This document shows, one piece after another, positions 1 through 64,000 of a stretch of 64,000 nt of DNA. Every line of letters begins with the position of its first letter. Position 1 is the first letter of the stretch. This DNA is from Torpedo marmorata (lineage: Eukaryota): the NCBI GenBank assembly GCA_977017645.1, contig OZ360245.1:26226001-26290000 (forward strand), in the 5' to 3' direction. The notes below the pieces were generated by a model. That model had not been told where the DNA came from. It saw nothing but the letters and a program-made list of their open reading frames with translations, and ran no database searches. Position numbers and translations under genes: made by a program.

Positions 1-460
1 TGAAGGCCAATATGCCAAAAGCTCTCTTTACAACCCTATCTACCTGTGACACCACTTCCAGGGAATTATGTATCTGTATTCCCAGATCGCTCTGTTCAAC
101 CGCACTCCTCAGTGCCCTACCATTTACCCTATATGACCTTTCTTCATCTGTTCTTCCAAAATGCAACACCTCACACTTGTCTGCATTAAATTCCATCTGC
201 CATTTTCAGCCCATTTTTCCAGCTGGTACTGATCCCTCTGCAAGCTTTGAAAGCCTTCCTCGCTGTCCACAACACCTCCAACCTTTGTGTCATCTGCAAA
301 CTTGCTGATCCAATTTACCACATTATCATCCAGATCATTGATATAGATGACAAACAACAATGGACCCAGCACCGATCCCTGAGGCAAACCACTAGTCACA
401 TGTCTCCAGTCTGAGCAGCAATCATCCACTACCACTCTCTGGCTTCTCCTGTATAGCCGA
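1..460 (-). mobile_element. CR1-clade LINE fragment (RT domain)
   Basis: ORF 124..435(-) has the non-LTR RT motifs GLPQGSVLGPLLFVIYINDL and KFADDTKVGG, typical of CR1; frameshifted. Confidence 0.9.
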
Positions 461-1545
461 AGTGTTGGCTGTTTTACATTCCATGTGACATTATAACAGC
501 AAATTTTAATTCAAAGAGATTTTTCCAGTGCAATCTTCAAGCTTTACTATAACGTTAGGCTGACCTGTGAGTTTGGAGTATTTACTGACGTAACTGGCAG
601 GAAATAGGTCGGCCATCAATGGGGTTTTTCACCCGCAAAGATCTCATGTCTGCTTTCTGTTCTGTAATAGACAACTTTTGCTTTAAGATGTGACTGGGCC
701 AAGAAACTACCACCCACAAAACTCTGTCAATCACTCCAATGCCCACAGCTGTTGCACCTTCACTTGATTTGGCAGCACTGCAAAGTGACTTTTAATTAAC
801 TGTTAATTTTTGTAAGAGACACCAGCCTTTCCTGAGCCCTATTGTACTTTACATTGTGTATTTCGGCATTGTGTATAGTGTGGTTGAGTTGTTTATTATT
901 GGCAACATGTTCTGAATCACTACGTTGATGTACTTGAGGTTAAATAAAGGGTGCATCTCAATAAAATGACTTTTGCCAAGACTTTTCCTTGCTATTTTGA
1001 AGGTGCTCATTTGCATATGTTTGCCTGCCAGTTGGCAATACTTGTGAACAGACCGCAGACTCACCTGTGGCTTCCAACATAGCTCCTTGTATTAGCACAT
1101 GGTCTGTCAAAGGCCAGCATAGCCTACAATTCCTTGACCTCGATGCTTAGATACTGTATGCAAGGAGACATCATTTGTGTTTGTATGTATTTCAAGCCAT
1201 ATGTTGTGCTTCAGAACAGAAGGGTCCCAAACAGTCAAGATCAATGGGGAATTACATTTGAATGAAAGACTTATGAGTGAAACCTTCTCCGCTGTTTTTC
1301 CAAGCGAGAGGGGAACCAAGGTGGAAAATCATTTTTAATCACCCCACCTTTTGATCCCCTTTCTTCTAAAGGTACAGAATCTTGCTGAGAGATTTTTACA
1401 GAGGTTTTAATGGATTGGAATAATGATAGACAATTTTGTCTGATTTTATTGGGCAGAGACACTTAGGCCAATTGTAACACCCATGACACAAGCAGGCTAT
1501 TCAGGGAACTAATAATCAAACCTGGCACTTTAAGGTTTTAAAAAT

Positions 1546-1762
1546 AAATTAGACATACAGCACAGTAACAGGCCCTTCTGGCCCATGAGCCCATGGTACC
1601 CAATTACACCCAATTAACCTACAACCCTGTGTGTTTTGAAGGGTGGGAGGAAACCAGAACACCCGGAGAAAACCCACGGGGAGAACGTACAAACTCCTTA
1701 CAGACAGTGCCGGATTCAAACCTGTGTCTCTGGCGCTGTAAGAGGATTGTGCTAACTGCTGT
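1546..1762 (-). mobile_element. tRNA-derived V-SINE (HE1-like) copy
   Basis: One of 14 dispersed ~240-bp copies: tRNA-like head, central GGTTTCCTCCCAC V-domain motif, CR1-like tail GGGCCTGTTACTGTGCTGTATGTCTAA. Confidence 0.85.
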
Positions 1763-2035
1763 TTACAGCCTACTACAGTATTTCTAACCCTCTGGGTTCC
1801 TGATCTATAATAATAAACAGAGTATGTTCAGTTTTGTGGAGAAAACATAAAGAAAGCTAAAAGGTCTGTTTGGTTTATTTTAAATTCTTCCCAGACTGTG
1901 CACATGCACACAACAATACACCCATAATCAAGTGTGTTGTGCAATAATGCCACTTATTTACATACTTCAATGTTTTCCCCATTTTATAGAAAAGGAGTAA
2001 AAATAGCTTTGCCAAATTTACAAATGTACACATTT

Positions 2036-2760
2036 AAAGTTCAAAGTTCAGATTTATTGTCAGAGTACATACATGACATCACATACATCCCTCAGATTCT
2101 TTTTCCTGCGGGCGAGGCAGAATTACCTCTTATTGGTAGTGAAAAAAAACTGTACTCAAGAAGATACGCACACATGTAAACAAATAAAGAAATGTAAACT
2201 AACTGAGTGTGCAATACAGAGAGAGAAAAAAATCAATAAGTGCAAAAGTAAGAGTCTTTAAATGAGTCTGAGTTTGTTGTTGAGGAGTCTGATGGTGGAG
2301 GGGTAACAGCTGTTCCTGAACCTGGTGGAGTGACTCTTGTGGCACCTTGATGCGGCATCAATTACTTCAAAAGACTAGAAGTTATATAGAAACTGATAGG
2401 CTTTTATTAACATCAGAATGGTGGCACGTCCATGCTGGTCGTCTGTCCTGGACTGAGGAGGGAGCTGTGGCACAGTCACCTTTATTCAGGGGTCTGTGGG
2501 AGGAGCCACAGGCACAGTCGGCAAGGGGCATGTCCAGACAAACTATAACAAGTACTAACACAGCCACAACATATACACAGTGGTTTACCACACACCTATA
2601 CCTCTTTCCTGATGGTAGCAGCGAGAACAGAGCATGTGCTGGATGATGTGGATCCTTGATGATTGCTGCTGCTCTGTGACAGCAGCGTTCCCTGTAGATG
2701 TTCTCGATGGTGGGGCGAGTTTTACCTGTGATATCCTGGGCTGCGTCCACTACCTTTTGC
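2036..2760 (-). mobile_element. Rex1/Babar LINE 3' fragment interrupted by a solo LTR
   Basis: ORF 2382..2750(-) contains IIKDPHHPAHALFSLLPSGKRYR (Rex1 C-terminus); 3' UTR ends in AATAAA + (TGAACT)n-like tail; homologous to 29912-30748. Confidence 0.85.
2348..2592 (-). mobile_element. Solo LTR (245 bp) with 5-bp TSD CACCT
   Basis: TG...CA ends; CACCT at 2343-2347 and 2593-2597; removal restores the Rex1 sequence seen uninterrupted near 35150; homologous to 60295-60528; AATAAA on minus strand. Confidence 0.9.
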
Positions 2761-3729
2761 TGATTAACTGGCTTTTGAAATCTCTTTCATCTTTGTAACT
2801 GTATTGGTGTTGCTCATGTCAATACTGGTAACACAACTGATGTAGTTGATGTCGAAGTCGCTTTGAACTTGGATCCATTGAAGGTGTCACTCCCTGACTC
2901 TCTCCAGTCATGTTCTGAAAGATTCACTTCAGGAGTAAATTGATAATCATCCTCACCACTTTCTTGAGTGTCTTGCATCAAGATCAAATGGTGAACCTTT
3001 CTGAATCTTCGACTTGGTCTTGCAAGATAACTCTTTGATCAGTACATCACTCTAATCTCTCTGATACCCATTTTCTCATCGTGAGTTGCCTGGTGGTGTC
3101 AGCGTACCAACCTTATCATCCCAATCCCTCTTTCATTGTATGGATTGTGAGGCTAGCTGTGTTTCAATTGCTTTTCCTCCAAGTTTTCTTTCAAGGTTCA
3201 GCTGAATGAGACTCAGTCACGTCCTGAGTCTCCTGAGCTTCTGCATGTCTGCAATGGTAAATCCTGTCATGGATTGTGGTGTCACCTGAAACCCAGAAGA
3301 AAATCATTGGATCAATGTTTTACAGTAAGTCCTGGTCTGCATTATATGACTTGCTCCTTCGGTCTCCTTTTCGTCTTATGTTCTCATCTCTCAGCTTCCC
3401 TGCATGAAGCTGGAAGTTAAGGAACTGCGATGTAATCCCATTTCCCTTCACAAACTGCTTACATTGAAATGACCAACATTGCAGACAGGAATCCTCAGGA
3501 ACAGCAGTCTAAGCTTGCAGGTAACTGGCTTGGTGTTTGGCTGAATGTGTACGTGGGTTTTCTGTCCCTTAATGGTGGTGTGGGATCTTTGAACATATTT
3601 GCATATTTCTCAAGAAACGTTACCATCTTAGTTGAGAAGTGCTCATATAAAATATACTCTTTCAATCCAATTTTAACTCTTTGAGCCAGGGGTTTTCAGT
3701 GCCTAGTTCGGATATGTAAAAAAACCTTC

Positions 3730-3965
3730 AGACATAGAGGACAGTAACAGGCCCTTCAGGCCCATGAGCCCACGCCACCCACATTCACCAATTAATCGAC
3801 AAACCCCGTACGTGTTTGAAGGGTGGGAGGAAACTGGAGCACCCGGAGGAAACTCACGCAGACACGGGGAGAACATACAAACTCCTTACAGTCAGCAGCA
3901 GATTGGAATCCCAGTCGCTGGCGCTGCAACAGCGTTGCGCTAACCGCTACGCTAACCGTGCCGCC
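3730..3965 (-). mobile_element. V-SINE copy
   Basis: Same family as 1546-1762. Confidence 0.85.
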
Positions 3966-4229
3966 ATTATATTTTCAACTTTAGTCTACTCTTTGTCAAT
4001 GGTGATTTGCTGGACTTCTTTATAGACATTTCTCTGCCCATAAACAGCAATCAGCAACTTCACATTGATCCGCTGATGATTAATGTACACTTTCAATTTA
4101 AAATTGCTGCATTTCTCATTATTGTTGCTGGCAGCATGCATCTTATTGAAGATCTGCTCTTCATGCATCTCATCAGCTTCAATACTGTATACGGCCATCC
4201 CTTATTGTTCTCTCTTTATAGGTTTTGAC

Positions 4230-5212
4230 CCTATAGTCAGTTGTTTACCTTTGTTTATTTGTTTACATGTGTACATTGAGTACAGTTTTTTTTTGCACTA
4301 CCAATAAGTTGTAATTCAGCCTGGCCCGCAGGAAATAAAATTTCAGGGCAGGGCCGGATTAAGCTAGTGCGGGGCCTGTAGCATATGTTATAAAGGGGCC
4401 CTAAATTGTGCCGGCTGGCGCATGCGCGGTCCTAAATTGTGCCGGCTGGCGCATGCGCGGTGAGGGGGAAGTGTGATGGTAGCGCACAAAGTGCCGGCTA
4501 GCGCATGCGCGGTGAGGGGGAAGTGTGACTGCGGCGCCCCCTCCCCCCCCCCCCCCGGGAGAGAGTTTCTGACGCTGATCCTGCATGTCCTCCGTTTTGG
4601 TAAATTTGAAATAGTCTTAATTATTCTTAACAAAATGATGCTAGCTTTCTCAGATCACTATATATTCAGTGATTACATCCTTGATGAAAGGTTATAATAA
4701 TTTTCGCTACCACCCCTTTAAACTTTAATATTTCCCACCAATCCCCCCCCCAAACCCACACAGCCATTATACAACACTGATAGTATTACTTACATGTAGG
4801 TATCAATTTCAAATGTCACAAGTAACTAAACTACAATTTAAAACTTACATTTTCTAGATTTAGCCTGAGCAAATTTGCTGATGATACTGGAAATGTGCAG
4901 CGGCTATGAGATACCACACTCCCATAGTCTGTGTTAATAACCCCGATTAAAGGTGATAATTGGCTAAAATCGCTAAACTTAAACAGCACAAAGATGAAAA
5001 CGAAAATGTTTAAGTTAAACACCCAGTCAGTCGTTCATAACTCATAGTACATAAAGTAACAGAGCAAGTCAGCAAGCATTTAGCGCGGGGCCCTTGAAAA
5101 TGCGGGGCTCGTAGCATATGCTACTTTTACTACTACGTTAATCCGGCCCTGCCTTAGGGTTGTATGTGATGTCATGTATGTACGCTGACAATAAATCTGA
5201 AATCTGAAATTT
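4230..5212 (+). mobile_element. Rex1-type LINE 3' UTR split by a hAT MITE
   Basis: Matches the 3' UTR at 30570-30740; ends AATAAATCTGAAATCTGAAA. Confidence 0.75.
4349..5151. mobile_element. Non-autonomous hAT DNA transposon (803 bp)
   Basis: Perfect 14-bp TIR CAGGGCCGGATTAA/TTAATCCGGCCCTG; degenerate 8-bp TSD TTTCAGGG/CCTTAGGG (uninterrupted host copy reads TCTCAGGG); internal tandem repeats. Confidence 0.85.
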
Positions 5213-5944
5213 TCTGATATTATCCTGGCTTGCATTCTTGGATTGAATTTTATATCCTGAGGCAATATACCCTTTATTTTGTCAGTTGAAGCATTTAACT
5301 ACTGTTACGAAGGGCAATCTACATGAGAAGCAGCTTTACCCACCAATCTCACTTTCCATGCCAAACTCACTCATGTGCCTTTGTTACTCTCGTTTGCTCA
5401 TGTACGCAATAACGATGACATTATGTACAGGTCGAAATTCTTTAGCATGCAATGGAAGCTCTCTCCATTGATAGCAATTCCATATGTACACTCAAGCATT
5501 AAACTTTATAAATTTAATCATTTGGACTGAACTTGCTTAGCTGTTAAACCGTCCACGAACTTGTCTCACTGAGCTCAATTCAGGAAAGTGCCAAAACTGT
5601 CGTTTTGAGACACATTCTTCCCCACAGCTATATAGTCAGCAATGATCTCCCCTGACATTCAGTTTCTGGTTCCAATTTTGTAGCTATGGTCTCCAAAGGT
5701 GCTGGATTAAAGTGGTTCTGTATCCTCTTTATCACCTCAGTGAATGAAACATTTTCATCTTGTGTGGTGCAAGAGAAGTGCTAAAGTGGCACTTGTATCT
5801 GAGGCTACCTCTGTTGTAAGATATTTTCTGAGGCTTTCATGTGGTTTCATTTTGAGCAAGCTCACTTTTGCTCTCGCCCTTAATTTCAATAATACTATTT
5901 GCCCTAAAGAACATCCCTGTTTGTTAAACAGATTAAAGTTTTTT

Positions 5945-6188
5945 TAATTTAGAGAAAGCATAGTAACAGGCCCTTCCGGCCTATGAGCCCACACCGCTCA
6001 AATACACCTCTGAGACCAATTAACCTACTAACCCATACATCTTTGGAACATGGGAGGAAACCGGAGCACCCAGAGAAAACCGAAGTGGTCATGGGGAAGA
6101 AAGTACGAACTCCTTACTGACAGCGGTGGATTCGAACCCTGCTCACTGGTGCTATAATAGTGTTGTGCTAACCACAACACTAACCATG
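5945..6188 (-). mobile_element. V-SINE copy
   Basis: Same family, more diverged. Confidence 0.8.
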
Positions 6189-6404
6189 CATGAAATGAGG
6201 GTTCATGTTCTTCATCGTGAAGTCTAAGCTTCCTGATGTAAACAGATTGGTCTGAGCTGCCATCTTATATTGTTCCCACTTTAACAGTTACTTGATGACT
6301 ATGAACTCCTTTTTAATTCACCAGTCCCCTACTGGCCTCTGTCTCACTACTCCCACCCTCTCCTCCCCATTCAGGGTATCTCCAACCTCCACGATCAGTC
6401 TTGA

Positions 6405-6650
6405 ATTTTTAAATTTAGAGTTACAGCACGGTAACAGGCCCTTCCAGCCCACGAGCCCGTGCCACCCAAATACTCCAATTAACCTAAAAACCCCGTATGT
6501 TTTTGGAGGGTGGGAGGAAACCGGAGCACCCAGAGGAAACCCACGAGGTCACAGTGAGAAAGTACAAACTCCTTACAGACAGTGCCAGATTCAAACCTGG
6601 GTCGCTGGCGCAGTAATAGCGTTGCGCTAACCACTATGCTAAGTGTGCCA
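6405..6650 (-). mobile_element. V-SINE copy with candidate TSD TCTTGA, inserted in a Penelope pseudo-LTR
   Basis: TCTTGA at 6399-6404 and 6651-6656; downstream 6651-6770 is a Penelope-type terminus. Confidence 0.85.
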
Positions 6651-6985
6651 TCTTGATGAAGGGTCTCGTCCTAAAACGTTGACAACTGCTGTTCCCCTCA
6701 GGGGTGCTGCTTAACCCAATGAGTTTGTTTTTTGCTTCAAGATTCCAGCATCTGCAGAACCTTGTGTCATCCTTTTATTTTCCCAGTGGTTGAGTTTGAA
6801 TTTGAGTCCTCTTGCTTTCAATCTGTACAGTGAAGTTACTATGACAAACTTCGAGATTTTATTCTCTTTCTCCCACCAGTAATAGCTTTAGTTCTTCTCC
6901 ACCCTCAATCCCAATACCATGAGAATGTCCCAATGGGTTCTTAGTCTACAACAACACATGAAAGTTGCAGGGAATTACATGGGGT

Positions 6986-7420
6986 GAAACATGAAAGTCT
7001 GCAGACGCTGTGATTGTAGTGAAAACACACAAAAATGCTGGAGGAACTCAGCTGGTCTCGCAGCGTCCATAGGGGGTAAAGATATATTACCGACATTTCA
7101 GGTCTGCGCCCTTCTTCAAGGTATAAGCAAATAACAGGAGGGCGTCAGAATAAAGACTGAAGAATGGCAAGGGGGACGACGACACGTGGCTGTGGAAGCG
7201 AGTCTGGGTGAGAACATGGTCGTAGGGCTTGAGAGTAGCAGGGAGTGCAGATGGGGAGCAGTGAGAGAGACTCTCACAGAACTCCCTTCGAAGAGAGGAG
7301 GAGAACTTCTTCAGGGTAGGCATCCCTTGAAGAGATTTCACAGTGGATCAACAGAATGGAGTGAAACAGGAAAGTGCAGACGCTGTGATTGTAGTAAAAA
7401 CACACAGAAATGCTGGAGGA
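6986..7420 (-). mobile_element. Internally deleted Penelope-like element (pLTR - ORF start - pLTR)
   Basis: Direct repeat TGCAGACGCTGTGATTGTAGT..AAACACACA.AAATGCTGGAGGAAC at ~7000-7047 and ~7375-7422 flanks a short ORF start MPTLKKFSSSLRREFCESLSHCSP. Confidence 0.7.
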
Positions 7421-8275
7421 ACAGAGGAATTTTAAAAGATATGCACATGATCAAACATATCATTGCAGTGATGTTACACTTATTTATTTACTTTACACTT
7501 GGCTACAAGCTAGACCTACTCTAGGACAGAGACTTTGAGGGAACTCTATGGAAATATGATTTACTGAACTGATCAGAGTATATACGTATCTTCCACAAGA
7601 GATATTTGATTGATCGCATGTTAACAATTGAGAAGATTCACTATTTTTTTATGGACCAGTATCTTAGACCATGAGAATTAGAAGCAGGAACATTGGCCAT
7701 AAATTAAAATTATAAACGATCTAATCTCTGAATTCCTCTGCTCTCTGTTCCCCATCATCCCTGATCTCAGTGATTCACCACCCACTCTATCTGGCGCAGT
7801 GAATTCCAAAGCTTCGCGGACTGAGAGAAAAATGTCCTCCTCAGGATGAGTCTTCAGATGCAATTTCAATATCCAGTTTAAGAATGATCCTGCTCGAAAA
7901 ACATCCTCACAGAGCCTATCCTTTCAAAATGTCTCAGAATCTTCTGCTTATAATTATCTTTTGAACTGTATCAGGTACCACCAATGGCTGAATGCACAGT
8001 TAACTAAAATAAACATGAAACAACAAAGGATATTTCTGATCAGAAAATGTTTGATTTATCCTTATCAACTTCTGTCTAATATAACACTCTCTTTGACTTC
8101 CTGCAGTTTTTGGGGTTCGACCAAAGTGGGCTTTCTTCATGTTATAACCTTGACCGTGAATACTACTCGGTGATTAATCTGCTGATCATCAAACCTGACT
8201 CTAATGTTGTCAAGAAAGGATCATCCAACATCGAGTCACATTGGGAACTATTAAGAATTTCCCCTCTGTTTAATC

Positions 8276-8500
8276 CAGTGGTTCTCAACCTTTTTCGGTC
8301 TAAGGCCCACCTGGCTTCCAGCCTAATATGCCATGGCCCACTAGTGGCAATGACTGAGCAATATTTTCAATTTAAAGCCAGCACTGTAAGAAACACATCT
8401 TTATCTAATTTAAAGTATTATATTTCACATTTTTAAAGACCCATATGGAAATACACTGCGGACCACCAGTGGGCCATGGCCTACTGGTTGAGAACCGCCG
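8276..8500. mobile_element. hAT (Charlie-like) MITE, 225 bp
   Basis: TIR CAGTGGTTCTCAACC/GGTTGAGAACCGCCG; 8-bp TSD GTTTAATC/GTTTAGTC. Confidence 0.85.
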
Positions 8501-8774
8501 GTTTAGTCTGAGATGCCGAGCTCAAATTCCTCTTTGAGTGCAGATATTGGATTCATTGATCTTTCCACTGGCAGGATAATGGCATTGATTTAATCGATCA
8601 ATAATGAGAACAGGATTGGGAGCCAGTGAGATGGATGCTCCTTCTGTGGCTCCCAAAGATAAAAATGGATCTCTCAAGGCAGTCCATCACTCTAGAGCTT
8701 GGAACATTGTTCATATGATGAACTTGCTATGCACCGGATAAATTAAAGCATCAGTTTTAAGTGCCATCTTTTGG

Positions 8775-9440
8775 AAGATTCAAGATTCTTCTATTGTCAT
8801 GTAACAAAACATAAAATGTAATATAACACAAAATTTCCTTTAGTCTACCGTAAGGCAGACAAAGATTCACCATCAGCAGAAATTGCCCGGCGCCCCTTAC
8901 AGCCAGAGAAAGAGAAGCAAAAGAGAGTCCCCCAGTCACTGAGTGTCCATGGATTTGCCTCCAGTGCTCCCGCAGCCTCCGCAGCCGCACAGCCTTCTGT
9001 CCAAACCATTGGCAACCCGAGCTCCAGATCCAAGCCTCTGACACAATCAGGAAGCCCTCAGCTGCCTCGGCACCCTCTCGCAAACCGGTTCCGATACCTG
9101 GTACCCCTTCAGGCAGTCTCGAGCCATTCTCCAGCAGTCCACAGCCTGGTGCGAGTCCCTTGACCGCAGTCGCCAGCAGCCCGCAGCCTGCGCGGGTTCC
9201 TCGCCTCGAGTCGCCAACAGCCGGTCGCCTGTGTGTTCTGCAGCTGCTGAGCCCCTCGCTGGTCTGGCACTGTGGTCACCGCTCCGTGGGTTGTCTCCTC
9301 TGCTTCTCCTTCTCAAACGGGGGTTGGCCTCCCTGTTTTCTGGTGCCCTGCACCAGTCCTCTGCAATCCCTCGAGGCTGCTGCCGAACACAGGTGCCGCC
9401 ATCTTGGGCCCAGACCCCGCAGTCACACGATTTTAAAATA
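8775..9440 (-). mobile_element. Non-coding GC-rich non-LTR retroelement with Rex1-like tail
   Basis: Minus strand has AAGATGGCGG near its 5' end, a GC-rich body, and ends TGACAATA...(GAATCTT)2; its 3' ~130 nt is homologous to the tail of the 5S SINE at 20806-20940. Confidence 0.6.
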
Positions 9441-10649
9441 AACCACCGTTGGATCAGTGCTGAAGAGCTGTTAAACCAAAGTCAAGTTTGTCCTCTCAGG
9501 AGAATGAGTCACGAGCAAAACATAAGCTCTCCCTGGTGACCTGGGAGGTATGTGTTCCTTAACCTATTCCATCTACTGGAGCAGATCACACACTAATAAT
9601 TAATTGACTGCACGCAAATCTTGCTCTGTGCAAAGAGACTGCCGTGTTTCTGACATTGGAGAAGTGACGACATTAAAAGGTCTTGTTGGCTGTAAAATGC
9701 GGCTGTGACTGGGTGAGAATGAAAAGTGATGTATTTATGTAAATTTAACCTTTCAGAAGTTTGGAAACATTTCTAACACCAAGGTAGTTGAAGTTTGAAA
9801 TATTTGTGAAAATGGCAATTGATGGTTGATTTTAAATTTCAAATTGCTCGATATTGTACTGAAAGCTATTAAGGAGCATGGCATTACAGCTATATAGGGT
9901 TTGATCAAAGATATGCCATGATCGCGTGGCAGAACAAACACGAGGAGCTAAATAGGCAGCTCCTGCATTTAAAGTTCAAATCGTTCTTTCTTGAGTTATC
10001 CCCAGGCAACTCCTCCCAGGGAATCTTAGTTGGGCCTAATTTGCTGTAAGCATGAGCTTTTATGTATCTGCATTACTAGAATTATAATTAGAATCACTTC
10101 ACTGAATTTGATGTGAAGATAATGGTGGAGGCCAAAATAAAACTGGATTATGTCTTTCCTATAAATCACCATAGATTCAGATACACATTGATGCATAGAT
10201 AGATGTACAGATATTGAGCGGCTGGGTATGTATTTAACAGCCGAGTGTTTGAAAGTGAATACATGCAATCTTTTGCAAGACAAAAATACAAATGTGACAG
10301 TGGGCAGATTTGTTTGGAACCAGGCCGTTGTTTGTGCAGGAGCCCCAGAGGCTTTCCCAGAGTGCATCTTCAGCTATTCACAATCTAATGTGATAATTTG
10401 TTTTAGAGCAAGTCTGAAGGAAATTTATTGCAGTGTGTGATGGCTACAGGCAAATACTAATAAAATGCTTTTTGCTGCAATTTGTTTAATTGGCCACAGA
10501 AGAAAAGCTCACATGTTAACTTCAGTTCTTTGCCCAGACCACAGCTGTTCACAACAGGCAGCTCTCAATTCTCACAATCCAGAAGCATAAACTTTACACC
10601 ATTAATTTAACGATCAAAATACAAATTTTTGGTTTGCAGTTCGCAATTT

Positions 10650-11540
10650 CTGCCACCTACTATGTGATCCCACCAGCAGACACATCTTCCCCTCCCCGCC
10701 CTGCTTTCCACAGGGACTGCTCCCCCCGGGACTCCCTCGTCCACTCATCTCTTCCCACTGATCACCCCCTCTGTACCTACCCCTGTGACCATAAGAAACG
10801 CTGCACTTGCGTCCACACCTCCTCCCTCACCACCATTTGGGGCCCCAAACAGCCCTTCCAAGTGAAGCAACACTTCGTAGCGTTGAATCTGCAGGGGTCA
10901 TCGACTGCATACTGTGCTCCCGTTGTGGGCCCCTCTAAATTGGAGAAACTGGACGCAGACTGGGAGATTGCTTCGTTGAACCCCTTCGCTCTGTCCGCTG
11001 CAATAATAGGGACCTCTCAGCGGCCAACCATTTTAATTCCACACATCCATTCCCACACCATGTCTGTCCATGGCCTCATGCACTGCCAAACTGAGGCTAC
11101 CCGCAAATTGGTGGAACAACACCTAATATCCCGTATGGGCACTCTCCAACCAGATGGCATGAACATCAACTTCTCCAGTTTCCATTAAACTGCTCCCTGA
11201 TTCTCTCTCTTTTGCTAACCCCCTGTCTCTGTTCCTCCAGCTCCCCACATCCTTCCCTTCCCTCTCCATTCAGAGCTAACCCCCCTCCCCCTATCACCTC
11301 AGCTTTTTTTATTTTCTACTCTCCCACCTATATCTACCTATGACTTCTTACCTATTAGCCTGTCCTACCCCTGCCCCTTCCCCCCTTCCTCTCTTCTCCT
11401 CCCCCACTTTTTTTAATCAGGCGCCTGCCTGCGTCTTGCTCATACCTTGACGAAGGGCTCAGGCTGGAAATGTTGGTTACCTTTTACTTCCTATAGATGT
11501 GTAAACTGCTGAGTTTCTCCAGAACTTTTGTATATTGCAC
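10650..11540 (+). mobile_element. Penelope-like element 3' portion (GIY-YIG endonuclease remnant + pLTR)
   Basis: ORF 10634..11188 has GPKQPFQVKQHF and RKLVEQHLISRMGTLQPDGMNINF; a shifted frame gives a decayed GVIxCI.CS.CG..IGETGRRLGD.F.E motif; then a pyrimidine tract and the hammerhead-like terminus. Confidence 0.85.
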
Positions 11541-11719
11541 ACATTTTTGGTTAACAGTTTGAAGATTGTAGAGAAGATTATAGAACCAGATAGAAATAGA
11601 AACAGGACCTGCTCCTTTTAAAGATATGATTCATCATGGGGACATGAAGAAATGAAGAAGAACAAGAATAAACTTTATTTTAATGATGAAATTAAAATGA
11701 GATTATCAAACAAAATTTG

Positions 11720-12700
11720 ATATCGAGCTGTGTAGGGAAAAAGCTTGGAGAACTGGCAGGCATGAGGGAGGAAACTGAAGTGAAAAATGGAGAGGTTTAG
11801 GCAGGGAATTCCAGAACCTAAGGCACAGACAACTGAAGACATATCTGTTCACATGGAGCGATTAATTCAGGAATTGTCACAAGGTCATAATCAGGGAGGC
11901 ACAGATACCTTGGAAGGTTTAAAGTGTGGGGAAGATTACAGATATTTTTTAATTTAGACACACAGCACAGTAACAGGCCCTTTCGGCCCACGAGCCCGTG
12001 CCACCCAATTATACCCAATTAACCTATAACCCTGGTATGTTTTGGAGGGTGGGAGGAAACTGGGGCACCCGGAGGAAACCCACACAGACACGGGGAGAAC
12101 GTACAAACTCCTTACAGACAGCGCTGGATTCGAACCCAGGTCGCTGGTGCTGTAACAGTGTTGAGCTAACCGCCTCGCTAACCGTGCCACCCTAACAGGG
12201 ATAGAGAGGGGTGAAGTCAGGGAGAGATGTGAAAACAAAGGTAACAAATTTAAAATTGAAGGTTGGGACCAGACCTTGTGATGGAGACTGAAGAAAATGG
12301 ATTTAGTGCTTCCAATGTTTAATTGGAGGAAGTTTCTAATCATCTAATTCCAGATGTTGGGCAAGGGAGATAAGTTATAGAGGAGAGAACAAGGCAGGTA
12401 GTGGTGAGGTGGACATGAATGACATTGCAGTGATTACACATGCTGAAGTTAAAGAGGTGGCTGAATGAGTAGATAAGGAATGGGAGGGGGCAGGTGTGTT
12501 TTTTGTTGTCAGGGCGTGGGGGAAAGGTCAGCAGAGCTAACAACCTTGGTTGATGATTCTTTCCCTATGATTGAAGCAGTCAGCAGAGGTAACAGTGTGA
12601 AGCAGTCTTCGTTGGTGATTGAAAGGAAAGATATGGAACATTATGATTGAAGACCCTTATAACTGGACAATGGAAGTGACTGGAGGAAGTCAACATGATC
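11720..12700 (-). mobile_element. Old L2-like LINE remnant (split by a V-SINE)
   Basis: Purine-rich decayed sequence resembling antisense L2 ORF2 (GGAGAGGTTTAGGCAGGGAATTCCAGA); recognised by eye only. Confidence 0.5.
11950..12192 (-). mobile_element. V-SINE copy (near consensus)
   Basis: Intact B-box GGTTCGAATCC on minus strand; V-domain and tail present. Confidence 0.9.
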
Positions 12701-12778
12701 ATGTTGACTTCCTCCAGTCACTTCCATTGTCCAGTTATAAGGGTCTTCAATCATAATGTTCCATATCTTTCCTTTCAA
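12619..12778. repeat. Perfect 160-bp palindrome, no spacer
   Basis: 80-bp arms are exact reverse complements centred on GA|TC at 12698/12699. Confidence 0.97.
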
Positions 12779-13212
12779 CCTACTTGAAGGAGGAAGTCAT
12801 GAAATGTGATTTTGTTTTCACCAACAGGTGATAGTGTTCCATAATATCACACAATGTACCTCAGAACAGATTGCAGCTCAGTACAAGGTACAACTGCAGA
12901 AAAATGCAGTGGTAAGGCAAACTTGTGGATTCAGATCAACTAGTTAGCTTTCATTAAATTGTGCTAAGGACATATCAAAAATTCTGAATGTTTTCCTTTC
13001 TACATCGATTGAAATTAATTTCCAGAGGAGTTATGCACTTTGTAAATCGCAGTTGCAGTGTGATCTTGGGAAGAGTGGTGGGGAAGGTTGCCAGGAGCTT
13101 GCTTATAGGGATTGTGCCAGGACAGAGCTACAGAAGAGTAACTGAGCAACAAAAAAGGGAGAAAACAAAAAATAAATTAAAAATTGAAAAATAATGACTG
13201 GCTCATATGTTT

Positions 13213-13468
13213 TAATTTAATGTAGACATACAGCATGGTGACAGGCCATTTTGGCCCACGAGTCCGTGCCGCCCAATTTACACCCAATTAACCTACAAAC
13301 CCGGTACGTTTTTTGAACGGTGGGAGGAAACCGGAGCCCCCGGGGAAAACCCAAGCAGACACGGGGAGAATTTACAAACTCCTTACAGACAGAGCGGGAT
13401 TCGAACCCCGGTCCCGATAGCTGGTGCTGTAAAGGCGTTGCGCTAACCGCTACGCCAACCGTGCTGCC
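13213..13468 (-). mobile_element. V-SINE copy
   Basis: Subfamily with extra GGTCCCGAT segment, as at 24594 and 43986. Confidence 0.9.
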
Positions 13469-14599
13469 CAAATCGTTTCTTCGATTTGTTTCTATTGCAG
13501 CAACAAGAGTCACTTCAACACTTCAAGTGGTTAATTTTTTGCAAGCTGTGTGGGACATTCAATTTTTGTATGACTAACCAGACTGTGTAATTTCTCCACA
13601 AACATGTCAAATTGTGGGAAGAATTCAAAGCTTCAAGCATTCTGGAAGCAGAGAATAATCCTTTTAGTTTAACATTCAGGAGATAGGGCTGGTGCTTTGA
13701 GGTTGTTGAACGGTTGTAGTAGGAGGGATGGGAAGTAAGTGAGGTGAAGTGAATACTTCCTGGCCCACTGGATGAAAATTAGGCCGAGCACAAAATGGTC
13801 TGGCAGTGCATGATCAGCTGCTTTGCATGCCCATCCAGAAATGAATTTCAAACCTGTTTGCTTACAGAGTTTCAGACCTGGACCACATTAAACAAAATGA
13901 AGTCATCTCAATGCGAGATCAGATCATTTGCTGACTGCCAACTTAATTCAGTGCTCAGTTCAAGACAAGGCTCGGCATGAGATCAAAGTTGTGAGCTAAA
14001 TAAGTAGTGACATATATATCATTTGCCTGCTCACTTACACCACATGTACACTGATTGCCTCTATGTACTTACACATAAGTGTTTTCAGATTAAAACCTAA
14101 GCCAATCAGTGCAATCTGCAGAGATGCACATGGTCACAGTGGCGGCCAAGTGCTTCTGTTGCATTGCTGTTAGCAATATTATACCCTGGTTCTTTGGGTC
14201 CTATACAGTGTTATTATGTAAGTGAGGTCACATCAGGTCAAACTCATAGGTCCGGGTACAATACAGCAATAAGTTGCAAGCTCACAATGGATATTAATCC
14301 CATTCACAGCTGAAGGCCTGAGCTTTGTATAACATATTCACAGATCCATCTAAATTTGCCTGTAGGGACGTTCGTAAGAAACAGGACAATTTGAACTTTA
14401 CATTATATTGTCTCATTTGTTGCTATAAGTGAAAGTAAGGTGAACGAAGTGATGGAATTATATTCTCAATTTACTGTAACCCATTACATTAACTTTCGCT
14501 GTAAACCTCACAAAGCATACCCAATGGCATAATCTGACAATTATTCAGAAAATGGCTTGTTATGGGCAAGGTTAAATTGCTTTTCATAAATTTTATGCT

Positions 14600-15922
14600 A
14601 CTCGGGTTCTGGCAAAGAGAGAGGGGGCTGAGTGTGCTTTTTCGTTAATACTGGGTGGTGCACGGACATTGGAGTTATGTCGACCTCCTGCTCTACTGCC
14701 TTAGAGCAAATCTCGATTAAATGCAGACCCTTCTTTCTACCCTGAGAGTTCTCTTCAGTGATTCTCACTGGAGTTTATATCCCTCCCCATGCCAATTATA
14801 AGTAGGCACTTGCGGAGTTGCATGACGTGGTCAGTAAACAAGAGACGACCCAGTCCGATGCATTACAAATCTTAGTCGGCTACTTTAATCAGGCCTGTGT
14901 CAAGAAAACCCTACCCAACTACCATCAGCATGTAACCTGCTGTACCAGAGATCCCAGCACACTCAATCACTGCTACACCAAGATAAGGAATACCCACCGT
15001 TCTTTCCCGAGACTGCATCTTGGCAAGTTGGATCACCTGGCTGTGCTCCTTCTGCCTTCATACAGACAGAGCCTAAAAAGAGAGGATTCAGAGGACAGCT
15101 TACAGGAGGCTGAAGAACGGTAACAGGACTTGCTCGAATCAGAGGATTGGGCAATGTTCAATACTCAGCTGAGAATCTGAACAATTACTCCAGGGCTGTC
15201 ATAGACTTTATCAAAACAGCTGTGGATGAGTGTGTCCCCATCAAATCATTCAGGGTTTTCTCCAACCAGAAGCCCTGGATGAACAATGAAACTAAGAACC
15301 TGCTGAGGGCCAGATCACAGGCATTTGAGTCCGGAGATCCAGATCAATACAGAAGGAGCAGGTATGACCTGCGAAAGGCTATCTCCTGGGCGAAGTGGAG
15401 ATTCCGGATGAAAATGGAAACAAGAAAGGACACCCAACAGCTGTGGCAGGGCCTAAATGCCATAACCTGCTACAAAACCAAATCCAGTGCAGGAGCAGAC
15501 GGCAAAGCTTCACTCCCAGAGGAACTCAATGCCTTCTACACCCAATTTGACCACAGTAACAGCGAAGAACAACCCCTCTGCACCCCCACGTCCCCTGATG
15601 ATCCCATCCTGTCCATATCTGAGGATGACGTGCATGCTGCCTTCAGGAGAGTGAATCCGAGGAAAGCATCCGGCCCGGACGGAGTCCCTGGCCGAGTATT
15701 AAAAATCTGTGCTGACCAACTTACTCCGCAGGGCGGGGCACCCACCTGTTTTAAACAGGCGTCAATTCATACTGGTGCCCAAGAAGAGCATAGTAATCTG
15801 CCTTAATGTCTATCAACCAGTAGCACTTATATCAACAGTGATGAAGTGTTTCGAAAGGCTGGTGTTGAAGCATATCAGCTCCTGTCTGAGCAGCGATATG
15901 GATACATTCCAGTTCGCCTATG
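14600..15922 (+). mobile_element. Rex1/Babar LINE fragment (APE endonuclease end to RT start)
   Basis: ORFs 14818..15123 (YHQHVTCCTRDPSTLNHCYT, LGKLDHLAVLL), 15147..15806 (NQKPWMN, RKASGPDGVPG) and 15709..15939 (YQPVALISTVMKCFERLV). Confidence 0.9.
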
Positions 15923-15929
15923 GTATTTT

Positions 15930-16140
15930 CAGTGTTTAAATATTTTATTTAAAATTTTTAAATCACACAATACACAGTTTAAAATGCAAATTCCTCAAAT
16001 TACATGTGATACATTTTCACCCCCCCCCTCCCTAACCCTCCCGAAAAGAAAGAAAGAAGAAAAGGATAGAGTAAGGAGAATGTCAATCTAAAAAGAACAA
16101 CTATAAACTGATCTTATTGTGGAGGATAGGCTCACCAGCC
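15930..16140 (-). mobile_element. L1 3' UTR remnant
   Basis: TATTTTATTTAAAATTTTT..C-tract..purine tract architecture shared with the L1 3' ends at 35217 and 52068. Confidence 0.6.
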
Positions 16141-16328
16141 AGACCCGATGACCAGAGATCTTCAAATCCTTAAACCCACAACTGTTCTGTCTGCTGTACC
16201 ACTGTGCTGCCTTAGGAGGATATGTAACGTGGTATAAACCATGAGAAGATATTCATCTTCACAGGGACAAGAAATTATTGTGATCACCAGAATTGTGTGC
16301 TACATAGCTAGGATTCTATACAATAATG

Positions 16329-16401
16329 GGCTCCATAGCTCAGTGGTTAGATCACTGGTCTTGTAAACCACGGATCGCAAGTTCAAATCTCGCTGGGGTC
16401 T
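16329..16401 (+). pseudogene. tRNA-Thr(UGU) degenerate copy
   Basis: GGCTCCATAGCTCAGTGGTTAGA..CTGGTCTTGTAAACCA..GTTCAAATCTCGCTGGGGTCT, 73 nt, anticodon TGT; one mismatch each in D, anticodon and T stems. Confidence 0.85.
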
Positions 16402-16417
16402 TTAACATTTCTATTTG

Positions 16418-16655
16418 GGGTGGCACGGTTAGCATGGCGGTTACAGTGCCAGCGATCGGGACTGGGGTTTGAATCCCGTACTGTCTGTAAGGAGCTTCTA
16501 CGTTCTCCCCGTGTCTGTGTGGGTTTTCCCCGGGGGCTCCGGTTTCCTCCCACTGTTTAAATATGTACCGAGGGTTGTAGGTCAATTGGGTGTGATTGGG
16601 CGGCATGGGATCGTGGGCCGAAAGGGCCTGTTACCGAGCTGTATGTCTAAATTTA
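16418..16655 (+). mobile_element. V-SINE copy
   Basis: Same family, plus strand. Confidence 0.9.
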
Positions 16656-17154
16656 TAAAATTTTTAAAAATTAATTAAAATTTATATTTAAAATAATGTT
16701 AGGCATGGTTATAAAGGTGATATGCCCAGATTATGAACAAAATCTCAAGGTTTTAAATGTTGAGTACAGTAAAACTACAAAAATACACATGCTCAGGACG
16801 TTGGTATGGTAGGACCAGCAGGTTTTATGGTCTCCTGGATGTTATTTATATTAATACACAAACACATTTTTATTTCACTGCTTTTACAGTGGCATAATAA
16901 ATTTTCAACCGAACCCAGTGAATTTGAAGGGAACTGGAAATTTACAAGCATTCCGAACCACTGACCCACACTCCTGAAGCCATCTGATGCGGTCCCACAT
17001 CTGGCCCAGTGTCTGGATCCTGTACATTACCACACTCAGGACTCTGCCTCTGGTCATACATGCCACTTACACTCCAGGTCCCTGGCTCACATTCTGGACC
17101 GATGAGAGAGCGAGATTGCTTACCAACAAAAGCATACTTGCTGGTTACCTCACA

Positions 17155-17605
17155 ACCTGGCTGCTCTGCTCAAGATCGAAAGAAGCTGCAGAAGGTGGTG
17201 AATGTAGCACAAACGGCCCTCTCCTCCATCTACATTTCCAACTGCCTAGGAAAGGCAGCCAATATACTGAAGGACCCCATCACATTCTGGATACACTCAC
17301 TTCTCTTTCCTCTCATTGGAATGAAGGCTCACAGGTGTAAAAGCACTCACCATTTGGCTTAAAGGCAATGTTTTCCCTGCAGCCATCAGGCTCCTGAATG
17401 AACCCCACAACAGTGCTACCATGTTACCCATGCTCCGTGCTAATTGATTAATTGATCCTATTTTTTCATTGTGCACTATAAAATGTGCTCTTCTACTTTA
17501 TACATCTGCATGAATGTGAGAGCTAACCTGTTAGACTGCTCACAGAAAAATGCTTCTCACTGAACCTGGTATAATGCAGCAAATAAACTAAAACTTAAAC
17601 TTAGA
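17155..17605 (+). mobile_element. Rex1-type LINE 3' fragment
   Basis: ORF 17009..17362 has CSAQDRKKLQKVVNVAQ and KAANILKDP; tail AATAAACTAAAACTTAAACTT. Confidence 0.75.
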
Positions 17606-17776
17606 ATGTCGGAGCATAAGGATTTCCAGACATTTGGATGCCGGATTATTAGTATGAAAACCCAGGTTAAATGAAAAGACAATGGGTATTTGAAATGGGT
17701 TTTGTTGGAAAAGGAAACTGCATAACTTTTAATGTTTGTTATTGAAATACTACTTCATCCAAAATGGTTTCAGAGT

Positions 17777-17938
17777 NNNNNNNNNNNNNNNNNNNNNNNN
17801 NNNNNNNNNNNNNNNNNNNNNNNNNNNNNNNNNNNNNNNNNNNNNNNNNNNNNNNNNNNNNNNNNNNNNNNNNNNNNNNNNNNNNNNNNNNNNNNNNNNN
17901 NNNNNNNNNNNNNNNNNNNNNNNNNNNNNNNNNNNNNN
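17777..17938. other. Assembly gap (162 N)
   Basis: Run of N. Confidence 1.
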
Positions 17939-19469
17939 TGTCCTGGCTCAGCATCACCACAGCACTAGAGCAGAAACCCACTTGCTATCCTCAAGGGGTT
18001 AATTTACAAACCATCTTTTAGTGTTTATATTTTGTTGTAACCAGACTAACAATACAAGTTCCACTTCTACTGTCTACTTGCACCCGTGTCAGTTTCAATA
18101 GGCTGGTTTGATCAGAATTGGGAATGATTTTTTTTATTTTTATGGTTGGCCTAACAGATTGGTTCACTGCATCGGACGACTGCATGAGTGATCCATTAAC
18201 AGAGGCAGTAATAAGCCCTCAGGTGCCTATAATTGAGTCGGGTTGTGGGCAGATCATTTGTTTTGGTGAGAGCAATCTTCACTAACTTGTTTCAGAAGAA
18301 CAGTTAACTTGTTTTTGAGTGATGAGGAGAGAGAAATTCTCCATTAGAACTAAGAAAAATACACAGGATTCTCCCTATTACTTTTTTAAACAAGGGGACT
18401 ACATTTGCCATTCTTCAATTCTCTGGCACCTCCCCTGTGGCCAAGGAGGACACAAAGATCATTGCCATGCGCCTGTAATCTCTTCCCTCCCTTTCCATAG
18501 CAACCTGGGGTATATCTCGTCCGGTCCTAGGGACTTATCAATTCTAATGTTTTTAATGTAATGGGTTTGCATAGGGCGTAGAAAAAGAAACGACTCACGG
18601 AATTGTTTTCCAGCATTTATTCGCTCCCTTTAGAAGACAAAATAATACAACCATTGTCTTCTGGGTTTTCTTCCTTTTCTGCCCCTTTGCTCCCTAAGCA
18701 AGGTAACAAGCAGTATCTCTCATTCATTCTTTTCCTCAACTACACACAGATACTGTATTTTAACATTTCAATATATACCCAACTCACTGTACACGGTATT
18801 AGCCAAGAGCTTTTAAGATTTGCCCAGGAAAACATTTTGCATTTTAAAATCTTTTCAACTATATAAAAAAAACTATATATACAAAGTGAAAACAGTGGCA
18901 CCCGGTGGGCGAGTTAAAAACTGCATAGAAAAACTAACTAGCCAAAATCATACAATTAACAAGGAAATTCTGTACCTTTAGAAGACAAAATAATACAACC
19001 ATTGTCTTCTGGATTTTCTTCCTTTTCTGCCCCTTTTCTCCTAAGCATACAAAATAACAGAACATACACTATGAAATCTCAGGTCACATGATCAACACAT
19101 GGTAGTGGCGCCTCAACACAAGTTAGGTAAAACGTTCATGAAGCTTACATTAATGATTAAAACAATACAAAACCAACTGCAAAACATAATAATATTAGCA
19201 ATGAACAACATACATTGAGATTGATAAAATAACCAATTCATTTTCCAAAGAAAATATTAAAGTAACCCAGCAGCAAGGTTCCCCCACACTTACCCTAAGC
19301 AAGGTAACAAGCAGTATGGAGAACAGGAAGGGAAGGGCTTAGGAGGTGCACAAGGTGTGCACCGCCAAACTCATTCCCACCGGAAACATTATTAAAATGG
19401 CAATAATTACAAGTGACTCATTGAGATAAAATTCACAATTACAGAATTGAGAATAAAAATTATTAAAAC

Positions 19470-19900
19470 ACATTTTTAACTCTATTACATTAAGAAGATC
19501 CAGAACTTCCTCTTTCTTAATCGCAACATGCTCCAGCACATAAGCTTGTTCCATTCTGACCTCACCTTGACCAAGTTCCTTTTTTCTGGTGAACACTGAA
19601 GCAAAGCATTCATTTAGATCCTCCCCAATCACCTCTGCCTCCAGGCACATGTTGCCTCCTTTATTTTCAAGTGGCCCAATCTTCACTCTCGTCATCCTTC
19701 ACGTATGCATAGAATGCCTTAGAGCTTTCCTTAATCCAACTTGCCAAGGCCTTCTCATGCCACCTTCTAGCTCTCCTAAGTCCTTTCTTAAGTTCCTTCC
19801 TGGAGTCTTGAGTCCTTCCTGTTTTTTGCTTCCTAAATCTAATGTATGCTTCCTTCTTCCTCTTAACTAGCTGCATCACCTGTTTTGTCAACTGACAAGC
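19470..19900 (-). mobile_element. CR1 LINE ORF2 fragment
   Basis: ORFs with KELKKGLRRARRWHEKALASWIKESSKAFYAYVK and IGPLENKGG..LNECFASVFT. Confidence 0.85.
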
Positions 19901-19919
19901 AACATTCTATGTGACATGT

Positions 19920-20660
19920 TACTGCTTCAGAGTTGGAGTCAGAAGAAATCTAATCGGGGGGCATTAGGGTAACCGCGGGGGGGGGGGGCACAAATTGCCG
20001 TTCGAGAACTCACTCAGTGGGGGGGGGGGTGCCGTCTGCAATTGTAAATTAAAACTGCGGTCTTCCAATCAACGAGGTTTTCCACCACTGACAAGTGTCC
20101 ATCAGGGTATTGCGGAACGTGGCTTTCGATTTAATCCGTGTTCGTTTGTTAATTCTTTTAACATTGTCTCTGGTGACTGTCAGCGCCTGAAATTCACAAG
20201 AGAATGATCTCCCATGGGATCTGTATGGTTCGAGTAGATCCCAGTAAAGATTGCTGGATCTGTTCCCATACGTACAAACACATCCCCCAGACTTTCTCAA
20301 TCCACCCTTGCCCAAACATACAGGCTGCTGCTGAGATAAGTTTTCATTTGTCTTTTTTTTGGCCCCATTGACAGCCTTCGTGAATACGTTTGGGTAAGGA
20401 GTGTCAGTCACTCAGGCATCTAGGGGCTCACAGGCAAGCCTATTCCTGACCCACTCGGGACGATAGATGCTCTCACAGCTGGAGCCACGTACTGTGGAGC
20501 CTCCGAGCTGACTTTTCCCACGGCCTGCATCCCCCTAGTGACGCTAGTGTTGCGGGTGGGTGGGGGGGCACAATAACTCATTTGGGGGGGTGGGGCATGG
20601 GCCGCGAATGACCTTCCATGACACTGAGCCTGGACTGCTTTCAATTTGGCGCTATCTTTA
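19920..20660 (-). mobile_element. Possible endogenous retrovirus leader and decayed gag matrix start
   Basis: Minus strand from ATG 20215 reads MGDHSLVNFRR*QSPETMLKELTNEHGLNRKPRSAIP*WTLVSGGKPR*LEDRSFNLQL then Pro-rich; resembles the class I ERV matrix motif WPxxGS/TFN. Confidence 0.35.
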
Positions 20661-20716
20661 GGGGGAGTACAAATTAAGAGCAGGAATAGGCCAATTGGTT
20701 CCTCAAGCTTGCTTTG

Positions 20717-20945
20717 AACAGCACCAATAGCCTGAATACGACTGGGATTGTCTGATCTCAGAAGCTAAGCAGGCACAGGACTGGGAACACCAGGTGCTGT
20801 AGGTTTCTGTGAGGGGCGCTAGACAAAGAAGCGACCCTCTGTCTGCCTTACGGTAGACAAAAATTAAAGAATTTCATGTATGTTACATTTTAAATGTAGT
20901 ATTACGTGACAATAATGGAACCTTTACCTTTACCTTTTTACCATT
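20717..20945 (+). mobile_element. 5S rRNA-derived SINE (SINE3-type) with deletion in the 5S head
   Basis: TAGCCTGAATACG..GTCTGATCTCAGAAGCTAAGCAGG..CTGGGAACACCAGGTGCTGTAGG matches 5S rRNA; followed by a LINE-like tail ending (ACCTTT)n. Confidence 0.85.
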
Positions 20946-21119
20946 TACTAAGATTATGGCTGATCTCAACATTCCCATCTACCCTGTATAAGATATCTAT
21001 CACTGGTTTAAAAATATTCAAAGGGTCTTCTTCCAACACCCTTGAGAGCTTCAAAGACTCATGACACACCCAGAGTAAACATTTCATGTTCTCACTACTT
21101 TGGTTTTGAGTGATCTGCC

Positions 21120-21760
21120 CATCACTCATACACTCCTACCACTTAATCCCCTGTCCCCTTACCCCCTGTTCCACTCTGCCCACTATCCCTCCCTTTTTTG
21201 GCTCCGCTCTTCACCTTCCTTTCTAATCAGATTCCATCACCTGCAGCACTTTATTACCTCCACATCTCCTCCCAGCTCCTGTCGTTGTCTCAAACACCCC
21301 CCTCCAACCCCCTCATCTGATTTCATCTGCCACTCACCTCTCGTCGCCTATGGCTTGCCAACTCTTGCTTCTTCCACCCATCCCCCTCCCCTATTTAAAC
21401 TGGCTCTCTACCCCTCTACCCCAGCCATTCTCAAACTTTTTTTGGCTATGGCCCCCCTTAGGACTCTGCTCAAAGTTTATGGGCCCTCTTCCCTGTGAAG
21501 CAGTCTGGTTTTCGTTTCTTCCGTACTTCTCTCGTACCGACTACCATAAAAAAGCATAAAAAAGCATGAAAGGAAAACAAGGCTTTTACTAAAATGTGCT
21601 ATGGCCCCCAGGGGAGCCGTTTGGCCCCTGTTGAGAATGGCTGCTTTACCCTTTCAGTGCACATTAAGAGTCTTGACCCAAAAGGTTGATTGTCCATTTC
21701 CCTGCACAGATGCTGCATGACCTGCTGAGTTTCTCCTGCAGCTCGTTTTTTTTTTTTTTT
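21120..21760 (+). mobile_element. Penelope-like 3' remnant split by a hAT MITE
   Basis: Pyrimidine tract and terminus GATGCTGCATGACCTGCTGAGTTTCTCC shared with other pLTRs. Confidence 0.65.
21422..21643. mobile_element. hAT MITE, 222 bp
   Basis: Perfect 13-bp TIR CAGCCATTCTCAA/TTGAGAATGGCTG; 8-bp TSD CTCTACCC/CTTTACCC. Confidence 0.9.
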
Positions 21761-22996
21761 GCAAGACTATTGGGAGAGGTTGAGGGAGTGGGACTAGCTG
21801 GATTGCTATTGCATGAAGCTGGTACAGACTCAGTAAACTGAATGACCTCTGAGCAATCTGATACATTTGTGTGATGAAGCATTTACTGACACAAATCTGG
21901 AACAGCCTCCCTTTATTTTTCAGATTCTGTCCACTTGCCATGCCACCACCTCTGGACAAAATGGCTTTGCTCTTATCCATCCTCAACCTGTGTAACCTCA
22001 GGTCAACAATGGGATTGTCTCAGCTCAGTTCCTGTCATGATTGAACAGCCCCTTGGAGCTGACATGTAAAAGATAATCTGCTTGATGAGGCTTTGGTGGG
22101 AGAAAGGCACTCTGGCACACGTTCACCAATAAAATCACTGCCATTGAAGGTGAGGTTCAGTCGTCAATATTTAATAGAGAAAACTGAACTGATATAATTC
22201 ATAAAGGGAAGCATGTCAGCTGCCTGCTTTCTTTTGCAATAAACCAATGTCATGCCTAATCAGCAGTCAGACAAGAGATGCTTGTTTGAATATATACATT
22301 GCCCCTACAGGCCCTTTGCAGATTATTGCATCCCTTTCCGGGAGTTGGGAGTTTGTTACAGATGGCACAGAATGAATCTAGTTTCAGAGTAAGTAATCCT
22401 GCTTAATAACTAGCAGATTACACCTGACTCTATGTGTACATGGCTCTCTATCACTGATTTACCAAGGTTACAGTTTATACATCAGGGTCAGATGTTGATT
22501 AATACAAATTTAAAGCAAATTAAGGACTGAAATCACTATCTGTCAGGAAAGTGATATTAGGCAAAATAAAAGTAGATTAGACCTGTGGCAAACTGTAAAC
22601 TAATGACCCGTACATATATTACAAAATGAAATATTCATTTAGCACGATAAGGACTGAGGATGCACAGCACACGTCAGCTCAAATTACCCATCACCATGTA
22701 CACATTCACATGCATATCAAACACGCTTAGTTATGTGTACAACTACCCATTTTGTTTTGCTTGACAATCAAATCCTCAAATCCAAAATCAATTTTGTTTT
22801 ATGTTTGTAACCAAATATGTGAGCTTTAGTATAAAAAAGATAAAAAATGTGTTCACTGCTCCTAATTTCATGGTCAGTTATCCTGAAGATTTGGCGACTG
22901 GTGTTCAATCTTCAGACCCTGGTATAAGTGGCACCAGATGGGACTTCCTACTGAACAATGTGGGCCACACGGATGCTGTCTTCTTCCACTAGCTTT

Positions 22997-23225
22997 AAAG
23001 TCAAGTCAAGTCAAGTTTATTGTCATCTAATTGCACAAGTACAACCCGACAAAACAGTGTTCTCCGGTCCTCGGTGCAAAACATGCAGACACACAACCAG
23101 ACATAACACACATACAGGCAAACAATACATATGCAGGACAAGTATTCATAGATACAAATAAATAAATAAATATTGTTTCATGAATATGAGAGTCTCGGCT
23201 GGTTAGTTTGAGCAGTTCCTTTAGA
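22997..23225 (-). mobile_element. Rex1-type LINE 3' UTR
   Basis: Minus strand ends GACAATAAA(CTTGA)n; similar to the 3' UTR at 37700-37920. Confidence 0.75.
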
Positions 23226-23389
23226 CATTCAGCATTGTCACAGAACAACTGTGATCTTCTTGTACACGGCTTGAGAAACATCGGGAAGTTGAACTTGAGG
23301 TTCTTAGGTGACTACCTGGCCTTATCAGAGAGGGAGTTGATCTCAAACATATCTTTCTCAAATTTGTATTGAGAATAAGACTGAACAGG

Positions 23390-24352
23390 TGTTGTGTTGA
23401 GAAAGTGTCAGGTTCGGTGGGTTCACAGAGAGACGAATCTGGACACAAGAGTTTGCAATCAAACGTAACTTTTATTAACACAACAATTAATAGAAGAGCG
23501 TGGGCAAATTGTAGCGGGAATGAAACACACACGCGCACAATTAATAAAAGAGCGTGGGAGAATACACGCACAATTTAATAAAACATACGCGCACAATTTA
23601 TAAAGGAGCTTGGGAAAATCATAGCGGGAATAAAACACACACGAATAAAAGAGCGTGGGAGAATACACGCACAATTTAATAAAACATATGTGCACAATTT
23701 ATAAAGGAGTGTGGGAACATCGTAATGGGAGATCGTTAAACAGTACACAATTACTAATTCACACAGGCGATGCAGACATTCGCACGGTATAAGCAGGGGT
23801 TCTACACACCCTTTCGGACCTATGATCGAAGGGAGGCAGTTCTAGTACCACTGTACGCAGGGGTATACACACCCTCCCGGACCCCTGATCGTTGGGAGTG
23901 GTGGCTCTACTGCAAGTATTGGTCTATAGCAATTTGATCTATGGCAATACTACGGCTCAGCTTCAGTGCAGTAGAGCACCTTACCAGCGACCCTTCCAAG
24001 CGATGTCTGCAGTAGCGACCTGGCATGGAGCAGTGTCCGGGGCTATCACCACGAGGCAGAGAGAGCGAATGTGCTCTGTGCTGGTGCTAAATACTGGGCT
24101 CTAGCCAATAAGGACGCTAGGTGATTTGAACTAGCCAATGGCAAGGTGTGCACTAACTGGTGGCCGGAGCCCAATCTTAACTGACACTCCACTAGCAAAC
24201 CGTAACTTTGAATCTACAACTTGTAACTTTGAATGAAACAAAAAGTACACAACGTACTGACAGGTGATGTGACTTCCGAATGAGTTTCAGATGGGGAGGC
24301 CACGTGACCACCAACAATAGGCAGGGAGGCCACGTCTCCTCCACACACAACA
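23390..24352 (-). mobile_element. Outer solo LTR with 5-bp TSD ACAGG, containing a nested LTR
   Basis: Ends TGTTGTGT.../...ACACAACA; ACAGG at 23385-23389 and 24353-24357. Confidence 0.75.
23406..24186 (-). mobile_element. Nested solo LTR (781 bp) with internal tandem repeats
   Basis: Ends TGTCAG.../...CTGACA; minus-strand AATAAA near 23471; three CCAAT boxes at 24105-24175; ~101-bp and ~64-bp period repeats; no TSD. Confidence 0.7.
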
Positions 24353-24593
24353 ACAGGAGATTAAGAATAAAAGAGAAGCAGAAGCAGGAGTAAACCCTTT
24401 GGCCCCTTGTGTCTCCTCCTCTATTCAACATTATTATGACTGATCCCTTACCTCAGTGCCACCTTCCTGTATTCATTCTATATTCTTTCATTTCCTTTAT
24501 CTTCAGACCAGTGTCAGACCTCTGTCTATCACTGATGTGGTCCATTATTTGATCTGAGTTTAAATTAAAATTTTCTTAAATTTGATTTTTAAA

Positions 24594-24841
24594 AAATTTA
24601 GACTTACAGCATAGCATGGTAACAGGACACTACGGCCCACGAGACCATGCTGCCCAATTTACACCCAATTAACCTACACCCCCAGTAAGTTTTGAACGGT
24701 GGGAGGAAACCAGAGCCCCCGGGGAAAACCCACTCAGACATGGGGAGAACGTACAAACTCCTTACAGACAGTGAGGGATTTGAACCCCGGTCCCGATCGC
24801 TGGCGCAATAAAGGCGTTGAGCTAACCGCTACGCCAACCGC
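24594..24841 (-). mobile_element. V-SINE copy
   Basis: Same family. Confidence 0.9.
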
Positions 24842-25149
24842 TACAGCATTCGCAGATAGAGGAAGGTTTGATTTGTGACTTATGCATTAAGTGGCCTTAT
24901 TGCCTGCATCCTGTTGGGGTCCTGTTTAGAACTGCCTGTGTCCTTCAGGGCAGTTGACATACAGGGAACATTGACGTTGCTCCTGCATGAATGCCATGTT
25001 TCATGCAATGTTTTTGGTCCTATTTGGGGTGGAAAATGACAGCTTCCTTGCAGTCCAGCCTGTTACGTGGAAAAAAAATGAAAACCACAACTAATGTTCT
25101 AAAACAGGAATTGAATGTCAAAAATCTTTCCAGCCAACAGAGTTATTTT

Positions 25150-26825
25150 TCTTTCAGTAAATTTTTATGATTTTTTGTAATTGTTATTCCTAAGTATTGG
25201 AATTGATCGTTCACTATTTTGAACGGAAAATTGGAATAACCAATAAAAGGTCCTTTTTAAGGCAATAGTTCACTCTTTTGTAGGTTTAATTTATACCCTG
25301 AAAATTGACTAAATTGAGTAAATAGGGTTAATATATTTAGTGTAGAGACTTCAGGTTTTGAAATAAATAACAATAAATCGTCTGCATAGAGAGATACTTT
25401 GTGTTCAATTCCGTTTCTAGTTATACCTTTAAATTCTCTACAATGTTGAAGAGCAACAGCTAAAGGTTCTAATACTATATCAAAAAGCAAAGGACTTAAC
25501 GGGCATCCTTATCGGGTTCCTCTATTAAGCCGAAACATATTTGATTGTTGTAAATTAGATCGAACTGAGGCCATAGGATAAGAGTATAATAACTTAATCC
25601 ATTTAATAAAATCAGAACCAAAATTGAATTTATCTAAAATAGCAAATAAATATTCCCACTCCACCCGATCAAATGCTTTTTCAGCATCTAGTGAAAGGAC
25701 ACATTCCATCGCTGGAGTAGAAGGTAAATATAAAATATTCAACAATCTATTAATGTTATAATATGAATAACGATTTTTAATAAATCCAGTCTGAACTGAA
25801 TCGATAATTAAAGGTAAAATATTTTCTAATCTATGTGCTAATACTTTAGACAAAATCTTCATATCCACATTAAGTAAAGAAATGGGTCTATAAGATGTGC
25901 ATTCAGTCGATTCTTTGCCCTTTTTAAGAATTAAGGAAATACTGGCCTCATTAAAAGATGCAGGAAGCTTACTCTCATTAGATGAGTCACACAATACCAC
26001 ACTCAGATGAGGTACAAGCTGTTTGGGGAAAGATTTATAAAATTACACAGGAAATCCGTCTGGCCCTGGAGATTTACCAGACTGTAGTGAGGAAATAGCG
26101 AGAGCTATATCCTCTTGAGAAATAGGTTTCTCCAAGCTTGCATGTTCATCCTGAGGTAGTACTGGAAGATTCAATCGATCCAAAAATTCCAACATCAAGT
26201 CATGATTATTACCAAATTCATATTTATAGAGGTTAGAATAAAATTCCTTAAAAGTCTCATTTATTTTAAGATAATCTGTTGTCATTTTTCCATCTTTCAT
26301 CCTAATCTTATTTATTTGTTTTTTTAGCAGAAATTCCTTTCAATTGTCCAGCTAGTAACTTACTAGTTTTTTCTCCATGAATATAAAAGAGACTTCTACT
26401 TCTTAACAATTGTTGTTCAATGGGATAAGTAGATAGAAGATCAAATTTTGCTTTAAGCACTAGTCTTCTCTTATAGAAATCCAGATTTTTATTTTGAGAA
26501 AATTGAATGTCAATTTGTTTAATCTGGTTAATTAAATCAGATCTTTCCTTATTAGATTTCTTCTTAATATTAGCAGTATATGAAATCATTTGTCCTCACA
26601 AATAGGCTTTCATAGTGTCCCAAACTATCAAATTAGACATCGTTGGAGAAAAGTTAGTAGCAAAAAAGAACTGTATTTGCTTCTCCATAAAGTTTAAAAA
26701 TCTTGATTTTCAAGGAGAGTCGTATTAAATCTCCAATGTCTTTTTGTAAATGGGATATCATAGAAGTTCATAGATAAAATAACTGGAGCATGATCAGAAA
26801 TCACTATTCCTTGATATTCGCATGA
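25150..26825 (-). mobile_element. L1-clade LINE ORF2 fragment (EN end to RT)
   Basis: Consecutive ORFs: KSPGPDGFPV, YRPISLLNVDMKIL, SLDAEKAFDRVEW, SLYADDLLLF, FSGYKLNLQKS. Confidence 0.92.
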
Positions 26826-27289
26826 TTTAAACAGTTATTTTTGACATCAGAAATGACCCTTGCATACTCTGTGATCTGCATCCCTGCACACCAGAAGTAG
26901 CCACACTTTCCTTGTTGATGCCCACCTGAGCATTGCAATGCAATATATCACTGGAAGTCTCAAATTGATCCAAACACCCCAAATGCTGTGCTGTCTCTCT
27001 TTCATTTACTACAATACTGCAACCCTCTGGGAAGTCCAGCAACTCAAGGGAATAGAAACTCTCTCCACCCACAAGGACCTGAACCAACATCTGTTAACAA
27101 TTCATGTCCTTTTGGACATACTTATATAACCTGCATCAATGCTGTCTCAAGCCTGAAATGAGTTCACAAGAGGTCGCAAAAAAATATCTAAGAAAACTTC
27201 CGGCTTTCACTTTAACCTAGACCACAGAAACGCTATGTCAGGCTGTTGTTCATTGACTGCAGCTTGTTATTCATCATATTTGCAAAACA

Positions 27290-28190
27290 TGACCAAGGTA
27301 AAGGATCTGGGACCCTGTCCTTCCCTCTGCAACTGGATCCTCGACTTGCTCATCGACGGACCCCAATCAGTGTGGATTGACAATGTCACTTCCTCCACCC
27401 TGACCATCAAGGCTGTGTGCTGAGTTCCCTACTCTGTTGTTTGTAAATCCATGACTCTGCAGCCAAGTTCAGCTCCAATTCATTCTACAAATTCACTGAT
27501 ACACCACCATTGTTTGCTGAATAACTGGAAATGATGAGTCAGAAGGCACAATCGAGATTGAGAACCTAGTTGAGTGGTGCCCAAACAACAATCTTGCTCT
27601 CAATGTCACAAGACCAAAGATCTTATTGTTAGGAAGGAGAGGCCAAGAGATCACACACCTGTCAGCAGGTGGAGAGGGTGAAGACCTTCAAGTTCCATAT
27701 TTTAGAAGACCTTTCGTGCATGTCGAGGCAACCACGATGAAGTCTCACCAACGCCTCTACTTCCTAAAGAGTCTGAGGAGATTTAGCATACCATCGGATA
27801 CTCTACCAAACTGTGGATACTGACTGGTTGCATCACAGCCTAATTTGATCATTCAAGTGCCCAGGAATGCAGAAGGCCACAGAAAGTAGCAAACATAGCC
27901 AGGTTCATCACAGACTCTGACCTCCCATCTATTGCAGCAATCTATGTGAGGCGCTGCCTCAAGAAGGCAGCCAGCATCATAAAGGATGCTGACCACCCTG
28001 GTCATTACCTCTCCTCACTGCTGCCCTTGGGCAGGAAGTACAGAAGCCTGAAAACCAGCACCTCTAGGTTCAAGAACAATTTCTTTCCAAAAGCTATCAG
28101 ACTCTTGAACCTCCCCTTGGGACACTAATCATAGACTGCTCTGTCAGCTCAAAAGGATGTCCGCACTATTGCAAGTCACTTTATTTTGTA
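27290..28190 (+). mobile_element. Decayed Rex1-type LINE
   Basis: LCNWILD, QRLYFLKSLRRF, KAASIIKDADHPGHYLSSLLPLGRKYRSL. Confidence 0.85.
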
Positions 28191-28536
28191 CAGTACGTTT
28201 CCCCATATCTGAAAAGCTTGGGACCGGAAGGTTTTCGGTTATTGTTTTTTTTTCGGTTAACGGAACAATTGGCTTTAAGCAGCCCAGTAGCATCAGCAGA
28301 ATACTTGTATCAGTAGTTAAACAACAACAAAAAACAACGGCAGGCTTTTCGATCATGAAATAATGTTAAATATGTACCGTTGTTATCAAAATTAAGCCAA
28401 CAGAGCATCAGAGCCCCACATGGGGAAGTCGGGTGATAAATTTTTGCAACTTGTGACGTCATGTCGGTGTCGCAAAAAAAGTTCGGTTAATGGATAATTT
28501 CGGTTAACGGAACTTCGGATAAGGGGAAACGTACTG
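28191..28536. mobile_element. Tigger/pogo-type MITE (MER46/Tigger4-like), 346 bp
   Basis: TIR CAGTACGTTTCCCC(A/T)TATC(T/C)GAA; TA on both sides (28189-90, 28537-38). Confidence 0.9.
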
Positions 28537-29911
28537 TATGAGAAACACTGTGAATATTTATTATCTATCTATCTGATGTATTTCTTATCTTTTGTAATTC
28601 AATTAAGTTTTGCTTCCTGAACACTCTTGAGTGTATTTTATGGAGTTTAGGCTGCTGATCACGCAATTCACCTTAACATTTTCCTATCACGTACCGTTTT
28701 TTAGATATAACCTATGTTTGTGGTTTCCTGTCATATTTTAAGTCTACTAGTATATTGCCCACAAAGCAAGCTGTTTTGGTCAGTCCAAGCATACCTGGGC
28801 ATGCACTCAGTGCAGGTGCTATGCAAATGTTGTCTTAGGCCTGGGCATGCTTAGTCAGGATAGATGTAGACAGGCTATAAAAGTAGCTCACATATTCAGA
28901 TGCTGTGCATTAATTTGATATATATTGAACACATGTTGATGCACATGTTCTTCAGGCAATATTATAGCGAGTGTACTTAACAATAGCATTTATTGTCATC
29001 AGGAATGGGGCTCAGGCCTCAGAATGCTTTTCTCCCCATTGACTGTCCAGATTATTTTTGACCTGAAGATGTGGAATCAAACTTATAGGATGTTTTACAA
29101 CTTGACTGAAAGGCCAACAATTTAATTCACTTTTGGTTAGGTCAGGTTTGGCAAGAGGGATATCCAGGATTCTGGAATCAGCAGTGGACCATTCAACCCC
29201 CTGTCGGAATATCCGATCAGGCAGTGGATGCTGACCTGTGTCTCAGCTTCTGCAGCCTCCTGTATGGTCTTGAGTACAGAAATGTCTGAGGGGAGGTTCT
29301 GAGGAGGGAGGGGGATGGGGTAGGAAGAGTAAGGGGAGGGGAGGGAGAATTAACACCTGGCAAGTTATTCAACTCTCTGGAGCAACATATTTTCATGCAA
29401 ACTCCATTTAGAAATGCACGATCAAGAGAGGGAAGCCATTTCAAGTGAAGGTTGCAATCACTGCGAAATGCTACTTGTACACGGGGTGAAGGTGAAGGAA
29501 CATGAAGAGAGTTATTTGTCTCCTTTCTCCTTTCTTTCATTTAGATTTTGGATATCCACAACCTCAACTCAATTTACCAGCCTAGGATCCAGACATATCC
29601 TGGCATTTGACTCTATAGCTATGGGTCCTATTCTGAACTTGACCCATCATTCGGCTCCAGATTTCCTCTCCTCTTTGTGAGGCTCCTGAGTTCCAAACGA
29701 TGTCACCGAAAGATAATTTTACCATGATGTAGCTTGCTTATCAACAAGTAGCCATTCCTGATTTGATTCCCTAATTATTGCAAAGCAAACAGAAGCATCT
29801 GCATTTTCAAATGTAATTGGTGTCGACGTGACCATGCCCAGAGAACTGATGTAAATCCAATTGCTGTTCTGATTGTGTCAAAATCAAAGTAGATTGGATT
29901 AATTTAGTACA

Positions 29912-30748
29912 ATACACAACAACAACCTCACACTCAATGTCACCAAAAACAAGGAGCTGATTATTAACTTCAGGAAGGGAAAACCAGAGGTGTACGATCT
30001 AGTGATCTTTGGGGGACCAGATGTGGAGAGGGTGAGCAAATTTAAGTTCTTGGGAGTCACTATCTCGAAGGATCTTTCCTGGACCCAACACACTAATGGC
30101 ATCATGAAGGAAGCACGTCAGTGCCTTTACTTCCTCAGGAGTTTGCTGAGGTTTGGTACGACATTGGGAACCCTGGCAAATTTCTCCAGATGTGTGGTGG
30201 AAAGTGTGCTGACTGGCTGCATCACGGTCTGGTGTGGGGACACCAATATCCCTGAGCATAAAGCCCTGCAAAAGGTAATGGATACAGCTCAGGACATCAC
30301 AGGCAAAACCCTCCCCACCATCGACATTAATTACAGGGAACGCAGCCGTCGGAGAACAGCAACAATCATCAAGCATCCACGTCACAAGCACACGCTCTGT
30401 TCTCGCTGCTACCATCAGGAAAGAAATACAGGTGCCACAAGACTTGCACCACCAGGTTCAGGAACAGCTGCTTCCCCTCCACAATCAGACTCCTCAACAA
30501 CAAACTCAATCCGAGACTCATTTAAGGACTCTTACTTTTGCACTTTATTGATTTTTTTCTCTCTGTGTTGCACAGTCAGTTTGTTCACATTTCTTTATTT
30601 GTTTACATATGTATGTATCTTCTTGAGTACAGTGTTTTGCACTACCAATAAGTGGTAACTTTGCCTCGCCCGCAGGAAAAAGAATCTCAGGGTTGTATGT
30701 GATGTCATGTATGTACTCTGTCAATAAATCTGAACTTTGAACTTTGAA
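29912..30748 (+). mobile_element. Rex1/Babar LINE 3' fragment
   Basis: ORF 29990..30658 has FKFLGVTISKDLSW and ESVLTGCITVW; tail AATAAATCTGAACTTTGAACTTTGAA. Confidence 0.9.
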
Positions 30749-30968
30749 ATATGCTGAAGAAATTCAGCAGGTCACACAGCATCCATAAGAGGTAAAGGGT
30801 AACTAACGTTTTGGCCCTGAACCCTTTGTCAAGGTATGAGGCTGAAGGACTCAGGCCTGAAATGTTGGTCACCCTTTACTTTCTATGGATGCTGTGTGAC
30901 CTACTGAGCATCTCCAGCACATTTGTGTATTGCATTCGACCCCAGCATCTGCAGATTTCCTTGTTTCA
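30749..30968. repeat. Inverted pair of Penelope pseudo-LTR termini
   Basis: 30749-30838 (minus) and 30843-30968 (plus) are diverged reverse complements (CAGCAGGTCACACAGCATCCATA / TATGGATGCTGTGTGACCTACTG). Confidence 0.8.
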
Positions 30969-32012
30969 CTGGATTAATTTTGTCCCAGTTTGTCTGTTTG
31001 CTCTGTTCTGCAGAGCTAACTGAGCTTTTAAGTTTATCCGAAAATTAAGCATTACAAACACCAAGTGGGTGACCAGGAGAGCTGATGAAAGGATTATTAA
31101 GGTGAGGAGATTAGAAGATAAAGTGAAAATTGGCTGAACACAACCCATTGCTGAGGTGTGTGCTCAGTGTGACTCGAGGTCACAGGATGTTTACTTGCTG
31201 GGCAAGAGGAAAATGTCACATGGTCTAAGTGCAAAACTTACCAACTGCATGTAAGAAAGATGTCGGAAACAAGAGACACTCCGAATCCTGAATGCACACT
31301 CCCTCATTTCAGCCGTCCCCGCAATTCATTTCTCTTTAGCTTGGAGCATATTCCTCCATCTGCCCTTCCCCCCCTCACTCCGAGGTAGCCAGTGCCTTGG
31401 TGCAGTCATGGAGGGGGTGCTCCACCACTTTACCCTGTGTCCTGGGTCAGTGGTCAGCAAAGGCTGTTAGTCACATCCCTGATTCTGAAACCTGTCAATG
31501 CAGAGCTTTCCCAGGCTACTGGGGTCCAAGGAAAAGGGCGTAGTTTAGGATGGGAACCTAATCAGCGTCCAAGAAAACAGGAGTGTAGCTGTATTGCAAA
31601 GAAGGTGATTTATGTCTTTTCGACTGCTGTTAACTCCAGCATGTCCTGTAAGCAAAAATTCTCTGCTCCAAGGTACGGCAGTTCTGATTATTATCAGCAG
31701 ACATCATCTATTGTAATAACCTCGACAGTAAGTTTACCCCATTCATGCCAAAACTTGGAAAACTAATTGCTCTTGTCCAGAGCCCAATTCATGAAATTGA
31801 ATGTATAAAGTTAATATTTAAGCTCATTGATTGAAGAAAAAGGCTGCGTTTATGTTGCACCTTTGATGATCTCAGGTTGTGCAAAGCTTTTTGCAACCAA
31901 CTAAGCATTTCAGAAATAAAAGCAGAAGTGGTGGAAGAACTCAGCCAGTCACGGACAGAGAAACCCCAGTTAATGTTTTGGGGCAGGGACTCTTCCTCAG
32001 TTCTTAAATTTT

Positions 32013-32214
32013 CAATTTTATTTACAGCACGGTAGAAGCCGTTTCCGGCCATTGAGAACCCGTGCTACCCAATTATACCCAATTAACCGGAGCACCGGGG
32101 AAAACCCACGTAGACACGGGGAGAACGTACAAACTCCTTACAGACAGCGCCGGATTTGAACCCGGGTCGCTGGTGCTGTAATAGCGTCGTGCTAACTACT
32201 ACACTAATCGTGCC
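32013..32214 (-). mobile_element. V-SINE copy with internal deletion
   Basis: Lacks ~40 bp between two AACC motifs; lies between inverted Penelope termini. Confidence 0.85.
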
Positions 32215-32294
32215 AGTTCTGGCTGAGTTCTTCCAGTGTTTTTGCTTTCCATTCAGATTCCAAAATCTGCAATTTTTTTTGTTGCTTTCTGTAT

Positions 32295-32590
32295 ATCTTT
32301 CACAAGATATGTTGTGGAAATATTTGTGGTTAATTTGTGCATAGTTAGCTCCCACAAATTGCGAGAGATAATGACCAAATAATCTGATGCTAGTGGCGTC
32401 GATGGATGGATAGATTTTGGGGAGGACATTTTGGCAGCAGTCCCTGCTTGCCTTACAAATAGGTCACATTAGAAAAGCAACACCCCTGACAACCCAGCCT
32501 TCTCCCAGTAGAGGTTAGGTTTTAATACTCCAGCATCTAGAGTGAGGTTTGAACCTACAACCTGTTAACTTACAGGTGAAATCCACAGCA
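32295..32590 (-). mobile_element. Old Deu-domain SINE remnant
   Basis: AATTTGTGCATAGTTAGCTCCCACAAA..GATAATGACCAAATAATCTG resembles the antisense Deu domain; tRNA-like head at right. Confidence 0.6.
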
Positions 32591-33175
32591 ATAGGTTATT
32601 ATCACAAACTTCAATGCAACTGCTCCTGTCAAAATATTCACCTATTCTACACTTGGTCCCACCAACATAAAGAAGGCCAAATTGCCAGCGGCAAATGCAG
32701 TTACACCAGCTTAGAGGAGATTCAGGTGAATTGGTGTTGAGGTCCCGGGATAGTGGTGAGTGGAGGGTGAAAGGATAGGTGATACCCACCTGTCCCTTTG
32801 CCTGGCCTCTCAGAACCATCCAAATCACCAACTCCTGGGCAATGAGGAATGGGCACATTCCCCTGATGCAAACAACTCATAAAAATAAACTAATCTGCCC
32901 ATATTTTGTCTCTCTGTAAACTGCTGGTCCCATTGAGTGGCCTGAAGTGCCACATCCTCTCGATTCCACCACTCTCCCACCCAAGCTATCTTGTCCCGTG
33001 AAAAGAGCTTTATTTGTATGGTGCTCAGCATAGCTGTCTCAAAATTAAAGCGTTTAAACCATGGTTCGCCTTTGTAATCTAGTGTATTTATGTGGTCAAA
33101 GGTCCCTGCCCTCTTCTGTTGGACGTTTATTTGGTTCAGTTTATTTAGCCATTTCATTCCTTGCTTTGTTTTCTG

Positions 33176-33480
33176 TCGGCACAGTTGGCGTAGCTGTTGG
33201 CGCAGCGCCGTTGCAGTGCCAGCAGTTGGGACCGAGTTTTGAGTCCCGCGCTGTCTGTGAGGCGTTTGTGTGTTCTCCCCGTGTCTGTGCGGGTTTTCCC
33301 CAGGGGCTTCTGGTTTTCTCCCACCGTTCGAGGCATGCCAGGGGTTGTAGGTTGGTTGGGTGTGGTTGGGCAGCGCGAGCTCGTGGGCCGAAATGGTCTG
33401 TTACCATGCTGTATGTCTAATTTAAAAAAAAATTAAATTTAAATTAAAAAAAATTAAATTTAAATTAAAAAATTTAAAAA
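33176..33480 (+). mobile_element. V-SINE copy with expanded AT-rich tail
   Basis: Same family; tail contains tandem AAAAAAATTAAATTTAAATT units. Confidence 0.85.
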
Positions 33481-34577
33481 GATGTCACAAACCTGGGAGC
33501 AAGAGATGACACAAAGGTGATAAACATGGCCAAATGCACTGCACCGAGAAAAGATATGGAAAGAATAAGAAAGGAAGGCCTTGGCCTAAAGGTAGTCCCA
33601 GTTCTCATCTGCTGAGTGTCCTGCCCTTTCTGTTCAACTCAGGGTTCAAGCATTTTTAATATTAAAAGGGGTGGGATAAAGGCTGATAGGTGATAGGTGG
33701 AAAGAGATAGAGAGTTTATATAAAACTTCAAGCCATCAACGGTGTTGTTCATGTCAACCTGATCGCATGGATGCTGAGATCAATCACTGGACAGTCACGT
33801 CTTTCCTTCCAAACATCATTACTCACTCATTACTTCCAGAAGAGTGCCATGAGTAATTGGACACCGTGCATTCAGTAAAAATGTAAAGTCGTTCAACAAC
33901 ATTCTGTGTTATGTGAACAATATGTACAACCAAGATTCTATAGATGCCTTTTGAGAACAATCACCATCGAGCAATTCAGTTTGATAGAAAATTATTCCAT
34001 AGATGTCTTTGCACTCGGACAAAAGGCTGGTGAGGAAAACACTAGGCTGCTTTAGTTTCTACAAAGAAGCTTTTTTCAAAAACATGTCTTGCTTTGTTCA
34101 TAGCTTCAGTCCTTAATGTATCATTAACTATTGATTGGATGGTCTTCTCGATTGAACAATAATCTGTAAAAGCTCCGCATTAAATTCTTCACATTGTTCC
34201 CTGATTGAATTGTGAAAGATTTTATTTCTTTTTTTCTTCAGTGGCAAATTACAAAGCAAGTATCAAAGATGTTGTTTGTGATGAGTGCTATGTTTTTATT
34301 CCCTTTTGATTTGACTTGTTCAAAACTCACCTTATTCCACTCCCATGCCCATGCCCGAACTCACATGAGTCCTTGCTCTCGCCCCATCTCTATACTTGTC
34401 AACTAAAATTGTCCCACAGTTAAGCAATGCATCAGATTTTAAATTCTCACATGTGTTTGCCAACCCATTATTGCCTCATCCATTCTGTTCTACAAACCTC
34501 AGAGATATTTGTTCCTCCAATACCGACATCATTGTGCATTGATGATCAGTTTTGTAGGCAAATGTGGCAGTCTCATA

Positions 34578-34777
34578 CACAGGAATTATCCAGAATTCAA
34601 GCAACCGGCAAAAAAGAAACCGCAGAAAATAAATTGGTAAAAAATACGAAAGTTTAAAATTGGCGCCCCCAGCGGTTAATTCGCCAATCACACAACACGC
34701 AATCGCAAGCAACTGGAAAATTCACTTATCCAGCATCTACCAATCCCTATAGGTGCTGGATACTGGGGGTTTTAATG
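34578..34777. mobile_element. Tigger-like MITE, inverted homologue of 57637-57823
   Basis: AAAATTCACTTATCCAGCATCTACCAATCCCT is the reverse complement of the 57660-57700 segment. Confidence 0.75.
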
Positions 34778-34929
34778 TATTAAGATGAGATGAGACAATG
34801 AGCAGGCCTGTTTGAATGGTGTTGGGTTGGGGCTTACAACTGCAGCACAATTACTCTTCTTGTGTTTGCTATTCATGATTCCATTGAGTTTTGGCTTCAC
34901 TGGTGTATGACGCTTATATTATTATTAGT

Positions 34930-35960
34930 AGTGTAAACTGTACTCAAGAAAAAGATACGTATACATAAGAGCGAAATGTTAACAAAGGAAGAAATGTAAA
35001 CAAGCTGACTGTGCAAATGCAGAAAAAATAAATATTCAGTAATAAATAATGTGCAAAGTACGAGTCCTTAAATGAGTCTCTGATTGAGTTTTTTGTTTAG
35101 GAGTCTGATGGCGGAGAGGTAACAACTGTTCCTCAACCTGGTAGTATGAGTCTTGTGGCACCTGCACCTCTTTCCTGATGGCAGCAGTGAGAACAGAGCA
35201 TGGGTGGTATGGATCCTTTTTTTTGGAATATTTTATTTTAAAATTTTTATTCATACATGCATAATCATATAATACATAACAAAATGTCAGTTATTATTAT
35301 TACACTACTTATACACGATGGGTAAACCCCAGCCCCCCTTCCCCCTTCCCCCAAACCAAAACCCCAGAAAAGAAGAAAGAAAAGAAGGAAAAGAAATAGA
35401 AGAAAAGTATGAAGAAAGATAAAGTGACCTGGATGGTAAAAATTCGCCACCTACATCACGGTTTTTAATTAGTTACTTTTTTTTTCTTCATATATTTCTC
35501 AGGGGGAAATTAATGAGGCACTTGATAAGGGAAAAGACAAAACTATAAATTTATTCCTACAATTTGTAAATATGGGTGCCATATTTTCAAAAATACATCA
35601 TATTTATTTCTTAAATTGTAAGTAATCTTCTCAAGTGGGATACAACTACGCATTTCTGTATTCCACCGTTCCATACCCAAATGGGAGTCTGATTTCCAAG
35701 TTACTGCTATACATTTTTTTGCTGCTGCTAATGCAATTTTAAAAAATTATTTTTGATACACATTTAATTTCAATTTTGGTCTTGTCCCCTCAATATTACC
35801 TAATAAAAACAACATTGGATCTTATGGAAATTTAGTTCTCATAATCTGCTCTAAAAAAGTTATGGATCCTTGATGAATGCTGCTGCACTCTGACGGCAGT
35901 GTTCCATGTAGATTTTCTCGAAGGTGGGGAGAGTTTTGCATGTGATGTAATGGGCTGTGT
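34930..35960 (-). mobile_element. Rex1 3' fragment split by an L1 insertion
   Basis: Matches 2140-2760; continuous across 35217-35860 once the L1 and one TSD copy are removed. Confidence 0.8.
35217..35860 (-). mobile_element. 5'-truncated L1 with poly(A) and 11-bp TSD TATGGATCCTT
   Basis: TSD at 35208-35218 and 35861-35871; minus strand encodes DPMLFLLGNI and the ORF2 C-terminus homologous to 52376..52894. Confidence 0.9.
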
Positions 35961-36414
35961 CGATGTTTCTGAAGGGGCTCTCTTTCCTGTTTTAATAATG
36001 GTGCCAGGTTACTTGGCAACTCTTTGTTTGCCTTTGGAGGGCAAACAAAGGAAAGATTTTTGTGCACTTTGTGTACATGACAATAAATGAAATTTTCATT
36101 TGGCCTACACCCCCATTACAATCCAGCACCACTTACCCTTATCCCCCCCCTAGACTGAGGTTACATTGGCAGGTTCAAAGTACATGTTCAGTAGGGTTTT
36201 AGAATATGTATTGGACAAGTTAATTCCAATGCTTTTAATCCAAGACGTGAAGTAGTCTTCAGCCACCTGCGAGGACAAAGAAAACTTCATCTGAGAGACC
36301 AAACCTCTGGCATCAGTGCACTCCAGTCCTGGGCTGAGCTGTCAGTGCAGATTATTTGCCTGCCTCTAAAATATGGGATTTAAACCAACTGTCTGTTACC
36401 ACAGAGCTAAGTAC

Positions 36415-37920
36415 TGAAGGACTGTGCAGACCAACTAACGGAGGTCGTTACAGACATCTTCAACACGTCACTGCAGCAGTCCATCGTCCCCATGAGCTTC
36501 AAGACAGCCACCATCATCCCGGTACCAAAGAGGGCGACAGTAACAGGCCTCAATAACTACCACCCCGTGGCACTGACCTCCACCATAATAAGATGCTTCG
36601 AGCGTCTTGCGATGGAATGCATCAAAGCGCACCTCCCAGAGACACTGAACCCATTTCAATTCACCTACAGACGGAACCGTTTCACTGATGATGCTATGGT
36701 CTTTTCTCTTCACTCTGTCCTGACCTACCTGGAGAATGATGCCTCATACACCAGGCTGCTGTTCATCGACTTCAGCTCGGCGTTTAATACGATCATTCCC
36801 CAGAGGCTGGTTGAAAAACTGTCCTCACTGGGACTCAACACCCCTCTCTGTAACTGGAATGTGCACTTCCTAGGAGAAAGACCACAGTCTGTCTGGGTCG
36901 GTAGCAGAACGTCGAACACTGTCATGCAGAGCACTGGCGCACCTCAGGGCTGTGTGCTCAGCCTGCTTCTGTTCACACTACTGACCCACGACTGCAACGA
37001 CAGATCCAGCTCCAACAGTGTCATCAAGTTTGCAGATGATTCGACAGTGGATGGCCTCATCAGCAACAACAATGAGTTGCACTACAGAGAAGAGATGGAA
37101 AATCTCGTGTTATGGTGCGAGAGTAACAACCTGAATCTCAATATGGATAAGTCAAAGGAGATGATCATGTATTTCAGGAGGATGAGGGATGACCACCCTC
37201 CACTACAAATCAACAACTCTGTAGTGGAGAGAGTGGAGAGCACCAAGTTCCTTAGAGTCCACTTAACTAGTGACCTATCCTGGACACACATCATCTCCTC
37301 AATTGTTAGGAAGGCGCAACAGCGACTGCACTTCCTGAGACGACTGAGGCTACCGGCCACCAACCTGTCGTCTTTCTACAGGAACTCAATCGAGAACGTC
37401 TTGGCTGGCTGCATCACAGTGTGGTATGGTTCTGCAGAGCATTGGATTGGAGGTCAATCCACACCACTATAAGAGTATCACCATAAGAAAATCACTGGAG
37501 TCTCCCTCCCCTGCATCGATGTGATCTACCGGGATCGTTGTCTGAAGAGGGCTCGCAAAATCGTTAAGGACTCCTACCACCCTGCACACAGAATCTTCCA
37601 GCTACTCCCGTCAGGAAAGAGATACAGAAGTATCAGAGCCAGAACCACCAGGCTGAGAAACAGCTTCTTTCCACGGGCAGTGAGACTGCCGAATGACTGA
37701 TGAACTGCTCATACAATCCCTCTGAGACTCTACTATTATTTAACAATATTTATTTATTTTTATATACACCATGTTCTGCATATAATGTAAATCGCTTGTA
37801 AATATGTGTGCTATGTCTATATATGTGTTTGCATGTTTTTTACATTGAGGACCGAAAAACGCTGTTTCGTCCAGTTGTACTTTACAACTGCATGATAATA
37901 ATAAACTTGAACTTAAACTA
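36415..37920 (+). mobile_element. Rex1/Babar LINE, 5'-truncated, RT to 3' end
   Basis: ORF 36492..37472 (326 aa) has [23 protein letters not shown] and KFADD; frameshifted C-terminus; tail AATAAACTTGAACTTAAACT. Confidence 0.95.
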
Positions 37921-38784
37921 AGATTGGAACCTTATTACGAGTGCCATGCTCTGGGAGTGTATCTTGTATATTCAATTGACTAACAAATGTTGCATACAAC
38001 CCTGTAGTTCAAGGAAATTAATTCTACGATCACACATATAAAAAAAAGCTTGTGGTTTTACTGCCATCATTTGAAAGCAAAAGAATATATAGCATATGAG
38101 TAAAATATGTTGTGAGGCACAGCAACAGTTTAAAGCTTCCGACCAGAAATCATAAAGGCATGAGATGGTTTAACATATGCCAGGCATAACAAAAAAGTCT
38201 CCAGTTTTATGTCATTTCTTCAAAAACATACTAGCCTGCCTCAAAGTAATTTTTACAGACCAGTAAATAATTGTGGTGGATTATTTCTGCAGCATTACTG
38301 TCACTTTCTTTGACTAGATTTATTTAAAGTACCCAGTTGTTTGAACCACTGCATTAGTCATAAATAAATTGCCAATTGCACGAAGGCACTGTCTTCAGTT
38401 GGAGAAATATTTTTATGGGACATATGAGGTTTCTACACCTCAGATAACCACTTTATCACACAATAGAGGGCTCTGAGCTTTGAGACACTCTGGTGTGCTA
38501 TTAAAATGCTAAAGTAACCAAAGGCAGCATCCTTAAACATCTGGACTATAAAATGGCCCAACCTTCGACCCTTCCAGAGATTTGTTTTTTCCGGAAAAAA
38601 ACATGCAACAAAAGATTTTTACACTGGCAGAATCAAAGGGTTAAATGTCATCCAAGTGTTTCATTGGTTTGAACCACACTGGTACAGTATATTATACAGG
38701 ATGTGAAGTATCTCAACATTAATCCTTATGAAACGTGTGTATTTGCTTGTGGGATCTTTTAAGCCACTCTTCATTTCTACCTTT

Positions 38785-38985
38785 AAAAAAAAACAGAGGA
38801 GTCTGCAAATAATTAGCAGGTCTGACAGAATCTGTGGAGGAAGAAACAGAGTTAACATTTCAGGATATTCAGGAAGATGGAATTAACCTGAAACATTAAC
38901 TGTGTTTCTTTCCATACAGCTGCTACCTAAGACTGCTGAGCATTTCCAGGTTTTATTTCAGATTTTAAGATCCTGGAGATGTTTT
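38785..38985. repeat. Old inverted Penelope-terminus pair
   Basis: Arms GAAACAGAGTTAACATTTCAGG / CCTGAAACATTAACTGTGTTTC around a ~22-nt spacer, extending outward with mismatches. Confidence 0.65.
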
Positions 38986-39396
38986 GCTTTTTGATTGCTG
39001 CTGATATCTCCAGCTCTTCTTTAATTCACTTCTCAAAGCATTTGTGCTTGTCCTATGGACCTTTATTTCCCTCAGTGGCATATGTGGACTTGTAATGTTC
39101 TGGAAATTAACTTGGGAAGATTTTACGATAAATACAACTTGCTTATTGCAAGAACTAGTAAGACGCAATGTATGAATAAACTATGACATTATGGGGCCTT
39201 CTTACCTCATTCTTGTGCGAGATCTTTACTCCTTTATCTCCTGTGCCTTTAGGTCCCCATAATGTTCAATGGAGTATTGCAAAACCTATTTACCGTAGTT
39301 TAGGAGCATAAATGGAAAATGGTCAGTTTACTGTGGTAGTCAACACTCAAGTGAACCTGAAGCATGGTGTGTACAAAATTCCTTGATTTTTTTTGA

Positions 39397-39612
39397 AAAT
39401 GTAGACATACAGCACGATAACAGGCCCTTCCGGCCCATGCCGCCCAATTACACCCAATTAACCTACGACCCCAGAACGTTTTGAAGGGTGGGAGGAAACC
39501 GGAACATCTGGAAAAACCCACGCAGAAACGGGGAGAATGTACAAACTCCTTACAGACAGCGCCGGATTCGAACCCAGGTCGCTGGCTCTGTAATAACATA
39601 GTGCATTAACGA
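39397..39612 (-). mobile_element. V-SINE copy
   Basis: Same family. Confidence 0.85.
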
Positions 39613-40666
39613 TCCCATTAACTTTAAAGCCACATTTCACGTTAATATACGTATACCACATTCCTTCAACCTTCTTCTGTCATGTTCAGTTTTCAAACCA
39701 GGCAAATTAACTGCTGGTGAGCCTCTATATCAGATTAATGTTGCCTTCATCTGATTTTAAGATATACTTCAATGGGAATTTGGCATAGAAGAGCTGCCGA
39801 GGTTGGTATCTGAACTCTTTCACATTTGCTGAGTTAATATCACAGCAGGGATGCAGATACCAATCAGTTTCTACAATCTCCCAATCTCTTCGGACATGAG
39901 ATACCTTGACAGCTTGAAGAGGTAGAGGGATCATTGAATTCTTCCAGGGTCCAGTCGTATCTAAAACTGATTTGCCAATCTGATTTCTTAGCTAAGAAAT
40001 GGTTAGGCTAAAGTGACAGGTGAGACAGGGCTAGAATTTGAACAGATTTCTTGATGGACCCGTGTAATGTTGATTGAAAATCCCACAATAACAGGCCGTC
40101 ATCTATTTACATCATCTCTCTTGGGTTTCTGTCAACCAGAAGAACCTTCTCAGTAATTTCAGTTGTTGGTTTTACTTTTAAGCTACCTGATAATTATTTG
40201 AAGTTATTTTTCTCGTATTCTGCTCTATTCTTTTGAACATGCTGACTGCTGCTTAGGTGTAATGTGACTAGACAGCTGCCCTTTTCGTCAGTCAAATGTC
40301 AGGACTTCATGAGATGTGTTAGCAGCCTGGTTGTCTGTGGGAGCACCACAGATGAGTGTGATTCTGCCCTCAGACAACAAGCCTACACCATCGTCTTGGT
40401 TATTAGGAAGAGATTGTATCAGAGGTATTGGTTGAACACCTCTATGCTCTCTTGAGGTGCAATTGTGGAATTTTGGCATTCCATGAGAGGAAAACAAGGC
40501 TGTGGGCCAAAAATTACTCCAGAATTGTGGAAAAGAATGGGAAAGGAGTTATCCCTCTCCCTCCCAATGCTGGGTGACAAAGATTCAGTGGCAAGGGTTG
40601 TAGGAAGATTTGCCACTCTTTATTTTACTCGCAAAACACACAATAAAGTCAATATGTTAAATCAGA

Positions 40667-41047
40667 GTAAAACACAAAAGTCTGCAGACACCGTGGTTGA
40701 AGTAAAAACACAATGCTGGAGAAACTCAACAGGTCAAACAGCGTAATTTAAATAGCAAAGATAAAGATGCATAACCAACTTTTCGGGCTTGAGCCCTTCA
40801 TCAAGGTATGAACAAAATGTAGGCAGGCGCCTGAATAAAATGGTGGGGGGAGGGGGTGGGAGGAGCACAGTCCCACAGGCAGTAGGTGGATAAGGGAGGG
40901 AGGGCACTATAGTAAACGGGAAGGGAGATGGAATGGCTCTGTGAATGGAGAGGGAAGGGGGTGGAGAGCTGAAGGAAAGGAGACAGAGGGTCAGGGTAGC
41001 GAGGGAGAACGGGAGAAGTCGATGTTAATGCCATCCGGTTGGAGAGT
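40667..41047 (-). mobile_element. Penelope-like element 3' end
   Basis: Minus strand: LQPDGINIDFS coding end, pyrimidine tract, hammerhead-like motif, terminal sequence. Confidence 0.85.
40770..40810 (-). ncRNA. Minimal hammerhead-ribozyme-like motif
   Basis: CATACC-TTGATGA-A-GGGC-TCAA-GCCC-GAAA-AGTT-GGTTATG: core boxes, 4-bp helix II, helix I CATACC/GGT(T)ATG; cleavage-site region mutated. Confidence 0.55.
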
Positions 41048-41249
41048 TAACAATATGTGAAACCGCAGAGAAATTAACAGTTCCAGGAACATTCAAAATC
41101 ATCTCCTACACCAAACCTAAAGGTTATTTTTTTTTAGCTTCGATGATTTTCCTGCATTCTGCTTAATACTTACATCAAAGAATCAGATATTAAATAAAAA
41201 CATATTTCTAGAGTGCTTTACAGTTTTCATTTATTTATACAATGTTTCA

Positions 41250-41440
41250 CTGGAGGCCAGGTCATTGGGTGTATTTAAGACAGAGATTGATAGGTTCTTG
41301 ATTAGCCAGGGCATCAAAGGTTATGGGGAGAAGGCCGGGCAGTGGGGCTGAGTGGGAAAATGGATCAGCTCATGATTGAATGGCGGGGCAGAATCGATGG
41401 GCCGAATAGCCTATTTCTGCTCCTATGTCTTATGATCATC
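41250..41440 (+). mobile_element. CR1 LINE 3' end
   Basis: TTTAAGACAGAGATTGATAGGTTCTTG..GATGGGCCGAATAGCCTATTTCTGCTCCTATGTCTTATG. Confidence 0.85.
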
Positions 41441-41559
41441 TCTTGCCATAATCTAAGGGCATAAAGCACTGTTGAAAAAGACAAAAACTCAAAAATATAA
41501 ATAATCAGAAAGACCTGCATTAATAAATGTTGTTTACGTTGTCCCAGCCTATGAAATTC

Positions 41560-41920
41560 CATAATGTAGGAAATGCAACAGCCAATAGGTGCACTGTAAC
41601 CTTTGAACCTTTCAACCTTTGAATTTCCCTGAAAGAGCGATACACAATGAAAAGTAAATATTATTTGTGATGATTATCTATTTTACTAATGTTGAGAGAG
41701 AATTAACACACTGATACTATGGCAGAGGATCTTTTGCGTTCACTCTGTGCTTTTTGCTTTACATTTCATTCAGAAGATTGTACAGCTGATGGTAGAGCAC
41801 ACTCCCAGTACTGTACTGGAGCAGCAGCCTCGGGATTTTAGCTCAGGTTTCGAGAGAGGTGTTTGAAGCCACAACCTTCTCTCTGTTGTAAGAGGGCTGC
41901 CAACTGAACCTCAACTGATA
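41560..41920 (-). mobile_element. Deu-domain SINE remnant (SacSINE1-like)
   Basis: Decayed antisense Deu motifs (GGATCTTTT, AGCACACTCCCAGTACTGTACTGGAG) plus tRNA-like head. Confidence 0.6.
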
Positions 41921-42929
41921 TTCAAGTTTCTCAGCCTAAGAATCAATAGCTGAGTATGATGAAAGGGTAATGGTAATTAACATTAATTTCATTTAAGTTT
42001 TCTGACATGGCTTTACATGATTTCATGATGCAAAATTACTTAATTACATAACTTCAAACCTTAAGTCAAAGTAAACCTTTCAATTTTGTAAACACAAGTA
42101 TAGGGTGGGCCTACAGAAATAAGGATACCGGTTTTAATCTACCTCCTGCCTTGTGTATTCACACAAACAAATACATTTAGAAGGTGTTCTGTTAGCCGAA
42201 TCACATTTCTAACCAACAGCTTGTGTGCACTGTGAAATAGAGTTAGAATGAATGCTTCACGAGCCCTGACAGGCCATCAAACAAAATGTCTAACATCCCA
42301 TTTCCTCCGGACTTCCTCTCCTGTTAATCCTTTTATGCGAGACTTGCTCAGAAGTAAACATGTGTGAAATTGAGGACTTTCCAATACACATCGCATGACA
42401 CGACTTCACTAAAACACAGCACTTCTCAGGCTCACTCCACAGAGCACTGGCAAGCAAAATTATATTTTGATCAATAGCAGGGACTTCTCATACATGGCTT
42501 CACATGCTCTCTCAGCCAATGAGTGGCTGCTCTATACCAATTTATCTCCGTCGTTTTTGGTGGATGTTTCGTGCTGTGTGTCTTTGTCTGGAGAGAGCTG
42601 TACACAGCAAACCTTTTCTCCTGAAAATTCATTATTCAGAATGCAATAATTCAAACAATGACAAGGGCTTAGTGCATGTTAAGCAGTTGGCAACTTAAAA
42701 ATCAAAGATAAATGAATGCTTGACTCTGCAAGCATTATTTTATAATACTTTAAAAGGGCAGCATACACAAGATGGTGTGATATTAGTTGAATTAACTTTT
42801 CAAAGAAAAAAAACAGGTGGAGGAAAATTTTAAAATATTATGTCAAAATGAGGGTATTGGATGATGGGTGTGAAGCATCTCTCTGAGTTCACTCATCTTG
42901 CAATTAAAATAAGTCCCTCCACAGCTCAG

Positions 42930-42966
42930 GGTAGGTTTCTTCTTCCCCCTGTCGTCTTTCCCCCAG

Positions 42967-43011
<45 letters not shown>

Positions 43012-43257
43012 CTTTTCCCTCGGTCTCCTTTCACAGAGCCAAAATCAATTCTCCCTCTTCTCTTATCATATCCAATTAACACCTTTTGTTGGTCTGGACT
43101 CCTCCCCTGGCCAGTCTTCAGTCTTTATTCTGACGTCTTCCTGTTCTTTGCTTATTCCTTGAGGAAGGGCTCTGGCCCGAAATGTCAGTAATATATCTTT
43201 ACCTCCTATGGACGTTGCGAGACCGGCTGAGTTCCTCCAGCATTTCTGTGTGTTTTT
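42930..43257 (+). mobile_element. Penelope-like 3' end including (CT)n microsatellite (~42969-43008)
   Basis: CCTTGAGGAAGGGCTCTGGCCCGAAATGTC motif and terminus matching 6986-7130. Confidence 0.8.
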
Positions 43258-46200
43258 TTTGGTAATATTTTATTTATCATTTTAAGTATATTTAACAATC
43301 AACAATCATACAAAATATAAAACATCAAGAGAACCCATCCCTCCACCCCCCATCGTAACTGGAGGTAACAAAAAAGGTCTTATTGGACAAGTCATATTTC
43401 TTCTTCAGCTGTTCAAATGACATGAAAAGTCCTTTTTCATAACAATCTTCCAGATGTTGTATCCCCTTATGATACCAGGTTTCCAAAATTTTATTGTTCA
43501 AAGTCATGGGCATAAGTTCATTTTGTCTTAAAGGTGTCTTCGGTGACAATCCTCTTTTCAGTCCAGAGCCTCCACAGGTCTCACACCATATTTTAACCAA
43601 GTGTTTTAAAATGGGGTTGTCTGTCCTGCTGGCTATAATTCTGGAATTCCATTTATACATGAAATCATTATACACCTTCTCTTTTAGAGAGTGCAATCCA
43701 ATTTGTACCCAGGAGGGGGTATCGTCCCTCTCAAAAAATGAAGAAATGAATCTTATTTGTGCCGCCAAATAATATTTTTTGAAACTAGGCAATCGGATGC
43801 CTCCTAATTTATAATCCCATGTTAACTTTTCCAAGGATATTCTGGGTACTTTACAGTTCCAAATAAATTGCCCAACATGCTTATTAAGGGTTTTAAAAAA
43901 GGTTTGAGGTAGTGGAATTGGCAAGGACTGGAAAAGGTACTGCAATCTTGGCAATATATTCATCTTTACACAGTTTTTCTATTTTTATATTTAGACATAC
44001 AGCACTGTAACAGGCCATTTCGGCCCTATGAGTTTGTGCCGCCCAATTTACACCCCATTAACATACACCCCCGGTACGTTTTAAATGGTGGGAGGAAACT
44101 GGAGCCCCCAGAGAAAACCCACGCAGACATGGGGAGAACGTAGAAACTCCTTACAGACAGCGCGGGATTCGAACCCAGGTCCGGTCCTGATCGCTGGCGC
44201 TGTAAAGGCGTTACGCTAACCGCTACGCCAACCGTGCCGCCCTCTGCCAATTAGAGTGATTGGCAAATTCATCCACCTACTCAAGTCTTCTTCGATTTTA
44301 CTAAGTAGCGGGAGGTAATTGAGTTTATATAAATTCTGAAGATCATCATCCACCATTGTTCCAAGGTATTTGATGCCAACCGAGGGCCATTTGAATGGAC
44401 TTGTTTGCTGGTACTCAGCGTGATCAAAATTTGTTAGTGGGATGATTTCACGTTTTCCCCAGTTTACCTTGTATCCTGAAACTTTGCCGTAAGCTTTTAA
44501 TAGAATCTGTTATTTAGTAAGGGAATTAATCGGATCCGTTAAATATAGGATTACATCGTCTGCCATAAGATTAATTTTGTGGTTTGTCTGACCCACCATA
44601 AAACCCTTTATCTCCGGGTCTTGTCTAATTGCCTCTGCCAAGGGCTCAATAGCCAAGACAAAAATTCCTGGAGATAAGGGGCAACCCTGTCGGCTCGATC
44701 TGCTCAAAGGGAACGCTGCCGAGATCTGTCCATTAGTGGCGACCCTAGCTTTGGGTCTGTAATAAAGAATTTTAACCCAATTAATGAACAGTTGCCCAAA
44801 TCGTAGCTTGGCCAAGACTCTAAATAAATACGGCCATTCCAGCCTGTCAAAGGCTTTCTCAGCATCCAGAGCCACAGCGACACTCGGTTCAGCCTTAGAC
44901 TTTGCATAGTGGATAATATTGAAGAGCTTACATTGGTTGTTGGCTGACCGACGTGTCAAAATAAAGCCGCTCTGGTCTGGATTTATTAATTTTGGCAAGT
45001 ATTGGCCAAGCCTGTTAGCCAGGGCCTTAGAAATCAATTTGTAATCTGAGTTTAGTAATGAAATGGGGCGAAATGAGGAACATTTCAATGGGTCCCTGTT
45101 TTTTTGATGAATCACAGTAATTATGGCAGTAGAAAATGATTCAGGGAGAGTTTGGGTTTTAGATGGTAAGTTAATTATATCCATGATGAGGGGTATAAGT
45201 AGATCATTAAATTCTCTATAAAATTATGGCGGGAAGCTATCCTCCCCTGGTGATTTATTGGACTGTAGTGAGCCCAAGGCTTTTTCCAATTTCTTTTGAA
45301 GTAAAGGGGAGGTCCAAATTTGCTTCATCTTCTTGGTCAAGTTTGGGTAGTTCAACAGTGGATAAAATGGTCATCAATCTTAGTCAGGTCTTCTGGGGAC
45401 TCTGATTTATATAGGTTTGTATAAAACTGTTTAAATGTATCATTGATTTCTGTTGGATTATGTGAAACTGAGCCCATTTCAGTCTGGATTGAATTTATTG
45501 TTCTCAAACTCTCCTCTGCTCTCAATTGCCAGGACAAGGCTTTATGTGCTTTTTCTCCCAGTTCATAATATCTTTGTTTAGTTCTTAGTATGGCTTTTTC
45601 AATTTTATAAGTGTGCAATGTATTGTACTTGAGTTTTTTTGTTGACAAGCACTTTAAATGTTTCTTTGGAGCTGGACTGTTGAAACTCCTTTTCCAATTG
45701 CAGAATTTCTGTTTCCAGTTCTTCTATGTCTGTCATGTATTTCTTCTTAATACCTTTTGTATATGAGATTATCTGTCCCCTAAGGTAGGCTTTTAATGTG
45801 TCCCATAGAATAAAACTATTGGGAGCAGGGGGACAGTTTATCTCACAGAACAACTTTATCTGGTCTCTAATGAATTTGCAAAATTCTGGTTTTTGGAGTA
45901 GGGTAGGATTCAGACGCCATCTGTATGAGTTAGCTGATTTTTCTGGCATCAAAATAGAGAGAGTCAGAGGTGAGTGATCCGACAAGGTTCTAGATAGGTA
46001 TTCAGATTCTAATGTCTGTGAATTAACTGTGTTGATAACAAAAAGAGGTCAATCCTAGTATGGGAGTCGTGAGGTGCGGAATAAAAGGAGTAGTCCCTGG
46101 TTCGAGGGTGTGTTTGCCTCCACACATCTGTCAAATTTAGATCTTTCATAAAAGCCAAAGTGGTTTTGGCCGCTTTTATTTTGGATACTGTTTGCGTTGA

Positions 46201-46882
46201 TTTGTCCAGGATAGGGTCCAAACAAAAATTGAAGTCACCCCCGATAAGTGTATTTTGTCGTCCCCCTGAAACCTTAAGGAAGATATCTTGAATAAAGGAT
46301 TCATCATCATAGTTAGGTGCGTATAGGTTTAAAAATGTCCAGGACTCTGAGTAAAGCTGACAATTAACTAATACATATCGGCCTGACGGGTCAATGATAG
46401 TTTCTCCAATCGTTACTGGCGTGTTTTTGTTTATCAGGATGGCTACCTTTCCTGGCTTTGGAATTAAAATATGACGATATTACATGTCCTACCCACTCTC
46501 TCCTTAGTTTCTCATGTTCCTGTGTAGTAAAGGTGGGTCTCCTGTGTAAAGCAATATCAGTTTTCATTTTTTTCAGGTGTGCCAAGACTCGTTTCCTTTT
46601 AACCGGTCCATTCAGCCCATTCACATTAAAGATAACAAATTTCACTACCTTATTCATTAATAATAATCACATATATATATATATATATACCGAAGTGTTA
46701 TGACCTCCTGTAAAATCTCCATACAAGTAAAAATGTGTCTCCTGTGACAGGGTAGCAAAAGATCGGATAAGGCACTGACATGGTTGACAAATTTAAAAAT
46801 AAAAATAAGAATAAAAATAAAAATCCCTCCCTCCACCCTCCCAACGCCAACCTCTGAACATTCGGCATTACCTTCCCCATTA
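43258..46882 (-). mobile_element. L1-clade LINE, 5'-truncated upstream of ORF2, 14-bp TSD TTCTGTGTGTTTTT
   Basis: TSD at 43244-43257 and 46883-46896; ORF2 pieces from 46657 (FNVNGLNGPVKRKRV) via RIDLFL, SDHSP, LDAEKAFDRLEW, RQGCPLSP, MADD, MNILPRLQYLFQ; many frameshifts. Confidence 0.95.
43986..44243 (-). mobile_element. V-SINE nested in L1 ORF2
   Basis: Interrupts the L1 motif PITLIGR|NCVKMNILP. Confidence 0.9.
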
Positions 46883-47882
46883 TTCTGTGTGTTTTTACTT
46901 TAAATTCTCTCTCCCTATTTACATAATGTTCCATTCATTCCTTTTTAAATCAACAAAATGCATGTGCCCTGTCCAAAGTGTCTGTTCATCAAATGTCAAA
47001 GGGTTTGCATTAAAACCTTCAGTATTTTGGCTGACAAACCACAATCACTGTTTTGCCTTAAGACTTGTCTTTCAAAACACTTTCACTGTTGGGTATTCTC
47101 TGGCAGATAAATGTTGAAAATCATCACTGATATTGCAAAGATATAGAGAGTATTTGATGATGAAGAGTGTTTTGAAATTTCTTCACCTTTCCAGTTGCTC
47201 TCTCCTATTTTTTCCTCTCTGTGCTTTCCTAATGACGATGTGACTCAGACTGTAGGAATAGAAACCCTACAAAATTTTCATAGATCTTTACATTTAAGTG
47301 CAGATACTTGTGAGTCAAGAGTAAGTGTGGGGATAATAATGTAAACCAGCACCTTAAAGGGAGAACCCTTCAACTAAGAAGGGTCCTCCCTTTAACTCAG
47401 TTAAAAGAAGGACCCTTCAACTCAGTTTGGCACAGACTAGAAGGGTTGAAGGGGCCTGTTTCTGTTCTATAGTGTAGTGTTCTAAGACTCCATGCGATTT
47501 CACGTGGCTGCTAGATCCTTGTTTCATTGTTATCCTTCAGATGCTGGAGAAATGGGAACATGTTCTGTGGGCTGTCTTTTCAGTCAAAGGGGAAGGGGAA
47601 GGGAAGGATAACATTAAATCCGTTAAATCTGATTAGGTAGTTAGCTCATGATCCATAAACTAAATATTACATTTTAGAAGGCTGCAGATTAGTCTTCTTA
47701 ACACCATTGTCAGTTTCTGGTGGATAAATTGACTAAAATGAACAGGATTTCTAGAGTTTATGAAAAAAAACTGTTACATAGCACTGAGAGTAGACATGCA
47801 TTTTTTGCTTCAATGAAAACCAGTCCCAGAATAACAGCAATACTGTACATACTAGGATCAAATATTGCTGCATGTAGCATAT

Positions 47883-48112
47883 GGGCGGCACGGTTAGCTT
47901 AGCGGTTAGCGCAATGCTATTTCAGTGCCAGCAACCCAGGTTCGAATCCGCAGCTGTCTGTAAGGAGTTTGTACGTTCTCCCCGTGTCTGCCTGGGTTTC
48001 CTCTGGGCACTCCCGTTTCCTGCGTACGGGGTTGTAGGTTAATTGGGGTATTTGGGCGGCACGAGCTCGTGGGCTGGAAGGGCCTGTTACCATGCTGTAT
48101 GTCTAAATTTAA
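47883..48112 (+). mobile_element. V-SINE copy
   Basis: GGGCGGCACGGTTAGC head, GGTTCGAATCC B-box. Confidence 0.9.
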
Positions 48113-48319
48113 AATGTAAATTTAGAAAATTTAAAACAATCGATGATTAAGGAAACTACATGGGAAACTCGGTGTAGCATAAAGGGAACTGTAAAAAAAT
48201 GGTTCAAATAAAGAATACAAAAGACTGCATGAGGAAAGGGAATCTGAACTGAAGACTGCAGCTGGAGGCTGTGGATTCTATTAATCCTGTGCTAAAATGT
48301 ATTTCCCCTCAAATGAGAT

Positions 48320-48570
48320 TGTTGTAACAATACACAACACGCTGGAGAAACTCATGAGGCCTTCCATTCCAGCCTTCTTCAGAAAACGTGGCTTCCCCTC
48401 AACTGCCATTAACTCAGCCCTCACCCTCTATTTCCCGCACATCTGCCTTGGCCCCTTACCACCCCCAGACGGAACAAGAACAGAGTTCCCCTTGCCCTCA
48501 CCTACCTCCCCACCAGCCTCCGCATCCAAACTGAGTTTCTCCAGCAGCATCTGCAGATTTTCTTCTTTAA
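48320..48570. mobile_element. Rearranged Penelope-like fragments
   Basis: ORF 48297..48602 has FFRKRGFPSTAINSAL, flanked by inverted terminus pieces GCTGGAGAAACTCA / TGAGTTTCTCCAGC. Confidence 0.65.
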
Positions 48571-48927
48571 CTCAAGATTGTTGTTGCAAAGATATATATT
48601 AATTGGTTTGATTGAAGTATATAAATTGTTCTTTTCATTCCTTCTATCCATTTAAAGACTTGTCCACAATGCTTCTTCTTGCATTGTTTCCCAGGCCATT
48701 CGATAGCCTAGATAACTTGGAGGAATGCGTTGAGTCTCTTTTTTGGTAATAACTATTTACTTCTTCAAAGTTTATCACAGATGGAGTGTTGTCATTCTCT
48801 AATTCTGTAGGTGCTATTAACTAATGTTGATGGTTAAAAGTAGTCAGTGGAATGGATTGAGGCCAAAAACACCAGCTGGGAAGATCTGCTCAACATTTTA
48901 ATTGAGGTCTTCCCACCTTCCTCACAG

Positions 48928-49175
48928 ATCAGAAACAGAATTTATTGTCATGAACATGTCACGAAATTCATTGTTTTGCGGCAGCATCACAGTGCAAACA
49001 TTTATATAAAACAGCTTACAAAATAAATAAAAATAGTGCAAGAAAAAGACAAAATAAGGCAGTATCTGTGGTTCATTGTTCATTTAGTAATCTGATGGCA
49101 GAGGGGAAGAAGCTGTCCTTGTGCCACTGAGTGCTCGTCTTCAGGCTCCTATACCTTTTTCTTGATGGTAGCAGT
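48928..49175 (-). mobile_element. Rex1-type 3' end
   Basis: Reverse complement of the 55790-56030 type sequence. Confidence 0.75.
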
Positions 49176-49609
49176 TGTGGAAGATGGAAAATAAAAAGCA
49201 TTGAGCATGTAAAACTGGCAATATAATACTGTTAAATAAGGAACTTCTGTTTAAAATCAAACACTGTTCACTCAAAAACAATTTTGATCAAATTACTACT
49301 TTGTGAGAGGTAAAAGACCTGTAGAATGATAAAGCACCCTACCCTGTCCAACAGGCTTGAGAATGACTTGCTTACACTCCAGAGGAGTGGGAGATGCTTG
49401 TGCATTATTTTAGAGCCATAGAACACAATAATACTTATGATGTTTTTTTCATTGTCACCTATTGCAGTGGAGGGGGATTGAATTTATACTGTTTGAAGTT
49501 ATATTTGAATATATATACATATGTGATATTGTATTTTCAATTTCGTTCCCTTTTCTTCATTGTATTGTATTTCATAAAAATCAATAAAAAAGATTGAAAA
49601 AGAAAGAAA

Positions 49610-49840
49610 GAACCATACAACACTACAGAACACAAACAGGCCTTTTGGCCCATCTAGTCTGTGCCAAATTTCATCCTGCCTCGCCCCATTGACCTGCACC
49701 CGGACCATAGCTCTCCATACACCTCCCATCCATGCACCCATCCAAATTTTTCTTCAATGTCAAAATCAAGCTCGTATTCACCACTTCAGTGGCCAGTTTG
49801 TTCTGTACTTGCACCACTCTCCGCACGAAGACGTTTCCCC
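49610..49840 (-). mobile_element. CR1 LINE 3' end
   Basis: Minus strand ends GATGGGCCAAAAGGCCTGTTTGTGTTCTGTAGTGTTGTATGGTTCT. Confidence 0.75.
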
Positions 49841-50011
49841 ATTTTATTTTTAATATGGGGTACCTTTTGTATGCTAGCTGCCTCTTGGCTTGACAGAGCA
49901 AATTCTTAATGATCCAACTCAAGAATTGATCTTAAACCACATAATAGACACACAAAAAACAATTTGTAACTTATTTTGAAAACTGTATTGAACTATTAAG
50001 AGATAAAAGGT

Positions 50012-50135
50012 GAGTGAAACACGAAAGTCTGCAGACGCTGTGATTGTAGTAAAAACACACCGAAATCCTGGAGGAACTCAGCCGGTCTTGCAGCGTCCAT
50101 AGGAGATAAAGTTATATTGCCAATGTTTTGGGCAT
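50012..50135 (-). mobile_element. Penelope pseudo-LTR terminus
   Basis: Closely matches 6986-7100. Confidence 0.75.
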
Positions 50136-50729
50136 TCAGATCAATCTAGCAGAGTCATAAGTATAAATCTTGAAAATGCCCTGATGATTCATTTACACCG
50201 TTAACACAAGACAAAGGATTATCATAGTAGAACCAGAATTATAATTTTCATGCATAATTAAGTACTTATTTTTTATGTTGGAATACAACATATGGTTTCT
50301 CATAGGCACACAGAAACACATGTTTATACAACATCAGGGAGCTCAGCACTGCTACTAACATTGTCTCTGTATGACTAAACAACCTTGACTGCTCTCCTTG
50401 ACAGTTTATTCAATTCAACATCTATTTAATGAGGCAGTTTAATCACAGCATCACACGGTTCTCAAGTTCAGTAGATTGGGGGTTCTAGACAATGTGTGAA
50501 CACCAAATAGAAACTTCTAGCAAAAGCTTTCAATAAAATCTTGTCCAGCCCCCTGCAACCCCTCCCTCCACCCAAGCCTCCATTCTCCATTTAAACATCT
50601 GAAGCTTTCAGCAATTGTGTCAACCTTTGAGGCCTAGACTTTTTCAAACTTTAGATTTTGCTGGATCAGAACACCCAGAAGCCCTTTGAAAGGAACTGGC
50701 ATGGTAGGCTGGTCCGGAAGATTATACCT

Positions 50730-51595
50730 CAAGGGATCCTTGGCGGGCTAGCCAATTGGATCCAAAATTGATTCAGCGGTAGGAGTAAGAGGGTGGTTTT
50801 CCTGACTAAAGGCCTATTACCAGCGATCAGTGCTGGGCAACTGTTGTTCGTCAAATGGCCTGGATAAGAATGAAAGTGACATGGTTGGTAACTTTGCAAG
50901 TGACACCAAGATTGGTGGTACAGTGGCCAATGAGGAATGTTATCTAAGATCACAACAGGAGTTTGATCAACAGAATCAGTGGACAAGGAATGGCAAATGG
51001 AATTTAATTCAAGTAAGTGTGAGGTGTTGCATTTTGATAAGTCAAACTGGGCCAGGACTTACACCGTAAATGTTAGGGCCCTGGGGAATGTGCTGCAACA
51101 GGGGCACAGACTCATAGTTCCCTGAGAGTGGTGACACAGGTAGACAGAGTGGTGAAGAAGGCATTTGGTGTCCTTTCCTTCATTGGTCAGAGCATTAAGT
51201 AAAGGAGTTAGGACATCATGTCATGGCTGTACAAGATTCTGGTAAGGCCACATTTGGAACACTTCTGCAGTTCTAGTTGCTATAGAAAAGAAGCATTAGG
51301 ATGTCATTCATCACTATGAGAGTCGAAAACAAAAGGGCATGGGTTTAAGTTGAGGAGGGAAAAATTTAAATGGGATCTGAGGGGCAACTTTCCCACACAG
51401 ATCGTGGTGTGTAAAGGAATGAGCTGTCACAGAAAGTGTTAGAGGCGAGTACACCTCTGACATTTAAAGGACATTTGGATGGGTATAGGAAAGGGTTAGA
51501 GGGATATGGGCCAAGTGCAGGCAAGTGGGATGAGCTCAGATGGACGAGTTGGATCGATGGGTCTATTTCTGTGCTGTATAACTCTATAACTCTGT
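50730..51595 (+). mobile_element. Decayed CR1 LINE (RT to 3' end)
   Basis: FASDTKIGG motif; CR1 tail TCTGTGCTGTATAACTCTATAACTCT. Confidence 0.85.
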
Positions 51596-52067
51596 GACCA
51601 CATGGCCCTGTCAAGGGCTCGGATTGCGAAAGGTAGCCTGAAGAACAGCAAAGAAGATAAAAATTATCAAGAGAAAGAATGGAATGAATAAGGAAATTAG
51701 GAAGAAGCAGAAAAGGTTTTCAGGTCAAGCTGCTGAGAGGAATTAAAACATATCATATATTTTTACAAAGTACACGCTGAAGTTTAGAGAGGATTGTGTC
51801 ATGCCTGTTCTGTTGGGAGCTCTTCTGTTCGACTTCAACTTTACCCGGTTAGACTGAGTCAATCATGTCGGGATGAATTCATACCAGTTGTGAAATTGGA
51901 CCAGGCACTTTCTGGCAGTATTCAGATTCACAAGACTGACCTTTGCCTGGAAACATGCACATGTCTATTGACATCATCGTTTATGCATCACTCACTTCTG
52001 GCTTTACCAACAGAAACTGGAGTAAAAAAATCTCCAGATAAACACAAACACTGCAGATGCAGGGATC

Positions 52068-52905
52068 TTTTTTTTTTTTTTTTAATAATTTTATTTAAAT
52101 TTTAAATCACAAAATACATGAATCAAAAATAGTATATCATTTAAAATACATGTGATATATTACCTCCCCCCCTCCCACCCTCCCCTCCCCAACCCCCCTA
52201 GCACTATTCTAAAAAAAAAGAAGAAAACAAAAAGAATGTTAGTTATAAAGAAAAAAAAAGAAAAGAGTTGAATAATAAAGAATTAAAGAGTTAAAGTGAG
52301 GAGAAAACAAATTACAAGCTAATTCTATTTATATATTGGAGGTTATTTTTGCCAGCGGTACCAACTTCTAGAGAATTAATTCATACCCATAATTCTCATA
52401 TATGGGCTCCAAATTTTCAAAAAGAAATGATATTTATCATGTAAATTATATGTAATTTTTTCCAATGGTATACAAGAACGTAATTCTGCATGTAATCTAT
52501 CTAAACTCAAATCTAAATCTGATTTCCAAGTAATAGCAATACATTTTTTTGAAACCGCTAAAACAATTCGTAAAAATTCTATTTGATACATATTCAATCT
52601 ATTTCTAATACTAAATTTTTTAATATCTCCAAATAAAAATAACATAGGGTCCATTGGAACCGTAATATTAAAAATTCTATCCAAAAAATCCTTAACTTTA
52701 GACCAAAAATTTTGAATTTTTAAACATGACCATGTACAGTGTACAAAAGAACCTATTTCATCCCTACATCTAAAACACATATCTGATAGTGCCGGATTAA
52801 ATTTCTTTAATTTTTTAGGTGTTAAATATAATTGATGAAAAAAATTATATTGTACTAATCTATATCTAACATTAATAATTTTGGTCATACTCAATTTACA
52901 TAATT
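52068..52905 (-). mobile_element. 5'-truncated L1 with poly(A) and 16-bp TSD CAGATGCAGGGATCTT
   Basis: TSD at 52054-52069 and 52906-52921; ORF 52376..52894 has the zinc knuckle CFRC...HCTWSC; inserted in a Penelope terminus. Confidence 0.95.
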
Positions 52906-53041
52906 CAGATGCAGGGATCTTGAGTGAACAAAGAGAAGCTGGAGGGAGTCAGCAGGTCAGGCAGCGTACAGGGCGAGAAATGGTCAGCCAATGTTTTGGG
53001 TCGGGACCCTTAGTCTCCACACTGTAACTGTTGTGGAATAA

Positions 53042-53266
53042 GGATGGCACGGTTAGCGCATCACTGTTACAGCGCCAGTGACCCGGGTTTGAATCTGGAG
53101 CTGTTTGTAAGGTGTTTGTACATTCTCCCTGTGTCTGTGTGGGTTTGCACCGGGTGCTCCGTCTTCCTCCCACCCTTCAAAACGTACAGGGGTTGTAGGT
53201 TAGTAATTGGGCAGCACGGGCTCATGGGCCAGAAGGGCCTATCACTGTGCTGTATCTCTAAAATTA
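53042..53266 (+). mobile_element. V-SINE copy
   Basis: Same family. Confidence 0.85.
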
Positions 53267-54127
53267 AAAAATATATAAAATACAACAAGGAACTGTGGTG
53301 CTAGTTTGTCATTTTTATTTTGCTATTTAAAGGGGACTCTGCAGATGTTGGGGACATGACTGGCTACTTTTGGAGCAACTGTAGACTGATCAAACAATTG
53401 CCCCAGTTCCCAGAGAGTGCCTAAATGTAACAGTGAATACTGTTCTCAACATTTACTTTGAGAAACTTATGCAAGTGGTGCCACAGTTGTAACATCTCTG
53501 GTAGCACTTGATTGTTGGATGTGTGATTGTGGCCATCCTGACACTATGGGGAACTAACAACAGGAAGGATCTACTGGTAGATAAATTTCTGTATTGATGT
53601 GTATTATGCTGTCTGACGAAGATAGCTTAATACAATTAACTTTCTGGGCCAGAATCTCAGTCTGTTTAGTACTGACAGCATCAACAGAATTTGTGCTGGA
53701 GTCTGGGGTAGGAATTGAACCTGCAACCTTCTGAATCAGCAGTGAGATGGCTACCCATTGAGCCACAGCTGTTTACTAGAAGCAGGCTAATGAATATGAC
53801 AGTTAATTTTATCTTTGTGTGAGAGTCTAAACGGGTATAAACAATTCCTCTCTTCTGGTTTTTATTTTCAGGAGTTAAAATTACCCTGAAATTTTTAAAT
53901 GTAAAACAGTCAGCCATTGTTTTATATGGCGATGTAACTTGTGACCTTCATTGGCAAGGCAGAGTAAAGGATGGGAGATGTGGTAAGTAGACCAACATGG
54001 CTCGGTGGGTCAAGGGTTATTTGGAGGGTGATTGTGGAGAAATTAAGGATTTGGTTGGGGGCAATGATCAATGACGGTGGAAGAGTCCCACTCACATCAG
54101 CTCTGTAAAATCATTTACCCCTTAGTG

Positions 54128-54167
54128 GGAAGAGAAAGAGAGAAAGCGAGAGGGGGAGAGAGAGAAA

Positions 54168-54199
<32 letters not shown>

Positions 54200-54223
54200 A
54201 AGCAAGAGAGGGAGAAAGAGAGA
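54128..54223. repeat. Imperfect (GA)n tract
   Basis: Direct inspection. Confidence 0.9.
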
Positions 54224-54844
54224 AAATTGTGCCACATAACACAGCAGCTGACCTATTCCGAAGCAGGTGTACAGCACTGAGACTCGGGAGAATAGGCCAA
54301 CCTTGTAGATGTGTAGACTTTCCTATCATTCATACTGAGCACACACTGAAATACCCTTGTACAGAAACACATACTCAGATTCCGTTTTCTATGACCAGGT
54401 TTAAACACATCTCCCATCTCTTAAGAGAAATGCTACACTCATCACTGCAAAGACCTGACATTTCAGGTCACATGAAGGCAGGTATGGGTACTGCTGTGAA
54501 TGGCTGCACTACTGGATGTGAATTGGCAACCTCCAGCATCCTGCTGATAACATGCAAATGGAAAACGTGCTAAATTAAATAATAGCTGTTAGCACAATTA
54601 GAAACCCTTCCCCAGGAGAGCACTCAATAACATTTGATCTGTTTAATAAAAAAGGATTGTTCAAGATTAGTGTTTTACTTACTGCATAACCCACATCGAG
54701 TTATATTGCTTCAACTACATGCTACAGTGGCGTGTCAGCATCATTGTTGGTTAAGGTGATGAATCACAAAAGCAATCGGGATCATTTTAACCTAACTTGC
54801 TAGGCAGGCAGGTGATAAGGTTGGGAAGAATGATAGACTTTTGA

Positions 54845-55280
54845 AGTAAAACACGAAAATCTGTAAACACCGTGGTTGAAGTAAAAAACACAAATGCTGG
54901 AGAAACTCAGCAGGTCAAGCAGTGTCTTTTATGTAGCAAAGGTAGAAATACATAACCGACGTTTCGGGCTTGAGCCCTTCATCAAAGTATGAGAAAATGC
55001 CGGCAGGCGTCCGAACAAAGGAGTGAGGGGGGGAAGGGAGATGGCAAAGGCAGGAGATGATAGGTGGAGAAAGGAGGGAGGGGACAGCAGCAAAGAGGGG
55101 GAGGAGGGATGGCTAGGTAGCTGGAGAAAAACAGGAAGGACAGGTGAGGGGGGAAGGGAAGGGAACGACAAGCAGGTTTAGTGGAAAGCAGAAAAGTCAA
55201 TGTTAATGCCATCTGGCTGGAGAGTGCCGAGACGGAATATAAGATGTTGTTCCTCCAATTTGCGGGTAGTCTGGGTGGTC
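54845..55280 (-). mobile_element. Penelope-like element 3' end
   Basis: Minus strand encodes TRKLEEQHLIFRLGTLQPDGINIDF, followed by the pLTR. Confidence 0.88.
54951..54991 (-). ncRNA. Minimal hammerhead-ribozyme-like motif (best copy)
   Basis: CATACT-TTGATGA-A-GGGC-TCAA-GCCC-GAAA-CGTC-GGTTATG; GUC triplet and self-complementary ACGT. Confidence 0.65.
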
Positions 55281-55338
55281 TTATGTCCTGTCCATTGACT
55301 TCGATGGAGAGTAAACCTGGGGAGATTGCTGTTAAAGA

Positions 55339-55426
55339 GTTGGGGATCTCATCCAGAACTCACCGAACATGCACAATTTCAAGCAAGTGTCAATTGATTC
55401 CCATCAGGAATGGAAACCCTGATGCA
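55339..55426 (+). repeat. 88-bp local duplication, copy 1
   Basis: 87/88 identical to 56193-56280. Confidence 0.95.
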
Positions 55427-55614
55427 CATCAGTGCTGGATGCAGTGTTGCTGCAGCTGAGAAGCCCTTGATGTTAACCCATCAACGTTTGGGTTAAAATT
55501 GTTCTCAAAGTTTTAGAGGCTCTTAGCATTCAGTTTTCATTACGTTGTGATTATATTTTTTATTTATTTTGCTCCCATATTTCCTCTTGCTCCTCGTCTC
55601 CAGCAACTGACTGA

Positions 55615-56034
55615 CTGACAGGACAAGAATAAACTCCAGAGGGTTGTTAACTCGGCCTGTGACATCACAAGCACCAAACTTCACTCCATCGAGAACATCT
55701 ACATGAGGCAGTGTCTTAAAAAAGCAGCCTCTATCCTCAAAGACCCCCACCACCCAGGCCATGCCCTCTTCACTCTGCTTCCATCGGGAAAAAGGTACAG
55801 GAGCCTAAAGACGAGCACTCAACGGCACAAGGACAGCTTCTTCCCCGCTGCCATCAGATTCCTGAATAATCAATGAACCAAAGACACTGCCTTACTTTTC
55901 GTGCACTATTGTTTATAATTTTTTTATAGTAATGTCGTTAGATGGTTAATATGAATGTTAATTGCACTATGACGCTGCCGCAAAACACCGAATTTCATGA
56001 CTTGTTCATGACAATAAATTCTGATTCTGATTCT
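55615..56034 (+). mobile_element. Rex1-type 3' fragment
   Basis: Nearly identical to 56890-57296; (ATTCTG)n tail. Confidence 0.88.
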
Positions 56035-56192
56035 ATTTGAAAAGGAGGAACATAAAAAAAAGTTCAGAGGACGATTTGGGTTGAGAGGAAAATTAGTTCC
56101 AATAGACAGGCACATACAGTGGGATCTCCAACTGTACTGCAACTTGTGTCTTAAACTGTTCTTCATGTGCAAATCTAGGTGCAGGAGTTAGG

Positions 56193-56280
56193 GTTGGGGA
56201 TCTCATCCAGAACTCACCGAACATGCACAATTTCAAGCAAGTGTCAATTGATTCCCATCAGTAATGGAAACCCTGATGCA
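56193..56280 (+). repeat. 88-bp local duplication, copy 2
   Basis: 87/88 identical to 55339-55426; TGCAGGAGT at both junctions. Confidence 0.95.
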
Positions 56281-56289
56281 GGAGTCATG

Positions 56290-56545
56290 GAGTTTTACAG
56301 CACAGAAACAGGCCCTTCAGCCCATCTTGTTCACACCGACCAAGTTGTCCAATCACACGAATCCCATTTGCCTGTATTACACTCATATCCCTCTAAACTT
56401 TTCCTATCTATGTACCTGTCTAAATGTCAAATTGTACCCATCTCTATCACTTCCTCTGGCCGCTTGCTCCATTTACCCACCACCTTCTGTGTGAGAAAGG
56501 TGCCTCTCAGATTCCTTTTAAATATTCTCGCCCTCACCTTCAATC
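56290..56545 (-). mobile_element. CR1 3' end remnant
   Basis: TACAGCACAGAAACAGGCCCTTCAGCCCA antisense tail. Confidence 0.75.
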
Positions 56546-57296
56546 GTTGAGTGGTGTCATGCCAACAACCTTGCGTTCAACGTTAGCAAAACCAAGGAGA
56601 TGATTGTGGACTTCAGGAGGAAGTCAGGGGAACACGACCCAGTCCTCATCGATGGCTCAGTACTGGAGAGGGTCAAGAACTTCAAATTCCTGGGTGTCAA
56701 CATTTCGAGGATCTGTCCTGGAGCCTCCGTGTCGATGCAATCACGAAGAAGGCTCGCTAGTGGCTATACTTTGTGAGGTGTTTGAGGAGATTCGGTATGT
56801 CACCGAAGACTCTTGAAAACGTCTACAGGTGTACCGAGGAGAGCATTCTGGCTGCTTGCATCACTGCCTGGCATGAGGCGCCAACTCTCAGGACAAGAAA
56901 AAACTCGAGGGTTATTAACTCGGCCTGTGACATCACAGGCACCAGACTTCACTCCATCGAGGACATCTACACGAGGCGGTGTCTTAAAAAAGCAGCCTCT
57001 ATCCTCAAGGACCCCCACCACCCAGGCCATGCCCTCTTCACTCTGCTTCCATCGGGGAAAAGGTACAGGAGCCTAAAGACGAGCACTCAACGGCACAAGG
57101 ACAGCTTCTTCCCCGCTGTCATCAGATTCCTGAATAATCAATGAACCAAAGACACTGCCTTACTTTTTCATGCACTATTTTTAAAATTTATTGCTGTAAG
57201 GTGGTGTATATGAATGTTTGCACTATGATGCTGCTGCAAAAAACCGAATTTCGTGACTTGTTCATGACAATAAATTCTGATTCTGATTCTGATTCA
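56546..57296 (+). mobile_element. Rex1/Babar 3' fragment
   Basis: ORF 56773..57144 has ILKDPHHPGHALFTLLPSGKRYRSL; tail AATAAATTCTGATTCTGATTCTGATTC. Confidence 0.9.
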
Positions 57297-57479
57297 GAAT
57301 CTACATCATCTAATTTTAGATTCTCCTACCTTGAGAAAAGCCTATGACTATTTACCTTATCATTGGCACTCCCGATTTTATAAACTTCTTCAAGGTCCTC
57401 CCCTCCGTCTCCTACACTTTTAACACTTCTGACAGTGATAGATGATCAGCCATAATATAGGTGTGATTTTTTTTCCCCC

Positions 57480-57636
57480 CATGGAGTCCTACAGTACGGA
57501 ACAGGTCCTTCAGCTCAGTTCATCCATGCTGACCAAGCTGGTGTTCTGGGCTCATCCCACTTGCCTGTATTTGGCCCATATCTTTCTCAACCTTTCCAAT
57601 CTAAATATCTGTCCAAATGTCTTTTGAATGGTTGTG
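57480..57636 (-). mobile_element. CR1 3' remnant, continuing at 62913-62959
   Basis: Colinear with 56290-56480 when the MITE and Gypsy are removed. Confidence 0.7.
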
Positions 57637-57823
57637 CAGTAAACCCCTTGGTATCCGGCACCTAGAGGGATTGGTAGATGCCGGATAAGTGAATTTTGCG
57701 TGTTGCATGATTGGCGAAATAATGGTGAGGCACACCAATTTTAAACTTCCATATTTTTTACCTATTTATTTTCTACGATTTTTTTGCCGGTTGCTTGAAT
57801 TCCGGATAACAGGGAATTTATTG
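57637..57823. mobile_element. Tigger-like MITE
   Basis: Imperfect TIR CAGTAAACCCCTTGGTATCCGG / CCGGATAACAGGGAATTTATTG followed by TA; second copy at 34578-34777. Confidence 0.8.
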
Positions 57824-57829
57824 TACTCT

Positions 57830-58155
57830 TGTCGCGGTCGCACACTTACCTGCGTCGGGAGAGGTGCCGGTCGCCGCCGATGATGTAATCGAAGCGACGC
57901 GCGGGAGTAATAGCGTGCACGCGTGGGTTAATTAAGCAGTCAGTATACGGGTGATGGATCTCGGACGCAGGAGGAGGAGAGTGAGAGCGTCAGGATCATC
58001 CATGTGGCGGTGAGTCAATGAGAAGGTCAGAGGGATTTGGCTGCGTGGTGTTTGGGGAGCTGAAGAATGCAGTGTTGTGTCTGAAGGGAATAAAAAAAAT
58101 CAACTCCATTTTATTCTTTAATTGTGTGTAAACTGGGTAGATCAGTGATGTTACA
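57830..58155 (+). repeat. Gypsy 5' LTR
   Basis: TGTCGC...GTTACA; direct repeat of 62567-62912 with many CpG transitions. Confidence 0.95.
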
Positions 58156-58157
58156 AG

Positions 58158-58170
58158 TGGTGACTCCGTG
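58158..58170 (+). promoter_or_regulatory. Primer-binding site (tRNA-Trp-like)
   Basis: TGGTGACTCCG, 2 nt after the LTR; the Trp PBS begins TGGTGACCCCG. Confidence 0.7.
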
Positions 58171-58202
58171 AGTTCAAAGCACCTTCTAGTTTAAAATGGA
58201 TA

Positions 58203-59050
58203 GTGATGAGGATAAACCCCTTACAGGAGCAGTCGGGGAGGACAAACTGGAGATTCCTTCCCCTTTTTATTAATAATGCACCAGCGTGGTTCACGATCCT
58301 CGAGGCACGTTTCTTCACCCTCAGTGTGACAAGTCAGAAGACGAAATACGGTTTACTTGTGGCGCGTCTTCCAGAGCAGATTGCCTGTGAAGTGGAGGAT
58401 GTCTTAGTGGATCCGGATTGTAATCTCCTATACGACATGCTTAGGGCGGCTATTCTGCGGTGTACTCAGCCATCTAGGGAGACTCGTATTGCCCAATTTA
58501 TAGCTGATGACAGCCGAGGCGATAGGCAGCCGTCACAGATGTTGAGGAAATGGCGCAGGCTAGCTGGAACAGACCCTGTGGAAGGGGACTTTTGGAAACA
58601 GAGGTTCCTTCAATGTTTACCTCGTCATGTTCAAGACATTTGGTGAGTGTCTTTCGGATGTCCACCCTTGTTCAGTTGGCGGATCATGCCGACCTCGTTA
58701 TGTCCTCAACCTTTGCAATGAAGATAGAAGGATTGGCTTCTTCCCCGAGTCAGCAGGAGCAAAATGGAGCTGGAACAACTGCTTACTGCACCTTGTGAAA
58801 CGCCAGCACCTTCTCAATCGAAGATAGCGCCAGCACCTTATCAATCGAAGATAACTGAGTTGGAGCAGCAAATGGCAGCACTGACTACGCAGGTCCAGGC
58901 TTTTGGCACGAAACGGAACTCCTTCCGTCGACCTGGTTGGAATCGTGGTGGTCGAGGACGTGGTAGAGGCGATGGGCGGCGTATTTGTTGGAAGCATCAG
59001 AGATTTGGTGCTGCCGCCTAGTGCTGTCAGCCACCTTGCGACTTCTACAA
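58203..59050 (+). pseudogene. gag: Gypsy gag remnant
   Basis: PAWFTILEARF, GDRQPSQMLR, C-terminal CWKHQRFGAAA*CCQPPC knuckle; frameshifts; 27-bp tandem duplication at ~58800-58853. Confidence 0.88.
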
Positions 59051-62000
59051 ATGGCAGCCGGGAAACAACCAGGCCTGGCAGTTGTGGCAACTGCTGCCCA
59101 TGGGCACGTCGGCCACCGTCTCTTCCTCAAAGACCGTCTCTCGGGTGTTCAATTTCTTGTTGATTCCGGTGCAGAGATTTCTGTGGTCCCTCCAACCCCT
59201 GAGGAACGCAGACACCCTAATATGTCATGTGCTCGTTCAGCCGCGAATGATTCTCATATTCAAACATATGGCCAGAGGTCACTCACATTAGATTCCAGTC
59301 TCAACAAACCTTTTCAGTGGGTTTTCACAGTTGCAAATGTCGCAAATTCCATTTTGGGAGCGGATTTCTTGTCACATTTTTCTTTGTTGGTGGATTTGAA
59401 AAATCACTGTCGTGGACCGCAGCTCTTGTATGCAAGTTAGCTGCATCTGTCGTCCCTCCAATGTCATCAGCTGCCTGACGAACCTTCAACCTGGCTCCTG
59501 CCGATTCCGAGCTTTGCTCAAGTGCTTCCCTCTCCATACAGAAAGTAAACATGCAGTTACCCACCACATAGAGACTCGGGGTCCTCCGGTTGCAGTGCGG
59601 GCTTGTAGATTACCTCCGGACCATTTTAAAATCGCGAAAGCAGAAGTCGACCACGTGCAAGAGTTGGGCATAGTCCGCAGATCTGACAGCTGCTGGGCAT
59701 CATCGTTGCATATGGTTCCAAACAAATCTCCTGGGGATTGGTGGCCTTGTGGTGATTATCGTGCCCTGAACAATTCCACCGTGTCTGATCGATACAACAT
59801 TCCCAATTTACAAGACTTCTCAGCAAACCTCCAGGGCAAACGTGTATTTGCGAAAATAGATCTAGTACGGGCTTACTATCAGATTCCAGTTGAGCTTTCT
59901 GATGTCGCGAAGATGGCAGTAATTACCCCTTTCGGCATGTGTGAGTTTCTGCAAATGCCATTCGGTCTACGGAATGCAGCTCAGACATTCCAGCGGTTTA
60001 CGGACCACGTACTCGCCGGCCTCGATTTTGTGTTTGTTTTCATCGACAATATTCTTGTCGCGAGCGTGGATGAAGAGGAGCACAAGTGCCACCTTATCTC
60101 ATTTTTTCAGAGACTTGATGAATGTGGCATTGTGATCAATCCCAGTAAATGCGTTTTTGGTGCTGCTGATGTTATATTTTTGGGACAAAGTTACGCAACA
60201 TCGTATTTTGCCTGATGAATCGAAAGTGCGAGAGATTAGAGTGTTTCCTACACCCGTTACGCTTGACATTTTTTAGGCATGATGAATTTCTATCTGTGAT
60301 AAACCACTGTATATAACTGTATATATGTTTGTAGTCGTCTGGACACGCCCCTTACTGACTGTACCTGTGGCTCCTCCCACAGACCCCTGAATAAAGGTCA
60401 TTGTGCCACAGCTCCCTCCACAGTCCAGGACAGACGATCACCAGGAATGTGCATCCATTCCGATGTAAATAAAAGCCTATCAGTTCCTACCTAACTTCTA
60501 GTCTTTTGGAGTTATTGATGGTGCATCAATTTTATTTACATTGGAGTTGATGCTCATTCCTGGTGGTCGTCCATCCTGGACTGGGGAGGGAGCTGTGGCA
60601 CAATGGCCTTTATTCAGAGGTCTGTGGGAGGAGCCACAGGTACAGTCAGTAAGGGGCGTGTCCAGACGACTACAAATATATATACAGTTATATACAGTGG
60701 TTTACCACACTATCATCATTTCCTGCTGAATGCCGCAGCATCTCTATTACCCCTAAAAGGATCCGATAAGTCCGTTTCCAAAAGACCATTAACTTTGGGA
60801 GATGATGATGTGCGTGCTTTCAACGATGTGAAGACTGCGCTTGCGAATGCCACAATGCTTGTACATCAAAAGCCCAACACCTTGTTCTCTCTTACCACAG
60901 ATGCGTCTGTCAGTGCTGTGGGAGCAGTGTTAGAACAATGAGTACGTGGGCAATTGGAACCTCTGGCGTTTTTTTCAGCCAAGCTGTAGTATGTTTGGTC
61001 GAGAACTCTTAGCCATCTATCTTGCAGTGAAACATTTCCGCTTTTTATTGGAAAGTCGTCCTTTCACCATTTATACAGACCACCAGCCTCTTACGCATAC
61101 CGCGAGTACAAGCGCACATCTCTACTCGCCCCGAGAAATTCAGCACTTGGACTTCATCTTACAATTTTCATCTGACATACGGCACATCCGAGGGAAAGCA
61201 AATGCCGTGGCCGACGCCCTGTCCAGGCGCGACATTGATGCCTTACATACGAATACTGCTATTGATTTCACAGCCATGGCTCGTGCACAGCACACTGATC
61301 CCGATCTCATCCGGTATCGTCGGATCAACTCTGGTCTCCATCTTCAAGATGTGACCCTGGATGAATCGGGTGAGGTGGGAGATTTTTGAGTATCTTCATG
61401 ATCTATTTCATCCTGGTAGAAGAGCATCAATCAAACTAGTTATGGAAAGTTTTACCTGGCCTCGTGTTAAACGGGATGTTGGATTATGGGCAAGGACCTG
61501 CTTGCCGTGTCAACGCTCTAAAGTCTCCAGACACACAAAATCCAAGCTGGGGAATTTTGTTTTACCAGATTCCCGTTTCCAGCACGTGTACCTGGACTCG
61601 GTAGGCCCGCTTCCGCCATCTCAGGGATATACTTATCTGCTCACGTGTGAGGACCAGACTACCAGGTGGCAGGAAGCCATTCCTATCACTGACATCTCTG
61701 TGGAGACGGTCGCACGGGCTTTCGTGGATTGTTGGATTCCATCTTTCGGTGTTCCGGGCACTATTACGATGGACCGAGGGTCTCAGTTCGAGTCGGCGTT
61801 GATCCGAGCTCTCACTGATCTTTTGGGCACTACCCGTATTCGCACTACAGCTTACCATCCGCAGGCCAATGGCCTCGTTTAGCGTTTCCATTGACAATTG
61901 AAGGCAGCGTTAACAGCAGGTGGCGATGCATCTACTGTATGTGGAGCAAATGTTTGCCCATGGTTTTCCTTGGTGTGCGTACTGTTGTAAAGGCAGATCT

Positions 62001-62380
62001 TGGATGTTCAGCAGCAGAGCTAGTATATGGCACTACGTTGACCATGCCCGGTGAGTTTGTGAATCTGAGTCCAGGGACAACGCTCTATGATCCGGCGAGT
62101 TATGTCGATCGTCTTCGGGCAAACATGAGATTACTCCAACCTACTCCAGCAGCATTATGCCGAAGGAACACGTGAGTACAGTGTATGTGCCGGATGATTT
62201 ACAACGCTGCACTCACGTGTTCCTTTGGAATAATGCTGTTCGCAAACTACTTCAGCCCGTTTACGATGGTCCTTTTCAGGTCTTACGACGCCACCTAAAG
62301 ATTTTGTGATTGAGAGGAATGGAAAAGCTGACACGGTTTCCATCGACAGGTTGAAGCCGGCGTATATCGACGGTCCATGT
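59051..62380 (+). pseudogene. pol: Gypsy pol remnant (PR-RT-RNase H-INT)
   Basis: FLVDSGAEISV, KIDLVRAYYQIP, MPFGLRNAAQTFQR, FIDNILV (YxDD decayed), TDASVSAVGAVL, RELLAIY, CLPCQRSK, TMDRGSQFES, TAYHPQANGLV; stops, frameshifts and a nested insertion. Confidence 0.95.
60295..60709. mobile_element. Fold-back LTR insertion (complete LTR + inverted partial LTR), 5-bp TSD CTATC
   Basis: CTATC at 60290-60294 and 60710-60714; 60295-60528 is a full LTR homologous to 2348-2592; 60530-60709 is the reverse complement of its first ~180 bp; removal restores pol GMMNFYHHFLLNAA. Confidence 0.93.
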
Positions 62381-62554
62381 TCTGCTTCGGGGCCAGAGTT
62401 GGAGGACCAGTCGCACCCTTGTCAGTAGGTCCGTACATCGCCTGTCTTGCACTATCGTACGAGGTCGGGCCGAACTATCAGCCCTCCAGACTGTTACGTA
62501 GCAGGACAGATCCATTCGGTCGCTTCCTTGCATGGCTCGGAGGCTGGTGGGGTG

Positions 62555-62565
62555 GTGGGGGGGAG
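62555..62565 (+). promoter_or_regulatory. Polypurine tract
   Basis: G-run + AG just before the 3' LTR. Confidence 0.75.
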
Positions 62566-62566
62566 C

Positions 62567-62912
62567 TGTTGCGGTCGTGTACTTACCTGCATCGAGAGCG
62601 GGCTGGTCACCACTGATGACATAAACGAAGCGACGCGCGGGAGTAATAGTGCGCATGTGCGGGTGTGTTAAGCGTCAGCATACGTGTGATGGATCCCGGA
62701 CGCAGGAGGAGGAGAGTGAGAGCGTCAGGATCACCCGTGTGGCGTGAGCCAATGAGAAGGTCAGAGACGTTTGGCTGGGTGGTGTTTGGGGAGATGAAGA
62801 ATGCAGTTTTGAGTCTGAAGAGAATAAAAAAGTCGACTCCATTTTATGCTGAAGGAAACGAGTGATTGTATTCTTTAATTGTGGGTACACATGGTAAATC
62901 AGTGATGTTACA
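62567..62912 (+). repeat. Gypsy 3' LTR
   Basis: TGTTGC...GTTACA; ~22 bp present here but absent from the 5' LTR. Confidence 0.95.
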
Positions 62913-62959
62913 CTCTCTTCCATGGCTTCCTCTGGCAGCTTATTCCAGATATGGACCAC

Positions 62960-63956
62960 TATTACGTGCTCCCATTTTCAGATCATTTTCATTTGAATGG
63001 GACTGTCACTTTAAGAGAACAAATCAGGCTGCAAGCCCTGCAGGCCCTGGAGATTGACTGTGGGTTGACAGACTGAGGACAGTGTGTACCCAAATTCGAC
63101 ACTTGTGAGGAGAGAGGAAGTGCCTGGAGGCACAGGTGAGGAGACCATGTGACCAACAGGTTAAAGCAACAGTACACTGTTTGCTCAGGGGCCATATTAA
63201 GGAGACAGCACTTGGAGAAGCATCCTTTGAAGGGATACTGTGCTGAAGTGGCCTCATGTGGTAATGGACAATTTGTCTGATTTCTCCGTTTTATAGGGGA
63301 ATGAGTATGCCACACCGTGACCAAAAGGGAAGGTCACTTTAAATGGCTGACCCACGAAAGGGTTCTGAAAGCAGAGAAATACTGCATTTGGATTGTGACC
63401 ATTGTGAAGGTCACTTTGAACGGCTGACCCACGAAAGGGTTTTGGAAGCAGAAGAAATACTGCAATTCGGCTGACCCACAGAAAGGGTTTTGGAAGCTTA
63501 GTGAAAATCACTCGCTTCGTGACCCCTACGCCAAGGAAATGGAGAGTTTTGGTTGCCACTCATCTGAAAAGGACCTTTCTCTGGAAGCACCTCGACAAGG
63601 ATTTCGTGAGTTTATAAACAATCTGTCACCCCGGTCTCTCCCACCTCATTCGTAATTACTTCATTGCATCAATTTAAGAGTCTTCGTATCAACATCGGAT
63701 TTCTGAGACTGGACTTTGAACTGCCTTTCGAGAATTGGGCCTGAACTGTAATGGTTTGGGATATTTCCACACTCACACACACACACACACACACACACAT
63801 ACATAAGTATATTTGCGCATAGTTGGGCGTTAAGTTTAGATAAGTTTAGATAAATTAGATAAGGTATTATATTATTGGTACTTAATAATAAAAATATTAT
63901 TTTAAATATAACACTGTCTGGGCTAATTTCTATTGCTGCTGTCTGAGTACGTAACA
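62960..63956 (+). mobile_element. 5' LTR (~1 kb) of a second LTR retroelement extending beyond the window
   Basis: Terminal inverted repeat TATTACGTGCTC / GAGTACGTAACA (10/12); AATAAA near 63886; internal repeats at 63329-63498; (AC)n at ~63775-63799; followed by a PBS. Confidence 0.85.
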
Positions 63957-63960
63957 AAAT

Positions 63961-63981
63961 TGAGGGCTCGTCATCTGGGAT
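63961..63981 (+). promoter_or_regulatory. Primer-binding site (tRNA-Pro-like)
   Basis: TGAGGGCTCGTCATCTGGGAT resembles the Pro PBS TGGGGGCTCGTCCGGGAT. Confidence 0.75.
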
Positions 63982-64000
63982 CACACCAAATTGGAAGCTG

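Follow-up and report, generated by a model that had tools for sequence, protein, structure and literature searches.

The window analyzed in this study is a 64,000-nucleotide stretch of the Torpedo marmorata genome, and it contains a decayed Gypsy element (57830-62912, + strand) that is interrupted in its RT-RNase H region by a fold-back LTR unit (60290-60714) of an unrelated family. The Gypsy element, the target of the insertion, was recognized from its remnants of reverse transcriptase, RNase H, and integrase, with Pfam matches to RVT_1, RT_RNaseH, Integrase_H2C2, rve, and DUF7041 in five of the six pieces scanned; it has TGG two bases behind its own 5' LTR and a purine tract before 62568, is flanked on both sides by CTCT (i.e., a 4-bp duplication), and possesses a pair of LTRs that are 13.3% apart (35 differences over 264 aligned bases). 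DUF7041 in this element corresponds to Gag, and its nearest protein relatives are found in flatworms, nematodes, cnidarians, and arthropods; we take the element to be CsRn1-like. Elsewhere in the window, we noticed LINE-type remnants (reverse transcriptase, endonuclease, and ALKBH8_N in Pfam) at 124-510, 25509-26042, 29903-30658, 36411-37472, and 44510-46479, and also a SINE-like repeat with about ten copies on both strands between 1545 and 53278 (repeat families D1-D10), one of which lies beside a tRNA-Thr called by ARAGORN at 16328-16402. A direct repeat of 261 nt (55639-55899 and 56907-57167; 97% identical and 1268 apart) may have arisen by local duplication or may consist of LINE 3' ends. 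The SINEs and LINEs of the window would fit a cartilaginous fish. When 39 of the 42 open reading frames of 110 or more codons in 1-57000 were run against Pfam, domains of the RT/endonuclease type were found in six of those 39, none of which gave a second LTR-element remnant assignable to the family of the fold-back unit.

In the fold-back unit, the left copy of CTATC (60290-60294, + strand) is followed by a complete 234-bp LTR in the sense orientation, which starts with TG and ends with CA (arm 1; 60295-60528, +), by a single spacer A (60529, +), and then by LTR positions 1-180 in reverse complement (arm 2; 60530-60709, -), which ends at the U3 start (i.e., CA on the + strand) directly before the right copy of CTATC (60710-60714, +). 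The two arms match at 168 of 180 positions without any gaps and are thus 6.7% apart, with the 12 mismatches being composed of nine transitions and three transversions. The initial annotation had described an LTR, one A, and an inverted LTR running back to the TG start with about 12 mismatches over some 180 bp, and our alignment reproduced this description to the exact coordinates. The gap between the arms forms a loop of 55 nt (60475-60529, +), namely the remainder of R, U5, and the spacer A. Upon folding, the whole unit gave a z-score of -32.5, and none of 100 shuffled sequences was equally stable. The fold of 60461-60543 (z -5.0) was also considered and was rejected as evidence, because the duplex is present there by construction and the argument would be circular. 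A reciprocal decay of CpG between the arms, which had also been claimed, was not borne out: at LTR positions 137/138, arm 1 has CA and arm 2 has TG, but the solo LTR described below also has CA, which may be the state of the family.

The pair of CTATC had been regarded as a 5-bp target-site duplication, and a match of two 5-mers is expected by chance with a probability of about 0.001. The 8-residue peptide on the left and the 17-residue peptide on the right of the insertion were each mapped alone onto 120 homologous Pol proteins; the end of the left peptide and the start of the right peptide fell on the same residue in 106 of them, with scattered offsets in the remaining 14. Because the flanks meet at one residue in 106 of the 120 homologues, the 5-bp duplication CTATC is genuine and the host has lost no codon, and the earlier assignment is hence substantiated. 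Also, the arms being 6.7% apart and the LTRs of the target 13.3% apart is consistent with the order of nesting. When the PDB was searched with the right flank, a weak match to Ty3 RNase H was obtained that stops short of the insertion point.

The only other copy of the family in the window is an ordinary solo LTR of 245 bp (2348-2592, - strand), which is bordered by the 5-bp duplication CACCT and matches arm 1 with 88% identity over 192 bp. This solo LTR sits in a repeat with an uninterrupted homologue at 30268-30750, and CACCT is therefore a true duplication, since 5 nt of this homologue are covered by both flanks of the solo LTR. As had been noted initially, the duplications at the fold-back unit and at the solo LTR are of the same length. 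The solo LTR is distinguished from the fold-back arms by an 11-bp indel region in U3. In its TG start, its 5-bp duplication, and its lack of an internal region, the fold-back unit resembles a solo LTR, and the two possibly share the same last step of recombination; the right end of the fold-back unit is, however, a second U3 and not the U5 of a solo LTR. Over LTR positions 43-180, the arms are 7.2% apart from each other but 11.6% and 16.7% apart from the solo LTR, and they have 14 sites in common against it. The arms thus belong to one subfamily; their similarity does not extend to showing one template.

The family sequence that follows the LTR was sought in Logan contigs from four (X1, X2, X6, and X7) of seven runs, which were aligned at 80% likeness to 60120-60565, a stretch that takes in just 36 bases of arm 2. 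The contigs aligned amounted to 7570 in X1, 2771 in X2, 255 in X6, and 85 in X7, and the LTR family is abundant in these runs, of which the best shares 0.39 of words and which may not come from the individual or species of the window. The contigs are represented as unphased consensuses with inferred letters in the aligned parts, and the figures given here are those among the variants and loose ends listed. Directly before 60295, purine-rich loose ends were found in at least 55 contigs of X1 (agreement 0.38) and at least two of X7 (agreement 1). As these purine-rich ends are located where the polypurine tract belongs, 60295 is the start of U3, and the unit is bordered by U3 on either side, on the right by the inverted U3; the two U3 ends proposed earlier are hence supported. 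Behind 60528, at least 98 contigs of X1, at least 151 of X2, and at least 21 of X6 continue into unrelated flanks (agreement 0.34-0.41), which is how solo and 3' LTRs would behave.

Among the contigs listed, those in three of the four runs aligned extend past the LTR end along the junction seen in the window: at least 29 contigs of X1 reach 60543, at least 78 of X2 and at least 19 of X6 reach 60536, and at least nine of X6 reach 60540. Beyond 60543, the contigs of X1 share one non-LTR sequence (agreement 0.82) with ATG among its first letters, which was not found in the 64-kb window. These junction-tracking contigs look like the 5' LTRs of full-length copies. Because they continue through the spacer A into the beginning of arm 2, in X1 for ~14 bases and then into the shared internal sequence, the spacer A and the start of arm 2 (60530-60543, + strand) represent, in place and in sequence, the primer-binding site (PBS) of the family. 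In X7, one contig behind 60521 has the LTR end and then a shorter, different leader with ATG, and may represent a related family with another primer site. In the same contig alignment, the depth is 0 at 60555-60565 in all four runs and none of the 15 joints listed changes strand; a single-copy locus could be missed in contigs of which the best run shares 0.39 of words, and neither result therefore bears on the junction or on the copy number.

The bases of this PBS are complementary to the LTR of the family itself: 13 of the 14 bases at 60530-60543 pair, against arm 1, with LTR positions 167-180, which end in AATAAAA (60461-60474, + strand) and constitute the predicted self-primer site. By analogy with Tf1, the 3' end of the primer would be located after 60474. 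In the consensus of X2, LTR positions 169 and 172 are T and C instead of the A and T of the window, and the letters at the partner places behind the LTR are A and G instead of T and A, i.e., two compensatory changes as far as unphased rows can be compared; position 173 of X2 is unpaired in the consensus rows, with G in 78% on the LTR side and A as its partner. The tRNA-type TGG was not found behind the family LTR in those contigs of X1, X2, and X6 that follow the junction, which have A and a T-rich stretch instead, in agreement with what the initial annotation had expected of full-length members. Indeed, its suggestion of a self-complementary, non-tRNA PBS is supported by the ~14 post-LTR bases pairing with the LTR and by the two compensatory changes in X2. 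Judging from the alignment ends and the consensus loose ends from which the letters were inferred, the PBS appears to be complementary to the AATAAAA region of its own LTR but not to the end of a tRNA. The loop at 60475-60529 can furthermore form an inner stem (z -2.08; 4 of 200 shuffles as good), as can the corresponding loop of the solo LTR (z -1.71; 11 of 200 shuffles as good); an inner stem adjoining the primer duplex in both copies of the window could lend weak support at most to the mechanism considered below.

Self-priming of reverse transcription is already known. In Tf1, the first 11 bases act as the primer after they are freed by RNase H cleavage (PMC7175516), and self-priming has been reported from fungi to vertebrates and also in the plant Tcn1 and TAR lineages (PMC4600332, PMC6317226). 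For screening, at least 10 complementary bases that start 0-5 bp behind the LTR have been used as a rule (PMC6317226); in the fold-back family, the complementarity spans 14 nt to 60543, with the letters being inferred and unphased and one position of X2 being unpaired. In Tf1 and Tf2 of S. pombe, Tj1, and the Tf1/sushi group of self-primed Ty3/gypsy elements, the PBS is located right behind the 5' LTR, is complementary to the LTR of the same element, and has no match to a tRNA (PMC4600332, PMC6317226, PMC7175516), all of which apply here. The present case nonetheless differs from the Tf1 group in that its pairing stops at the AATAAAA signal, at a distance of 55 nt from the end of the LTR. Also, the fold-back unit is not an element but an aberrant integrated product, and it is likened to the group by its PBS.

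Based upon these results, we consider it probable (roughly 70%) that the primer copy at the end of the plus strand paired with its own LTR, that reverse transcriptase then copied U3, and that integrase joined the two U3 ends to the target. The stretch of the LTR that ends in AATAAAA would serve as the RNA primer by pairing with the post-LTR A and ~14 nt as in Tf1, and the plus strand starting from the polypurine tract would copy U3-R-U5, the spacer A, and then the primer. The primer of Tf1 is reportedly not removed, which would favor its being copied. The 3' end of the plus strand would thus gain complementarity to its own strand at a site 55 nt upstream and, instead of being transferred to the minus strand, would anneal to its own (or a sister) LTR; reverse transcriptase would extend it back through U3 to the TG start, by which the U5 end becomes a second U3 end. 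Annealing and extension in this way would yield an LTR, A, and inverted LTR positions 1-180, namely the observed sequence to the base, and integrase would join both U3 ends to the target 5 bp apart. Indeed, the junction consists of the exact LTR end and the spacer A of the family and continues in the register of the PBS pairing, and the right end is the precise CA of U3 followed by the true 5-bp duplication.

The initial annotation had put forward a similar idea, in which plus-strand strong-stop DNA snapped back and was then integrated. Its fold-back point stands: the inverted arm begins with the ~14 bases of the family PBS, and the fold-back point therefore coincides with the predicted end of the self-primer. 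The snap-back is what we also infer, but a plain hairpin has just one end, so that a further step is needed after it, and the two-ended step was not supplied. The simplest two-ended substrate would be a full-length cDNA with a normal U3 end on the left and the folded-back end on the right, which would be repaired after joining and later collapse through recombination between its LTRs to leave the LTR, A, and inverted U3. Alternatively, a hairpin that had been copied out might be inserted directly, with the same and indistinguishable result.

Plus-strand strong-stop DNA extends from the polypurine tract through U5 into the copy of the primer (PMC7197481). In HIV-1, fold-back self-priming of minus-strand strong-stop DNA gives a dead-end product, and the likeness to the present case is that strong-stop DNA anneals to itself and gets extended (PMC4668388). 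The event described for HIV-1 nonetheless concerns the minus strand, occurs in vitro, and is abortive, whereas the fold-back unit would originate from the plus strand, is integrated in the germ line with two U3 ends, and has a built-in complementarity of 14 nt.

The distribution of the differences between the arms is less easily reconciled with a copy-back, from which identical arms are expected. Eight of the 12 differences are clustered within one 45-nt stretch by the loop (60420-60462), with a post hoc p value of 0.037, or 0.095 if an adjacent pair is counted once; this clustering counts against the copy-back, and two templates may have been involved. With the solo LTR and the majority letters of X1 as references, four differences are private to arm 1 (60299, 60398, 60420, and 60438) and six to arm 2, while 60327 and 60462 are credited to neither. 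Among the variants listed, arm 2 has the majority letter of X1 at 60398, 60420, 60438, and 60462, and arm 1 agrees with the solo LTR at 60386, 60431, 60432, 60450, 60456, and 60458; at 60398, the solo LTR sides with arm 1 but 97% of the X1 depth with arm 2. The clustering could result from chance, from conversion of the outer stem, or from a longer primer with an upstream start; in the last case, we speculate that positions 137-180 of arm 2 came from the 5' LTR of the parent and arm 1 from its 3' LTR. An AATAAA-like motif was also noticed at ~60391, 30 bases upstream of the cluster, and could be a promoter element.

A rearrangement after the insertion is an unlikely alternative but the one that fares best. 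A full-length element would have inserted at CTATC, and its PBS and the primer site of its 3' LTR would constitute a 14-bp inverted repeat, at which a later inversion or template switch puts an inverted U3 behind the 5' LTR, with a deletion taking out the remainder up to the right CTATC. This accounts for the junction equally well by the same 14-bp complementarity, and arms derived from two LTRs need not have started identical if the event was late. The second break must, however, rejoin the terminal CA of U3 exactly to an intact right CTATC, and the LTR ends share just this CA, i.e., two bases of homology; joining by integrase gives that end unaided.

Still more improbable is the integration of a U5 end into a sister LTR, on its opposite strand and directly after AATAAAA, either through autointegration between cDNAs or through a nested genomic insertion followed by a deletion. 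While the junction begins at a complete CA end like an integration joint, and two templates would fit the clustered differences between the arms, CA would in such an event be followed immediately by the adjoining base of the target strand, and the LTR sequence in the register of 60529 gives C (the partner of position 181, which is G in both arm 1 and the solo LTR); A is observed there, a mismatch that one later substitution could rescue. Also, with 234 positions on each of two strands available, a hit on the exact primer end would be a coincidence, and a precise deletion is additionally needed in the nested version. Autointegration into the opposite strand is documented, and the inversions thereby generated in Ty1, SISYPHUS, and HIV-1 likewise connect an LTR end with the opposite strand of the element, but these products are described as circles with scattered joints (PMC7197481), whereas the fold-back unit is linear and integrated, its joint coincides with the primer end, and it has an additional A. 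An artefact of assembly or library, i.e., a fold-back chimera, is also unlikely: the arms differ at 12 positions with private changes in both of them, and the flanks continue the host gene collinearly over a true duplication.

Further members of the family were searched for in other collections. A scan of metagenomes gave one match of 36 bp, those of viral contigs gave 0, 33, and 0 matches, the 33 being without further similarity to the LTR, and no match was found in the scan of prokaryotic genomes. It is possible that the family belongs to Gypsy, BEL/Pao, or Copia; self-primed Gypsy elements of zebrafish may have entries in Repbase, and 'Smaug' may be in use as a clade name, but neither was found in the literature searched. 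The fold-back unit is short and non-coding, as are MITEs, and like these it has long terminal inverted repeats and a target-site duplication. Whereas the ends of a MITE are recognized by a DNA transposase, those of the fold-back unit are U3 ends of an LTR. One copy of the LTR-A-inverted-LTR unit is present in the 64-kb window; the MITE-like family initially envisaged is not supported, and nothing found makes the unit a MITE family. In the fold-back unit and in TRIMs, the repeats are made of LTR sequence, but those of TRIMs are direct repeats around a PBS and a polypurine tract (PMC6934838), whereas those of the fold-back unit are inverted with no polypurine tract inside. In guppy, an ERV with an 'inverted LTR' is mentioned in passing, without particulars (PMC5210030). 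No description of an LTR that had folded back and been integrated with two U3 ends was found among the openly accessible papers searched.

The unit at 60290-60714 is real, is single within the window, and is well explained as a fossil of self-primed reverse transcription, and what is new, as far as we searched, is not self-priming but its integrated fold-back product with two U3 ends. To our knowledge, the case for self-priming in organisms other than fission yeast is made almost entirely from the complementarity of sequences; an integrated fold-back with its joint at the predicted primer end would be physical evidence that the pairing was used in copying and, by implication, that two U3 ends can be joined by an LTR integrase in the germ line. 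A genome-wide prediction is then that units of an LTR, a spacer, and an inverted U3 occur at a fixed joint in self-priming families but not in tRNA-primed ones. As it is, the unit is one dead copy within another dead element. We also entertain, with the odds against it, a broader idea that folding back at the primer site is an error inherent in self-priming LTR families and recurs in them, which converts U5 into an integrase-competent U3 and scatters long palindromes with 5-bp duplications in animal genomes. If this is true, such palindromes would look like MITEs to annotation software, would give rise to hairpin RNA directed at the parent family, and would mark the primer end of each family to the base, while the clustered differences between the arms of the present unit would record a longer primer that had an upstream start and was copied from the 5' LTR of the parent.
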